DNA of 63,205 bases, filler included, from Rhabdomonas costata (Eukaryota), in assembly GCA_019059605.1 (NCBI GenBank). It is 44 parts of 44 records of this genome, joined end to end, with 100 filler letters (N's around TTAATTAATTAA, not from the genome) between each part and the next. Parts side by side here need not be neighbours in the genome. Positions count along the whole stretch, not along the records: positions 24,462 to 25,800 come from JAHMHO010018905.1; 43 more parts are not named here. One strand, 5' to 3'. The position numbers were made by a program, and so were the translations under genes. Positions 1 to 63,205 of the stretch are shown here, piece after piece (position 1 is the first letter of the stretch; every line of letters starts with the position of its first letter). Under the pieces are notes generated by a model. It was not told the DNA's origin. It made no database searches and was given only the letters and a program-made list of their open reading frames with translations.

Positions 1-70
1 GGGTTTTTGTCCCAACAGGCAGAAATGCAGAATTCTATGCCATTTTTGGAAGTTTAAATTTGAGTTTCAC

Positions 71-204
71 CAGATAGTGCAGGGCGGCTGCGCCGCCAAT
101 AAGCAACAAGACACCCGCTGCAGTGGCCTTGAGCTCCTCGGCCACGCCCTCGAGCCGCCGCTTGAGCTGCTGCACGGTGTCGTCCAAGGGACACGGAACC
201 TCTC
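71..204 (-). CDS. Internal exon of a protein with a possible BLUF-like/TEX47-like fold
   Basis: TAG acceptor (207-205) and GTGAAA donor (70). Translation EVPCPLDDTVQQLKRRLEGVAEELKATAAGVLLLIGGAAALHYL ends like the TGxLLxxxxxxxHxLE strand pair of BLUF-like domains. Family call is weak. Confidence 0.35.
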
Positions 205-1339
205 CTACAATAGCGAGAGCCACATATTCGTGCAGTCAGCTGCAAGCAAATGCACTGGGGGCTATTGCATCGTATTTTTCTTTTATTTGGGAGGGGGAAT
301 GTAGCTGAACGTCGAAAATTTTGGATGAACTCTGATGGGATGTCCCCGGATCATCCTTGCGCGGACCGCCAGCTACAAGCTGTCTTATACGGTCCGCATA
401 GTCCCTAACCTTTTAACCCCCTACCCCAATTAAATGGCTCCAATGTGTGTGTGAACGGCAGAATGAATGCATTAGAACCTGTTACCGTGCAGCTGGGTAT
501 ACTGAGAATCGGGCGGGGTGGGTGGAGGAATTGTCTTGGGACTTAGACTATGACGTCGCCTGCAGCGCATTTCACTCCACTTTTTCACGCACAAATGTCA
601 ACACAACCCCTTCTCCGCGTTTTTTGTGTGACCTGCCGTGGCGTGCTGTGGCAATGCGATTGAGCTATTGTGTATGTCTTTCCAACCGATCCCATCATAA
701 AAAGAGGAGGACTTGCTGATTTTCTCGCAACAATGATGCTCCACGAAGGAAAATATCCTATGCTTTTGATCCCTATGAGGGTGTTCATAGGTGCCCATTC
801 AAAGACTACCTCTACTATGCACGTGGCGCTGACACACCGGGACCAGAAGCGGAATCGCTGGCCATTTTAAAGTCCCGGTGGTCAGAAGCCCTCCGTTGCG
901 AAAAGAAAAGAGGGCAGGTGGGGAGCGGCGCGTTGCCGGAGGCAGGAATGTATTGTCTGGCAAATTGAATCAGAAAGAGCTGCAAAAAAGGGATGAGAGG
1001 GATGAGAACTAAGCAGTGGCAAAAGACACGATACTTGCTCGACAGGAAAACTCATGCCCTGTTGCGGAACGTAGAACGGGAAGTACGCTTCTCGGGACAG
1101 CACACAAACAAACTCCAGTGGACTTTGCCGAAAATATTCCCTTCTGATGCCAACAAAACTGCAGACGGGATATCAGAACGTGGCCCCGACATTCAAAATT
1201 GAACTACAGAAAATAACGATCCGCAGAAATGAGCTGTTTCCGTACGACCGATCGAGCAATATGGCAATCGAGCGGCGATAATATTGTCCGTTTTTTTTCA
1301 GCACTTGTCAAAGCAAAAAGCAAAAACACTGCCCCAGGT

Positions 1340-1439
1340 NNNNNNNNNNNNNNNNNNNNNNNNNNNNNNNNNNNNNNNNNNNNTTAATTAATTAANNNNN
1401 NNNNNNNNNNNNNNNNNNNNNNNNNNNNNNNNNNNNNNN
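1340..1439. other. Artificial contig spacer (44 N + TTAATTAATTAA + 44 N); first of 43 identical spacers dividing the window into 44 contigs of about 1.34 kb
   Basis: The same 100-nt unit recurs about every 1,439 bp (e.g. 2779-2878, 4218-4317, ... 61769-61868). TTAATTAATTAA gives stops in all six frames. Confidence 0.99.
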
Positions 1440-1632
1440 GGTGGTGTGTGGTGGCACGTTGAGCACGTGCTCAATGGTGTAAAAGCAAGCGGGATCTTGT
1501 CTGGGAGTTTAACACAGGAAGCTCGAGACAATGTGGAATTTCGATATGAAAAGTGACGCATTCACCAGAGCAGAAAAAGCTCTGAACAACCTGCCCAGAA
1601 CCTCTTCCCGCCTCGAGAGTCAGCACTCCGGC

Positions 1633-2778
1633 TCATGCGCTCGCTAGGAAGCGGTACAAAGCAGCAAGCTTGCGCTCCCGAGCTGCCCGAAATCTCTCAC
1701 TGGGCCTGCACACAGCACTCTGAAGTTCTCCACCGGTTGCATCCAAGCACGTGATACGGCACTCATATGCTGTTTCAGGTTCTTCGCCAAGCATCGAATC
1801 CCAAACAGTGCACTTCGTGCAGCTTGACGAGAGTGTTTCCGACATGGGCTTGGCACGATCCCTCAAGCTCGACAGGGCAAACCGCAACGCCTGGAGCTCA
1901 CCTGTGGTGGTTATAGGGCCCTCAATTGCCTCTTCCACAGCACTGGGTGCCCGACGCTCTTCGCCCACGCCCCACACCGCAAACCGGGAAAAGGTAAGGA
2001 GTTCTGTCGTGGAAAGCCTGCCCTTGGCCCAGCCTTTGCGAAGCATCAGCTCCAGCTGCTCAGGACACAGCCGAACTGGAAGGGGGACCGGAATCTGCGC
2101 AAAATGCCACATCGAAAGCAAACGCAAATTCCACGCAAACTTTGCAACGTGACCAATGTGATCACGTTGATCATCATCATCATAAGTCATGCGCGGCGCT
2201 CGGTCGGGGAGCAGAGACGTATTAATACTACTTTCCACAGGCATGTGACAGATGCTAAGAAATCTATAAATACTATGCCGACAATCCGCTGTCTATCACC
2301 ACAGTCCGGACCAAAAGCTTTTCAACGAAGAGTCATGTGTAAAACGGTCAGGCAACCTACAGAGGTGGTGACACACAGATAGCGATACGACACTTGAACG
2401 CGCACACCAACAGGGGGACAAATAGAATTTCTCGCGTTACGAACCCGTTACGAACCGATGCTGTCACTTCACATTCGACTTCGCCTACCTCCCGATGACA
2501 TTGTTGTTGGTTCCAACATGAAAACGTACGTACAAAGACAATAAGAATTCAGAAAGAAGTAAACTAGTCACAACATTAGAAAAACGTCTATACGTTCCAC
2601 CGAACCACTCCCGACACATACACACCTCCGCGACGGCGAAATCACACACCACGCCATAGCTGAGGAGTAGAGAGGCATCGGTGTGCTCCCCGTAGCAAAT
2701 GCAGAGTTCCACACCTCTGTAGCCACGGGCCGTGGAAACTTCCACCGCGCGGTCCAAGACCTGTCAGCACCAACCCCC
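1633..2778 (-). CDS. SET-domain lysine methyltransferase (Rubisco LSMT/SETD3/SETD4-like), 3' part; exons ~2778-2626 and 2094-1633
   Basis: ELCICYGEHTDASLLLSYG matches the ExxIxYGxxxNxxLLLxYG post-SET motif. A GTGTGT donor (2625) and CAG acceptor (2095) join in phase 0 (AVAE|IPVPL) and read to a stop. Confidence 0.8.
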
Positions 2779-4414
2779 NNNNNNNNNNNNNNNNNNNNNN
2801 NNNNNNNNNNNNNNNNNNNNNNTTAATTAATTAANNNNNNNNNNNNNNNNNNNNNNNNNNNNNNNNNNNNNNNNNNNNGGTTGTGGTGAAGGGGGTGGGT
2901 TGGGAGAATGGATACAAAAAAGGCAGAAACGGAATGCAGAAGTCGAAATCGGGGAAAGGACCTTTAATACAAAGGCTCAGCCAATGCTGTACAAGCCAAG
3001 CGGAGTACATACAAAACGAGGCGTCCCTGCCCCGGTGAACTCTTCGGTAGCTTGGTGGGCCCCTGAGGCCTAACAAAGAAATATGATGAAAAGAAGAGAA
3101 CATGCTAAATCTCGAGGAAAACACGCAGCAATGAAGCGCTGACCTGGGGAATATTGTCGCGTAATGGTAGCCTTGTGTCAGGGTGGACTTCTTAAGTGGT
3201 GTTTGGTGTCCCGTGGTGCTATGGTGGGTTGGGTTGCTGGGTCCTTATGTGTGTTGATATCGCTCTTGGTGTGTTGTGGTGCTCAGGTGGGTCTTGCATT
3301 CGTGGTGGTCGCTTCTCTGTCTCTCTAGCCCATCTTACGCGTGGTGTTGCTTTCTGCTCGTTGTGTTGGTTCGTTGTCTCTTCGCGTTACTCCTTCCAGT
3401 CCGGCTTTGCACTCCCAAGTAGCATCCATGGTTACGGTTCGTGCGTATGTGATCTTCAGGTATTGGAATTGGCGTGTGGTGTGACATAAGGGGCACAGAA
3501 GAGCCGAAACCCCTAGCAGCGGACACGCAAACCCAGCAGCACCACTCAAGCAAACCTCAACCCCAACCCACCACCACGACCCACGGAACCCGAAGCACCT
3601 GCACACCCCTGGACTCACACCTACCCAACACAGTACCAACCCGACCTGAAGCACCACTACCCACCACCCCACGCTCCAACACAACCGTACAAGCACACAC
3701 AATGACACTGAACCACACCACCACAGCACCCACCACAAGGCCAACAAGTCCAAACCAACAACTGCGATGTATCCAGCACCATAACACCAACACGATACTC
3801 ACGCAAGGCCAAGCAACCAGACAACAGCAAACCAACAGCGTAAACAAAGGAGAAGTCGTAGCGAAGGACACCAGAGAAACAACGGGGGCCAACACAGAAA
3901 ACAACACCGAACCCAAGGAACACCACCCAGACACAAACACTTGCACGACAACCACAACCAACGAGACTACGGAGGAACCAAAGCCAAGCATTATACCCAC
4001 CAACGCAACACCAGCAGCAAGAACGACCCACAAAGACACCAAGGCAGCACATACCCACACAGTAGTCAGCACGAACACAGCGAAGGAACCCAGAAGCACA
4101 ACCCCACTCGTAGAAGCAATACCCCAGCGAACACCACCAAGCACACCCAGAGCACCCTGAGACCACGTTTGACCACCGAACCCTAACACCGCAAGACGGC
4201 CCCAAAGCACCAGAGACNNNNNNNNNNNNNNNNNNNNNNNNNNNNNNNNNNNNNNNNNNNNTTAATTAATTAANNNNNNNNNNNNNNNNNNNNNNNNNNN
4301 NNNNNNNNNNNNNNNNNTGTTGGGTGTTTTGGTTTTGGTGGTTTTATCTCGACTACCGCGGTCGCTCGGAAAGCAGACCAGCCAGGGATGAATGTGCGTG
4401 GAGGTGCGACGCAC

Positions 4415-5561
4415 CCGGCTGGTGATTAGTACGTCCGCGGATGCGCCCATGTGAAAGATCTCTGTGACCGAGTCGTTGACGTGGACCTCCAGCCCAGGAA
4501 CCGCGGCCTGCACAGCGGCGACGTCGAACTTCCCCTTAGGGGCCACGCACGCAAGGGAGGGGGGGGTGTTCTTTTGAAAGGTCGGGCATACATTTTTACT
4601 TTTTTTTGGGAAGTTGCAACTGTGGGTGTGGGTTTCGATTTGGTTGATTCCATACAGTACTACTATCGGTTTTTATATGGGCCCTTGCACAACTCAAGGC
4701 AAGCTTGGAACGAGCGAGGAGATAAATATGAACGACAGGCAAAATTGGAGCAACCCTGTAGACCAATTGCCAGCGTGGCTTGAGGAAAACAAACCCTCAA
4801 ACGTAAACGCGCGAGAAAAATGCACAGCAACTGCAATTTGATGTTGATGTTGATGCTGAGATTCACATCAAGCGACGGCGTCTCCATCCCCAATATATGT
4901 CTTCTTCATCCTCTCCCATCGTGCACACCGGTCCGGTGAGGAGGTAGGTGCACACTGCGCGGCCCGGAGTGACCTTTTGGATGACTCGGACAGCAGAGTT
5001 TGCCACCGCGGAGTAGTACTCAGGAGGAAGCTGCGAAAACAAACCGGAAACAAACCCCCTCCCGCTGTCACCGCATCACACCCTCGTACACATACCGAAC
5101 ACACCACTTGCAAAGGGGGAGGGGTTTTTCAAAGTTTTGTATTGGAATAGAGAGAAGAGCAGGTGCAAATGCAGATGCGAGTTTAACGTGCAACAATAGT
5201 TAATACCTTTGGCGACCGAAATGACAGCACTAGGTTGGGTGTAGGAGGCCACAGCAGGAGCGGACTGCGGAGGATGGGCAGCCTCCAGAGAGGGGGGTCG
5301 CTTTTGCGGTGCAAAAATGTATCAATACCTTTCCCCCATAAATTGAAAGGAGGCAGTTCTCCTCTTTTCCGAGGAAAGGCAGCCCCCTCAAGACCACCAC
5401 ACAACCACTCCTACCTCCCGCTTTGGAGAAGGGAAGGGGCGAGGCCGCACGTGGATGGCCACGGTGTAGCAGTCCTGGCCCGGTCGAGGAAGGCTACGGC
5501 CCCGGCCCCGCCAGTAGATGCTCCGCCACACAGGCACAGACAGGCAGTGGTTGACTTGCAT
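4415..5561 (-). CDS. GT11-like (alpha-1,2-fucosyltransferase-like) glycosyltransferase; exons 5561-5415, 5030-4929, 4534-4415
   Basis: Three phase-0 exons splice to ...CYTVAIHVRPRP...LPPEYYSAVA...LEVHVNDSVTEIFHMGASADVLITSR, the family motif order (AxHVR, LPxxYY, FHxxxxADVLxTS). Donors GTAGGA, GTGTGC, GTGCGT. Confidence 0.7.
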
Positions 5562-5962
5562 CTATCAGAGCAGGCAACCACGTGTGCCCCTACTCACAAG
5601 CTAACAAAAAACTTAAGATGAATTCAGACGTCGTCCCAGGTTAATTTTCCAAAAAANNNNNNNNNNNNNNNNNNNNNNNNNNNNNNNNNNNNNNNNNNNN
5701 TTAATTAATTAANNNNNNNNNNNNNNNNNNNNNNNNNNNNNNNNNNNNNNNNNNNNAACGGGAATGCGAATGTAGGAAGCGTATCACACCAATGGGAATG
5801 CGAGTGTGGGAAGTTCAGCAGATCACACTTATGGTAATGGGAATGTGGGTACTAAGCTCATACCAATGACATTCAGCAAGGGCTAAGGCCACCTGCCCCA
5901 ACCAAGCCTCGGAACATTGTGGATGGTCATCCACTGGAAGACAGCCCAAGAGCGGCAAGCGT

Positions 5963-6961
5963 GTGCATGGAAAGTGGGAAAACATTGACTATTTAGAACC
6001 GCAGCCTACAATTGCCCTGGACGAGGTAGAAAGGGAATCCATCCAACTCCGCTATGGACTCTGGAACAAGACAAGGGGGAGAACAGGCAACTTGTGTTTC
6101 TTGAGTGCGACGCTCCAAGTCTTGGGACTCATACTCCCCAAGCGCCATGGGCAATGGATCATAAGCAGCGCAAATCCAACCCAAGACGAAAGGGCATTTT
6201 CCGAAACACTGGCACGGATGTCGCGGCCTGGGAATCATCATGTGTTAAATCCAACGGCATTCGGGAAGGCGATATTTGACCGCCGGCCGCAGTTCGGGTA
6301 CGGGAGGCAGCACGATGCGATGGAATTTATAGGTCAGATGTGGGAAGTGATGCGAGAGGAATGTGACCGCACAACGATTCCCCAGTGCGAGCAAGGCCAA
6401 ATGACAGGAAGGATACGTTGGCCTTTGAGGAGCTTTCAGAGGTATCATGTCCCGATTGCGGGGCCCAACGCGAACCATAAGGGAAGCAATGTGGTTCTGG
6501 CAATACCTGAGAAGCCCTCGGTGACCCTTGAGGACTGTCTGCGGAACCATTTTGGGGTGGAAAAGCTGGAGAGTGCGTGCGGGAAAGCGCTAAATGATCT
6601 CGAAGATGCCAAAGCTGCTGGGTGTGAAGCGAACCGGTTTGACATGGAAACAAGGGTAGAGCGCAAGCAGCACTCGCCCCTGCCCATCTGAACCTTGTGT
6701 TTGTGTCACCGGACCATGGCGGAGTTTGACATCGTTGCAGTGGTCAACCACCAGGGTTTGGATGGCTGCGGACATTACACAGCTGACATTAAAGGGTGCC
6801 AAGATGGATTCTGGTTCCACTTTGACGATGAGAATGTTGCCCCATCAGAAGCCTTTCGAGCAAGGGAAGCGGTAATCCTGGTCTACAAATGGAATGGTCG
6901 ACTGCAAGAACATGTGCCAAAAACACACACTGTGCAGCACAGAGAAACTGTGTGTGTGTGA
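5963..6961 (+). pseudogene. Intronless ubiquitin-specific protease (peptidase C19/USP) domain, disrupted
   Basis: Cys box GLWNK...GNLCFLSATLQVL, RQHDAMEF, TLEDCLRNHF and His box AVVNHQG...GHYTA...WFHFDDENV. In-frame TGA at 6689-6691. The expected ISKMPKLL segment (~6596-6620) lies in another frame. Confidence 0.85.
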
Positions 6962-7624
6962 AGACCCTGACCAGGCATCGCGGAGGAAGGGGAGAGTGGC
7001 GGAACCGTACCGTTGTTCAGCCTCGGAGGCGGAAACAATTGGTGGAGTCAGGACGCGCCACACTAGTGGTGGACGCTCGGAACCGTGGTGCGAACNNNNN
7101 NNNNNNNNNNNNNNNNNNNNNNNNNNNNNNNNNNNNNNNTTAATTAATTAANNNNNNNNNNNNNNNNNNNNNNNNNNNNNNNNNNNNNNNNNNNNGGTGT
7201 GGGTGATTCTGAGTTCGATTAACTATCAGCTTCCCACCCCTTCTCAGTGGCCCTGTTCTATGCGGAAGAGTCCTCCTTTTTGTGTGGTCGCTTTGGCCCG
7301 TTTTCTGTTGTTGCTATTGTCGGTGGTGTTCACACGCACCTGATTTCTCAGTCACCCGTGCTGAAAACTTGGTGTTTGGGGTGTGGTGCCACTTAAAGAG
7401 ATACTTGATCGATTGAGAATTTTTAAAACGTCTTACAGAAGGGAAACAGCACACAAACGAAAGATAAAGAAAGTTACCAACCCAGCCAACTCGGAAGAAA
7501 AACAAAGAGGGAAAGACGAGAGGAGGGGAGGGGCCGGAGGCAGGGGCGGGGTCCGCACCCTCGCGCGCACTTGCCATCTGCCCACCCACCTGTCCGTACC
7601 CCGACGCCATCCTACCCAACGCAG

Positions 7625-8348
7625 ATCGGGGGCCTTGTGAGTTACCGCGTCACCGGCTACGCTATGGTTATGGGTAGGCCTCCCTCTGCTCCCTCGACCC
7701 TGCACGTACCGCCGGGCCCTGTGCAGGACTCATTAGACCTTCGAAGGTGCGTGGGGCACCGTACCCACAACCGAATCTTAAACATATAATTGAGGCGTGA
7801 AAGTAAGTGTTTTCATTGACTGTCAATGGAAAGTTGTCATCCACATACATTCCAGGGATCAGGAGAACGAGACTTGCAGTCAGGCGTCAGGCTCACACTC
7901 AATTTGTGGCCACCGTGACTGTGCATTGGTGTGATCGACTCGGGAAAACGGAAGCTTTCGAAGAACACAGAAGATAATCGAAGCCTGTCCTGTGTTGAGT
8001 TGTCTTGCTTCTTGTCTCGTACTCCAAATTCTGAGGAATGGGATATTATGCCGCCCTGGGACAACCATCTCTTTATGTCACCGGTAAACCTCATGCTCTG
8101 TGACCGTTCGAAACTTTGTGGGCCACATCATTCTTCGGTGCCGTTCCCGCCTCTGTTTTCACCGCCTGGTGACCTCATTGCATCTCTCCAGTACCCTTGG
8201 GGTGGCCCTTCGGACTCTCGCTGGAGGACACTCTTCTTCTACGTCAGAGGAGGTACCACGTTACGCCGAGAAGGCTCCCAGCCCGAGCAAGCCTCCAATG
8301 CTTGCTCCTCCCGAGGTCAGCTTTGTCGTGGAGCGCTACTACAAGCAG
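7625..8348 (+). CDS. Hypothetical protein, exons 7625-7746 and 8192-8348
   Basis: CAG acceptors, two GTGCGT donors, phase-2 compatible join (DLR S TLGVALR...VVERYYKQ). Confidence 0.6.
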
Positions 8349-8674
8349 GTGCGTGTCTGTATGTTTGGAAGTGGGGGATAAGACGTTTTACACAATCTCC
8401 TGGATGGTCCCTTCTCCAACAAATGGAAAGGTACAATTCTTTGTTTCGAGGTGTGTGCAAACGGAAAAATGTACCTTTCCATTTGTTGGAGAAGGGACCA
8501 TCCAGGAGATTGTGTAAAACGTCTTACCCCCCCCNNNNNNNNNNNNNNNNNNNNNNNNNNNNNNNNNNNNNNNNNNNNTTAATTAATTAANNNNNNNNNN
8601 NNNNNNNNNNNNNNNNNNNNNNNNNNNNNNNNNNAAGCTTTCCGGTGGAATTTTTTCGCCAGAGATTTGCGCAC

Positions 8675-9897
8675 TCCCGAGGACCCCAGCTTCTGCTCCA
8701 TCCACGTCGCGACCTCAGGGTCACTCATCAGCGCTTGCAAGTCCCATCTGCTGCGGAAAGGGGTGTCAAGACCGAGAGCAAGTCAAAAAGAGAGTCAACT
8801 GCACACAGAAGGTCCGGGAAGGGCCGAAAGCAGAGGTCAAAAGAAGGCCCAGGCCGGTTGAGGATGAATGGCAACGGGACGGACCCAGAGCAGACTCCGG
8901 CCACATGCACAGTGCACAAGTGCAGAAGGCAAGGGTCCAACTGAGACATCAGGGCTTTATCAACAAAACCCTGCACACTTTCAGGTTGTGAGCAGGTGAA
9001 CGTTCACCACGAAGGACAGAAAAGCATAACTTCAACAGGTCGCGACAGCCTGCTTAGGAAGGAGAAACCAATGTCCGGTTTCCCTGGGCACGATGACACA
9101 AACAGCACGGCATCTCAGCGTTCACGCGCTTCAAGTGCTGTGCAGGCGAAGTGAAGCAAGGCCCTACGGTTTCCCTGGAAAGACAATGAAGACCAACAGG
9201 TAGAACAGGGTGAGCCCTCCTACATGCCAAGTAGTTGTTGGCCAGCGTGGCACACAACACGCTGCCCAACTCAAAGGAGATGTTCTCGGCCACCACAACC
9301 TCTGGGGCCGAGAGGCGCGTCACCTGCAAGCCCAAAGCCCATCAAAACACCACCCTCATTTGCACCACCCCCTCCACTTGTGCTACCACCCGTCGCAACA
9401 CCTTTTCCTACCATCCATTGCGAGCGTATCGCACTGCCGACCTCGGCAAGGTCTTGGCTGGGATGGGGGTGAGGGCAGCAACCCCACACCCGAATTGTAG
9501 AGGAAAGGGAGAAGCACAATGAGGGTGCGAGCAGAGCAATTGCCTTTTCGTGCAAAAAAAAAAATAGCGAATGTGCTAACCCTGTCTGGCATCACGGTGG
9601 ACAAATGGTCGAAACGCAATTGGAAGGTGGTAGGACAGAAGGAGCGGCCATCAGACGATCAGACGGGGAGGAAGACAAGAGTCCTATGTCCCAGCTTGGG
9701 GATAAAAAGAGAGAAAGGGGTCCGGTTCCTTTGGAGCAGTGGAAGTGAAATCGGACCGATAAAACGCATCCAGAAACCTGAACGGAACTAGCAAACACGC
9801 TGTAGGTCACATCGTTCGGGGGGTCTGACACCTGCACCACAGGGGGTGCGGCAGCTGAACTGACGGCGAAGCCTCTCCTCAAATGTCCGGGCCCAGA
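8675..9897 (-). CDS. Hypothetical protein, exons 9897-9799, 9323-9228, 9137-9109 (29-nt microexon), 8747-~8675
   Basis: Phase-consistent splicing gives ...DVTYS|VTRLSAPEVV...NNYL|HLKRVNAEMP WDLQALMSDPEVATWMEQKLG. One junction needs a GC donor (9227) or retention of an in-frame 90-nt intron. Confidence 0.55.
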
Positions 9898-10512
9898 CTG
9901 CGTAGGCAAATATATACCAGAAGCTACAGCTCTGGCACCACCCGACACGTCAACAACCCGCATCCCAACCACANNNNNNNNNNNNNNNNNNNNNNNNNNN
10001 NNNNNNNNNNNNNNNNNTTAATTAATTAANNNNNNNNNNNNNNNNNNNNNNNNNNNNNNNNNNNNNNNNNNNNTGTTGGTTGGGCATACACATATTCCTC
10101 AGTACCACTTGGGAGAAGATCCTGATAGGAGGGCGGTGCAATGCATCCATCCCGTGTTCCCGAACAGACTCGGTTGTTGGGAACGGGACACATCTCCTTG
10201 TTCAAGTCACGCTTTGCCAGAGTTCACAGCCACTCTGGCTCCATTGCGAGAACTCCCTTGGTTTCCATCGATCTCTTGCTCTTTTCTGAAGGAGAGATGG
10301 GGCGTGTCAAGTCGCACGCCTGAACGCGCAATTTCTTCTTTCTTCTTCCCAGGAGAAGGCTTTTTAGCTTTTCGACGATGTGCCGTCTCATCTTTCATCG
10401 CTAGATGCTCCCTCGCTGTGGACTTGCCCATTTTCCAATGTCCCCCGGGGTGAGCCCTGCGTTTGTGTGAGTCAGCTTTTCCTGCACCGGTGACGATCTC
10501 TTTCTGTGAAAA

Positions 10513-10836
10513 ATGTACTCCTATGGTGGCCCCGCGGCGCCGCGGCGGCTGACGATGTGGGAGCGGCAGGCGCTTCGGATGTTCCTGTTCCCTGCCACAC
10601 TGGTGGCCCTAGCGGACACAGTGTCGGACTTCTGCTGCTTCTCCGTAATCGCCGAGAACTACTCCTCCCTGGACACCCCGGGGATTCAGATTGCCTGCTG
10701 GGTTTTCTCCTGCCTGGGGCTCACCCTTGTCATCAGTACGCTCCTTCCTGTGCTCTTCCGTGCACTTGTCATTCCACCAATGCCCAAAGTGGCAATTTCA
10801 ACGCAAGAGGTCCTCGCACTTATCTTCCGAGGATAG
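10513..10836 (+). CDS. Hypothetical membrane protein, probable first exon
   Basis: ATG-started 107-aa ORF with GC3-rich codons and two hydrophobic segments, preceded by pyrimidine-rich sequence. The true 3' end may be an internal donor. Confidence 0.5.
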   Translation: MYSYGGPAAPRRLTMWERQALRMFLFPATLVALADTVSDFCCFSVIAENYSSLDTPGIQIACWVFSCLGLTLVISTLLPVLFRALVIPPMPKVAISTQEVLALIFRG

Positions 10837-12087
10837 AGACTGAACACGACACCCTTTCAGGGACCTCTGCGATCGGTTGGTTGGTTGGTTGGTTGGTGCT
10901 CATTTGGTTAGTTTGAGTTAGAGCTGTAGTAGTGACCATCATAAGCGGATAGGTCCTTGGGTCAAGACATAAACATCCCGGAGATGCTGGCACGACACTG
11001 CCCCTGTGAGCGGTACGTACTGCCTTTTTTGTGTTCCTTTTTATTCCTTTTTTTCATGACAGCGTGATTCATTTTAGCATTGTGTGCTTGATTGTGTTGT
11101 CATTCCCTCTTGAAATATTCCCGCTCCCACATTTTCCATTCCCTGTGCGTTGACCCGTGGTGACGGGATCGACCATTCTAACAGTGGCCTTCCGGTTTTT
11201 TTCACTTGGAAATAACCACTTTGCATTCTCAACCCATTCACTCAACCACGCTTTTTTCGTCAAAAGGATAAATTACATGACAAGTGGGCTCGAATTGTGC
11301 TCAAAAAAGACCGAAAACTTAACCCATTGGCCGTAGCAGCAGCCAAAGGCTACCTTGGTCACACAAACGTGTTCAAAAAAGTTCGGCTACATCTCATCCA
11401 AAAACCCAACACNNNNNNNNNNNNNNNNNNNNNNNNNNNNNNNNNNNNNNNNNNNNTTAATTAATTAANNNNNNNNNNNNNNNNNNNNNNNNNNNNNNNN
11501 NNNNNNNNNNNNCATGTGGTGGGTTGAGGGGCTTCTGCTTGAGGTCGTTCGGGTTGGCCACCGTCAGCCTTACTGGGCCTTTTATCTCATCAATTCACAG
11601 AACCTGCACTGGACTCATCCAGCTACCTGATGTTTCGCCATTTTCACCTTGCCTCATCTCACAGAACACATTACAGACTGTTCTTTGTGTTCCGGAACCC
11701 TCTACCACCCCACCCCACGAACACGTTTCTGCGGACTATATACTAGCCGCCACGGCACCACTTTGTGCTGCACCGTGACCTGGCTTCCGGGCCTCTGGTT
11801 ATGAGACGAGTGTGTATTCCTTCCTTCCTTCCTTCCTGGCGAAACAAAAGTTTGCAAAGCAAATCTCAAGTATATTTTGAAATGGGGCTTTTTTCTTTTT
11901 TTTCAAGAGATTTTCAAGAGATGGGTTTCAATGGGCCAATGCCACGTCACGAAACCTTGCCTCGGGGCTTGCGTTTGTTAGCAGGGAGAAAACTCCAGCG
12001 ATCCCTTACCAATTTTTATCTTTTACCCACGGGTCTGTTCGCCAAAAAGAAAGAGGCTCCTTTCCTCGCTTTTCCTTTCCTGCACAG

Positions 12088-12464
12088 CTGTTGGCCCACC
12101 CGCCGATGCCGCTCCTATTGCCGTCGCCACCACCGCTGCTGTGTCTGCCGGTCCTGCGGAGACTGCTCGCCGTCGAGTACGGCTCTTTGTGCGCGCGCCC
12201 GACGGCCGCCATGGGCCTGGTGATGGGCGGGAGGAGGAGGTGATGGGGCAGCCCTGCAAGGGGGAGCTGGGGTGCGGTACCCAAGAGGAGCCTTTCTGCA
12301 GCGTCAGTGAGGCGCTGGCCCGTCTCTCTGGGCTTGGCCTCCAGGGCGAAGGCTCCGAGCTGGTGCTTCTGGGCGGGGTGTACCCCCCGTTTGTGGTGGT
12401 CCGGCCACCCTCCGGTACGCCCCGCGCCTCGTACCTGCCAGACAGCACATACCCGGTTACAATG
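12088..12464 (+). CDS. Exon with the N-terminal cap motif of right-handed beta-helix/pectin-lyase-like (DUF1565-type) proteins
   Basis: CGTQEEPFCSVSEAL...ELVLLGGVY matches GTxxxPFxTIxxA...IxLxxGxY. CAG acceptor follows a pyrimidine tract; 3' boundary approximate. Confidence 0.6.
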
Positions 12465-12795
12465 GTCACGCGCTTTGGCGTGCTTGCCTCACTGCACAGT
12501 ATGATGTGTTCCGGGAGGCTCTCGTTTCCGGAGCCTCGAGGAGATGGGATTCCAGAAGGCACACTGTGGCACAGCTTTTCTGCCGGGCGTTCCTCAAGGC
12601 CTCCGGCCTCCCTTGTCGCTGCATTCCATATTGGGCTTCCTCTTTTTTCAGCTTATCGTCTTTGTTAGACCAAATTGCCAATTCTTAGTAGAAAAAGCAT
12701 TGCTTAGCAACATGAGAGAATAGGAGTATAGTTCTGTTGAGTATGTGTATGTGTGTGCACAGGTATTCACACTCCCTCACGTTAAAAACTTTGTA

Positions 12796-12835
12796 TGCGT
12801 GTGCGTGCGTGCGTGCTTGCGTATGTGTGTGTGTG
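12796..12835. repeat. (GCGT)n/(GT)n microsatellite
   Basis: Visible tandem GCGT and GT runs near the contig end. Confidence 0.85.
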
Positions 12836-13396
12836 CCCGGTGTGCGCACGCNNNNNNNNNNNNNNNNNNNNNNNNNNNNNNNNNNNNNNNNNNNNTTAAT
12901 TAATTAANNNNNNNNNNNNNNNNNNNNNNNNNNNNNNNNNNNNNNNNNNNNGGTGGGGGTGGGTCTGCTGCGCAGGAGTCAGGTGCAGCCTGAAATAGAG
13001 AGAATAGGGGAGAGGATGAAAGTGTGTGTGTGTGTGTGTGTTGGACGCGTAGCAGGCAGGCATTTGCTTGACTGACGTGCACTACGGGCGCACGCGCGCT
13101 CTGTGTGTGTGTGCGCGCGCGCGTGCGTGGATGTGCGTGCCTGTGTGCGTGTTGCCGTCCGGTGTAAGTGTGGTAATACTGCTGGGTGTCACGGCATATC
13201 CCACCCCTTCTATAATTAATTCTGCTGGCCGTCCGTGTTCAACCCCACCATCATCACCTCCTTAACCCAAACTGGGATCACCTTTTGACGTCTGCCTCTA
13301 GTATCGAGTGTCAAAAGACGCCTGCAAGCACCTACCGTCTTGTTGTTTGTTGGTTGAAAAGTAGGAAAATCAGGAGAGGGGGGGCATTGCGCGAAC

Positions 13397-14217
13397 CCGC
13401 TCCCGCTGAAGTTTGCCCCCTCGCAGCTTGACAGCCCGCTGTCTGCCTCGGGCAGCACAGGGGCCACGATCATTGAGTCCACGGACTCCACACTGGGCGC
13501 CGAGACCAGCGGGCTGGGCTTCGGCCTGGGTGCGGGCGCGGCCGCGGTGGCAGCGCCCACTACCACCTCAGTTCGGTTTTTGGGGTCGATGATCTTCAGC
13601 CTGCGGCTTCCACCGCCGCTGCCGATGTGGGTCAGGGAGGCGGAGGAGTCCCGGCCTGCAACGATCAAGAGCGGGTGAGAAAGGGACACTCAACATGTGA
13701 AGTTGCTGGAGTCAAGGGTTGTTGTTGGGGTTGTGGATTAGGGTCGGCCGTGACTTGGTTTTCAGGCAAAAACAAACGAGGAAGGGTTTCGATGAAAATG
13801 GAAGAAAATAGGTGTCTGCTGATGAAAACTTGCAGAAATTATACATCAAGATCCCACATGTATCGAAACTCGAGTGACAAGCAGGAGTCCTCAACTGCTG
13901 TCCAATTGCTCTCCCAAATGTTGTGGGGTACATGCGAAGATCTCAGTAAAGCATGTCAAAATACCGAATTTACTAGCCCTCACTGAATGGAGACACATGT
14001 TAAAGGCATGAGACTGAAAGTCACCGACAAGGATGCAAAGCAGTGCCGAGCAAACACGGGAGCCGAATGCTGGCTTTCACACTTGAGGCGGCACCTGGAT
14101 GCTCCGAGGAGAGCTCGCCGCTATGCAGCTTGTGATCCCGAGGGTTGACAATGGGCACCGCCCTGGAGCGGGAGGGCGGTGGGGGCGTCATGGGTTGTGG
14201 TGCCCGGAAGGTCTCCA
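13397..14217 (-). CDS. Low-complexity Pro/Ser-rich protein with repeated IxDP/IxNP motifs; exons 14217-14095 and 13655-~13397
   Basis: SRAVPIVNPRD and SRRLKIIDPKNRTEV. Phase-1 join via GTGCCG donor and CAG acceptor. The motif recalls the IIDP motif of eIF4G N-termini, but this is not diagnostic. Confidence 0.5.
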
Positions 14218-15642
14218 CTTGCAGGGGAGGGCTAGTAAATTCGGTATTTTGACATGCTTTACTGAGATCTTCGCATGTACCCCACCCCCNNNNNNNNNNN
14301 NNNNNNNNNNNNNNNNNNNNNNNNNNNNNNNNNTTAATTAATTAANNNNNNNNNNNNNNNNNNNNNNNNNNNNNNNNNNNNNNNNNNNNTGTGTTGTGTG
14401 GATGCACAGGGTGCAGCTTTTGTGTGTTCGGTATGGGGGATCTGGGGAGGTGTCAACATCAGTGCTGCAACATGACAGATTTGTCCCCATTGGTTTGGAA
14501 CTATTTTGAGCTCCTGACCGGGCATGCAGGGTGTCTTCTTGTTCACTTGGGAATAGCCGCCACTTCGGACGACAGGGCAAAAGGGCACACGGAGTGCGGC
14601 ACGTTTATTCGGTTGCAGCATTCAACAACAGAACGATAAAAGTGCGCTGGAGCGATGATGCCAGATGTCTTACCTCCCCCTCTGCTTTGGGCAGAAAACA
14701 TGGAGAGTGGTTGGGGAAAATAGAACGCGACTGGTGCCCCCCCCCCGGGCTTTGCCTCCCTCCGAACTCGCCTCATCCTGCAACACTATTCCCCGGAAGC
14801 CCTTTTGTGAATTCAAGAGAAATTCCCCAAAGTTCCAATTTGCTGGAATGGAAGTAAATAACATTAATGAGCTGGTCTGATCGTTGCTTAGAGATGCGGG
14901 CTTTCGTTGGAGCTGACTCCATGCCTGCTGGGGGACGGGGGAAAAAGGCGTGGGGAGGAGCAAAATTTAGCTTGAACTTTGGGCCGCGCTCAGCTGCTTG
15001 ACGGATCGTGCCCTTCAGTGGACCAGAGCCAAAACCGTGATGAATGCGGACAGGGAAAACACATGTTTACATAATAGAGTGGTGTATGCCTAATAAGAGT
15101 TTAACCATATTCATGTCTGTCTTCAACCTCTTCATCGGCTTGGGACGGCTTCTCGCTCGCTCGCACTACGGTCTTCCAACTGAGTAGCATTGATGTTGTC
15201 CCTTGAGTAACTGCAGGTGAGTGATGACTAAATTCCATTTGCTGCGAACGAAAAGCAAGATATCGCAGTGTGCTTTGCAATTGTCGATTTTGGTTCCGGG
15301 CACGTGAATGGGGATGTCCAACTCTTTGAGAACTCCTCTGCCTCATGGGTTCCACCCCCGTATTCTTACGAAGCATTTCGGAAATTCACCCTCCACTTGA
15401 TGTACAAATGCGATGTACTTGATGTATAAAATGCGCTTTAGCGTTTTAGCATTGCTGTTATGCCTGTTGACATTAACAAAGGGTCCAGGAAGAACCAAAG
15501 TTGAGTAGAAAGAAGAACGCAAAATGCAATGCCAAGACCCCCAAGAGCACTATTTTTGGGTGTATTCAATATGGTACCTGAACTCGGTGTGCCCACACAA
15601 TGACCTATCGTTTTTAAAACATTTTCAGTCCAGTTTTTTTTA

Positions 15643-15722
15643 GGGGACTCCCACTGCCTTTTCTTCCATTTTTTGATCCTGCACTGAGTGGGAAAATGGA
15701 AGAAAAGGCAGTGGGAGTCCCC
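15643..15722. repeat. Perfect 30-bp inverted repeat with 20-nt loop
   Basis: GGGGACTCCCACTGCCTTTTCTTCCATTTT (15643-15672) and its reverse complement (15693-15722). At a contig end, so genomic or artefactual. Confidence 0.8.
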
Positions 15723-17584
15723 CAAAAANNNNNNNNNNNNNNNNNNNNNNNNNNNNNNNNNNNNNNNNNNNNTTAATTAATTAANNNNNNNNNNNNNNNN
15801 NNNNNNNNNNNNNNNNNNNNNNNNNNNNGGTTTGGGGTAAGGCCAGCAAGCGGCAGCCCGAGCGGCCAGCTGGGGGGCGGTAGAAGAACGTGAAAGGGAC
15901 TTGGAGACATTTGGTGCTCTTGAGGAACGGGCGCCTAAAAAAAGAGGGGGCCCGTACCCATGACCCCATTTTCGGTTGACCTTAGTGCAATGCAACTGCA
16001 CCGAAAACTCTCATTCTGCATCCGTTTGAGATGGTGATTGTGTGCCATTGAAAGAATCTCATTCTGGACTTCGCGAGCGTGTCTGCCATATGGCGTCCAG
16101 TCTGCAGCGTACAATTCTGATTCACTCCAGTGATGAAAATTTGGGTGCAAAGAAGGATAGTGGGACGTGGAACGGTTACTAAGTGTCGGACAACAATGTA
16201 AATTGTTTCCCAAGCCCCTTTCACGTTCTTCTACCGCCCCCCAGCTGGCCGCTCGGGCTGCCGCTTGCTGGCCTTACCTCAACTCCTCAACTTATGCTGT
16301 CACACTCGTCCGCCCATATCTCAGGCTTTGGCTAGTCATAATATTTTTGAGCCGTAAAGCAAAAGCACTCACTTAGGGAGCACTGGGACAGTTTACCTAA
16401 CCCATTTCTAAATAACAAAATCATTTCGAGAGTGCTAGCATGATTAATCCAAAACTCTTAGCTCTTCCGCCCCCGAAAAAAAACGGAGAGAACACCTTCC
16501 GGCGGGGAGCGTCTTCGGGGTGCTCGCATAGTGGTGATGCTGCAGCGGTATCAGCTGCGAGACGAATCTCGGGAACTCGGGGGGTCGGCCGGCGTAGAGG
16601 CTTTCCCTCAGGAGACCTGCACATCGGAAACCACCAGGGGACTGCTCATGACCCTGACGATAATCTGGGATCGGCGGATGATCCGTGAAAAAACCTAACG
16701 GCCGTTCGTTGACGCGCTTCAGTTGACTTAGGGTTTCATTCTAGCTTCTGCGGCATCCCGCAAAGCGGGTGGGGTGTCTGAAAGCTATCTTTTTCATACA
16801 TGTATACGAGAAAACTTCACCATACTCAAACAACAAAAGTGCAAACAAAATAAACAAAAAAAATACAAACAGAACACAGAATACAAAAATACGCAAACAG
16901 CACGCAGCATGGGCCGCAAGGATGATAATCCTGACAAGTGTGGCACAACCTCATCAACAGACCTGACACACCCACTCGCTCAAAACCCCACCCGCACCTA
17001 CACCCACACACCGGAGAAACGTAGACGCTGCGCTGGGATCGATCTGCCCCGGCGCCTTCTCGGAGATTTTAAAGTTGACACGTTGAGCCTGCAGGATAAG
17101 TAAGGAGCAGCTCGCAAAGCAATGCGGAGTGGCCGATGAACTGCGGCCTCGTTAGAACCCAACCACCNNNNNNNNNNNNNNNNNNNNNNNNNNNNNNNNN
17201 NNNNNNNNNNNTTAATTAATTAANNNNNNNNNNNNNNNNNNNNNNNNNNNNNNNNNNNNNNNNNNNNGTTTGTTGGGATAAGTAAGCTTGCTTTGTGATG
17301 GTTGTCTGAGCCTTGTGTGCAATTTCGCATGCGTGGAGCTTTATCATTTTCCCTTTCGTCAGTTTATCTTCTCATGTGTGACGATGCATTAAGATGAGGT
17401 GTAAAGGGGACATCATCGGCTGGAGGTGACGGAAGACCGGAGCAATGAAGGGAAAGGCGGGAGTCACTGCGGGTTGTTGATTTGCTCCCCGGGACATTAT
17501 ATTCTGGCTTCTTTGGTCGTTGTTGGGAAATCCAATCCCAATCCCCGGCTCGTGCATTGTGTGCCTTTTCTTCTTTCCTTTTAG

Positions 17585-17991
17585 GGCACTGTGATCCGAG
17601 TGTTCGACACAAAGCAGAGCAGCGGGGGGATCAAACCCATCCGAGAGGTTTTGCGGGCGACGGGCGGGCGGCCTTGCTCCATACGCGCTCTTGCATTTCC
17701 CTCTAAAGGAAATAAGGGGGGGGGGGAATGTGTGCGCCTCTTGCCCCGCGACGCTTCTTTATGTGCCGCTTCTTTCCGCAGACGGCACACTGCGGAGGGT
17801 CTTACGATGGCTTCTGCTCTTTTTTTTTTTCGCACGCCGCAGTTCCGGCGGGGCACCCAGTTTTGCGACATCTACAGCCTGTGCTTCTCTCACAACTCGC
17901 ACTTCCAGTGCGTCGCCAGCAGCACCGCTACGATTCATGTCTTCCATGTGGAGGGAGGTGACGCAGAGGGAGGAGCCCGTGCGGAGGCCAG
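17585..17991 (+). CDS. ATG18: PROPPIN autophagy protein (Atg18/WIPI family); exons 17585-17647 and 17843-17991
   Basis: GTVIRVFDT...IRE|FRRGTQFCDIYSLCFSHNSHFQCVASSTATIHVFHV contains the diagnostic FRRG phosphoinositide-binding motif. Phase-0 GT-AG intron 17648-17842. Confidence 0.92.
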
Positions 17992-18705
17992 GTCTGACCT
18001 CACCCAATTCGCAGTTCTGTTGTCTTTTTTTTTTGGTGATCACGGAGGGATCGCTCGTACAGTCTTTTCGTCTTGTCGAGGTGGCTTTTGTGATCTGTGC
18101 GCCTTAAATCAGACATGCGCGAGAAGGCAAGCAGTTTATGAGCTGTGCCGCGTCGTCAAGAGTAACTGGCCAAAACCACAACGGCTAAGGTCGCATCCCA
18201 TAAAAAGTAAAGTGATCATAAGCGCTTTCGAGCAACCATCCCGTGTAAGTGCAAATGGTGACTTTCTCGCCACGATTTCATCACCCTTTCATCTGTCACG
18301 GTCTCGAAGTGAAACGGGCAATTGTCGGTATTTCGGTTTTGTGGGATCTGCCGAATAGGCTTCCCAATAAGAAACCACTGCTTTTGTGTGTTTTCTCTCT
18401 TTTTCAGTGACACGAAGAACAGGACATCCAAGTATTCTTCCCCCTCTTCCGTGTGGACGCGTTTGATTTTGGCGGTTTGGGGATGTGGGTTTACGGAATT
18501 GATGTATCAAAATGCCCATCACGGTTGCGGTACGTTGTTCTGTGAGGGTTTTAGGAGTGGGGAAAGTTCATCTGTTTTGGCAGACAGGTTCCTTCACCAC
18601 ACCACNNNNNNNNNNNNNNNNNNNNNNNNNNNNNNNNNNNNNNNNNNNNTTAATTAATTAANNNNNNNNNNNNNNNNNNNNNNNNNNNNNNNNNNNNNNN
18701 NNNNN

Positions 18706-19619
18706 GTTGTTGGTGGCAGCGTCGCGTCCAGCAAACCAGGCTCGCCCTCGCGGCGTCGCCCTGGGGGGTCGCCGGGGAACGTTGGCGAAGACTCGGGTGT
18801 CTTCGGGCAGTCTGCTCCTGCGGGGAAAGTATACGCCTACTGGGAGTTCGACACGGGGCTGGAGAACCGAGCGGCGACCCTGCCTCAGCCCACCCTGGTG
18901 TTCGACGAAGGCGTGGTTTCCAAGGCATCAACCCGCCCCAGCTCTCCCACTGAGGTGTGAACGGCACCCGACCCCACCCCATTCCAGTGTCGTTACCTTT
19001 CACTCTTAGAAAGGTACCCGTCAACTCGCAACCCATGCTTTTCTATCCTGGCCACGCCAGAACCAATAGAAAAAACCTTATGTCTATGTAACCAGGCAGT
19101 GTTTCACGTTTATAAACAGCGAAAAAAATAACTTGGAATGTGGAAGCACTTTCCTAGGAATCGCATTGGAACCTCGTAATTTGCTAACTTTTCTTAGTTG
19201 CTATTATAATAGCTGATCTATTTTTCGAGCCGCTTTCATTCTCAGCTGGTTGGTTCTCATCATATTTGCCTGTTTCCCTGTTTCCCATCGCCCTTAAAAT
19301 ACCGTTGCTTTCTTGTCGTTTACTGTGTTGAAGTGTTTTAGTCCCATCCTTTCACGTGCATTTTCATTTTTCACTCGAGCAGCGCTTGGAAACGCTTGCC
19401 CAGTACCTTGGACTGTTTGGGGTGGGCCTTTTTTTGTTTGTTATAGGACAGCTTTTTGGGGGGGCTGGGGTTTTGAGAGGTTTGAGAGTAGTTGGCGCCT
19501 GCTCACAGAGAGTGAGTGCCGCGGACTTCATGTCTGGGGTTCTGGGGGCCTTGCCACCCGCCAAGGTGACTCCCTCGGGTGGGGTTCCTGTACGCCGGGC
19601 ACCCTCCGCGGGAACGAAG
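18706..19619 (+). CDS. Hypothetical protein, exons ~18706-18954 and 19509-19619
   Basis: GC3-rich frame ...GKVYAYWEFDTGLENRAATLPQPTLVFDEG...SPTE|RVSAADFMSGVLGALPP. Donors GTGTGA and GTGCCC, phase 0. Confidence 0.55.
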
Positions 19620-20144
19620 GTGCCCTGAGAAGGAAAAGGAGGAGCAGGCTTTGAGTGTTGTTTTCTGATGGTGACCGAAGTACGTTCCGCAGCCCGGGGC
19701 TGTTCGCGTTGTGTGGTGCATTCGGGTGCATTCGTTGCCCCAATCACATCTCAGTCGTCTCACGACGCGCTTTGCGCGGGGGGCGGCGGGTGTTGAGCAT
19801 ATTTCTTCTGCTGTTGTGAAGGTTGGGGGGTGCGTCATCCGTTAGCTAGTGCCTCTCTTTCCTTCCTTTTCTCATCGTTTCCGATTAGTACATTACATCT
19901 TTTAAAAAACGGGTGTCTTCCCACTTTTGCACACACCCATATTGTTTGAGAAAACACGCGCAAAGCATCTAAACTTTTTCGGCAGGTATCTCACTTTCCT
20001 TGCGCCTTTGCCTTTTCTCCACATCGCAGCAGACATTCTTAAATNNNNNNNNNNNNNNNNNNNNNNNNNNNNNNNNNNNNNNNNNNNNTTAATTAATTAA
20101 NNNNNNNNNNNNNNNNNNNNNNNNNNNNNNNNNNNNNNNNNNNN

Positions 20145-20610
20145 CGGGATTGTGGCTGCGCTCTCCCATCGACATTCTGGAGCTCCGGGAGGTGCTTTCG
20201 AAGCTGAGCGACGCGCCGCTGTCGGACTCTGCAAGCTCACAGACCAACGTGTCCAACGTTCCGGACGGGGCCTACGCGTGCGGGAAACTGAAGCCGAAGA
20301 TTCTTCTCGCAGAAGATCACCCCGTGAACCACATTCTCTTTTTGGGGTGCACCCTGCTTTTTGGTTGGGGGGGCTTTTCTCGACTTCTTTCCAGGTGCTT
20401 TGTTTCGGGTCTCTTTTTCTTTTGATTTTCCTCTCCTTGTAAGTTGCTCTCATTCACCATTGCCCATGCATATATTGTAATGGAAAGATCGCTGTTCGTC
20501 GTGGTACAAATTACTGTTTTCTTTTGCAGGCAGCTTTCCGACATGGGCATCACGAATGTGGACAGTGCTTACAATGGGGCGGAGGCTGTTGACCTTGTAG
20601 CGAAGCGAAG
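20145..20610 (+). CDS. Response-regulator receiver domain (hybrid histidine kinase type); exons ~20145-20346 and 20530-20610
   Basis: Spliced KILLAEDHPVNHILFLGQLSDMGITNVDSAYNGAEAVDLVAKR matches ILLAEDNxVN...LxxxG...VDxAxNGxEAV. Phase-2 GTGCAC...CAG intron. Confidence 0.88.
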
Positions 20611-21595
20611 GTGTTTCCTGCGGCTTACCTTTTCGCATGGTTCTTGATCACTGACGGTGATGAGGGCCATAGTTCCCGGATATTTGTCTTGTCTGTCTTC
20701 GTTTTCCGTTTTCTTTTCCTCTAATTCGTGTCTTTGATTGAGCTTTCAGCCTCCAATTTACGCGCACGTGAGTTGCGTGCCCAACATGTCCGACGTCCCC
20801 CAGGTTCCACGATGTTCCACACCTAAGAAGTTTTTCAAGAGCCACCCTACATTACCCCGAAAATGGCACACTACCCCAGAGCAAGAATTCCGAAAGTCCA
20901 CGTAAAAAGAGCAGTTAAGAACCGTAAAAAAAAGCTGCCACCGTTCTAACGTTTCACCATACCCAAGTGCGAGATGGAAACCCTTCGGGTCTTCAGAACT
21001 CTGGCTCAGATACATACACATACAAAAAAGCTAAGAAATCTCGCTCAAAGCATTCCTGCCCTGCCTACTAACACCCTTTCGGCGCAGCAAGAATTGAACC
21101 CGGTTTCTGAGCTCCTGGCAGCCTAACAGGGGGCACCCTGAAAGGCTCTTGTGGAAGGATACTAGTCTTTGTGCGCAGAAGATGAAGAATAAACAAATAA
21201 CCAACACAAAGCCAATGCGAAAGGGTTCTGCTGGCGAGGTGACCACGGGTAATGGGAGAGGTCAACGTCACAGTGATTTTTGTGGGCCCAGGCGGCCTAG
21301 AGCCATTTGCCTGAACCCGTCAGTGGGGCTTCGGGTGGATGTGCACACATTGTGAGCGCATCCTCCTCCTCTCATCCACTTCTTATTCCCTTCCCTCACT
21401 TCTGATCGTCATCCTGGACCACTCCACCTCTCAGCCAACGCGCGTGATCAACTCTCACACACATGCACACAGGCACACAACACNNNNNNNNNNNNNNNNN
21501 NNNNNNNNNNNNNNNNNNNNNNNNNNNTTAATTAATTAANNNNNNNNNNNNNNNNNNNNNNNNNNNNNNNNNNNNNNNNNNNNGTTGGGTGTGGG

Positions 21596-21734
21596 AGAGT
21601 CATCCCAGATTTTTTTTTCGGTTTTCAACATGCCCGCTTCAATTCAAAAGTGAGAACTGCCCATTAAAAGAGCATTTCGGACTTAGCAATAGCAGAAACG
21701 GTCGAAAAACGAAAAAAAAATCTGGGATGACTCT
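21596..21734. mobile_element. MITE-like fold-back element, 34-bp terminal inverted repeats with 2 mismatches
   Basis: Arms 21596-21629 and 21701-21734. Mismatches indicate a diverged genomic repeat rather than a fresh chimera. Confidence 0.55.
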
Positions 21735-21877
21735 TCCTCACCCTGTCCATATCGATGCACATCGACGCTCCCCATATGTTTTTGACATTGAATCTCTATA
21801 ATTCTCATTTTTAATGAGAAGTAGGACATGTTGTTCCTGTTCAATTCAGTGAGACGGAAGGCGGGGGAAGACACCAT

Positions 21878-22922
21878 GGTCTCTGGGTCGTCCTCATCCT
21901 CATCCGGCTTCCTCTCGAAGGCACTGGCATTGCTGGTTGGGCTGCCGGAGGACGCCCCAGGCTGAACCTCCTGGGCAGCCTCCACCTCTGCCCCACGGCA
22001 CTCCTCCCCGGCGGCGTCCAGGGGCTCCCACGCTGCCCCCTCCGTCGGCGCATCGGTTGGCGACAGCACGGGACTCTTCCACTGCCCGGACTCCATCTCC
22101 GACTGCAGTTCCTGGCGCAGCAGGGCCTCCAGCCGGGCCTTCTCGAGGTTCCGCGCGGTGTGCCGCTGGAGCTCCATAAGGGCTCGGGAGGTCACGCCAC
22201 GGCTCAGGAAACTCCGGCAAAAGCACTGCCCCCCCCCCCCCAATCATAGTGAAATTACGCTCATTCTGTCCGGATAAAAGTGCGGCGTCATGGGCCGTCA
22301 ACAAAATACAGCACTACAAAAAAACATGCACGCAACAAAAAAAAGGGAGGAATTTTAGATGCGTGCAGGCGTAGCACGGGCAGAGGTGCGGATGAGGTTT
22401 AGAGGAAGTGATACCGGAACAAAAGAAACCGATGGGTGGGCCTGGGGCGGAGAATGATTTCAAAAGATTCATTCAAAAGAAAAGAACTGGGCGTTGACAA
22501 CACTCACCGCTTTTCGGGTCTTCCCCAGCGCAAAAATACACATTAAGTGGTAAAATGATTTAGGGAGATTGTGAACGCGTGCGGGTGAAGTGTGGTGGCA
22601 CAAGCCTCGCATCTCGCGCCTGTGTGCCTGCACACTTGCTCCGAAGTACCAGCGAACGTGGCCATCGCGAAAAAATGAAGAGCGCAACTCAGGAATGTAC
22701 GGTTGTGGCACGACACAACAAAAAACACAAGGCCCACTAAGTTACAGGTGGATAGGCACGAGAAGAGAGAAGAGAGCGTGTGAAAGGGAGGTTTGACAGG
22801 GGAAGGAGAGAGAAGGAACCAAAAACGAAGAGCTGCACCTGAATGACGATGACAGCGAAGGCCACTTGCTCACTACTTCCACTAGTTGTCGCTGTCGCTG
22901 TCGGCTCAGCAACCACCCACAA
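21878..22922 (-). CDS. IQ-motif (calmodulin-binding) protein; exons ~22922-22839 and 22225-~21878
   Basis: Splicing creates AVIVIQ|CFCRSFLSR, an IQxxxRxxxxR motif across a phase-0 intron, followed by a helical and an acidic region. Confidence 0.7.
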
Positions 22923-23032
22923 NNNNNNNNNNNNNNNNNNNNNNNNNNNNNNNNNNNNNNNNNNNNTTAATTAATTAANNNNNNNNNNNNNNNNNNNNNN
23001 NNNNNNNNNNNNNNNNNNNNNNGTGTGGTTGG

Positions 23033-24065
23033 GTATTACGTGAAGGACCTGGAATCGCTTGGCCGAGACATGGCTCACACCGTGCTGGTCGACAACAGCC
23101 CTTCGGTCTTTGCTCTGCAGGTTTGACAGCTCGCAGTTAATGCCCCGCGTTCCACTTTACATGGGTTTACTGAATCCTTATCTTTATTCTATAGCTCATT
23201 CTTTCGGCTCTTTGTGGGATCTGCGTCATCGAATGCAGTGGCTTACATATACTGTGCATTGGAACTGTCGCCCTTTAATACCTGATCTCTGAGTGCGGTT
23301 GGCGGGGCGGGGTGAGGGGTTGAGTGTTGAGCGGCCGTGCCATTTCCTTCTGCAGCTTGATAATGGAATTCCCATTCTGTCCTGGCGGTGCCACCCCGAC
23401 GACAGGTCGTTTTTGTGCGGTGCCCTCATTGTAGTTTGCCCTCCTGAAGCAACGCGGTATCCCCACTCGACACAAAATTGTCCACAGGGCATGCGTCACC
23501 TGGGGAAAGACGCGGTTGGCTAAAGTAAACGTTAAAGAACTGGATACGGCGGGTTGGAAACGAGAGACATCGTTGAGAAAATCGGGGAGCGGAAAGATGC
23601 GACAATGGGGCAGGAGTGTGGAGAGTGAGGAGAGAACTGAGTCGCATGGAATTTGTTTGGAGAGAGAGAACAAGCGAGAGCAGTAAATGAGAGGGATCTT
23701 AGTATGAAAAAGCATTGCGTTTGTCTTTCACTGAACGCTGCAAAGTACGGACGGAGCTGTTGAGAGCACTTGTGCAGTCGACTTGGTCGTTTTTTTTTAG
23801 TCTCCGGGTTTTCATTTTGAGCTGGGTACAGACGTGCTGCAATACCGCAGTAACGCAAGTTACCACATAATAATTACTGCCGTTGCTGTTGCTGCTGCTG
23901 CTGCCCTCTTTTCTACGTTTTGCCGTATTCGTACTTTTTTGCTCTGCACCCGTCTCGATGTGCACCATAAGGGAACTGTTCAAAGTTTGTCACCTCTTGG
24001 ATGACCTGGCCACCGCCCCAGATGTGCGGCCAGTCTTGCGGCAGAAGTTCCGGCTGCGCGACGAA
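23033..24065 (+). CDS. FCP1/SCP-type (NIF/HAD) CTD small phosphatase, CTDSPL2-like; exons ~23033-23120, 23356-23405, 23972-~24065
   Basis: YVKDLESLGRDMAHTVLVDNSPSVFALQ|LDNGIPILSWRCHPDDR ELFKVCHLLDDLATAPDVRPVLRQKFRL carries the KDL, DNSP, NGIPI.SW and DVR motifs. Phases are consistent. Confidence 0.92.
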
Positions 24066-24745
24066 GCCACACACAGTCAGTCGATATTTAATTGGGGTCC
24101 AATAAAATCTCCCAGGTTCATATGGGATCTCCTTGCACGATGTCGTTCACTGTGTGGCTTGGCACGACGTTCTTTTTGCTTGTGTGGCGTGCATTCGGCA
24201 ACGTACCTGTCTCCTGCTCTTTGTTTCCTGCATCGGTTCATTTCTCCCGGGCCCTTTCTGAGGCGATCTTCATATTCGCTCACATGTTTCGCGGTGGTGG
24301 GATGAACCGATGCAGGAAACAAAGAGCAGGAGACAGGTACGTTGCCGAATGCACACACACCNNNNNNNNNNNNNNNNNNNNNNNNNNNNNNNNNNNNNNN
24401 NNNNNTTAATTAATTAANNNNNNNNNNNNNNNNNNNNNNNNNNNNNNNNNNNNNNNNNNNNTGTGTTGTTGGAATGAGGTAACACGCCCCTTGATGCAGC
24501 TCGCCGCCCCCCCCCCACACACACGCTCCCAATCATAACTGGCGATGAATAGTGGGAGGAACCCCGTTTGCCAGGGTGGGGTGGCAATCGATGGTGTGAG
24601 GGAAAACCTCTACCAAGACTTTTTCATACGCTACAGAGCTGGAAGCGCTGTAGAGTGCAAGATGGACGCAAAACATATGCCATTAAGCAGAAAGGACAGA
24701 GGAAAAAGAAGGAAATGCCAAGTATGTACAGAGCCCCGAAATTAC

Positions 24746-25766
24746 CATTGCAAAACACCGCAACGCTGTTGTCCGTGAGGCCGCCCACACTCAGCGGGGC
24801 GGTGATGAGGTCCGCCGTGAGCGCGCTGTCCGCGAAGCTGCCCAGGGAGCACGAGCCCCCCACCGTCGCGCTCACGCACCACACCGAGGAGCTGCGGTAC
24901 AACACGGTCCCCGTTCCTTGGGCGGTGTAGTACGAGTATCCCCCGTACACTCCCGCGACGTCGTAGATGCCGCCCACCCCGCGGTTGTTGGGATCCACGA
25001 TCTGAACGCTGCACGCTGAGAAGAAAAAGAACTGGCGCAGATCCGGAATCCACAAAACAAGCCTTTTCCACAAGGTCAGAGCTAGCATGCGGTGCTTGTG
25101 TTCAAATGCCCGCCTTCACGCAGAACTGACTGATTTTCCACTCGCTGTTCCCTCCCATTGAGGTGTACCCAGAAAGTAACCGCAAAAGGACTCCCCAAAC
25201 AAAACAAGTGCAAACATCAAAAGCAAAGCCAGTTTGTCAGCCGAGCGGCGCGCACGCAAGCATCAATGCACACCCTCAAAGGTGACGTAGTTGTGTGAGG
25301 AAAGGTCACTGCCAAATGCAACGTAGCCGTAGCCCGCGGTGGCCCAGCTTGTACCCCTGCAAAGGATCATCCAAAGAAAAAAGGATCAAAGACAGGGAGG
25401 TGGTGCATCGAGATATGTGACTTACCGCTGGGCAGGCCTGAAGGAGGCAGATCACCGACCCAAGACGTCACACAGGTATGATTTTCTTCACACCCCATCA
25501 TTATCTCATCCCACTCACAATACGTGGTGGCATTGATATCGAACCATGACCATCTGCAATGCCTTTGAAGCTTCGTCTTAATTTTCTTTCTTGATGGCGG
25601 GCCACGTCGGTGGAGCCTCTACAGTGGGTACACACACGCTTCGTGTACGTGGGTGGGTGTGATGGTGGGTGTGGATGAAGAACCATGAGTTCCGGAGGAT
25701 CCAGTACGGCGGGTTCGCAACGCTGTTATATCCCACCAGCACCACGGCATGGTCCCAGGCTGTACC
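24746..25766 (-). CDS. Papain-family (C1A) cysteine protease C-terminus fused to an extra module; exons ~25766-25684, 25356-25274, 25015-24746
   Basis: DHAVVLVGY...PYWILRNSWGTSWATAGYGY contains the catalytic His and Asn motifs. It splices in frame (phase 2, then phase 1) onto a 90-aa Cys-bounded exon. Confidence 0.92.
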
Positions 25767-27920
25767 CTTCAGAGTTAGCACAGCGTTGCGAACCCCCCCC
25801 NNNNNNNNNNNNNNNNNNNNNNNNNNNNNNNNNNNNNNNNNNNNTTAATTAATTAANNNNNNNNNNNNNNNNNNNNNNNNNNNNNNNNNNNNNNNNNNNN
25901 TGTTTGCCATTGGAGTGGAAAGTTGGGGGGGAGGGGCAGAAGACGTTGAGTCGTCAAAGTAGAGTGCTTAGCATCTCATCTTGGCTTATGTTTAATTTTC
26001 AATTACCTTTTTTTGATGTGCCGATTCCCACGATACTCGGATGGACGGCAGCCCCCAGCAGCTGTGACATTCCATACGGTCGATCTGTAGGTCACCTTCC
26101 CCATTCACTTGCAGATGCCCTTCGAGACGAGAGCAACCAGAGTGCAGGAAATGCAACGTCAGGTCGCCATGATCTTCTCGATGCGCCCCCTCTTTGCGAA
26201 CATTTGACAATCCTGCTTTTTTAACTGGTTTGGCTGTTATGTTATGTCCTTAATGCACGATGTGCTGTCATGTTCGTCAGGTCAAAAGTGAACTCAGTCA
26301 AAGCCCAAAACACGCAACAAAAGGCCCCTTTCAAGCTGTTTGGCGATGCCTCACGCAGCAGTGTGAAAACAACCGATCTGTTTTGGCGATTATTCAATGG
26401 TTTGGTTACTAACTATATGCTACAGCATTTACTTTTTTTTTTAGCAAAATGGGATTAGGCGTGCTGTTCTTGTTGCGTTGTCCCGCGCAGGGACGGATAT
26501 GGCTCGTGCACGAGGGGGCCAGTATTGTTGAGTCCGAGGTTCGCTGAGCCTTCGCATTCTCAATTCACGCCTTTTTGCTCCGTGACATTTTCGCCATTTC
26601 CCAGTGAAAATCAAGCATATGCTTTTTTTGTGTGATTTTGGTGCCCATGGTGTGGGGACCTGGCCCATGTATTAACATGGAATCCGGCGAATCCCTTTGC
26701 TCGGATTCTAGGGGAAATTTTGCGGGTGGTGAAGATGTGCCCACGCCCAAGGTGGACTTCCATTATATAGTTTCGTCATGGGTAATGATAAATGGCACAT
26801 ATTCGGTAGACGGGCGATAGGACAATATTGAAATGTGAAAGTGGTTAGGGCGCCATGGACGTGGGGGGGGGGTCCGGGGTACCCGCAACTTACCTTGCAA
26901 CGTTTTCCAAAATACTTTGAACAACCAAGGTTTTGGCCCCCCTCCCCCCCCTTATCAATGTTGGGTAAGACCGTTTTGCTAACCAACATTGAAAAATGAG
27001 AGGTGGAGGGGGGGTTGTTCAATTCCATTATGGAAAACGTGGTCTGAAAATGACTTTTTCGCAACGGCGGATTCCCAGCACCTAAACCTCCCGATTTTAC
27101 AGCCCCCCACAGAGTGGTGACACAGAAGCCTACGGCGTCGCTCCGCTCCGTGCTAAACTATGGCGGAAGCACACAAGTAAGGCTGAAAAGAGAGACAGGC
27201 ATGTACTTAAATGGCGATTTTGCGCGAATCAACACTGAAANNNNNNNNNNNNNNNNNNNNNNNNNNNNNNNNNNNNNNNNNNNNTTAATTAATTAANNNN
27301 NNNNNNNNNNNNNNNNNNNNNNNNNNNNNNNNNNNNNNNNGGGGGGTTGGGGTTCCGTGCCTGTCGGTGTGAAGCAGGTGAAGAGATTCAAATTTTTTAG
27401 AATCCTTACCTTTCACCTGGCTAGCTTGATGGCTTGCTCTGCGTTTTACCTCATTTGTTGCGCAAATCTACCCGCATCTACCTGCCTTGCTTTTGTATTG
27501 CAATTCACACCTTTGCTTCTGAGCATAGCAGTGGCGCATCTTTCTACTTCCGTGCCGCTGCAAAAAAAAATTCCGTCCTTGCTCTTCATGCCCCCTCTGC
27601 ATTTTGCATTTATGCTGTGTTCCAGACTTATCGTGTCAAACAAAACAAGCCAACCCAAAATTTATGTCGCGCGCATCACTGGATATTCGTTTGCTTTTAA
27701 AACACTCATATCAGTGATATATTCATGACGTATGTGCATCTAGCTCAAGACGCGCGAAATTTGGGAAGCCCCGTAATCTGTAAGGCGACGTCGTCATTTC
27801 CGGCCGTATCTTGCACATGGACAAAACTATTTAAAAGAGCATCCACGGTCGAACACATCAGTACAGAGCGGAGGCTGGCGTGAGGCAGGAGGTAGAGAAG
27901 CATGGAAAGGGAAAGCACAC

Positions 27921-28664
27921 TCTAATGTCATGTAGATCGTGCCGTTGCAGATGGCGTTGTCCGGACAGCTGTTACAGGTCCGAGTGCCCAGGACGGCATA
28001 CTGGTCCCATTGGACGGCGTCGGGGGATCCACAAGGGCTGCGCGTGAGAAAATACCGACCCTCAAGTTCGTAGACATCAGATATCTCGTTCACAACAGCG
28101 TCTAAACACACGTAGTAGGCACGGAACCACGTCACAAAACGAAAGCAAAGACGATACGACAGGTCGTGTGGCTAGGAGAGGTTGTGAGTAAAAAAATACA
28201 CCAAAAAAATACCGTAGAAGGGAAGCAACATTAATGCCGATACAAAAGACAATAGCAAGAGAGGGAGAGCATGACGAGGATCTGCTTCCCCCCTGACGGT
28301 TAACAGAGGCTTACACACGCTGTTCACATATTTAAAACATGTCCCCACGCGACACAACCACCACCACCACACTATGGCAGATCTCACACTATGATATGGC
28401 AGAAATCACAAAACAGCCCGGGCCAGTCAGCAATTCTGTGCAGCCAAAAAAATTGCTGACTGGCCCGGGCTGTTTCGTGATTTCCGCCAGAATGGTGACA
28501 GGTGGGGTGCAGGGCAACCCAACGGTGATGAGGTCGCTGTACAAGCTGAGCGCTGTGGTGCTGGTGTTAAACAGCAGCTGATAGACGCCCCCGAAGAGGG
28601 ACCCGGCCGAGCCAGATGCCAGCGTGAAGGACAGCCTGCTGAAGACAAACGCGCCGTCCCGAAT
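27921..28664 (-). CDS. Cys-rich extracellular/membrane protein; exons 28664-28519 and 28037-27921
   Basis: IRDGAFVFSRLSFT...YSDLITVG PCGSPDAVQWDQYAVLGTRTCNSCPDNAICNGT (CxxCPxxAxCxG). Phase-2 GTTGCC...CAG intron. Confidence 0.65.
28397..28489. repeat. Intronic hairpin, 39-bp arms with 2 mismatches and a 15-nt loop
   Basis: Arms 28397-28435 and 28451-28489, inside intron 28518-28038. Confidence 0.85.
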
Positions 28665-28779
28665 CTGCAAAAAACAAAANNNNNNNNNNNNNNNNNNNNN
28701 NNNNNNNNNNNNNNNNNNNNNNNTTAATTAATTAANNNNNNNNNNNNNNNNNNNNNNNNNNNNNNNNNNNNNNNNNNNN

Positions 28780-28960
28780 TTGTGGTGGGACCGGGCTGCC
28801 CCATGCAGAGCACCGCGTTGAGTCGAGCGCTGTGCCACTTGCTGTCGGTGGCCTTCTGCTTCAGCTCTCGGCGTGTTCTGCCATCCGTGATCTCCAGCTC
28901 GGGAGGGCAAGCTTCAAGGCCCTCGGCGAACTGCGGCAGGTCGCCCCAGAGGCGGGGAAC
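28780..28960 (-). CDS. Hypothetical protein exon
   Basis: TTTTCCAG acceptor, then GC3-rich VPRLWGDLPQFAEGLEACPPELEITDG... running to the contig edge. Confidence 0.5.
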
Positions 28961-30065
28961 CTGGAAAAGAAAACAGCCCGACAAACGCCCTTGTTTCACA
29001 CGTCGTGACTTTCGCCCACTTTCCGGTTCCATGTGTCGTTCCCTCACTTCTCTCCTTTTGTTCGCTCCACATGTTACATTGTGCTGCAGCCTTGTGTCAT
29101 TGCCTTCACTAACACCTCACAACACAGCCTTCCATTTAACCAGCAAAACAAAACGGGCAAAGATAGGCTGTGGGTCCACCACAATCACACAACAGAGCCC
29201 GCAGCAGCAGCAACATGTGCATGAATTCGCTGCAACCCGTGTACGAACACAGGACCCCGGTTTGTTTTCGCATCGGAAGGTGTCAGTTCAAAAATTCTGC
29301 TTGCTTGTGAGATGCATGGGAGGTGAAAGCAGTAGCACAGCACATGGCTTGGGTGGATCGGCCCCCCACGGGATAAGACAGGAGAGCGAAAGCGAAAACA
29401 CAGATGCAAATTAAGCCTAAATTTGGGCAAGCTTTGCCTATTTTCGGCCATTTTGTGACCGCTTAGGTCAAAGTTGACTTTCCGGGCCCTCATAGGGACT
29501 ATACAAGCGAGCATGGAAAGGTCAAGGTGCTACAGAGTCTTTCAGGGGGAGTGCTCTGCCTCAGCGCAGCGTAGAGGCCATGGGCTAGCACTGACAGAAC
29601 GTTTCAGAATTATTTGACGATTTTTCTATGGTGAAGTTTTTAAAAGCGTTCTTTGCAAGATTGGTTACAGTGGGACTTGTGCGAACAGATGGCAAAAGGA
29701 AAGCCATTCAACAACAAATAGCACAATGTGCACTAACATACGAGATTAAATCACATCAGGTACACATTTCAGCATCAATGAGACGATGTTTTGCAGTTCT
29801 AGAGGGAAAAGCGCGACAGTTTTCGGTTAAATTACTTTGGTAAAGGGGGTTAGGGAGCGATGCAGCGGGGGGGGGTCCGTCCCCCCGTAACTTGCCTAGG
29901 GTTAGGGAGTGTTCGTTTTCTCCCCAGGTTAACGATATTTTCGATTTTTGAACTGCAAGAACTATGTGAGGATGAGTGCCGCTTGAGAGACTTTTTGTCC
30001 AAATATGGAGTGCTGGGGGAATGCCCCTGTGGCCAACCTCTTCGCTCTGCGTGGTATGCCCTTGT

Positions 30066-30066
<1 letters not shown>

Positions 30067-30119
<53 letters not shown>
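30067..30119. repeat. (CA)n microsatellite
   Basis: About 26 CA units at the contig end. Confidence 0.95.
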
Positions 30120-30121
<2 letters not shown>

Positions 30122-30367
30122 AACACNNNNNNNNNNNNNNNNNNNNNNNNNNNNNNNNNNNNNNNNNNNNTTAATTAATTAANNNNNNNNNNNNNNNNNN
30201 NNNNNNNNNNNNNNNNNNNNNNNNNNGTGTGTGTGTTGTCTGTCAAGAACCTTCCAAATCAATACACGCTTTATTTCTCAGACAGACAACACACAACCAC
30301 GCAAGGTACGGCAAGGTTCACCAACAGAACGAACTTCATATTTTACACCCTGCTGCATGCACCAATT

Positions 30368-31505
30368 CTAGAAGAAGTTAACCAGAGTGTTACGGTACCT
30401 GTACACGGTGAGCACCAGAGCCTCAATCTGCTTCCCTAACAAAAGGCTCGTCTCCAACAACTTGGCTGGCTTCCAACTCCAGCCACTTGGTACCATCTCC
30501 GATGGATTTCGAGAAAGCACGGCCTTATCGGGATTGCTAATGAAAACCACCGATGGGCCCAACTTAATTCCAAAGTCCCGTGCACGGCGGTCCAGTTCTC
30601 CACCGAAGAAGGTGTCGACCATCCCCAGCGAGTCTGCGGCATGGAGGAGAATCTGAGCGCGGCTGCGATAGTTTTGAGTGAGCTGAAAGACGTACTCAGG
30701 GGCAGGACGTTCTGGCGCCCAATTGGCGTCACTGTCCACTTCGGCTTTCGAGTCTTCCTCGTCGTCAGGATCAAGAACTTCGAAACCACGAACTCCTTTT
30801 CTCGGGCCACCACAGTTCCCCAGTCGTTTTCGAACAACCTTTTTGGATGAGCGCCCGACTCCCTTGTACTGAAGGTGATGATCCTTCTCGTGAGAGACAC
30901 TGTATATTACCGGCTCCGAAACCTCGGCGATCCCCTTGTCCTCCGGCTTCTGAACATAATGCAAAAAAAAAAGCCTTGCGAGATGGCCTCCGCAAAACAA
31001 CAGCCGTTTGGATCACTGCAAAGCATCAGCAATACCTTGATCTGCAATGGGGAGTGATCCTGGGCCTCGTCCACGTAGATTCGACTGAGGAGCCTTTTGA
31101 GGGAAGTGCTTCAGGCGATTCAGAACATGACGTGAAATGCCCCGATCATCGTAATCACGGTTCATTCGCTTCTCAGTTTCGTACCTTTCGAAAGTCGGAC
31201 ACTAGTCCAGGCTCGTAAACGTAAGACGCCTTCTTAGATTTCAGCTCTTCATTTTCCTGGCGGTCCATGACTTTTCGACTGTTGCCTTTGATAACCGTCA
31301 TGCTCTGGACATACGCAACGGCGACGTTTATCCTTGATGTCAGCTCCACAGAAAACTTGGTCCGGTACTTGCTCCGAAACAGAGGAAAATCGACCTTTGA
31401 GGTAGACTGTCTCTGCTCACCAGGCTTTTTGGACTCCGCGCCGAAGCCATTGGAAAACCTGAGATTCATGTCGTCCCCCATCGTCGGCACGTTCCACGTC
31501 CTCAT
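30368..31505 (-). pseudogene. Intronless, frameshifted UvrD-like SF1 helicase (TRANK1-like)
   Basis: IYVDEAQDHSPLQIKVLLMLCSDPNG (31080-~31003; Walker B DExQD) and VFQLTQNYRSRAQIL...TFFGGELDR (motif IV LxxNYRS) lie in different frames. At least three frameshifts are needed to connect the segments. Confidence 0.8.
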
Positions 31506-34500
31506 GTTGACCCGAAGCTACACGACCAAAGAAGGAATCCCAAAAACACCACACACACCCAACACNNNNNNNNNNNNNNNNNNNNNNNNNNNNNNNNNNN
31601 NNNNNNNNNTTAATTAATTAANNNNNNNNNNNNNNNNNNNNNNNNNNNNNNNNNNNNNNNNNNNNGTGGGGTTTGTATGAAAAAGCTGTCAGGGTGTTTC
31701 ATCTTGCCGGATGAAAGCGTTATTTTCTGTGTCCATGAAAAATCAAATATGTCATCACTCAAACTACTTTACACCAAATTGAAATGGGCGCCTTCCAAGT
31801 TTTGGTTTTTCATCGATGCAAGTGTGCGAAGTAAAGCAACCCCGACTGCGCTAAACATTTGCAAAGTCTAGCTCTTTTTAGAATCCTGTCAACACAGCTG
31901 GTAAGGGGAAAGATGGGGAACTGCCCAGTTGAGGAGGCGGAGGTTAACTTGCAGGCGATGGACGCCAGCCACACGGCTCTGGTTGCGGCTGAGCTGAAAG
32001 CTGGATTTTTTCAGATCCTGCGATCCAGTACCCCTCTACTGACCATGGGGTTGTTCCCCACACCCCTTGGCGCTTGTGTTGGGTTTGAAAAGAGGGAGCT
32101 GGACAACGATTTTCATGCTCAAATGAACGCAAAAAAAAAAAGAACAAGGTCAAAGGGTCGCAGAAACTGAGCGAGGAGAGCTTGCGAACGTGCCAATCAC
32201 CCCGGTTTTGCTCTGGACTCCAGGCAGACCTGTTCTGGTATATTTACTTGTGCTTATTTCCTGAGTTCCTAAGTAAGTGAAGGCAGGTAACATGTTCACA
32301 AAACCCGCCCCACTCATTTCCGATGGCATTCGCTTTTACTGATCGATTGCGTTTGCTCTGGGAACAGTCAATTCCACACCACGCTCCGAATCCAGCCCTT
32401 CCAAATTACACAAACCAAGGACCAAAACATAAATCCATCATTTATGCGCAAAACACTCACTCAGGGTCAACCTTGCCACGCTTTCGAGGCTGCTGTGTCA
32501 CACCCACACTGGCGACGGTGTTGAGCTCTCCGTTCGGGAACCTTGCGAGGCGTTGCGGGTGGCGATCCGGCGTGGCTGCACCCCTTCAGCTGCTAAGGGG
32601 TGCGCCTACGAGTGCATCTACGATGTGAATCTCATCGACCTAGATGTCGAGCACATGTCTATCCCAGAGGAGGAGGAGTACGATGCCATTTTCCGGTGTG
32701 CTTGAATGTGCAGGTAGGTTTTGTTTTTGCAGGTAGCATTTTGTCGGAAAAAAGACGGTTTGAGGCGAATCTCTCCCCCTCCCCTTTTGAACCACTTTTT
32801 GTTCACGCCCGTGAACCACAGCGGCCGCATGCTTGTTCTGTGCACGGGGTCAAGTGTGGTGGCCCCAGCGCTCCCCTGGGAATCCGAGGGATTTGCCCTT
32901 GTTTATCGCAATGCAGGAGGTTAGCAAGTTCTGGTGTGCCTCCCCGCGCGAACGATGCAGCGCCAGCCCCATAGAGTCAAATGGAGCGAGCTGTCCAAAA
33001 CAAANNNNNNNNNNNNNNNNNNNNNNNNNNNNNNNNNNNNNNNNNNNNTTAATTAATTAANNNNNNNNNNNNNNNNNNNNNNNNNNNNNNNNNNNNNNNN
33101 NNNNGGGTTTTTTTTAGTGTGCTAGAAGGATTTTAGATTAGAGCATTAACCACAGCTTCGGAAGTCGGATGTTATGTGAAGCACGTAAATGTACTGTCAG
33201 TCCTGTCAGGGCTCAAAATACAGGAACACTCCTCCTGGGACACTGAGACCGTACGTGCCCTTCCTCATTGAGAAGTGAGCCAGGTTTTGTTAAACGAAGG
33301 GCACGGCTTAGCCAACGGAGCTCAGGTCTTTGCTGGTGATGGGCCCGGGCTCACATCATCTCTTCTCCCTCAGGATGCACGTGTGCAACGCCCTTTGTGC
33401 GGGGTTCATTAACGATCGGCCGCGGCTTCAGATCAAGGACTGGAAGAAGGTCAGACCTTCGAGGCATACCAGCTTCGAGTTTCACGAGACAGTTGCGCGA
33501 AGTACTGTGCAATGAGCTGCTGTACAGGATTTTACGCTCACTGTAAACAGCGTGCAGTGGTGTAGATTATTGTCTTGCCTTCTATTGGTACTTCGCTCAA
33601 TCACTGGTCCATCTGGCGTGATGCCGGGGAGCGGCATTTCCCTCTGTCGTTCGTGGAAGAGAAGAGAAGAGTATTGGGGGTGAAAGCGCTCTCGCGGGTC
33701 CGAAAAGTGGGAAGTGCAAGGCACGGGGATTCGGAGGATAACATTACAAAACATTGTTGGACCTCTATGTTTTCGCAACGGGCATCTGATCAGGTTGATT
33801 GAGCATTCTGAAGTGATCTTGAGAGATTTCGGGGATTTCGCTGATTGTTCTTCTCTTCCGAACCATCAGCTACTTTCGCTCTTCTGCTTGTGTTTTTTAT
33901 CTAGCTTGACAATGAAGTGGTTGCTGGCAACCGATGGTATCTGGTTGCCTGCGAACATTAGAATTCTTTCCTTCCCTCCCGTCAAAATGCATATCAATGG
34001 TGCCTAAAGAGCTGGATTTACCTTCGGGGTAAAGGGTCGGGGTCGCAGGACAGAGCTACACGCATTACTGCCCGATCGACGTTTAAAAAAACCTTGAAAG
34101 TAAACAACTACCAAGTGGGTAACCTCTGATTGGGTGGACCTTTCTGAGGCAAGCGGGAGGCTGGAAATAGAGTGCTCATGGTGAACTGATTTGAATACGG
34201 ATTTACCTTGTAATCAATTGCTTTGCAAGAAGAGCCTTTCGAGTGTAAGAAGATTCTCGTCCAAAAAACATCGGGCTGCTGCTGCAGTTGTGGCTACACA
34301 AAGACTTCAGCACCTTGTTCACCGATACGAAACGTAAACCTGCGCCACGTGCACACTTTTTCATTTTGCAGGTTCTTCCAGCGCGCAGAAGGCCCTCGCC
34401 AACTTGGTGTGTCCCCACACTTCGGCCACTTTCTCATCTTTCTNNNNNNNNNNNNNNNNNNNNNNNNNNNNNNNNNNNNNNNNNNNNTTAATTAATTAAN

Positions 34501-35258
34501 NNNNNNNNNNNNNNNNNNNNNNNNNNNNNNNNNNNNNNNNNNNTGTGGTTTGGTATCCAGGATAAACAGGTCTAGCTGGCGTCTCTCGGAACGTCAACAA
34601 AGTAAAATATTTCTGCTGACGTTCTTTCACCACCGGACTTTCTGTCGGCATTTGGCATGGATGCTTTTCCTATCTGCAAGATTCCCTTTTCGCCGAGAGT
34701 AGGTTGCCTTGGTTGCAAGCAACCGTTCTCCGCCCCAGTCCGCGCCCTCCCTCCCAGGAGTCGTGCGCTCCCAGGGAGAATGAGAAGAAGGCGCAACCCT
34801 GTGAAATTCACATCGTGTGGAGAGTTCCCCACGCCCCTCCAGATCAAGTGCTGCAAGCTCACATTCCCACCCTTGATCATGTTCCAAAAGGTCATGTTGT
34901 CATGTTCATTCGTGCAAAGGGCTTGCTGGAAAAACCCGACAGTTCTGCAAAGATCCGTCTTAAGATTTCAGGGTCAGCGCTTAGCACCTTTGTGGCCTTA
35001 GCAAAGTTGCTACTTTTCCGTCAACTCAGGGAGGAAACAGCCTGACAATCAGGTCAAGTTGAAGTATAGGGACCCCTTATACATATAACGGCGTTGTATG
35101 GAAATTGTGTGACATATAACGACATCATACGAATTCGGTAATATTAGTATCGGATTCGGAAATATAAGTATAACGGCGTTATACCTTTCTCGAAAGATTT
35201 TATTGGTGTTACCCTGGTCTTTTCATGTTGTCAGGATCCAAGAAGACTGGGTTACGTT

Positions 35259-35339
35259 TGCGATAAACGTGTCCCCAGAATGAGGCTATCAGGTCTCGTA
35301 GGGGGTTAGGTCTGCGATACACGTGTCCCCAGAATGAGG
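35259..35339. repeat. 27-bp direct repeat (1 mismatch, 54-bp period)
   Basis: TGCGATAMACGTGTCCCCAGAATGAGG at 35259-35285 and 35313-35339. Confidence 0.85.
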
Positions 35340-36802
35340 TTATTTGGAGGGAGAACGGCGAGCTTATGTATGCCTTGATCAACGTTCAGCATTGGCTAGC
35401 ACGCAGAATGATGTTGCAGATGAAATTCTCTTGGCCCCGCGGAAGGCTGCTCAGCACGTTTTGGGTGTAAAGCGGCGCAGGAGAAAAGGGTTGCCAATTT
35501 GGATCGCTTGGTAATCAGAAAGCCTAATGAACTTCGAATCAAAAAACTCCTCTCCTCACCTCTTCTGTTTCGGGGATGACTGTCGAGCCCTGATTTCTGA
35601 AGCAAATTTGTACAGCAGGGAAGCTTTTCCTTTCATGTTCGCACGGAATCCTGTTTCTTAAAGTTGATGGGAGACAATAACTCTGTGAAGGATAAATCTG
35701 AAGATGATGCCCAGAATGACGGCTTTTTTCCAGAACTCCGCATGCAATTACGTTAAATTGGCACTTCTTGCTCGTCAGCTGCCCGCTTCGTGCAGTGCCA
35801 GTGTTCCACCGAGGGATCTAGCTCAAGGCCTTCAAGGTGGTTCGCATTGATCGCACGGTTCTGACAAGATGACCCCAAACAANNNNNNNNNNNNNNNNNN
35901 NNNNNNNNNNNNNNNNNNNNNNNNNNTTAATTAATTAANNNNNNNNNNNNNNNNNNNNNNNNNNNNNNNNNNNNNNNNNNNNCGGAGTGGTTGGGTCATC
36001 ATCAGCAAGGCACCATCTCCGCCTGCCTTGGACGCTCTTCGTCGGGTTTTTTGGGACTGTGGGGTGGAGGTCGTCTTATTGTGGGATGCTTCGCATCTGA
36101 AATCGGAGGTTGGGCTCTGGATGTGCGTGGTACTGCGTGACGGGATGATGGATGCACTGGGCTGGGGTTGAGGTGGGGGGTTATGTGCGAGTGTAAGAGA
36201 GAGAGAGAGAGAGAAGCGGCCACACAAAGAGAGAGAGGCACCCATATGGTGCGTGAGGCACAGTGTGCTTAAACGGTATTTTTATGACGGAAGAGTGCCT
36301 TTGGAATGGAATTTGCTTTGAGATGGCCGTAGGAGTGGAATTAATATTTGGCCTTCGGTGAAAAGTGTGGGGCACAGTGAAAACAGCTATTGCAAGCTTG
36401 TGAGTAGAAGGAAATGGACTGGGGCAAACAGTAGAAACTTGCGAAACTTCAGCGGCTCTCGAAAAAGAGATTATTTGCACAGAATCTTCCTGGGCGCACT
36501 TAGCTGTGGATTCAAAACGCCTTTCTTTGAGGATGAACCCCCGAAACGCATTCCATTGTTTCCGACAGAAACCTTTGCTGAAAGGCGGCAAGACGCTGTG
36601 GCATGGCCGTACTTCAAGCCCAGCAACGCCAAGACAAAATCTCTATCTTATGCGTCCAGCACAATGAGGGCTCTGCCAACCTATTCAAGCGCTTGGTCGC
36701 GATGAAACAAACGCACATTCGTACAACCGTATCTACCCATTCAAACAGCAAAACCAGCTAATGCGTACATTATAAAAACACAAATAGGGAGCGGGGCGGC
36801 AC

Positions 36803-36901
36803 CTGCACGGCGACGTCGGCGCCAGCCCTCAGAAGGGCTGTCACAGCCTGCGGGCTGCCGCTCTGTGCTGCGCAGTGCAGTGGGGTGCGGCCCGAGGCAT
36901 C
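36803..36901 (-). CDS. Ankyrin-repeat exon (exactly one 33-aa repeat)
   Basis: DASGRTPLHCAAQSGSPQAVTALLRAGADVAVQ. 99 nt, CAG acceptor, GTGCCG donor, phase 0-0. Confidence 0.92.
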
Positions 36902-39231
36902 CTGCCCCACACACGACAAGGAAACCACATCGACGCAATCATCCACCTGGATGGCAGGCAGATGGACAAGGAAAAGGCCCTCCACGAAAGGTGGCTGAGT
37001 GCAGGAAGTTGCCAAGCAAATTGCGACAGTTGCGACGATTAGTTCATAAACTGGGCGAGTGTCGGAATTCAAACCACTGTTACGTTAGCGAGTTCGGTAC
37101 TTTCTGTGGCACTGCCACCTCCGCTGAACTTGACTCTCTGAGTGCCTCAAAGTGGTACCTTTCAATACAATACAATCACTGCAGCGAGTATACTCTGCCG
37201 ATGTCTGGGGCGGCTCAGGCAGAAGCAGCTAGTGGAGCTGCCCCCTGGTGAAATGGTGGGCTACGGATTGCAAGAGGCATGGGCTTCCGTCGCCTTTTGT
37301 ATCCCCACAACAACCACAAACNNNNNNNNNNNNNNNNNNNNNNNNNNNNNNNNNNNNNNNNNNNNTTAATTAATTAANNNNNNNNNNNNNNNNNNNNNNN
37401 NNNNNNNNNNNNNNNNNNNNNGTTGGTGGTTGGGAGACTGCCCGGGGGGAGATGGAGACCATGCTGGTGAAGATGGGCCCTGCCACGGACAGGGGTCCTG
37501 CGAGTAAAATGTGGTGAGAGGGTGACGGGTGTGCACGGGCCATCGTGGGGATGTGCGGGGCTCGGGATGTTGCGGCAGGGTTTTGGAGAGCCCAATGGAT
37601 CGCTTCTTCAAACGAACAAAGGCCCTTCATCTAGACGATCTTCATCTTTATGAAGGCGTGGCTTGCTGTGCGGCGCTAGGGCGCTAGTTCAGGTTGATAT
37701 CTTTCGTTGATAGGGTCGAACTATCTCCGGTCCATGTCCAACGCCGAAGTGAAGTGCGCAATTTGCTAAGTAAGGCACGTCAATTCTTTATTCTTGGTCC
37801 ACTGTGGATTGCGGGGGCGGTTTTTTTTCGGAAACACCCGGTTGGGTTCCCAACACCCCTATGTCCCGAGCAGCTTCTAAGGTTTGTCTGCGCGTGAGTT
37901 CTCCGCATCTTCTGTGATTGCCGGAACTCATGTCTTGCAAGCATTCACGTGAACGGGTCAGCCCTCCATTTGTCATGAGTTTCATTGCTTGTTTGTGTTT
38001 CTGATTTGCCTCCTTACTTCTTGCGCACACCACTTGTTTTACTTGATTTGTTCATAGTTGGATTTGTTTTGTAAGCAATGAAGCTTTTCTGCACTCTACG
38101 ACTTTTATCCCAAGCGCTGCCCTACCTTTTTCTCTTGCGCAAAATTTTCTTTCCCTGCAACGTCTTCACACTGCTTCTGACTGCTGCTGCACCATCGTGC
38201 ACTTTCTGTCATGTCAATAGTTATGGTGTGATTTCTTTTCTTGTGCAACTGTGCAAATGGCCTGACAGCACATCTTACTCTGAATTCGCCCACAGGCTTT
38301 GTGAGGTTTGCGTCTGGCGCTTTGGCTCTGGTGCGTTTTTCTCCCAGCGTTCATGGGCCACTGCTGGCCAGAATGTCGTGTCATGGCGTGGATTACCCCC
38401 AACCTCTAACCTTGACCCAGTCGTTTGCACCCTGGTTTGCGCAAAAAAGAATTGGATGAATGCCTGACGTGTCGCCTGGTTTGGATGCTTTACTTATGAT
38501 TGTATCGGAATTGGAGTGCGATGTTACACTCTGCGGTATCCGCTGCGGAATCGCCAGAAAAAAATCGCCCGAATTCTGTTACACACAAAAAAATCAAAGC
38601 CTGTTTTCAGTTCTCCATATTCCCAGTGTTCATGCCTATATTGCGCATAGTCCTGCGCCTTTCCGGTTTTTGACAGTGTCGTGGATTTCGTCCTGTGTTT
38701 TGTCGTCGCTGTCGTTGATTGTCACACGTTGGTTGATCTTTGTTTTTGTTCGATGGGTTGNNNNNNNNNNNNNNNNNNNNNNNNNNNNNNNNNNNNNNNN
38801 NNNNTTAATTAATTAANNNNNNNNNNNNNNNNNNNNNNNNNNNNNNNNNNNNNNNNNNNNTTGGGGCTGGGAAACCAGTGGCTGGGTGAACTGGAGGGGG
38901 AGGTTGGCGTGCCGTAGAGTTCACTCGAATGCTTGGACAATTTCTTGGACGCAGTGCAGCAGAGGAATGGGTTGTGTTTTTCCGGTGGTTCCTCTCCTGG
39001 CTCGGGTTGCAGTTATTGGTATACAGCACCATTGGATGCAGACTGACTGAACTGTTGGCGATGTGTCCATAAGGCATTCTACCGATCCAGTTTCCACATG
39101 GCCAGGTTGCGCCTGAATAAAAAATTGCGTAAACTGCGCTTCTGGCGCAAGGCGGAAATCCAAGAATATTGTCACTTCAGCTCATCTGAGAGCCGTCATT
39201 TGCTCTTGTGGGATGTTAACGGATGAATTAG

Positions 39232-39837
39232 ATGAGTCGGATACATCGGTGTTTCCCTGTATGTACCTGCTGCATATTGCTTTCAGCATTTCATTTTGTA
39301 GTACGTTTCTACGCTTCGACACGTAAGGCCGCAGAAGACAGCGTGATTCTCGTCACGCCATTAGACTGCCTGGGCTGCTCACGTTCCCGTAGTGACAAGA
39401 TAAACCCAACATCCTGCGTTGCAATGGCGGAGTCTACCCACCCCGCGGCCTTCTCGAGGCACCACTTCACCAAGACTTCCCTCTGCATCCGCATGGAGGA
39501 AGGCTGCGGAGAAGGCCTTACGGAGCTTCAGCTCCCCTTAGAATGTTTGATGGGGGCCACCGTCTTCGGCGATTCCTTATCCTCCGCGCCGTGCGTCAAG
39601 GTGACCTATTTCAGCAGGTCCGCTGATAGTTGTGCTTTCAATCTCGAAGTGGTGTCTATGGAAACCTCACCCTTTCCCCCCGAGTTGTTACTGATTTTAT
39701 GTCTGCAACATCGTTTTATGGAATACCGGTGGTTTTTTCGGGAGAAGGTTCTAGGACCGGCAGCACCCCACCGCACCGCTCAAGACATTCTAAAGGACAT
39801 GATTCGGGAACTTTCCTTTCCCTGTGTCGAGGGATGA
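39232..39837 (+). CDS. Possible hypothetical protein (201-aa ORF)
   Basis: ORF length only; no motif recognised. Confidence 0.25.
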   Translation: MSRIHRCFPVCTCCILLSAFHFVVRFYASTRKAAEDSVILVTPLDCLGCSRSRSDKINPTSCVAMAESTHPAAFSRHHFTKTSLCIRMEEGCGEGLTELQLPLECLMGATVFGDSLSSAPCVKVTYFSRSADSCAFNLEVVSMETSPFPPELLLILCLQHRFMEYRWFFREKVLGPAAPHRTAQDILKDMIRELSFPCVEG

Positions 39838-42800
39838 GGTGAGTGCCAACATCGCCAACTCTTTTGTCATTTTCACAACCAAAAAACGAACCAGAGAAGC
39901 CGTCCAAAGAAAATAGAATTTCTAGGGGTAGTGGTGAAGGGAGGACACATGTAGGGGAATGTCAGTGCCCTCAAACCCCTTTGGTTTCGGTGGAAAACAA
40001 AGAAAGTCAGCGTAGCATAGTTCGCGATCGCCCGTCAGGCAGCTCTGTATCTTCCTCTCTCTTGTAGCCACTCCCCACACCAGACATAAGACAACCTCAG
40101 GAAGAAAACGGAGCTAAGACAACGGAAAGTCCCTCTACCCCTTCGGATGGTGACGGACTATGCCGATGGCCCCGGCAATACGATTCTCTCACAACAACAN
40201 NNNNNNNNNNNNNNNNNNNNNNNNNNNNNNNNNNNNNNNNNNNTTAATTAATTAANNNNNNNNNNNNNNNNNNNNNNNNNNNNNNNNNNNNNNNNNNNNG
40301 TGGTGGGTGTGTTTGGTGTTTGTGGGACGTATTGTTGAAGTTCACTTCCGACGGTTTGGAAATTAGCGACTTCAAAAATAATTTGCTTTGCTGTTCGTCA
40401 AAACGCTGGGAAGGAGGAAGCGGTGGAAGCGGTGACTTGTGTAAACTAGTCCCATCAGAGTCTCAAGCGCTAGGAACCCAAAGACTGCTCCAGTATCAAA
40501 CATATATGAATCACTTCACCACCGAAATCTTATGCATTTCGATGCTGACAGTGGGGATTGGTAAGAAAGAGTCGCCCCTCACTCTGCTTCAGCTGCGTCC
40601 TTGGCAAAGTGAGCCAAAACCATCATGCCTCCTCAACCACTGACCCACACCTGCGAAATGAAATGGCCTGCATAAACGTCTGCAGCAGGGCACGCCCCAA
40701 CGCACGGCATTCTCCCCGCAGTATCTCACCAGAAAGGAGGGGGGAGGTGCAGTTTAAACCCCACCTCGAAACCCCACGTACTTCAGGATGGTGTTTCGCA
40801 GACACCCTATCAGGCGTTTGCTTGGAGGAACGAAAAATGGGAAAGGCATTGCGTTTGCTCTGCTCCGCCTTGTAAAGTTGGGACCCCATAGGAAATACCG
40901 AAAACTGAAAAAAAAAACTGCCGTCATGTTATTTGACAACGAAGACGTCGAGTTGACCGTAACCACAGATTTTAGACGGTGGATGACCAGTTTTTGAGCC
41001 CTGCAATGAGGTCGGAGGGGGAGTCATTTGGGTGAAAAATCGACCGTTCGGACATCAACCCGACTTTTTGTTTTTGAGACCGGGGGTGCAGATAAACCCA
41101 ATTTCTGGACGTTTTGAGCATTTTTGAGGTTAAACCCACCTCAGCAAGCAGAGCAAACGCCTGCAGTCGCAGGCCGCGCCCCGGCGGCAGAGGAGCGTGA
41201 TTATCTTGGAGTAAAGTATGCGCTTCGCTTCTGGGGAAGAACGGGCGAAAAAAAAAGCGCCCTCAAATTAATATGCAAACCTTCCGGGGTTCTCATCAAT
41301 GTGCTTCAGACGAACCCTTCCTCACATACACTTTTTGCAATTAACAAGGAGGCGATATTTTTCTAGGAAGGACTCGAGATCCACTTCCCCCCATCGGCTC
41401 CCAACCTTCGATGGGGCATGGACCAACCGCCGGGCCTCACACCCCGCTCTTGTAACATAGAGCTGGGTTACTTGGGGTGTCCTGGCGTTTTGCGTGCTGG
41501 ACGACCCAACGGACGCCCCAACTCCCTTCCCTCTCCCTTCTCCCCACAACCTAGCGGCGAGGGAGCAGCTCTTCCCACTGCAGTGGTGGACCCATCGCTG
41601 CCCGGGCAGATCCAAGAGCCAGCTGCAAAAAAAACACNNNNNNNNNNNNNNNNNNNNNNNNNNNNNNNNNNNNNNNNNNNNTTAATTAATTAANNNNNNN
41701 NNNNNNNNNNNNNNNNNNNNNNNNNNNNNNNNNNNNNGGGTGGTTGGATACTCATCGCTGTTCACCTTCTAGGTGATCGTGACGGAATGCCGCAGAAACA
41801 GAAACAACCTCTTCGACCGTCGGCTGTCTGCCTTTGAAAGAGCGGCCACCTTCGATGGAGGCTCCCACTTGAACCACTCAGGTGCTCTCTTTCCATTTGT
41901 CGCCATGAGTTGTCTGTTTTGCCACGGGCATCCCAGGAAGCCGAACTTTGTGCGTTATTTGCGCTGTACTGGTGTGCAAAATATTGGCATTGACCAGTGG
42001 GAGGTATACGTGGGTGTTCTTGATCGGTTCCTTTCTCCTTTCCCCTTTTCGTATTTGTCTGGTAGTTGTTTAGATTTCGTTTTCTGCCTTGCTTGTTTCA
42101 CTTTGTCTCCTATCTCGGCCTTCGAGTTGCTCTCGCCAAGTGCAAACTGTGGAGCCCGCAAGGAATGGCACACGACACCCCCGTTCAGACTGGGGCTCGG
42201 TAAAGCCCGTTTTGGGGACCCCATTTCGCTCGGATGCGGCAGCGCAGTGCTTTCGCTGACGAGACTGAGCAAGACCTCCGGTCCACTCCAGATTGCATCC
42301 TGGGAACTGTCTGCCGGATGCCGCGTGGAAGCAGTGCTGTCTTCCCATTCGTCTCGGAGGGTTCGGCATTCAAAGCCCTTCCCACAGTGCCGCCTACTTC
42401 TCTTCGGCTTTGGCCGATTACTCGGGAGCCTTGTCCACGGAAAGTGAATAGTCTCCTCCAACAGCAAACCTATGGTCGTCTGTCCGCATCCTCTGCGACC
42501 AGTTAGTGTCTCCGGAGCTAGTGCAATGGCTGCACCCTCCCTCAGCCGAGTCAGATCGTTAAGGATCAGCTGTTTGCTCAGCACTACTGGGCTGACAAAG
42601 TGCATGTGTTCCTTCAGAAGGAACTTCTCGCAGATCCCCTCTCCGGGACAAGGTGAGACTTCCAAGCTTGGGCAACCGTCATGCAGGTGCGTGGCTGGTG
42701 TGGCTCCAAACACCAACCTCGGGTTCCGTTTTGACAAAGGGAAGTACTTGCTGCTAACTCACTTTCATCTGGGAATTCCGCTTCTCCCAGCTGCAGCGGC

Positions 42801-43176
42801 CGGTACTCCCTGTGATCTTGCGGTCAGCCCCTGGACGTGTTTGGGGATCATCTAGTCGCGTGCGGGGAAGCGACACAACAGCTTTTGCGCAGCTGTCGCA
42901 GAAATTACGGATAAGTTCAGGGTCGGGAACGGCCGGCGGAACTCCTGCTGTCACATTGGACTCGCGGGCGAGATACCGCTGTTGATCCACCATCATACAC
43001 AGCCTGAATCCTCCACACCAGTGGGATACACGCCACCCGGCCGTTGATAAAGCAGAAGCGGCGAAGCACCACAACCNNNNNNNNNNNNNNNNNNNNNNNN
43101 NNNNNNNNNNNNNNNNNNNNTTAATTAATTAANNNNNNNNNNNNNNNNNNNNNNNNNNNNNNNNNNNNNNNNNNNN

Positions 43177-43367
43177 GTGGTGTACTTTAAAGAGCCCTGC
43201 AGCAGCTGCAGCCTGGGGATCTCCGTGGTTCGGTACCGTGCGGACCAGAGTCGCGACTCCGTGGTTTCTGCGGCGGGGCAGTCGCTGCTGCGCTCCTCCA
43301 TCGATGGGCGCTTCACCGCACTGACCTTCCACTTCGGGCAGGGCGGCTCGAGCTACTTCCACTTTGG
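43177..43367 (+). CDS. Hypothetical protein exon
   Basis: GC3-rich frame VYFKEPCSSCSLGISVVRY...ALTFHFGQGGSSYFHFG, with a possible GCAAGC donor. Confidence 0.45.
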
Positions 43368-43489
43368 GCAAGCTCTTTCGGACGATCTTGGGCTTTCGTG
43401 GCAGATCAGCGTTGTGATGTCCGAAACGACCTTGTTTAGGGTTTGTTCCGCCCATTTTGTGCCATACACGTTTCACTCTTTTTTGCCAG

Positions 43490-44400
43490 CTTTTTATTCT
43501 TGAATGTTTTTTCACGGCACTGCGGCAGAGGCACAGTATTTCTTGCAGCGGAGTTGAGCCACGAACAGACAATCCACAAGAAGTAACGCGAAGAGATGTG
43601 AATGGGGTCGACTCCCATGTCGTCCCCGTGGTCAAACCCGATGATGACAACTCCCCGGGTTGTTCTCGGGAGCAGTCCACACCCTGCTCGAACTGACAAG
43701 CAAAGCCCGCGGCTCCTGCAATGTTCACCAGGGCGTCGACAAGCGCCGTGCGTATCTCCCTGGGCGCCACAAGCGAGGCAGATGATTTCAAGAAGGGAAA
43801 CAAGGGGACCCCGAGCCAGCGCCGGCACAAGAGCGGGCACTTGGGGGTGCGCTCAGCCAGGCAGATGCGTGGGGTTGTGCCTGACACTGCCGGCGAAACC
43901 GTTCACGAGGGGGGCTTGGGGCTTGTGTGTCCCAGAGTGTGCGGCGGTGCTGGAAAGCGAGGCTGCTCCAGGTCGACCAGCGTCTGGAAGTGTCACGGTG
44001 AGTCCCAAAAGCCACAGGGAAAAGTGAGTGCGCGGTCCCACCCGACTGCTAATGCTTTATATGTACACAAGACCCCGGAGAGATGTGCTACGGTTCCATG
44101 AAAAAGGATCATTAAGGCCGAGCCCGCCACTGGAAAGGGCTTGCAGGCTTGGGCCCACTGAGCCCGTCTGATATGCGGGAGCCGAGACACTGACAGAGGG
44201 CATCGCGTACTGAGGACGAACAGGTGCGCAAAAGGGATTCGACGAGGGCGAAAGGTATGCAGCGTAAGACAATTTGCCAGCACCTACACAGGAGCGCAGT
44301 AAAATCAAAGCAGTTTGGGGGAACTGCAGCGCAACCAGATGGTCCAAAAACCCGCCAACTTTTTTGAGCTCTAATCCTCGAAATAAGAAGGAGGCCCGAC
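43490..44400 (-). mobile_element. Decayed CRE-clade non-LTR retrotransposon (post-RT region to restriction-like endonuclease region)
   Basis: Ordered, frameshifted motifs ALILLRSCVGAGKLSY, QWAQA..., SGGLGL, QPHASAWLSAPP, RRWLGVPLF and SREQPGE match the LLRxC..KLxY / WxQAxLP..GGLG / HAGAWL / RLGxP / RPGD series of CRE/SLACS-like elements. Confidence 0.75.
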
Positions 44401-44615
44401 ATAAGGACATAGAGCCAAGACCCTGAGAGAGAGAGAGAGGGTGGAGAGGCGATGCAAAAGAGAACCCTAAGGAAAAAGCGAAGCATCTCACCCCCCCACC
44501 AAACACACCCACCACNNNNNNNNNNNNNNNNNNNNNNNNNNNNNNNNNNNNNNNNNNNNTTAATTAATTAANNNNNNNNNNNNNNNNNNNNNNNNNNNNN
44601 NNNNNNNNNNNNNNN

Positions 44616-45953
44616 ATCCAACACCCTGCCCCCCTCTGCGGAAGGTCCGAACACATGAACGGAGGTGGTGCTCGCCGCGGTGGCCGTCCGAAGACCACGC
44701 AGATAAAGCTTGCCCAAATACCATCGTGGAATAGGGAGCAGGGTGTTGGATCTAACACGGCCCACGCCCTCGTCGCTGACGGCAACCACGGTAAATGCGA
44801 CATGGGGGCATTCCCGATGCAGTCGTCGAGCAATCTTTTGAGCGACGTTTATCAGCGCTGTGCCGTCAGCAACGGAACTATCGTAAGAGCGGGTCAAAGT
44901 CCATTTGTGGATTTCAATGGTGTGGTAATGCGTTGCCGGATCAGCCCTGTACAGAGTCTGCCCCGAGACCCAAATTTTGTGCGGGGAAGAGCTTGCACCA
45001 GATAAACCAGTGACAAGGGTCACCCCAGGTGTCCCAACCCCATTTGCAGCTTGTTTTTTGAGATAGAGTCGCTGAGCGTTGGCAGCTGCCTCAAAATTTT
45101 CTGTAATAGCATTTCGAGCATCGCCTTGAATCCGAGGACACCGAACTGAACTTACAGCGGACTTAGTCAAACAAGCCCAGAAGTCGCGCTGCCTAAAAAA
45201 ATCAATTCCTCCAGATCGCACTTCAGGACCCTTAATGGAGGGCACAGGAACAAAAAACCGACCAGATGACCAGCCCGACCTGGATTTCTCGCATACGTTC
45301 AGAATGAGAAAGCGAGGGCGGTCCTCCTCACTCATGTACCACCCAGCACGCCATAGAAAACCGGCAATAAGGTCAGTCGGCAAGCGTCGTTCAGGGGCGG
45401 ATGAACTCCCCACGTTGAACATCACATCCGGAATAATCACAAGCTTCCCACGCAGGTGATCCAGAAGCAGTTTTCCATCCGCTAAGACAGGCAGCGCCGG
45501 GTCAAAGTGCCCGTACCGAGAGATGGAGAACACTTCAAACTCCATCCCCAGAATCTCCTCAAGCAGTCTCTTCCATGACTCAAACACCCCTAGCTCTATC
45601 GCGGTGCTTGTCACCAGAATCGCACGAGACCGAGGATTCGGCACAAAGCCGGGCTCCGCCCGCGCCTCAAACCGCCGACGCTGAACATTGCGCCACTGAC
45701 CACTCCCCGAAATGTCTTCTATCGCGAGAACCGTATTCAGCGCAAACTGACTCATGGCTGGGGCGCCCGAAAGCAAAGTGACCTTCAGAGGAATCTCAAC
45801 GCTGCTCTTTGCCGCAATAACGGGGGTAAGGCACACATATCCTGGAAGCCGCTGGCTTCCCCCATCACACAACCGCTGGGACTCCCCATTCTCTTCCACC
45901 AACGAGTGCACTTGCCCATCCGCCCCTTCCAAAACAACATACTCCACCCCCAC
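44616..45953 (-). CDS. Uninterrupted ~446-aa ORF fragment of an uncharacterised protein
   Basis: Open across the whole contig with globular composition (AEPGFVPNPRSRAILVTS...WKRLLEEILGMEFEVFSISRYGH...LRGKLVIIPD). Confidence 0.8.
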
Positions 45954-47657
45954 CNNNNNNNNNNNNNNNNNNNNNNNNNNNNNNNNNNNNNNNNNNNNTT
46001 AATTAATTAANNNNNNNNNNNNNNNNNNNNNNNNNNNNNNNNNNNNNNNNNNNNGAAGCGTTTGCTGGAAGCGAATACGAGTGAATGAAGTTCTCGGTGG
46101 CCATTTCCTTCAGCCAGATGCCGGTCAGTGGCCTCCGCTTGATGTCGCCTTGGTGTCCGCCGGTGGCATCCTCAATGCCTGGAAAGCCCGGCCTTCATTT
46201 CAGTGCTGCGCAGAACCCACCGGGAGCCATGGAGATCCAGAAAAGTGGTCATGAGAGCAATCTGGTCGCATGAGAGGTCTGAAACGGGCGGCCTTCTTTG
46301 GATTCGGCGCCTTGCATCGAAATGTATTGCGCTTTAGCTGCACGACGACGCTCAATTGTCAGGAGGCTGGAGGTGAGGCGCTGTTTTGGCATGGTAGGCT
46401 ATGTTTCCCAAACCTGTGCGGATAGAGTCGCGCGGCTTCGGCAATTTACGCCCTCAGCAATTGTAAGATTGTTCTTCCGCTGAAGGACCTTTCTCGAATG
46501 CCGACAGAAGAGAAGGAACGTAGACACGAGCGCAGCGAGAGTCGGAGTGACAGAAAGAAGGAACATGAGGACATTGCGCAGCAAGGACGAATGTGAACCG
46601 TGAGCGTAACCGCATCGCGGTGGAGTGAACAATCTGTTGGAGGAATAATTCGAAGGAGCGAGCATGCGACTGTGTTTGTATCCTTCCCTTCGGTCCGCTT
46701 CTCGTCCCTCCACTCTCCTCACTGCTTCACTCCACCACAATAGGGTGCTTACGTGACGCCTCTCTACCATTACACTCTGTAGCGGTTCTGTCGATCACGC
46801 TTACTGGCATTGTACCTTGCGGGGCCCTTCCACTGAGCGCTGCATCGGAGTTACGCATAGCAGCATCGCTCCCTCTTACACTTCTGCCTCAGTGGTGGTA
46901 GAGGCTCGCTGTCACTCCTGGCATGCACTGTGGGTCAGGTGGCATATTCACTGCTTCCACTCCTGATCCTCACGTGGCAGCAGGTCTCAACCACCAGCAT
47001 CGCATAGCCATCATGTCAACATCACCCTTTACACCTTCTACGCTCTCACCTCTGTTACCTCTGGAGGGTGGAAAGAGGATGGATGTTGTATGTCGGCCTC
47101 GGCGGCCTCTGTTACAGAGGGAGTCACCAAGTGACTATGCTGACATCTGGTGTTTGGAGCGGTCCTACTGGTAGCAACGTCGATCCTCACGTACCTCTAT
47201 CACCAATGCTACTACAAGGTGTGTCGCATCAACCACCATGGCATAGGGTGTAGGGAGTGGGTCGAGTGCATCCATGCCATCTGTGGTGCTGTATCATCAT
47301 GTGTGGTGATGCAACCACCAGTGGGTAGGACTGCTGTGACCAACATCAACATCGCTAGTACTACTGCACGTGTGTACCTTAGCAGTGGTTCTNNNNNNNN
47401 NNNNNNNNNNNNNNNNNNNNNNNNNNNNNNNNNNNNTTAATTAATTAANNNNNNNNNNNNNNNNNNNNNNNNNNNNNNNNNNNNNNNNNNNNAAATTATC
47501 TTAACTGAAAATCCCTCGTTTACGTCCTTGTGTAGGTGTAGCAGTGCATTTAACATCCATCCTTACAAATGGGTCGCATGGAACTGTTGCCCCATTTGTA
47601 CCCCAAAAAGGACACCGCAGCATAAAAACCGAAAAGAGCACAAATATCCGACCTTGC

Positions 47658-48693
47658 CTCGTTGCTGTCCGCAGCCACATAAACGAACGCAGGCGCCTTC
47701 TCCTCAGCCACGTCCGCCTCACCCAAGGAGGCGCCCTGCAACTCTGGCAGAACCACCTCCCGCACGCAGCTCACAGCGTCTGCCACGACGTTGTGGGCAG
47801 TACCCCGCTCCTTGTCAAAGGTGATGCCTCTGTCGAACCTCGCGCCAGCTCCGGACATGCCCAGCCGGAGGTGGACCCCAATCGAGGGTCGGGGGTGGCC
47901 CTCATCAGCTCGGTAGCGGTGAAGGCGGGCTACTTCTGCGGCCACCGAGGCACTGGGACGCTGATAAGAGCAGACCCACTCCAGTGGTACAGCACCAACC
48001 TCAAAAAGAAAACAATATAAATTCCTGGAGTACCTAGAGAATCCCGGCCATGGCTATATGAAGGCTATGGGATGGGCTGCGATTCAAAAACGGAGCGTTT
48101 TCAAAATCGAAAAAGCAGCATCTGCATACCCGCACAATGTCGATTTGAAGGAAAAGTTCCGCACTGTCGTAAAAGGCGGGAAAACGGGCTTGGCGGAGTT
48201 TCTGCCCTTCCATTGTTTTTTTCACTTCCATTGTTTTTTGTTCCTAGATACTTTTACAGCCAATTCTTCTTTTGTTTTTTTGTGGGGCAGGAAAAAGCAG
48301 GCGCAAGCAGCCGCAAACCCCTCGACTCGCACCCCCATCGCTGCAGAACGAACACGTGCAGAGCACACCACCAAGTATCTCAGGAGGATGCCCAGGGTGT
48401 CATTTCCAAACGTCTCTTCGATTTGGTCGTGGTGTAGGGGGTTGTCCTGTACACGTGAAACAAGCAAAAAGCGTGAGTAATTGCGGATGTGTCTAGGAGC
48501 GACACAAGATCATTTCTGAACCTCGACGCGTTGTCTAGCGGCCCAACAAGATCAAGGCAACAGTTTCAAAACCCGCCCTCTTTCCAAAAGCATACGGAAC
48601 GAAGGCCAAAAACCTCCGCTTACAAAGTCCCATAAGCATCAACCCACGGTTCCTTGAATTCCAACAAGTTCCCCTTGCAGGAGCCACGCTGAC
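47658..48693 (-). CDS. Fucosyltransferase-like GT-B protein (GT37/GT23/O-FucT clan); exons 48693-48624 (join unresolved), 48446-48369, 47960-47658
   Basis: GILLRYLV|RPSASV...SIGVHLRLG...AFVYVAADSNE matches the YLxxPS, IGVHxR and VYVAxDS GDP-fucose-binding motifs. Confidence 0.78.
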
Positions 48694-49369
48694 CTGCATA
48701 AACTATGTGTGATGGCAACGACACAAGGTCCAGCGAATATCCAGCGTCAAAGGTCCACCAGATGGAACCCCCGCAGAAAATAAAGATGGGGCAGGCAGTG
48801 TGACGGTATAAAGCACAAGATACCAAAACAANNNNNNNNNNNNNNNNNNNNNNNNNNNNNNNNNNNNNNNNNNNNTTAATTAATTAANNNNNNNNNNNNN
48901 NNNNNNNNNNNNNNNNNNNNNNNNNNNNNNNGTGGGCAGGGCATCCCAGGATGACGGTGTGGTGTTGTGAAGTCACTTTAGCTTTTCCGTGGGAGCTCTT
49001 GCGATGAGATGATAGCATGTGCGGTGTGCGATGTGCACCCTTGCAAGTGCGCGTCCATAATAAACAAGAGTGCGGAAGATAGAAAGAGTTCCCTGATATC
49101 TATATGAGCAGTATTGAAGAGCAAGGACCACTGCGAGTCGGGTCCTTGTGCTGCTCTCCATTTCTCGAGAATCCGTTCTGTGTGGTTGTAGCGTGACAGT
49201 CTGTGAGGCTTGCCTTGCATTCGGAAACCGTTGGTTTTGTCAGAGGTCTTCCCTTTTTCTGTGGCTGTTGCTCCGTCGACTCACTAAAACCAAATTAGCA
49301 ACGACGAAGTGATTTGGGTACAAAACTGCCTTCCGACTCGTTTTGTATGGTTAATGACGAATTCCTGCG

Positions 49370-49620
49370 CGCATGCTTTCCTCCTCTCTTTTCCCTTCGC
49401 GGCAGATATTTGTTTTCTGAAATTCCCCCCGTGCTTCTTCTTGCCCCCCTTTCCATTTCCCTTGCGCGCGTGTTCTCCTCGTTTCTTCCCCCCTTTTCTG
49501 CTTTTATCTTTCGTTTTTGCCTTTCTCGCTTTGCCCTGCCTTTCCTTACTTTCTTCCCTTCCTTTCCCCCTCTCCCTTCTCTTTTTTTTCCACCTCTGTC
49601 GTTTTCTTGTCCTCCTTTTT
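49370..49620 (+). promoter_or_regulatory. Long polypyrimidine tract upstream of a GC-rich ORF (ATG at 49633); possible cis- or trans-splice acceptor region
   Basis: About 250 nt of mostly C/T, followed by MEPRAYAPP... with three SA(x)EGW repeats. Confidence 0.4.
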
Positions 49621-50369
49621 GTGGGATCGCACATGGAACCGAGAGCCTACGCCCCGCCCCTTCGTGGCGCTCTGCTTGTCGGGTCTGCCGAGGGCTGGGC
49701 GGGCTCCCCAGACTTGCCCACGAACAGCAGCGGCAGCGCCAGCGAGGGGTGGCCCACCACAAACAGCAGCAGCCGTGGCAGCGCCGGTGAGGGCTGGGAG
49801 ACCGAGGCTCGGGGCCCCCTGCTCTTTCCTAGCCTTCGGCCCCAGACACAGCCGCCGCAGTCCTTGTCCTCCTCCACTCAGCAAGGGAGGCCGATGGCGC
49901 CTGCCGCTACTGAATCGCAGGCAGGATGCCATTCCGCCCCCTTTTGAGAGGCTATCGTTCTTTCTGGTTCTTCTGCAGTCGACTTCACGGTGTGTGGGAG
50001 CGTCGTTGCGTCTGCAAGTGCTTCAGAAAGCCAAATATCGCCCAGTACTATCCCATCATATGATCAAATTGTGAACCCCACATAACACCTCTCAGCATTG
50101 TTAGGCAGAGGGGAACCGGCTTCTGCCTTTTTACAAGTAGCTTTTGGCTTCAGCGCCACCAGCCGAACGGTACTGTGTTGCGATACACTGCATAGCACAT
50201 GGGCTGGTTTGTGCCTGCCCATTTGCCCTCCTCAGGGAGCTCCCCGCAGCTCCTCCGGCACTCACCCCCNNNNNNNNNNNNNNNNNNNNNNNNNNNNNNN
50301 NNNNNNNNNNNNNTTAATTAATTAANNNNNNNNNNNNNNNNNNNNNNNNNNNNNNNNNNNNNNNNNNNN

Positions 50370-51510
50370 GTGGGGTGGTGGAGAGCCGGGAGCTCTTCGA
50401 GGTGATGCTGGAGCGGCGCACCCTGACGGAGCGCATCGCCGCGGATGTCGCGCGGCAGCTGTTTGAGGCCCTGGTGTACCTGCACAACCTGGACATCATC
50501 CACAGGGACCTCAAGCTGGAGAACGTCCTGGTGAAGGAGGACCCCCAGAACGCCGGCAAGTTCCGCATCAAGGTTGGCGCTCGTTTACTGCTCGTGCTTC
50601 TACCAGGTGAGGCGCACCTCCTATGGTCGCCCGCCGTGCTATAGAAATGTCAAGGGTGATTGTGATGGGGACAAGATTTTACAAAAGAACGTGGGTCTGG
50701 GGACCCGATGATATCACTTGCACAGCTTGCATCATCACATCTTGTGCTATCTGGTGCTGTCAATGAGGCTCGATGTGCGTGGCAAATCGTACCCTTAGAG
50801 CCTGTCCCTCTTGTTGGATCACTGGAGATTGCGATTGTATCAGGGATATTTTGTTGTTGGGTTTTTAGCCGAGGCTTATTTCTCACTCAATGAGCTCCAC
50901 TGTGTTTCCAGATTCGGAGTATTGCTCAAGCTTCGCTGCCTTTGCTGCGGTCACGGAAAGTTGAATTGAAACGCCGGCATAGTGGGTATCCGCTCATCAA
51001 TGGGAGGGCTCCTGATAGGTGGTTGACCTGGGCCTCGCAAAGTTCATCGGCAGCCGCAGGGGTGCGAACTGTCCCTACACTCCCAGCACCTTCGACGAGC
51101 TAAACTACATACACCTTCGCAGGTGCCGTGTTTGTTGTGCAAAGTGGGCCTTGTCATGTGACAAGAAGACCCACCTTCCGTTATAATGATGTACGCGGTG
51201 AACTGGAGAGCGGGCAGGTTAGGGCCTCCTCTGGATGGACGGGAGAGCTGTTGTTAACGTTGTTATAGGGGAAGGTCAACAATCGGTATTTGAGACGTGG
51301 CAACGGGCCGTGTGGCCCCCTCTTCCCATCCGTCGTATGCACCTGCTTTCCCGGCTTTCTGCCTCTCGCAGCCCCGCTGCCAGCTCAATTGCCAGCTCTG
51401 GGCTGGTCACGGATACTCCGGTGGGAACGTTCCGGTTCTGCGACGTCCACGCGCTGCACCCCTTGGGCCGCAACAAGACCCGCCTCTCCACCCGCAGAGA
51501 CATCCGCAAG
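50370..51510 (+). CDS. Ser/Thr protein kinase (CAMK-like) with atypical activation segment; exons ~50370-50572, 51019-51122, 51372-51510
   Basis: ELFE...YLHNLDIIHRDLKLENVLV...IK|VVDLGLAKF...VTDTPVGTFRF. HRDLKxEN is intact; phases 0 and 2 are consistent. Confidence 0.92.
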
Positions 51511-52377
51511 GTCTCCCAGACTCTGAAGAATGGGGTAGAGGGAACTCTCATCAGCACGCATCCACACGTGTACACAGGGGAGAGTAACCATCGTGAAAAC
51601 TGCGCGGGTCAGCTTGCCCCTGATGAGAGGGGTAGAGCCTGTCCGATCCCCCTGAAAAGGACAAGCAGCGCACTCCCTCAGCACACACATCATCGCGACA
51701 CACCACCNNNNNNNNNNNNNNNNNNNNNNNNNNNNNNNNNNNNNNNNNNNNTTAATTAATTAANNNNNNNNNNNNNNNNNNNNNNNNNNNNNNNNNNNNN
51801 NNNNNNNGGGGTGTGGTGCTAGGTTGGCAGGAGCAGTGGTGGGGTTGTTGGCATTCGTTTCCCTTGTGTGAAGCAAGCAGAGCAAGCGAGCAGGCTAACG
51901 TGTCCGTCACTGTCACAGTTTTTTGCCTTGATGCCATGGCCAGAATTTGTGGTTGACCCTTCCCTCCACATATGGCTGGAGTGGAGGAAAGAAAGGTCTG
52001 TTCGCTGCCTGGCCCGGCTACGTTCTTTTGCGTGGTTGTGATCTGAGAGTTGTGCAGAGGTTTGCGCACCAGAGATAAATGGTGATTGTTTACCTGTGCG
52101 AGGTAAGGTTCTCGTGCCCACAAGTAGTATGGTTGTTGAATTTAGCGGAATGCAGGTGGGCACACAGGCAGCACACTCCAGGAGGGTCCGCGGACAGCAG
52201 AGTATTGCATTGCACTGGCCGGCGGTGGCAGGGCCCTCAGCCTTTGCACGCTTCCAGCTGGGTTCGTTTTATAGGCCCATTGTAGCTGAGCCATGTTACT
52301 AATTTTCTCGCGGCCGCTGTTGTTACTGGAGCACGGATAACGCGCAGCTTCAGGTATCACCTTGCTACTATTCACAG

Positions 52378-53044
52378 GGTACCGCGTGGTGTTCTTGCCA
52401 TGTGGGACTGCATTTGAGGGACTTCTGGTGGCGTTTCGGCCGAGCGTTTTTGCTCTGGTGGACATGCAAAAGGTGATCGAGACAGAGGCCCCAGGTTTTC
52501 CATTCGCTATCCCTCCCTATGAATGTTGAAATGGAGTACAGCGAGGTTGCTGATGCAGCAGTTTCCATCGAGTTCGGAAACACTCAGCCGCGCCTGCTAA
52601 TTCGCAGGGCTACCGGAATACTCAAAACAGCTCAGGTGGTGGCCCCTGACACCATGTGCTTGCTTTTGCCTTTTGCCTTCTGCAATCGTCAAGTATCTGG
52701 GATATATCAAGGTGACTACCTTGGCTACCTTGGGGTGGTATTCATCATCATTTGTTTTAGGCAAAAGAAGATCGGTTGCTATCTTGCGGTGGGTGGTTGC
52801 CTTACAGGATGCAAGGACTACCCCTTAGTCACTCCGGTGGTTCAGCTGCGTCACCTGGCTTCTGGGCGAGTGCTTTGGGTGGTCACCGTGTCTCTACGGG
52901 GCGGGCGCCCGGCGGATATTTTCGCGGGTGGGGTGGTGCTGCTGCGGATGGTGGAAAAGCTGGTCCCCGCGGGAGAGGCCCTGGTGGTGGCTGGGGAGCT
53001 CAATGCGGTGCCTCAGGACGAGCTGCTCCGGTTCTGGTGCAGCG
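52378..53044 (+). CDS. CCR4/Angel/nocturnin-like EEP domain with degenerate catalytic motifs; exons ~52378-52472 and 52808-53044 (an intermediate exon is likely)
   Basis: GYRVVFLPCGTAFEGLLVAFRPSVFALV and LRHLASGRVLWVVTVSL...LVVAGELNAVPQDELLRF align with GY..F..R...DG.A.F.R..F, NTHL and VxAGDFNSxP. Confidence 0.65.
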
Positions 53045-54120
53045 GTGCGTGGGCCCCTCCTTGTTCCCTGTGCAGCAGAAAGAAAGGGCAAATGGGCACC
53101 GCTGCAGGGAGGAAGTGCCTGTAGTTGCCCAAGCTAAACACCAACNNNNNNNNNNNNNNNNNNNNNNNNNNNNNNNNNNNNNNNNNNNNTTAATTAATTA
53201 ANNNNNNNNNNNNNNNNNNNNNNNNNNNNNNNNNNNNNNNNNNNNCAGCAGGGCGCCCCTGCCCGACTACAAGGTCCAACCCAAAGTGGGATAGAGAGGG
53301 GTTGGGTTGCTTTCGGGAAGGACCCACCAGTGGTTGCTGGATGCCGATGCCGTGCATAAGTGCTCCTTTCTCTTTTCATGTGCTTTTTATCGTTACCAAA
53401 GGCAAGAACCTGGGTATTCTTGCCGAGGTTATGACCTATTACGTTTTGGTAACTTTTGCTTTTCCTCCTTTTTGTGATTGTGGTGGGGAACCATCTCCGG
53501 AATATAAATGTGGGCTGTTTATTTAGATGAGAAGGTGACAAGAGGAGAGGAATCCCGTGCTGCCTTCAATGGTTACGTCGTGTCTAGATAACCGTTTTTA
53601 TTTTATCCCAATCTTTCTCTTCATTCTTTGGGTGTAATCTGTTTGGTCCATCCGGCAAGATTCCACAGCCGCAACGAAACCCACGGGCACTTCCCCGCCC
53701 TGCTTTGTTCGCGGCGGCGGCTGGCCTTCGCTTCATTCAATCCGTGTTGTTCTACAATCTCCTGGAACCGTTCGTGCAGGGACATGCGTCGCCCTCTAAC
53801 ACCCGTAAAGTCCCCAATTGAAACCCAGTGGACGGGGAAAACAGGGAAGAAGTGGACGGGAATTACAGAAGATGCTTGTGCTCTAACCTCTAACCTGATG
53901 CAGATCCCTTGAACATTGTATCCTGTTATACGAACTGAGGTCGGATAATGAGCGCTGGGCTGGATAGTGATATTCGCCTGTATAGTGAGCATTGGGGGGG
54001 GGGTCACTCAACAGACAGACGGGATCCATCCTCTGCCTGCGGGAAAAGGTAGATGTTTGTCCACTACACCGTTTCTCGGGTGTGTATGTGTGAGAGCTTA
54101 AACTGGCACTGTGCCCACAG

Positions 54121-54261
54121 CCGCTGTCGGACAAGAACCTTCGGGGCTACTTCAAGAGCGAGACGGTGCGTGGGATCCTGCTCCACGCGGGGCTAGTGGA
54201 TCCTGAAGGAAACGTTCTGAACTGCTCGCGCAACAGCAGCGCCATCCGAATCATTGAGCAG
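54121..54261 (+). CDS. ERICH3 N-terminal-like exon (putative ciliary protein)
   Basis: PLSDKNLRGYFKSETVRGILLHAGLVDPEGNV resembles the LxDxHLxxYF...RxxLxxxGLIxxxG motif. 141 nt, CAG/GT, phase 0-0. Confidence 0.6.
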
Positions 54262-54351
54262 GTACCTCTCATCAGTTTCGAGCTGTCCTTTTCACGGAAG
54301 CGAGGATTCTTTCGAATTCTTCTCAGCTCTTCTCTGGCTCTGGCGTTTTTG

Positions 54352-54413
54352 GGGGTGAATTTATCGTCTGTGTATGCATACATTCGTGTGTACACAGACG
54401 ATAAATTCACCCC
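54352..54413. repeat. Intronic perfect 23-bp inverted repeat (hairpin)
   Basis: GGGGTGAATTTATCGTCTGTGTA (54352-54374) and TACACAGACGATAAATTCACCCC (54391-54413). Confidence 0.9.
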
Positions 54414-55695
54414 ATGTATGTGTGTGTCAGGGGTTTGCATCAATTCTCTATGCTGGCAATTTGTCATGGCTGACGGTTTCTCCACACCCGTTTGTTACTC
54501 GCTGTACTGGAGCTTTTGAAGTTGCGAGGCTTTGATCCTTCTTCGGCTCCGGTGTATCGAACCGAAGAATCACAACACCANNNNNNNNNNNNNNNNNNNN
54601 NNNNNNNNNNNNNNNNNNNNNNNNTTAATTAATTAANNNNNNNNNNNNNNNNNNNNNNNNNNNNNNNNNNNNNNNNNNNNGGGTGGGGGTCGGCGGCGAG
54701 CTCGCCCAACATTGGGGCGTGTGCGCCATGGGGAGAGGGCCCGCAGCAGGACGTGGTGATGGCGCTGCCCAGCGCCATGCTCCCGGTGCGTGTCTATGGA
54801 TGAGTCTGGAAAAGGGTGGCAAGAGAGAGGGCTGCTCTTTGCAACCCCTTTTTTTTTATACTCGTCGCCCCCGAGCAGATCCTGCTGCGTGGTGGATTTC
54901 AACAGCTGTCAGCCATTCTCTCTGGTGTTTCTTTTTTGACCTTGGCTTCGTAAAAGAACAGCTAGTTTTAGTTACCAACGGGGGTGTGGGTGCACAACTG
55001 CAACTGGCACTGCTACGTCACCGGACCCTAACAGCACGATTCAGAACAATGCGTGCATGTGTGGATCAACGTCTTTTGTGCGTGCTTTCTGAAATGGTTT
55101 ATCTTCCCTTTGAGACCTCTTGGACGAGTGAGTCAGAAATAACAATGTGGAAGGCCCTAGCGGGGAGAAATTAGTCGCTTCGCGCGGACTTTTGCTCACT
55201 GCATGCGGCTTTTTTCCGCTTCAGTACGACAGGCGTGGGCGAACAATGTTCGATCCAAAGGTACAGATGCACAGACTTGTCAGAACGCTTTTCACAGGTG
55301 GATGGGTAGCGCTGGTGCGGTCGAGCCATCTGCCTGAGGTCATCCGCGGTTAGCAGACCGGCATGCAGGAGTATCGTGTCGTGTTGGCGCTTAAATCAAA
55401 TTACATGACAAAGACGTCTTGTTTGGTCGCTGACTTGGCACTCCTTGCTCATACGTGTATGTATGCTGGGCGTACAGCGACAGACAATATGTCTTGACAA
55501 AACAAGCTGCCCCCACGTCAGGCGCGTTGTGCACCATGGTCGACTGGTCGAGGTAACTGATGATTCTCTACAAGCGGAGCTTCTTGAGTCTGTAGCACTT
55601 GCAACATTTGTCGAGCATTGCATAGGATATGGGCGAACGAACACTTTGGCCATACGTGAATCGAGTATTCATGCGCGTCCGCGGGTGGGTTGCAT

Positions 55696-55839
55696 AGAGT
55701 GACGTACAGGGCGACGTATAGGGGGACACATAGGGCGACGTATATGGCGACGCCTAAGGCTACCTACAGGGCGACACATAGGACGTCGCAGAGGGCGACG
55801 AATAGGGGGACGCAAACGGCGACGTACCGGGCGACGTAA
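55696..55839. repeat. 12-bp minisatellite, 12 degenerate units (consensus AGGGCGACGTAT)
   Basis: Exact 12-nt phase is kept through 144 bp. Confidence 0.9.
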
Positions 55840-55860
55840 GGCGATGTTTTGGGCGTACAC

Positions 55861-56005
55861 CTTCCCATTGGTAGGCCAATGGATTTGCTCGCCACGCCGT
55901 TACAGCCCGCATACTCAGAGACGTTGTGGTACTGTATGTCGAACCCTGTGCTGCACGAAACTGGATGAAGCTCGTGGCCCCGCGCATTGACGGGGACGAT
56001 CACTT
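55861..56005 (-). CDS. Hypothetical protein exon
   Basis: IVPVNARGHELHPVSCSTGFDIQYHNVSEYAGCNG... ends at an AG|GTGTAC donor; coding-like codon use. Confidence 0.4.
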
Positions 56006-57907
56006 TTCACAACCACACNNNNNNNNNNNNNNNNNNNNNNNNNNNNNNNNNNNNNNNNNNNNTTAATTAATTAANNNNNNNNNNNNNNNNNNNNNNNNNN
56101 NNNNNNNNNNNNNNNNNNTCTACGGTACCGTAGGTATTTTTTAGGGGGGGGAATATTCGGATGCGTAACAAGCGAAAAACCTTCCCCTGTGGCGCAGGCC
56201 AAAATGTGGCGCCTGACATCATGGAATAAAACTGAAATCTTAGCTAAATGTTTGCGCCTGCGGCGCGAAAACGCTGCCATTTTGTTCAGATGCACATCAA
56301 ATGGCAGGGGTGCATCACTCGACCTTATAATCGCCATGCTGAAGACGATGGCATTTGTCAAGCGTCTGACGATCCTAGGTTGAATGCGTCGCACACACGT
56401 TCCTGCCATGTAGCTATCATCTAACCTCGAGAGCAGGAGACCACAGCTCTTCTTTGCAGTGCTAAGAGAAGAATCGCACACCCATGAAACTAACGAACTC
56501 AGCCGCCCGCTCTGACCGCGCCGCGGAGCCGCGGACAGTCCTCCGCCAAAAAACAATATAATCCATGCTACTCGTCCGCCAAAGCCCAGCACTCACAAAA
56601 TTCCATCGGCACTCAAGCGTCAGAAAAAGCTCCTAAACTTGTAATGCCCCGTCCCTACCCCCAAATACAATTGTCCCATCACTTGTTGACAAGGGCAACC
56701 CACCGACTCTCCCAAGCAAAAAAAGTTAACACAAGAAAAGCCTCAGTGCCGCAAAATCGATCCACAAGGGTGGACTCAGCGGCTCCGATGCACAAAATAG
56801 AGCTGCAAACAGATAAATCATCCTAACGCGCTCAGACCCTGCAAGACACACACTTGCAGGGATTGCGGTGCTGGGGCTGGGGGTGCCGAGGTGCGTGGGG
56901 ATTCGGCCTTCGGGGATCGCATCGCCGCCGGCGCTGCGGCCGGCGCACACTCCCGCATCCTGCAGCCTGGTATGACGGCGGACCTCGCGGCCTGACCAGT
57001 CACGGGCGAGGCCGCGGCACGTGCTGGAGTCGCCTTGAAAATAAAAACCCCCATCCGCAAAATACGCACGAGCACTTCAAGGTTTTACATGTTACGGTGG
57101 TACGACACGGGGGAAAAACTGCGAAATGGGTTCGCGTACACTACCCTGCCCTGCCCTCCCTTCTCTGCCTTCTCTGCGGGCACGTCGCTGGCATTTCCTA
57201 GAACCAACATTGCCTTCAATCAGGAGCAGGGTGGGGGTCGGGATCACCCGCCATCCCCCATATCCAAAACTTCAGAAAAAACCACACTAAAAACTACATT
57301 AAAACTTCAGAAAAAACTACGACTACAGAATCGAAAGGGGAAATACTACGCGAAAACAACAGCGAAGGTCCCCAACACAGGAAAAAACCGGTATATCAGA
57401 AAAGTGATCCCAGAGCTTTGTTACACGTTGGGGCTAGAGACATAATATGACCAAATNNNNNNNNNNNNNNNNNNNNNNNNNNNNNNNNNNNNNNNNNNNN
57501 TTAATTAATTAANNNNNNNNNNNNNNNNNNNNNNNNNNNNNNNNNNNNNNNNNNNNTTTTGGGGGGGGAGGAGCGGGGGAAGGAGCAGAAGATGGACAGG
57601 CAGAGAGCATGAAGGAGTGGTGAAGAACAGGGAAAGGCCAAAGTGGGGGAGAACAGCGAAAGGCCATCCACTGAGAGCTAAGAAGAAGTTGGAGGGAAGA
57701 GCGGAGATTGCCAGGTGAGAGAGAGTCTGCGCAAATCGGTCAGGAGACTGAACACCCGCGTTCACATTAGTTCGCCAAGCCAAAGAATGGATGTCTGTGG
57801 TATGAGTTCTGATTTAGGGCTCAAGATGAAGTCGGCAGTTGTGGCAGTTGTGAGAGTGTGGAATGCGAACAGTTCAAGTGTACACCATCACCTTTTAAAA
57901 GACGACA

Positions 57908-57948
57908 ACTCTGCACTGGCACTGTGGAGCACGGTGCCAGTGCAGAGT
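57908..57948. repeat. 19-bp hairpin with 3-nt loop (one T:G mismatch)
   Basis: ACTCTGCACTGGCACTGTG-GAG-CACGGTGCCAGTGCAGAGT. Confidence 0.9.
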
Positions 57949-58169
57949 GTGGCTATGCGGCAGAGGTAGGGAGGAGGCTGGTGTTCCACAATGTCTTATG
58001 CTGACATCACACGGTGTGGCGTCCACTGATACTTTTTATGAAAAGAGGGGGCAGTTTTTGGTTGGTTTAAGTTTGTGTAACAGGCTTTCGTGAGATTCCA
58101 GTCTTGTCACAAAGGATGCGTCTTTGCCATTTGCTCGACAACTGAAAGTTCTGCGTTGCCTTTTTTCAG

Positions 58170-58556
58170 CGCTTCCCCCGAGAATCAAAGGTTCTGGAAG
58201 GGAAGACTTGATTACTTTTCTGCGAAACAACCAAGCGGCTATTGAGTACATTCGGGTGCGCTCCTGTCGTCTCTCCTGGTTCCCCTTTATATATTTTTTG
58301 CTTTCTTCTTGTTTTCTTCGCTTGCCCCACCCCCCTTTCAGGAAAAGAACAAGACACCTGTGAAAGGCTACAAGCATTATGCTGCTAAAACCGTCGAAAA
58401 TGCAGCTAAGTTTCGTGGATGGGTGGCAACCAGGGCGAGCCGAATTTATCAGACTGACTGGGCGTCTTGGGCCAAGGAGACCTTCCGCTTCAGTACTCCT
58501 GAGGAGAAAGCTGCAAAGAAAGCCAAAAAGGAGGCCAACAGAATAGAATCCAGCAA
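58170..58556 (+). CDS. Hypothetical protein, exons 58170-58255 and 58342-~58556
   Basis: TTTCAG acceptors, GTGCGC donor, phase-0 join AIEYIR|EKNKTPVKG. Confidence 0.6.
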
Positions 58557-59413
58557 GTTGTTCTTTCTTGCTTTGCGGCTGCGTGTGCATTTTTGTAAAG
58601 CGTTTTTGCCTTTCGGATGAACATCTTAATTTCAGCCAAATTGTCCGTCTGCAGTCAGATTCCAGACAAATTTTTGTCTCTGGCCGCCAAAACAACGCTT
58701 GTTTTCTATCCCCAGCAGATCCCCAGGCAGCGTTCTCCACGGATTTGATGATGAACTCACAGCAGGCACGGGAAGTGGGCTCATTCACCTAGCCGCCAGA
58801 ACCAATTGGAATCAACTGAATAAATTGCAACATGTGTGTTTTTGTCAGCGTTTCGCTTTGAAATCTGGTCAAAATGTTTTCGCAATTCGAANNNNNNNNN
58901 NNNNNNNNNNNNNNNNNNNNNNNNNNNNNNNNNNNTTAATTAATTAANNNNNNNNNNNNNNNNNNNNNNNNNNNNNNNNNNNNNNNNNNNNTGTGGTTGT
59001 TTTTGTGGATCTCATTCGATGCGTGTTTGTCTGTCGGTTCAGTGACGTGGTTTCGGGGTTCGACCGCAGGCTGCAACGCTGTGGGTAATGCGCGGGGGCC
59101 TGCGACGATGATATTGCAGGGGTCTTCTCCATTGCATTCTATCGCTTGAGTTTCGAGCGCTTCGAACTTTTCACGTAGTTGCATATGCATTCGCTACGCA
59201 GACTGTTGTAATTTTATTGCTGGCTTGGTTCAAGGATCCAGCTGCAACGTGAGGAAAAGGAAAGGGTTGCGCGAGTGCCAGGAATCGAAAAGGCCTGCGT
59301 GTGCCGCGAATCGAAACATGCGAAGCAACGGCGTTTCTAAGCGTTTATCAAAGGGTGCAACCACCCCGCCTGGATTATTGCTCGCAGAAGACTGCTCATC
59401 AAAGCTTGTTCAG

Positions 59414-60300
59414 CTCAGAGACGCCTACAATGCGCTGTCCTCCTACGTGCCTCACCCCTACCACCAGGGTACGCGCAGCGTTGGTTGTAGTTTTGCGCGG
59501 AGAGCGGTCACGAGCGCCGGAAAAGACCGCCACACGCCACAGCACAGTATGCTGCAGGTTGCTCCACATAGCGCAAACTGTTACAACGCTGTTTCCATTG
59601 TGTTCTCTTTTGTGCATTGTGTGGGCAGCTTAGAAAAATGCTCCGAACTTTCGAGATGGGTCAGGATCAGGTTTCGTTTTAGGACTTGGAAGGATCCGGA
59701 AAGAAATGAAGGACTGATAGCGACTCTTCCTTTTATGACAGTGTTGAATGTCCCGCGGAATGCGGGAACAAGAGAGCTGAGGAAGGCCTTTGAGGTGGCC
59801 AAGGCCAAGGCGGAGAGGGGCGAGTCTACCTACGAGCTGGTGTGCATATGCACATGTTTTATTACATGAAGTGTGCTCGGAGGGAACAGGGAACAGGGAT
59901 TCTTCTCACTTTTCTTCACTAGTCTTTGAGAATGCAGGGTCTTCTGACTCCATCAATGGGTCAGTTTTATGTTTCTGAATCATTGGTATCGTAGTTGTAG
60001 TCATCGGCACAGTCACACCATGCCCCATGCTATTTTACTTGTCCCCACACTTAGCTTTCTTCTGAGTATTCCTGCTTTCGGAGCGAAGTGACCCATAAAG
60101 TGAAGTTGCCTTGTGCTGGTCGTCACTTCCACTTCCACCTCATGAGGGTACGTCAGTCTTTGGAATAAGTCCAGCGGAGGGGAAAAGGATGCGTCCTATT
60201 CTACCGCCTCCCAGCCCGAGATCAAGGAAGCCTACGACATCATGTCCCACCCGGCGGCTCGGGATTACTACAACCTGTACGAGACCAAGCCCCCCGCGAT
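59414..60300 (+). CDS. J-like (DnaJ type IV) domain protein lacking HPD; exons 59414-59468, 59742-59839, 60215-~60300
   Basis: Spliced HPYHQVLNVPRNAGTRELRKAFEVAKAKAERGESTYEL|PEIKEAYDIMSHPAARDYYNLY matches the J-domain helices (YxVLxVxxxA...IKxAY...IxEAYxxLSxPxxRxxYD). Confidence 0.75.
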
Positions 60301-60547
60301 GATTAAACACCACCACAAACACACAACACNNNNNNNNNNNNNNNNNNNNNNNNNNNNNNNNNNNNNNNNNNNNTTAATTAATTAANNNNNNNNNNNNNNN
60401 NNNNNNNNNNNNNNNNNNNNNNNNNNNNNGTGTGGTGGGGGTCTGCCCAAGTGGTGCTGGGTGACCAAACCGATCAAAAGTGTTGGTGAAGGTGCAGGCA
60501 AGGTCGTGAGGCGGAGAGCGCGGTTAACAGCGGTCACCTTAAACTAC

Positions 60548-61299
60548 CTGTGATGCAGCATTCCGAAGAACCCGCGCAGGGGATCTGAGCGCAGACCTTG
60601 GAGGCGTCGAGAAACACACCAGACCCCACGCATCCCCCGAAGTACGCGCAAAGCTGACCTGTGGAAGAGAAGTTGACCCAATGCCCTCCCCCCCGGTGAT
60701 CTTCATTCGTGGGATTTGACACGGGATGCACCACTTGAGAAAATGGAAAACCAAAAATTTCACGAATTCTTCTCTTTTTCGCAATCCCTACCCTTCTGCT
60801 TTGGAAAAAAGAAAATCGTCACAAATTGGGCACAGCCTTCGCACAATCCGCAATTATCCAAATATTTTTGCTCACGGCGAAATAAGGTAAATACATTTCA
60901 CATTTAGACTCACCGTCACAAGCCACTCCTTCAATCTATCCAGCTCAGGGTTGGGGTTGGGGTTAGGGTTAGGGTTAGGGTAAGCCATACTTGAGCACCG
61001 GCTCTTCATGGAGGGAACAGTGTATCCGTAACTGGAAGATGCGTACCAGACCGACCACATCTCCGTGAGCTGCTCGGGGGTGCCGACGTCCTGGGAGTTG
61101 TACGTGGAGTACACGCTGGCGGAGCCCAGTAGCGGGCCCGTGGCCCACCCCACCCCAGACGCGTAGTACAAATACTGCACACTGGCCTCGTTGAAGTAGT
61201 ATGGGCGGCCCGCGGAGAAGCCTGTGGCGTAGTACAGCCCGTTCATGTGGTTTAAGGGGGCCGTGAGCCCGCTGATGGCGATGTCGCAGGCCCCCGGCA
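60548..61299 (-). CDS. Mosaic, probably extracellular protein; two phase 1-1 exons, 61299-60991 (103-aa module) and 60658-60548 (37-aa six-Cys module)
   Basis: TAG/GTATGG and CAG/GTAGTT boundaries; lengths 309 and 111 nt. ACDIAISG...NGLYYATGFSAGRPYY...LYY...W and CAYFGGC...VCAQIPCAGSSECC. Confidence 0.8.
60945..60980 (+). repeat. Interstitial telomere-like repeat (TTAGGG/TTGGGG, 6 units)
   Basis: TCAGGG TTGGGG TTGGGG TTAGGG TTAGGG TTAGGG, inside an intron. Confidence 0.85.
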
Positions 61300-62013
61300 C
61301 TATTATGGATTTGGAGAACAGAGAGGCCTAAATGAAGAAAGCAGTGACGCTAAAGATAGATGAAGAGAAACGATCCCCATTACAAAACGCGCGCTGCCTG
61401 GGTAAGACGCTACCTCAATCAACGTGTGTCTCAGCTTCCATCCAGCCAAATGCTCCAGCACCACAGCTGGAGGCCTATGCCTTCCTTGCAGGGAATCTTC
61501 CTCACCGTTCACTACAAGGTGGAACCAGCCTCTCGGTTTCTCACTCTACACTGTTTCCTGCGCCCCCTGCTGGGTACCTCGTACCTGGCACTCCATCCGC
61601 AATGGGGTTCCCACCCCTCTCCTCTATGACCCTGCCGCATTTGCCACACTCTGCACTCTGAACTTTCTGTCGCGACTCTGCTCAACTGCAGGCCTGGGAC
61701 CGGTGGCACTCTACCCAAAGCATCCAGCCCGACGTCGAGCCCATGATCACCCTCTTGTCCCCACCCCCNNNNNNNNNNNNNNNNNNNNNNNNNNNNNNNN
61801 NNNNNNNNNNNNTTAATTAATTAANNNNNNNNNNNNNNNNNNNNNNNNNNNNNNNNNNNNNNNNNNNNTTGTGTTTGTAACTTTTTCTGCACCTAAACAA
61901 CTGCGGAGAATGTTACAGACACACTTTTGAACTGGTTAAGCTCCGCTTTGACAGTCCAGCAGCGCTGGCGGTATAGCATCCGGGAGAGACCAAGGCCCCA
62001 GAAGCTTGCACTT

Positions 62014-62044
62014 GGAATGAAATGAAATGGAATAGAATGGAATG
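62014..62044. repeat. Degenerate (GGAAT)n pentamer repeat
   Basis: GGAAT GAAAT GAAAT GGAAT AGAAT GGAAT. Confidence 0.7.
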
Positions 62045-63205
62045 TAACTTTGACCTGGAATGGAACTTTGGTCTTTGAATCATGACCCTGCCCCTATTTA
62101 AGAAATCTTTAATATGTACATACAAAAGATTCCGAACGATCGTTAATGAGTGAAGAGAGGAAACGCTGAATATTAGGTATGTGTCAAGGAGTGTGAGAGA
62201 AGAGTGATGAGATGGACAGTGTGACACGCTGGCGTATTTTCATATGGGACCTGCGCTAAACCATTTAAGAACGTCAAACGATAAGATTCATAACTATGCT
62301 GATGGGCTCGGCCATCGGAAAAACCCCTCTCATGTGTCACTTTTGGGGCGCATTAATACGAAACTTCCGCAGTCCCCCTCCCCAGACTACGACTCTCTCT
62401 CTTTTTTGTGGCATCTCCTGGGAACTGTTCATCGCCGTTCCCGGGCAAATTCACCGAAATCAGCCTCTAACAGACCAGCAATACCGAGGAAAGGTACCCC
62501 AAATACAACAATACACTAATAACAGCGCGATCACGTCGTTAATACAAATGCAACGCACCGGGATGCGCACCATGATATGTACAGCAGCGCTCTCATCCGT
62601 GGCCCTGAACGAACTCCCAGAGATTCTTTGAGCTGGAGAGAGGGAAACCAATTATCTCTTTTCTCTGTGGTGCTTGAACGGTAAACGTTTGCGGGAATCA
62701 TAAATCCTGCTTGAAGAGTGCATTCAGTTTTGAGTGCTAGGCTTTTTGTTTTGAGAATCAGGTCATTTAGCTTTTTCTCTTTTGCGCACACGTGCAGCTC
62801 GTGCGGGAGACTTGCCGCGGCCCGCTGCACGGGAGGTGAAACCCCCTTTCCCTCTGCACCCCTCTTCAGCTCACACACATTGTTCTTTCTCTCTTGGACC
62901 CTCTTTTTGGTCATTTTTGTTATTTTTGGAAGCAAGAAGTTTGAGCTCAGCAATATGACTTTTAACTCGCCGAGGGCCGTTCTGAGCAGACAGTCATGTA
63001 CGAGGTCAACAAGCCTGTGGTCTCGGCCAACTGAAGAAGTGAAGAGCTGTACCAAGGGGCCAAGCACAGAGCCTATATGCCTCGTTCACATGAAATTCCC
63101 ACACCCACACCCCTCTCTCTCTCTCTCTCTGGATTTTCTTTTCGGTCGCTTTCCATGTCAGGTCACACAAAGTCAGCAGACTCCGAGAAAGAGAAAACAA
63201 AACAA

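Follow-up and report, generated by a model that had tools for sequence, protein, structure and literature searches.

Animal class 1-1 modules such as EGF, CUB, Sushi and kringle are the closest described counterparts of the exons considered here. In these, a disulfide-bracketed domain occupies one exon between phase-1 introns, and the domains have many partners, are repeated in tandem and are frequently attached to proteases. C-terminal extensions of papain-family proteases are also known, including the granulin domain of plant RD21-type enzymes and the C-terminal domain of kinetoplastid cruzipain, each a Cys-containing, non-catalytic domain following the papain catalytic domain. One study (PMC6547436) reports that domain-flanking exons of phase 1-1 are in strong excess in metazoans, and already partly answers in the affirmative the question of whether exons and domains align outside animals.

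Here we describe two exons, e1 and e2, from a window of 63,205 nucleotides comprising 44 contigs of Rhabdomonas costata (~1339 bp each, with N linkers between them). We consider, with a probability of about 0.8, that both exons are single copies of an undescribed, mobile, all-beta module, each carried on a 1-1 exon, and that e1 is most likely fused to a papain-family protease. The module resembles the animal class 1-1 modules in all the respects listed above, its disulfide being a predicted one, but differs in representing another fold and another sequence family, one that Pfam does not model, in occurring also without its cysteines beside cytosolic partners (calpain), and in lacking the exon-module correspondence at a related locus from another organism. 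Compared with the granulin and cruzipain extensions, the position after the protease would be alike, but the sequences are unrelated, Pfam gives neither granulin nor any other match, and the fusion is deduced from splice phases.

Two phase 1-1 exons carry copies of one module

The translations of e1 and e2 quoted in the preliminary description were recovered exactly from the minus strand (Table 1). Read from the sequence, e1 lies between the acceptor ...ttcttctcag/CG and the donor AATG/gtaatt, and e2 between ...ccataatag/TG and CTCAA/gtatgg (the slash marks the junction); each of the four junctions falls in phase 1, and the two lengths are divisible by three, so that both exons are symmetric by consensus. 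Boundaries of e1, e2 and the linker exon that follows e2 were set by splice consensus together with homology. GC content by codon position was 0.55/0.55/0.89 in e1 and 0.48/0.55/0.86 in e2, with flanks at ~0.4-0.5, and the two exons ranked first and second for GC3 excess over GC1+2 among all ORFs of at least 60 amino acids in the window.

Table 1. Features of the e1 and e2 contigs (positions along the window; a slash marks a splice junction)
Feature	Position	Strand	Details
Module exon e1	24746-25015	minus	270 nt, phase 1-1; divergent module copy
Putative phase-1 intron, 258 nt	25016-25273	minus	GT...AG, polypyrimidine tract before acceptor; GC 0.45-0.55
Last papain exon	25274-25356	minus	(W)GTSWATAGYGYVAFGSDLSSHNYVTFE; acceptor tttgcag/G completes Trp codon
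Peptidase_C1 (PF00112) exon	25684-25800	minus	cut by contig end; phase-2 end TCATG/gttctt
Six-cysteine linker exon	60548-60658	minus	111 nt, phase 1-1; (S)QLCAYFGGCVGSGVFLDASKVCAQIPCAGSSECCIT
Putative phase-1 intron after e2, 332 nt	60659-60990	minus	CTCAA/gtatgg ... ttccacag/GT
Module exon e2	60991-61299	minus	309 nt, phase 1-1; typical module copy

The density of module exons is two copies in ~59 kb, which is the sole basis for the large family supposed in the preliminary description, and several further candidates were rejected. An apparent third copy at 31947-32243 reached 8.1 bits (E 0.25) through a profile match of 23 residues. An ATG-led ORF upstream of e2 (MGIVSLHLSL...), considered as a signal-peptide exon, has a GC3 of ~0.3, and its sole downstream GT would leave an intron of ~20 nt. 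A short final exon after e1 (acceptor ...ctctacag/CG, ~24650, reading ALPAL-stop) was unsupported. An Rfam scan of the window gave no matches, and with Pfam no further domains were detected downstream of e1 or anywhere on the contig that carries e2.

The preliminary description related the two exons by aligning one with the other. In pairwise BLASTP they share 30% identity over 67 residues, with an E value of 0.002 that applies to a single comparison; in a window-wide tblastn search the match falls to E 0.80 and is outranked by four others, all non-significant, and this alignment alone is therefore no better than chance. Taken with the low ESM Atlas recognition of both exons (1524 and 1479), it would allow the view that e1 and e2 are unrelated and that their common GxY...YY...LY spacing arose fortuitously in Gly/Ser/Tyr-rich sequence. 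However, when a family profile was built from database relatives of e2 with e1 left out, e1 matched it over positions 9-86 with 32.1 bits; when the window was cut into 1888 six-frame pieces this corresponded to E 8.5e-9 and the runner-up piece scored 8.1 bits, while the maximum among its same-composition shuffles (1000 made, 919 scored) was 6.7 bits. Since e1 so far exceeds its shuffles against a profile from which it was absent, the two exons belong to one family, and the claimed relationship stands, although by a different route than the pairwise alignment. Searched alone against two rounds of the profile, e1 scored 35.7 and 33.7 bits; direct comparison with 172 family copies also gave several matches (best E 1.4e-5), and the predicted strand order and best structural neighbours of e1 are those of e2. 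A chance resemblance is accordingly very improbable. A tblastn alignment with the database protein P0009 spans e1 from its first to its last Cys (E 0.055).

Each exon is thus one domain of the same Cys-bounded module, with the terminal pair appearing as C...FC in e1 and AC...RC in e2. The match of e2 to the profile runs end to end (92.8 bits, positions 1-99 of 99), and e2 has all four near-invariant residues of the family, Y34 (the Tyr of GRPxY), W51, P74 and W81 in its own numbering. e1 is a divergent member, keeping the conserved Tyr and first Trp, with Ala in place of the Pro and Leu in place of the second Trp.

Distribution, naming and predicted fold of the family

A phmmer search of 1.84 billion representatives with e2 identified 46 proteins at E<=1e-3 (best 2.7e-13), four of them at E<=1e-10, with up to eight matched stretches per protein. 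Profile searching placed 209 module copies in 82 of 84 retrieved proteins, at 1-10 copies each. The named animal carriers are the annelid Owenia fusiformis and the copepods Tigriopus californicus and Eurytemora carolleeae, and part of the family comes from EukProt transcriptome assemblies. Several short relatives of e2 begin with a hydrophobic, signal-like stretch. Extracellular-type partners of the module include astacin/CUB, MAM/SRCR/EGF, EGF plus trypsin, and a giant protein with VWA/Sushi/HYR/EGF/pentaxin domains; others are calpain, RING plus TRAF zinc finger, TIR and HEAT. At least eight unrelated partner sets are represented among the family proteins, which supports a mobile module. Protease domains were found in 16 of the 84 proteins (12 trypsin, two astacin and two calpain), two modules plus calpain being the architecture of P0011 and P0032. 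Both terminal cysteines are present in 76 of 149 evaluable copies, with 43 having the C-terminal one only, seven the N-terminal one only, and 23 neither; the last are spread over nine proteins, a calpain included. The two cysteines co-occur (Fisher p 8e-5, the copies not being independent).

We searched for an existing name in Pfam-A (2025 copy), PDB sequences and the full-text literature. Pfam hmmscan of e1 and e2 returned no families at E<=10, and 40 aligned copies compared with Pfam at E<=1 had no family common to any two of them, 11 different families being matched once each (best E 0.0024). In a Pfam scan of 63 family proteins, partner domains were found and none fell on the module stretches. 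Against PDB sequences the profile gave a marginal match to Geopilin domain 2 (6vk9_D, E 0.035, 17.1 bits), a type IV pilin-like domain that was absent from the fold-search matches. Word-index protein searches yielded nothing at E<=1 with e1 or at E<=0.001 with e2, the index being too coarse for this family, and the ESM Atlas placed the two exons only in unnamed clusters that they partly share, with low recognition. Absence from the three sources covered is not absence from print, and the module could have been defined under another name, whether in InterPro, CDD, SMART, PANTHER or a paper. We regard this as improbable, given that the 40 copies share no Pfam family, that papers containing the motif GRPVY were all unrelated, and that carriers are titled 'EGF-like domain-containing protein', 'uncharacterized protein' or 'hypothetical protein' in UniRef and NCBI, generic names which suggest that no signature covers the repeats. 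The module was called unnamed in the preliminary description, and as far as Pfam is concerned (e1, e2 and 40 copies) this holds.

By prediction, the module forms a small, barrel-like domain of ~95-100 residues and nine strands; its signature is C-x-I-x-(V/L)-x-G ... G-x-Y ... G-R-P-x-Y ... (Y/F)-L-Y-Y ... W-x-(I/V)-G ... P-x-x-(I/L) ... W-x-V ... C. Secreted forms are usually Cys-bracketed, and a disulfide would tie the first strand to the last. The AF2 models were confident for both e2 (pLDDT 95.1, pTM 0.87) and e1 (pLDDT 94.5, pTM 0.84), with nine strands in identical order, an agreement that is not fully independent because the input alignments overlap. Foldseek found no PDB match at E<=0.001 (best E 1.2). 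The top VIA neighbour of both models was a region of Cryptococcus DNMT5 (7r76_A, residues ~871-1158), with Z 8.1 and rmsd 2.7 A over 92 of 102 residues for e2, and Z 6.9 and rmsd 2.5 A over 80 of 89 residues for e1. However, identity is 9-15%, the match is scattered over ~285 residues of the chain, and the DNMT5 region has a nuclear context and no cysteine bracket. A Z of ~8 is typical for models without true relatives, and the fold therefore says nothing on function. In the available part of the DNMT5 preprint this stretch of ATPase lobe 1 is called just an 'alpha/beta region', and no binding function is ascribed to it. Small beta-barrels come next in VIA, at Z 4-5. Those of the up-and-down kind (avidins, designed barrels such as 6d0t, HtaA CR domains and the cathepsin C exclusion domain) are of similar size and likewise all-beta meanders, with Z 3.2-5.3 over most of the model, but such values amount to noise, the sequences are unrelated, and there is no sign of a ligand pocket.

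Among viral structures, the top BFVD match of both models was a putative calpain from Aureococcus anophagefferens virus (A0A076FI00; prob 1.00, TMq 0.64 for e2 and 0.61 for e1 over 96-97 columns, Foldseek E 0.011 and 0.072). Judged by these model comparisons, this giant-virus calpain probably also carries the module, and it fits the two-module plus calpain architecture of P0011 and P0032. Scanning viral contigs with those two calpain-type proteins found nothing.

Gene context of e1 and e2

A papain-family gene lies upstream of e1, in keeping with the papain protease named in the preliminary description: the Peptidase_C1 exon scores 33.4 bits against a cut-off of 20.7, matches positions 154-190 of the 220-position profile, and holds the catalytic His (DHAVVLVGY) and Asn (ILRNSW) regions, with the catalytic Cys region beyond the contig end. 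The next exon, which we take to be the NSWG..W..GY continuation of the papain motif, gave no score when its 27 codons were submitted to Pfam alone. It ends at a phase-1 donor, GAGG/gtgtgc, three codons ahead of an in-frame TGA (25263-25265). Because this donor precedes the protease stop and matches the phase-1 acceptor of e1, e1 is most likely spliced to the C-terminus of the protease.

The TGA follows the proposed donor by just nine bases, so the protease could instead end there, with e1 belonging to a separate downstream gene or an alternative transcript. Papains have ~20-27 residues after the GY motif, and the domain is essentially complete by the TGA; moreover, no Peptidase_C1 domain was seen in any of the 84 family proteins. 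Set against this, e1 starts at a good phase-1 acceptor, so an upstream phase-1 donor is required, and exactly such a donor is found 258 nt upstream, in the closest coding exon of that strand. In addition, the interval between the two exons has intron-like GC, the sole in-frame ATG ahead of e1 falls in a low-GC stretch and would give a poor signal peptide, and joining of the module to proteases is common in the family at large. We therefore favor the fusion and consider a separate gene unlikely, though well short of negligible.

The e2 contig presents a different arrangement. Downstream of e2 is a linker exon with a GC3 of 0.72, which in BLASTP against the 84-protein set matches P0009 (E 2.6e-6 and 9.3e-6) and P0004 (E 3.6e-6), with all six cysteines aligned in both. 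In window-wide tblastn the linker match (E 0.001-0.007) is colinear with that of e2, and the order of module followed by six-Cys linker is also that of P0004 and P0009. The e2/linker junction is backed by colinear P0004 matches that break exactly there, at residues 127/128. The intron between the two exons contains a telomere-like run, (TTAGGG)3(TTGGGG)2, on the plus strand at 60947-60981. According to the preliminary description, an unrelated gene also has the module. Within these contigs this can be checked only in part: the e2 contig has no protease domain, and its Cys-rich linker shows a different architecture. We assign e2 to a different gene, with a module, a Cys-rich linker and a further module in succession, as in short secreted database proteins.

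Possible exon shuffling and the reach of the module

Within the window, one 1-1 exon corresponds to one domain in all three cases (e1, e2 and the linker), with two phase-1 junctions around the linker exon in addition to the four around e1 and e2. This correspondence was not found at L001, a single related genomic locus from another organism retrieved with P0031 as query. There, three module copies lie in one uninterrupted ORF (5637-7604), and the introns are phase 0, one inside a module copy and two inside EGF-like linkers. These introns ignore module boundaries, and therefore a rule of one module to each 1-1 exon can hold at most for this genome; in general form it is contradicted at this one locus. 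The proposal of an independent shuffling system in this protist is likewise only partly supported, in that Owenia, Tigriopus and Eurytemora have the module beside classic animal modules, and it is therefore no private invention of this lineage.

Given these animal carriers, we also considered whether the contigs are themselves animal, or animal contamination, in which case the exons would reflect ordinary metazoan 1-1 shuffling. The named carriers, one annelid and two copepods, are all animals, classic animal modules are numerous among the partners, and the telomere-like repeat TTAGGG is one that occurs in many animals. However, the nearest relatives of e2 are short, at 81-213 residues, and lack animal partner domains, the Cys-rich linker being present in two of them, and some family members come from the EukProt assemblies. 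The ESM Atlas neighbours are labelled Haptophyta, a weak indication, the virus that gave the best structural match infects a pelagophyte alga, and the animal-like locus L001 differs in its intron pattern. On balance, although no single point is decisive and neither is their sum, an animal source seems unlikely, at roughly the weight we give to a separate e1 gene, and we continue to read both exons as copies of a mobile module in this genome.

Symmetric 1-1 exons let modules duplicate or insert into phase-1 introns with the reading frame intact. The function of the module could be that of a non-catalytic binding or targeting domain, a suggestion by analogy to which we assign slightly less than even odds; it would then bring proteases or receptors to a ligand or surface, like the accessory domains of other multidomain proteases. 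More doubtful still, and offered only tentatively, is the broader possibility that a eukaryote outside the animals, whose genome is large and poor in genes, has assembled an extensive family of secreted proteins and of appendages to proteases out of 1-1 cassettes, consisting of the beta-barrel module and the six-Cys linker. If true, this would constitute a working parallel to metazoan exon shuffling, and would point to an ancient, unnamed module common to animals, protists and a giant algal virus. If the contigs are from a protist, three of three 1-1 exons in ~59 kb of random contigs would make a useful case of classic shuffling outside animals.

The family is new to Pfam, and its confidently predicted fold has no place in the PDB by Foldseek. 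Its wide but patchy spread takes in an annelid, copepods and protist transcriptomes, and probably also the calpain of a giant virus; the module often adjoins proteases of differing catalytic types as well as TIR- and TRAF-type signalling parts. Naming the module would annotate long unexplained stretches in many large invertebrate and protist proteins.

Coding status of the two module exons

The preliminary description had assigned module exons to two intervals on the minus strand, referred to here as e1 and e2, and the translations that it gave for both were borne out exactly. A pyrimidine-rich tract and AG stand before each start and GT after each end, and at each of the four junctions the intron falls between the first and second bases of a codon; with both lengths being multiples of three, the claim that these exons are symmetric and of phase 1-1 holds. 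For this and the other window genes, splice assignments are drawn from sequence and homology. The GC content at third codon positions (GC3) is 0.89 for e1 and 0.86 for e2, compared to 0.48-0.55 at codon positions 1 and 2 and ~0.4-0.5 in the flanks, and when all window ORFs of >=60 residues were ranked according to how far GC3 exceeds GC1+2, e1 and e2 took the top two places. They are real coding exons in these frames.

The window consists of 44 N-joined contigs of ~1339 bp each (63,205 bases). It samples a eukaryotic assembly that is very fragmented, and this sample looks gene-poor. A Pfam scan of the 20 longest window ORFs returned one domain above the cut-off, UCH, which makes the presence of two module exons more notable. 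The remaining features that were recorded are included in the table.

Features of the window, by position
Feature	Position	Strand	Properties
UCH domain	5870-6691		Pfam, above cut-off
PROPPIN match	17585-18358		weak, below cut-off (Pfam, 20 longest window ORFs)
Candidate acceptor	24640-24660	-	pyrimidine tract and acceptor ctctacag/CG, ~95 nt past e1 donor
Module exon e1	24746-25015	-	270 nt, phase 1-1
Papain-continuing exon	25274-25356	-	83 nt, NSW-GTSWATAGYGY... motif
Peptidase_C1 exon	25684-25800	-	Pfam score 33.4 bits; covers the His and Asn regions; phase-2 end; upstream of e1
Long ORF	44616-45954	-	open through entire contig; 476 aa listed; no Pfam family in 445 aa scanned
Tandem repeat	55701-55838		degenerate 12-nt unit, 11.5 copies, 69% matches; alternatively a 60-nt unit
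Linker exon	60548-60658	-	111 nt, phase 1-1, 332 nt past e2 donor, behind ttccacag
Telomere-like run	60947-60981	+	(TTAGGG)3 beside (TTGGGG)2, ~ten bases after e2 donor
Module exon e2	60991-61299	-	309 nt, phase 1-1

Relatedness of e1 and e2 and the family they belong to

That e1 and e2 are related was upheld through a profile of the relatives of e2, but their pairwise alignment, on which the claim had been based, is not sufficient proof. As a single BLASTP comparison, the two products share 30% identity over 67 residues (E 0.002), but in a tblastn search of the entire window with e1, the match to e2 (E 0.80) was outranked by four further hits, all non-significant. A phmmer search of 1.84 billion representative proteins with e2 retrieved 46 proteins at E<=1e-3 (best 2.7e-13), many with several matched stretches, and a family profile was built from these hits with e1 left out. 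Against this e1-free profile, e1 reached 35.7 bits in one round and 33.7 bits in the other. With the window cut into 1888 six-frame pieces, e2 scored 92.8 bits over all 99 profile positions and e1 32.1 bits (E 8.5e-9), with the next-best piece at 8.1 bits; the maximum for shuffled e1 was 6.7 bits (919 scored of 1000 shuffles). Direct matches of e1 to individual family copies were also found (best E 1.4e-5, 172 copies), and since its nearest copies are ones other than e2, the two diverged long ago within the family and do not stem from a recent duplication. Of the conserved residues, e1 retains both terminal cysteines, the GRPxY Tyr and the first Trp, and has lost the Pro and the second Trp. 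It is only by way of relatives that the relationship becomes apparent.

Of the 84 database proteins fetched as relatives, 82 contain the module by this profile, with 209 copies in all and 1 to 10 per protein. The named carriers are Owenia fusiformis, Tigriopus californicus and Eurytemora carolleeae, further sources being EukProt transcriptomes and metagenomes, and the product names are 'hypothetical', 'uncharacterized' or 'EGF-like domain-containing' only. Pfam gave zero hits for e1 and e2 at E<=10 and matched no family more than once across 40 aligned copies, and a profile search of PDB sequences returned 'Geopilin domain 2' alone, marginally (E 0.035).

Partner domains, compiled from our own Pfam scans of 63 proteins and precomputed labels, comprise astacin with CUB; VWA/Sushi/HYR/EGF/pentaxin in one protein of 4532 residues; MAM with SRCR and EGF; EGF with trypsin; calpain; RING with a TRAF zinc finger; TIR; and HEAT. 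A protease domain is present in 16 of the 84 proteins (12 trypsin, 2 astacin, 2 calpain), and Peptidase_C1 in none. Two relatives have signalling-type architectures with the module in place of the usual recognition parts: P0005 carries RING, a TRAF zinc finger and three module copies, and P0006 five module copies followed by a TIR domain.

Gene context and exon structure

The 83-nt papain exon ends at GAGG/gtgtgc in phase 1, three codons ahead of an in-frame TGA, and the phase-1 acceptor of e1 lies 258 nt beyond this donor. The alternative to a fusion is that the protease simply stops at the TGA; joined at that splice, the reading would instead continue as ...VTFE-A-CSVQIV..., and we put the probability of a papain-module fusion at e1 at about 70-75%. 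If used in phase 1, the candidate acceptor past the e1 donor could add ALPAL and a stop, as the short last exon of the gene.

The gene containing e2 is of another kind. The six-cysteine linker exon, absent from the preliminary description and discovered in this analysis, encodes (S)QLCAYFGGCVGSGVFLDASKVCAQIPCAGSSECCIT and corresponds to the linker placed after the module in the relatives P0004 and P0009 (BLASTP E 2.6e-6 to 9.3e-6, all six cysteines aligned). In a tblastn search of the whole window, P0004 residues 11-127 matched e2 and residues 128-161 the linker exon, colinearly and on one strand. The break at 127/128 confirms the e2 donor, and the match also shows the gene to be of 'module - linker - module' type, distinct from the papain gene. 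The telomere-like run is an interstitial telomeric repeat within the inferred intron after e2. No further domain was detectable on the e1 and e2 contigs.

One module per phase 1-1 exon is not a general rule. The only related genomic locus compared, a 7606-bp metagenome-collection contig (L001) encoding a 69%-identical relative of the family protein P0031, has the module alternating with EGF-like linkers and a trypsin domain at the end (4300-7604, + strand), and an uninterrupted ORF at 5637-7604 spans three module copies and the start of the trypsin domain. One of its introns falls inside a module copy, which the preliminary description had itself named as evidence against such a rule, the other two lie inside EGF-like linkers, and all three are in phase 0. 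This result is valid for its own organism and leaves the pattern in the window, where three of three exons are 1-1, untouched. Exon-domain alignment in some protists and an excess of 1-1 exons in metazoans have already been published (PMC6547436), and exon shuffling is reported for brown-algal ROCO genes (PMC11378527).

Predicted fold, terminal cysteines and mobility

AlphaFold2 models of e2 (40-row alignment; mean pLDDT 95.1, pTM 0.87) and e1 (25-row alignment; 94.5, 0.84) are each predicted to have nine strands in identical order. Foldseek found no match in the PDB (best E 1.2). In an exhaustive VIA-align search, the top chain for both was a region of Cryptococcus DNMT5 (7r76_A, ~residues 871-1158), with Z 8.1, rmsd 2.7 A and 92 aligned residues for e2 and Z 6.9, 2.5 A and 80 for e1, followed by small barrels (designed barrels, avidins, HtaA domains) at Z 4-5. 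By the search tool's own warning, models that lack true relatives typically reach a best Z of 7-8, and the DNMT5 preprint describes the matched part of ATPase lobe 1 just as an alpha/beta region; no function is drawn from this match. Among predicted viral structures (BFVD), the best for both models was A0A076FI00, a putative calpain of Aureococcus anophagefferens virus (prob 1.00, TMq 0.64 and 0.61). This fits the 'two modules + calpain' architecture of the relatives P0011 and P0032, and the match suggests that the calpain-linked form of the module exists in a giant algal virus.

Terminal cysteines were present at both ends in 76 of 149 evaluable copies, at neither in 23, at the C terminus only in 43 and at the N terminus only in 7 (Fisher p 8e-5, the copies being non-independent). 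The 43 are mostly a trypsin-linked subfamily, often with an extra conserved internal cysteine (profile column 71, 92 of 212 aligned copies), and the 23 are spread over nine proteins including a calpain. This pattern matches the expectation for a disulfide, a bond that we infer, needed only outside the cell. Given the repetition, the partners and the cysteine bracket, the most likely role, which we propose tentatively, is that of a non-catalytic binding or targeting domain.

Taken together, the observation in the preliminary description is confirmed and strengthened. Its view of an exon-shuffling module is partly upheld: it stands insofar as this is a genuine family with no Pfam model, mobile among architectures and on symmetric phase 1-1 exons, but not as a system of this lineage alone, given the carriers elsewhere. 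The module is of a mobile, mostly extracellular type and is not private to this lineage.
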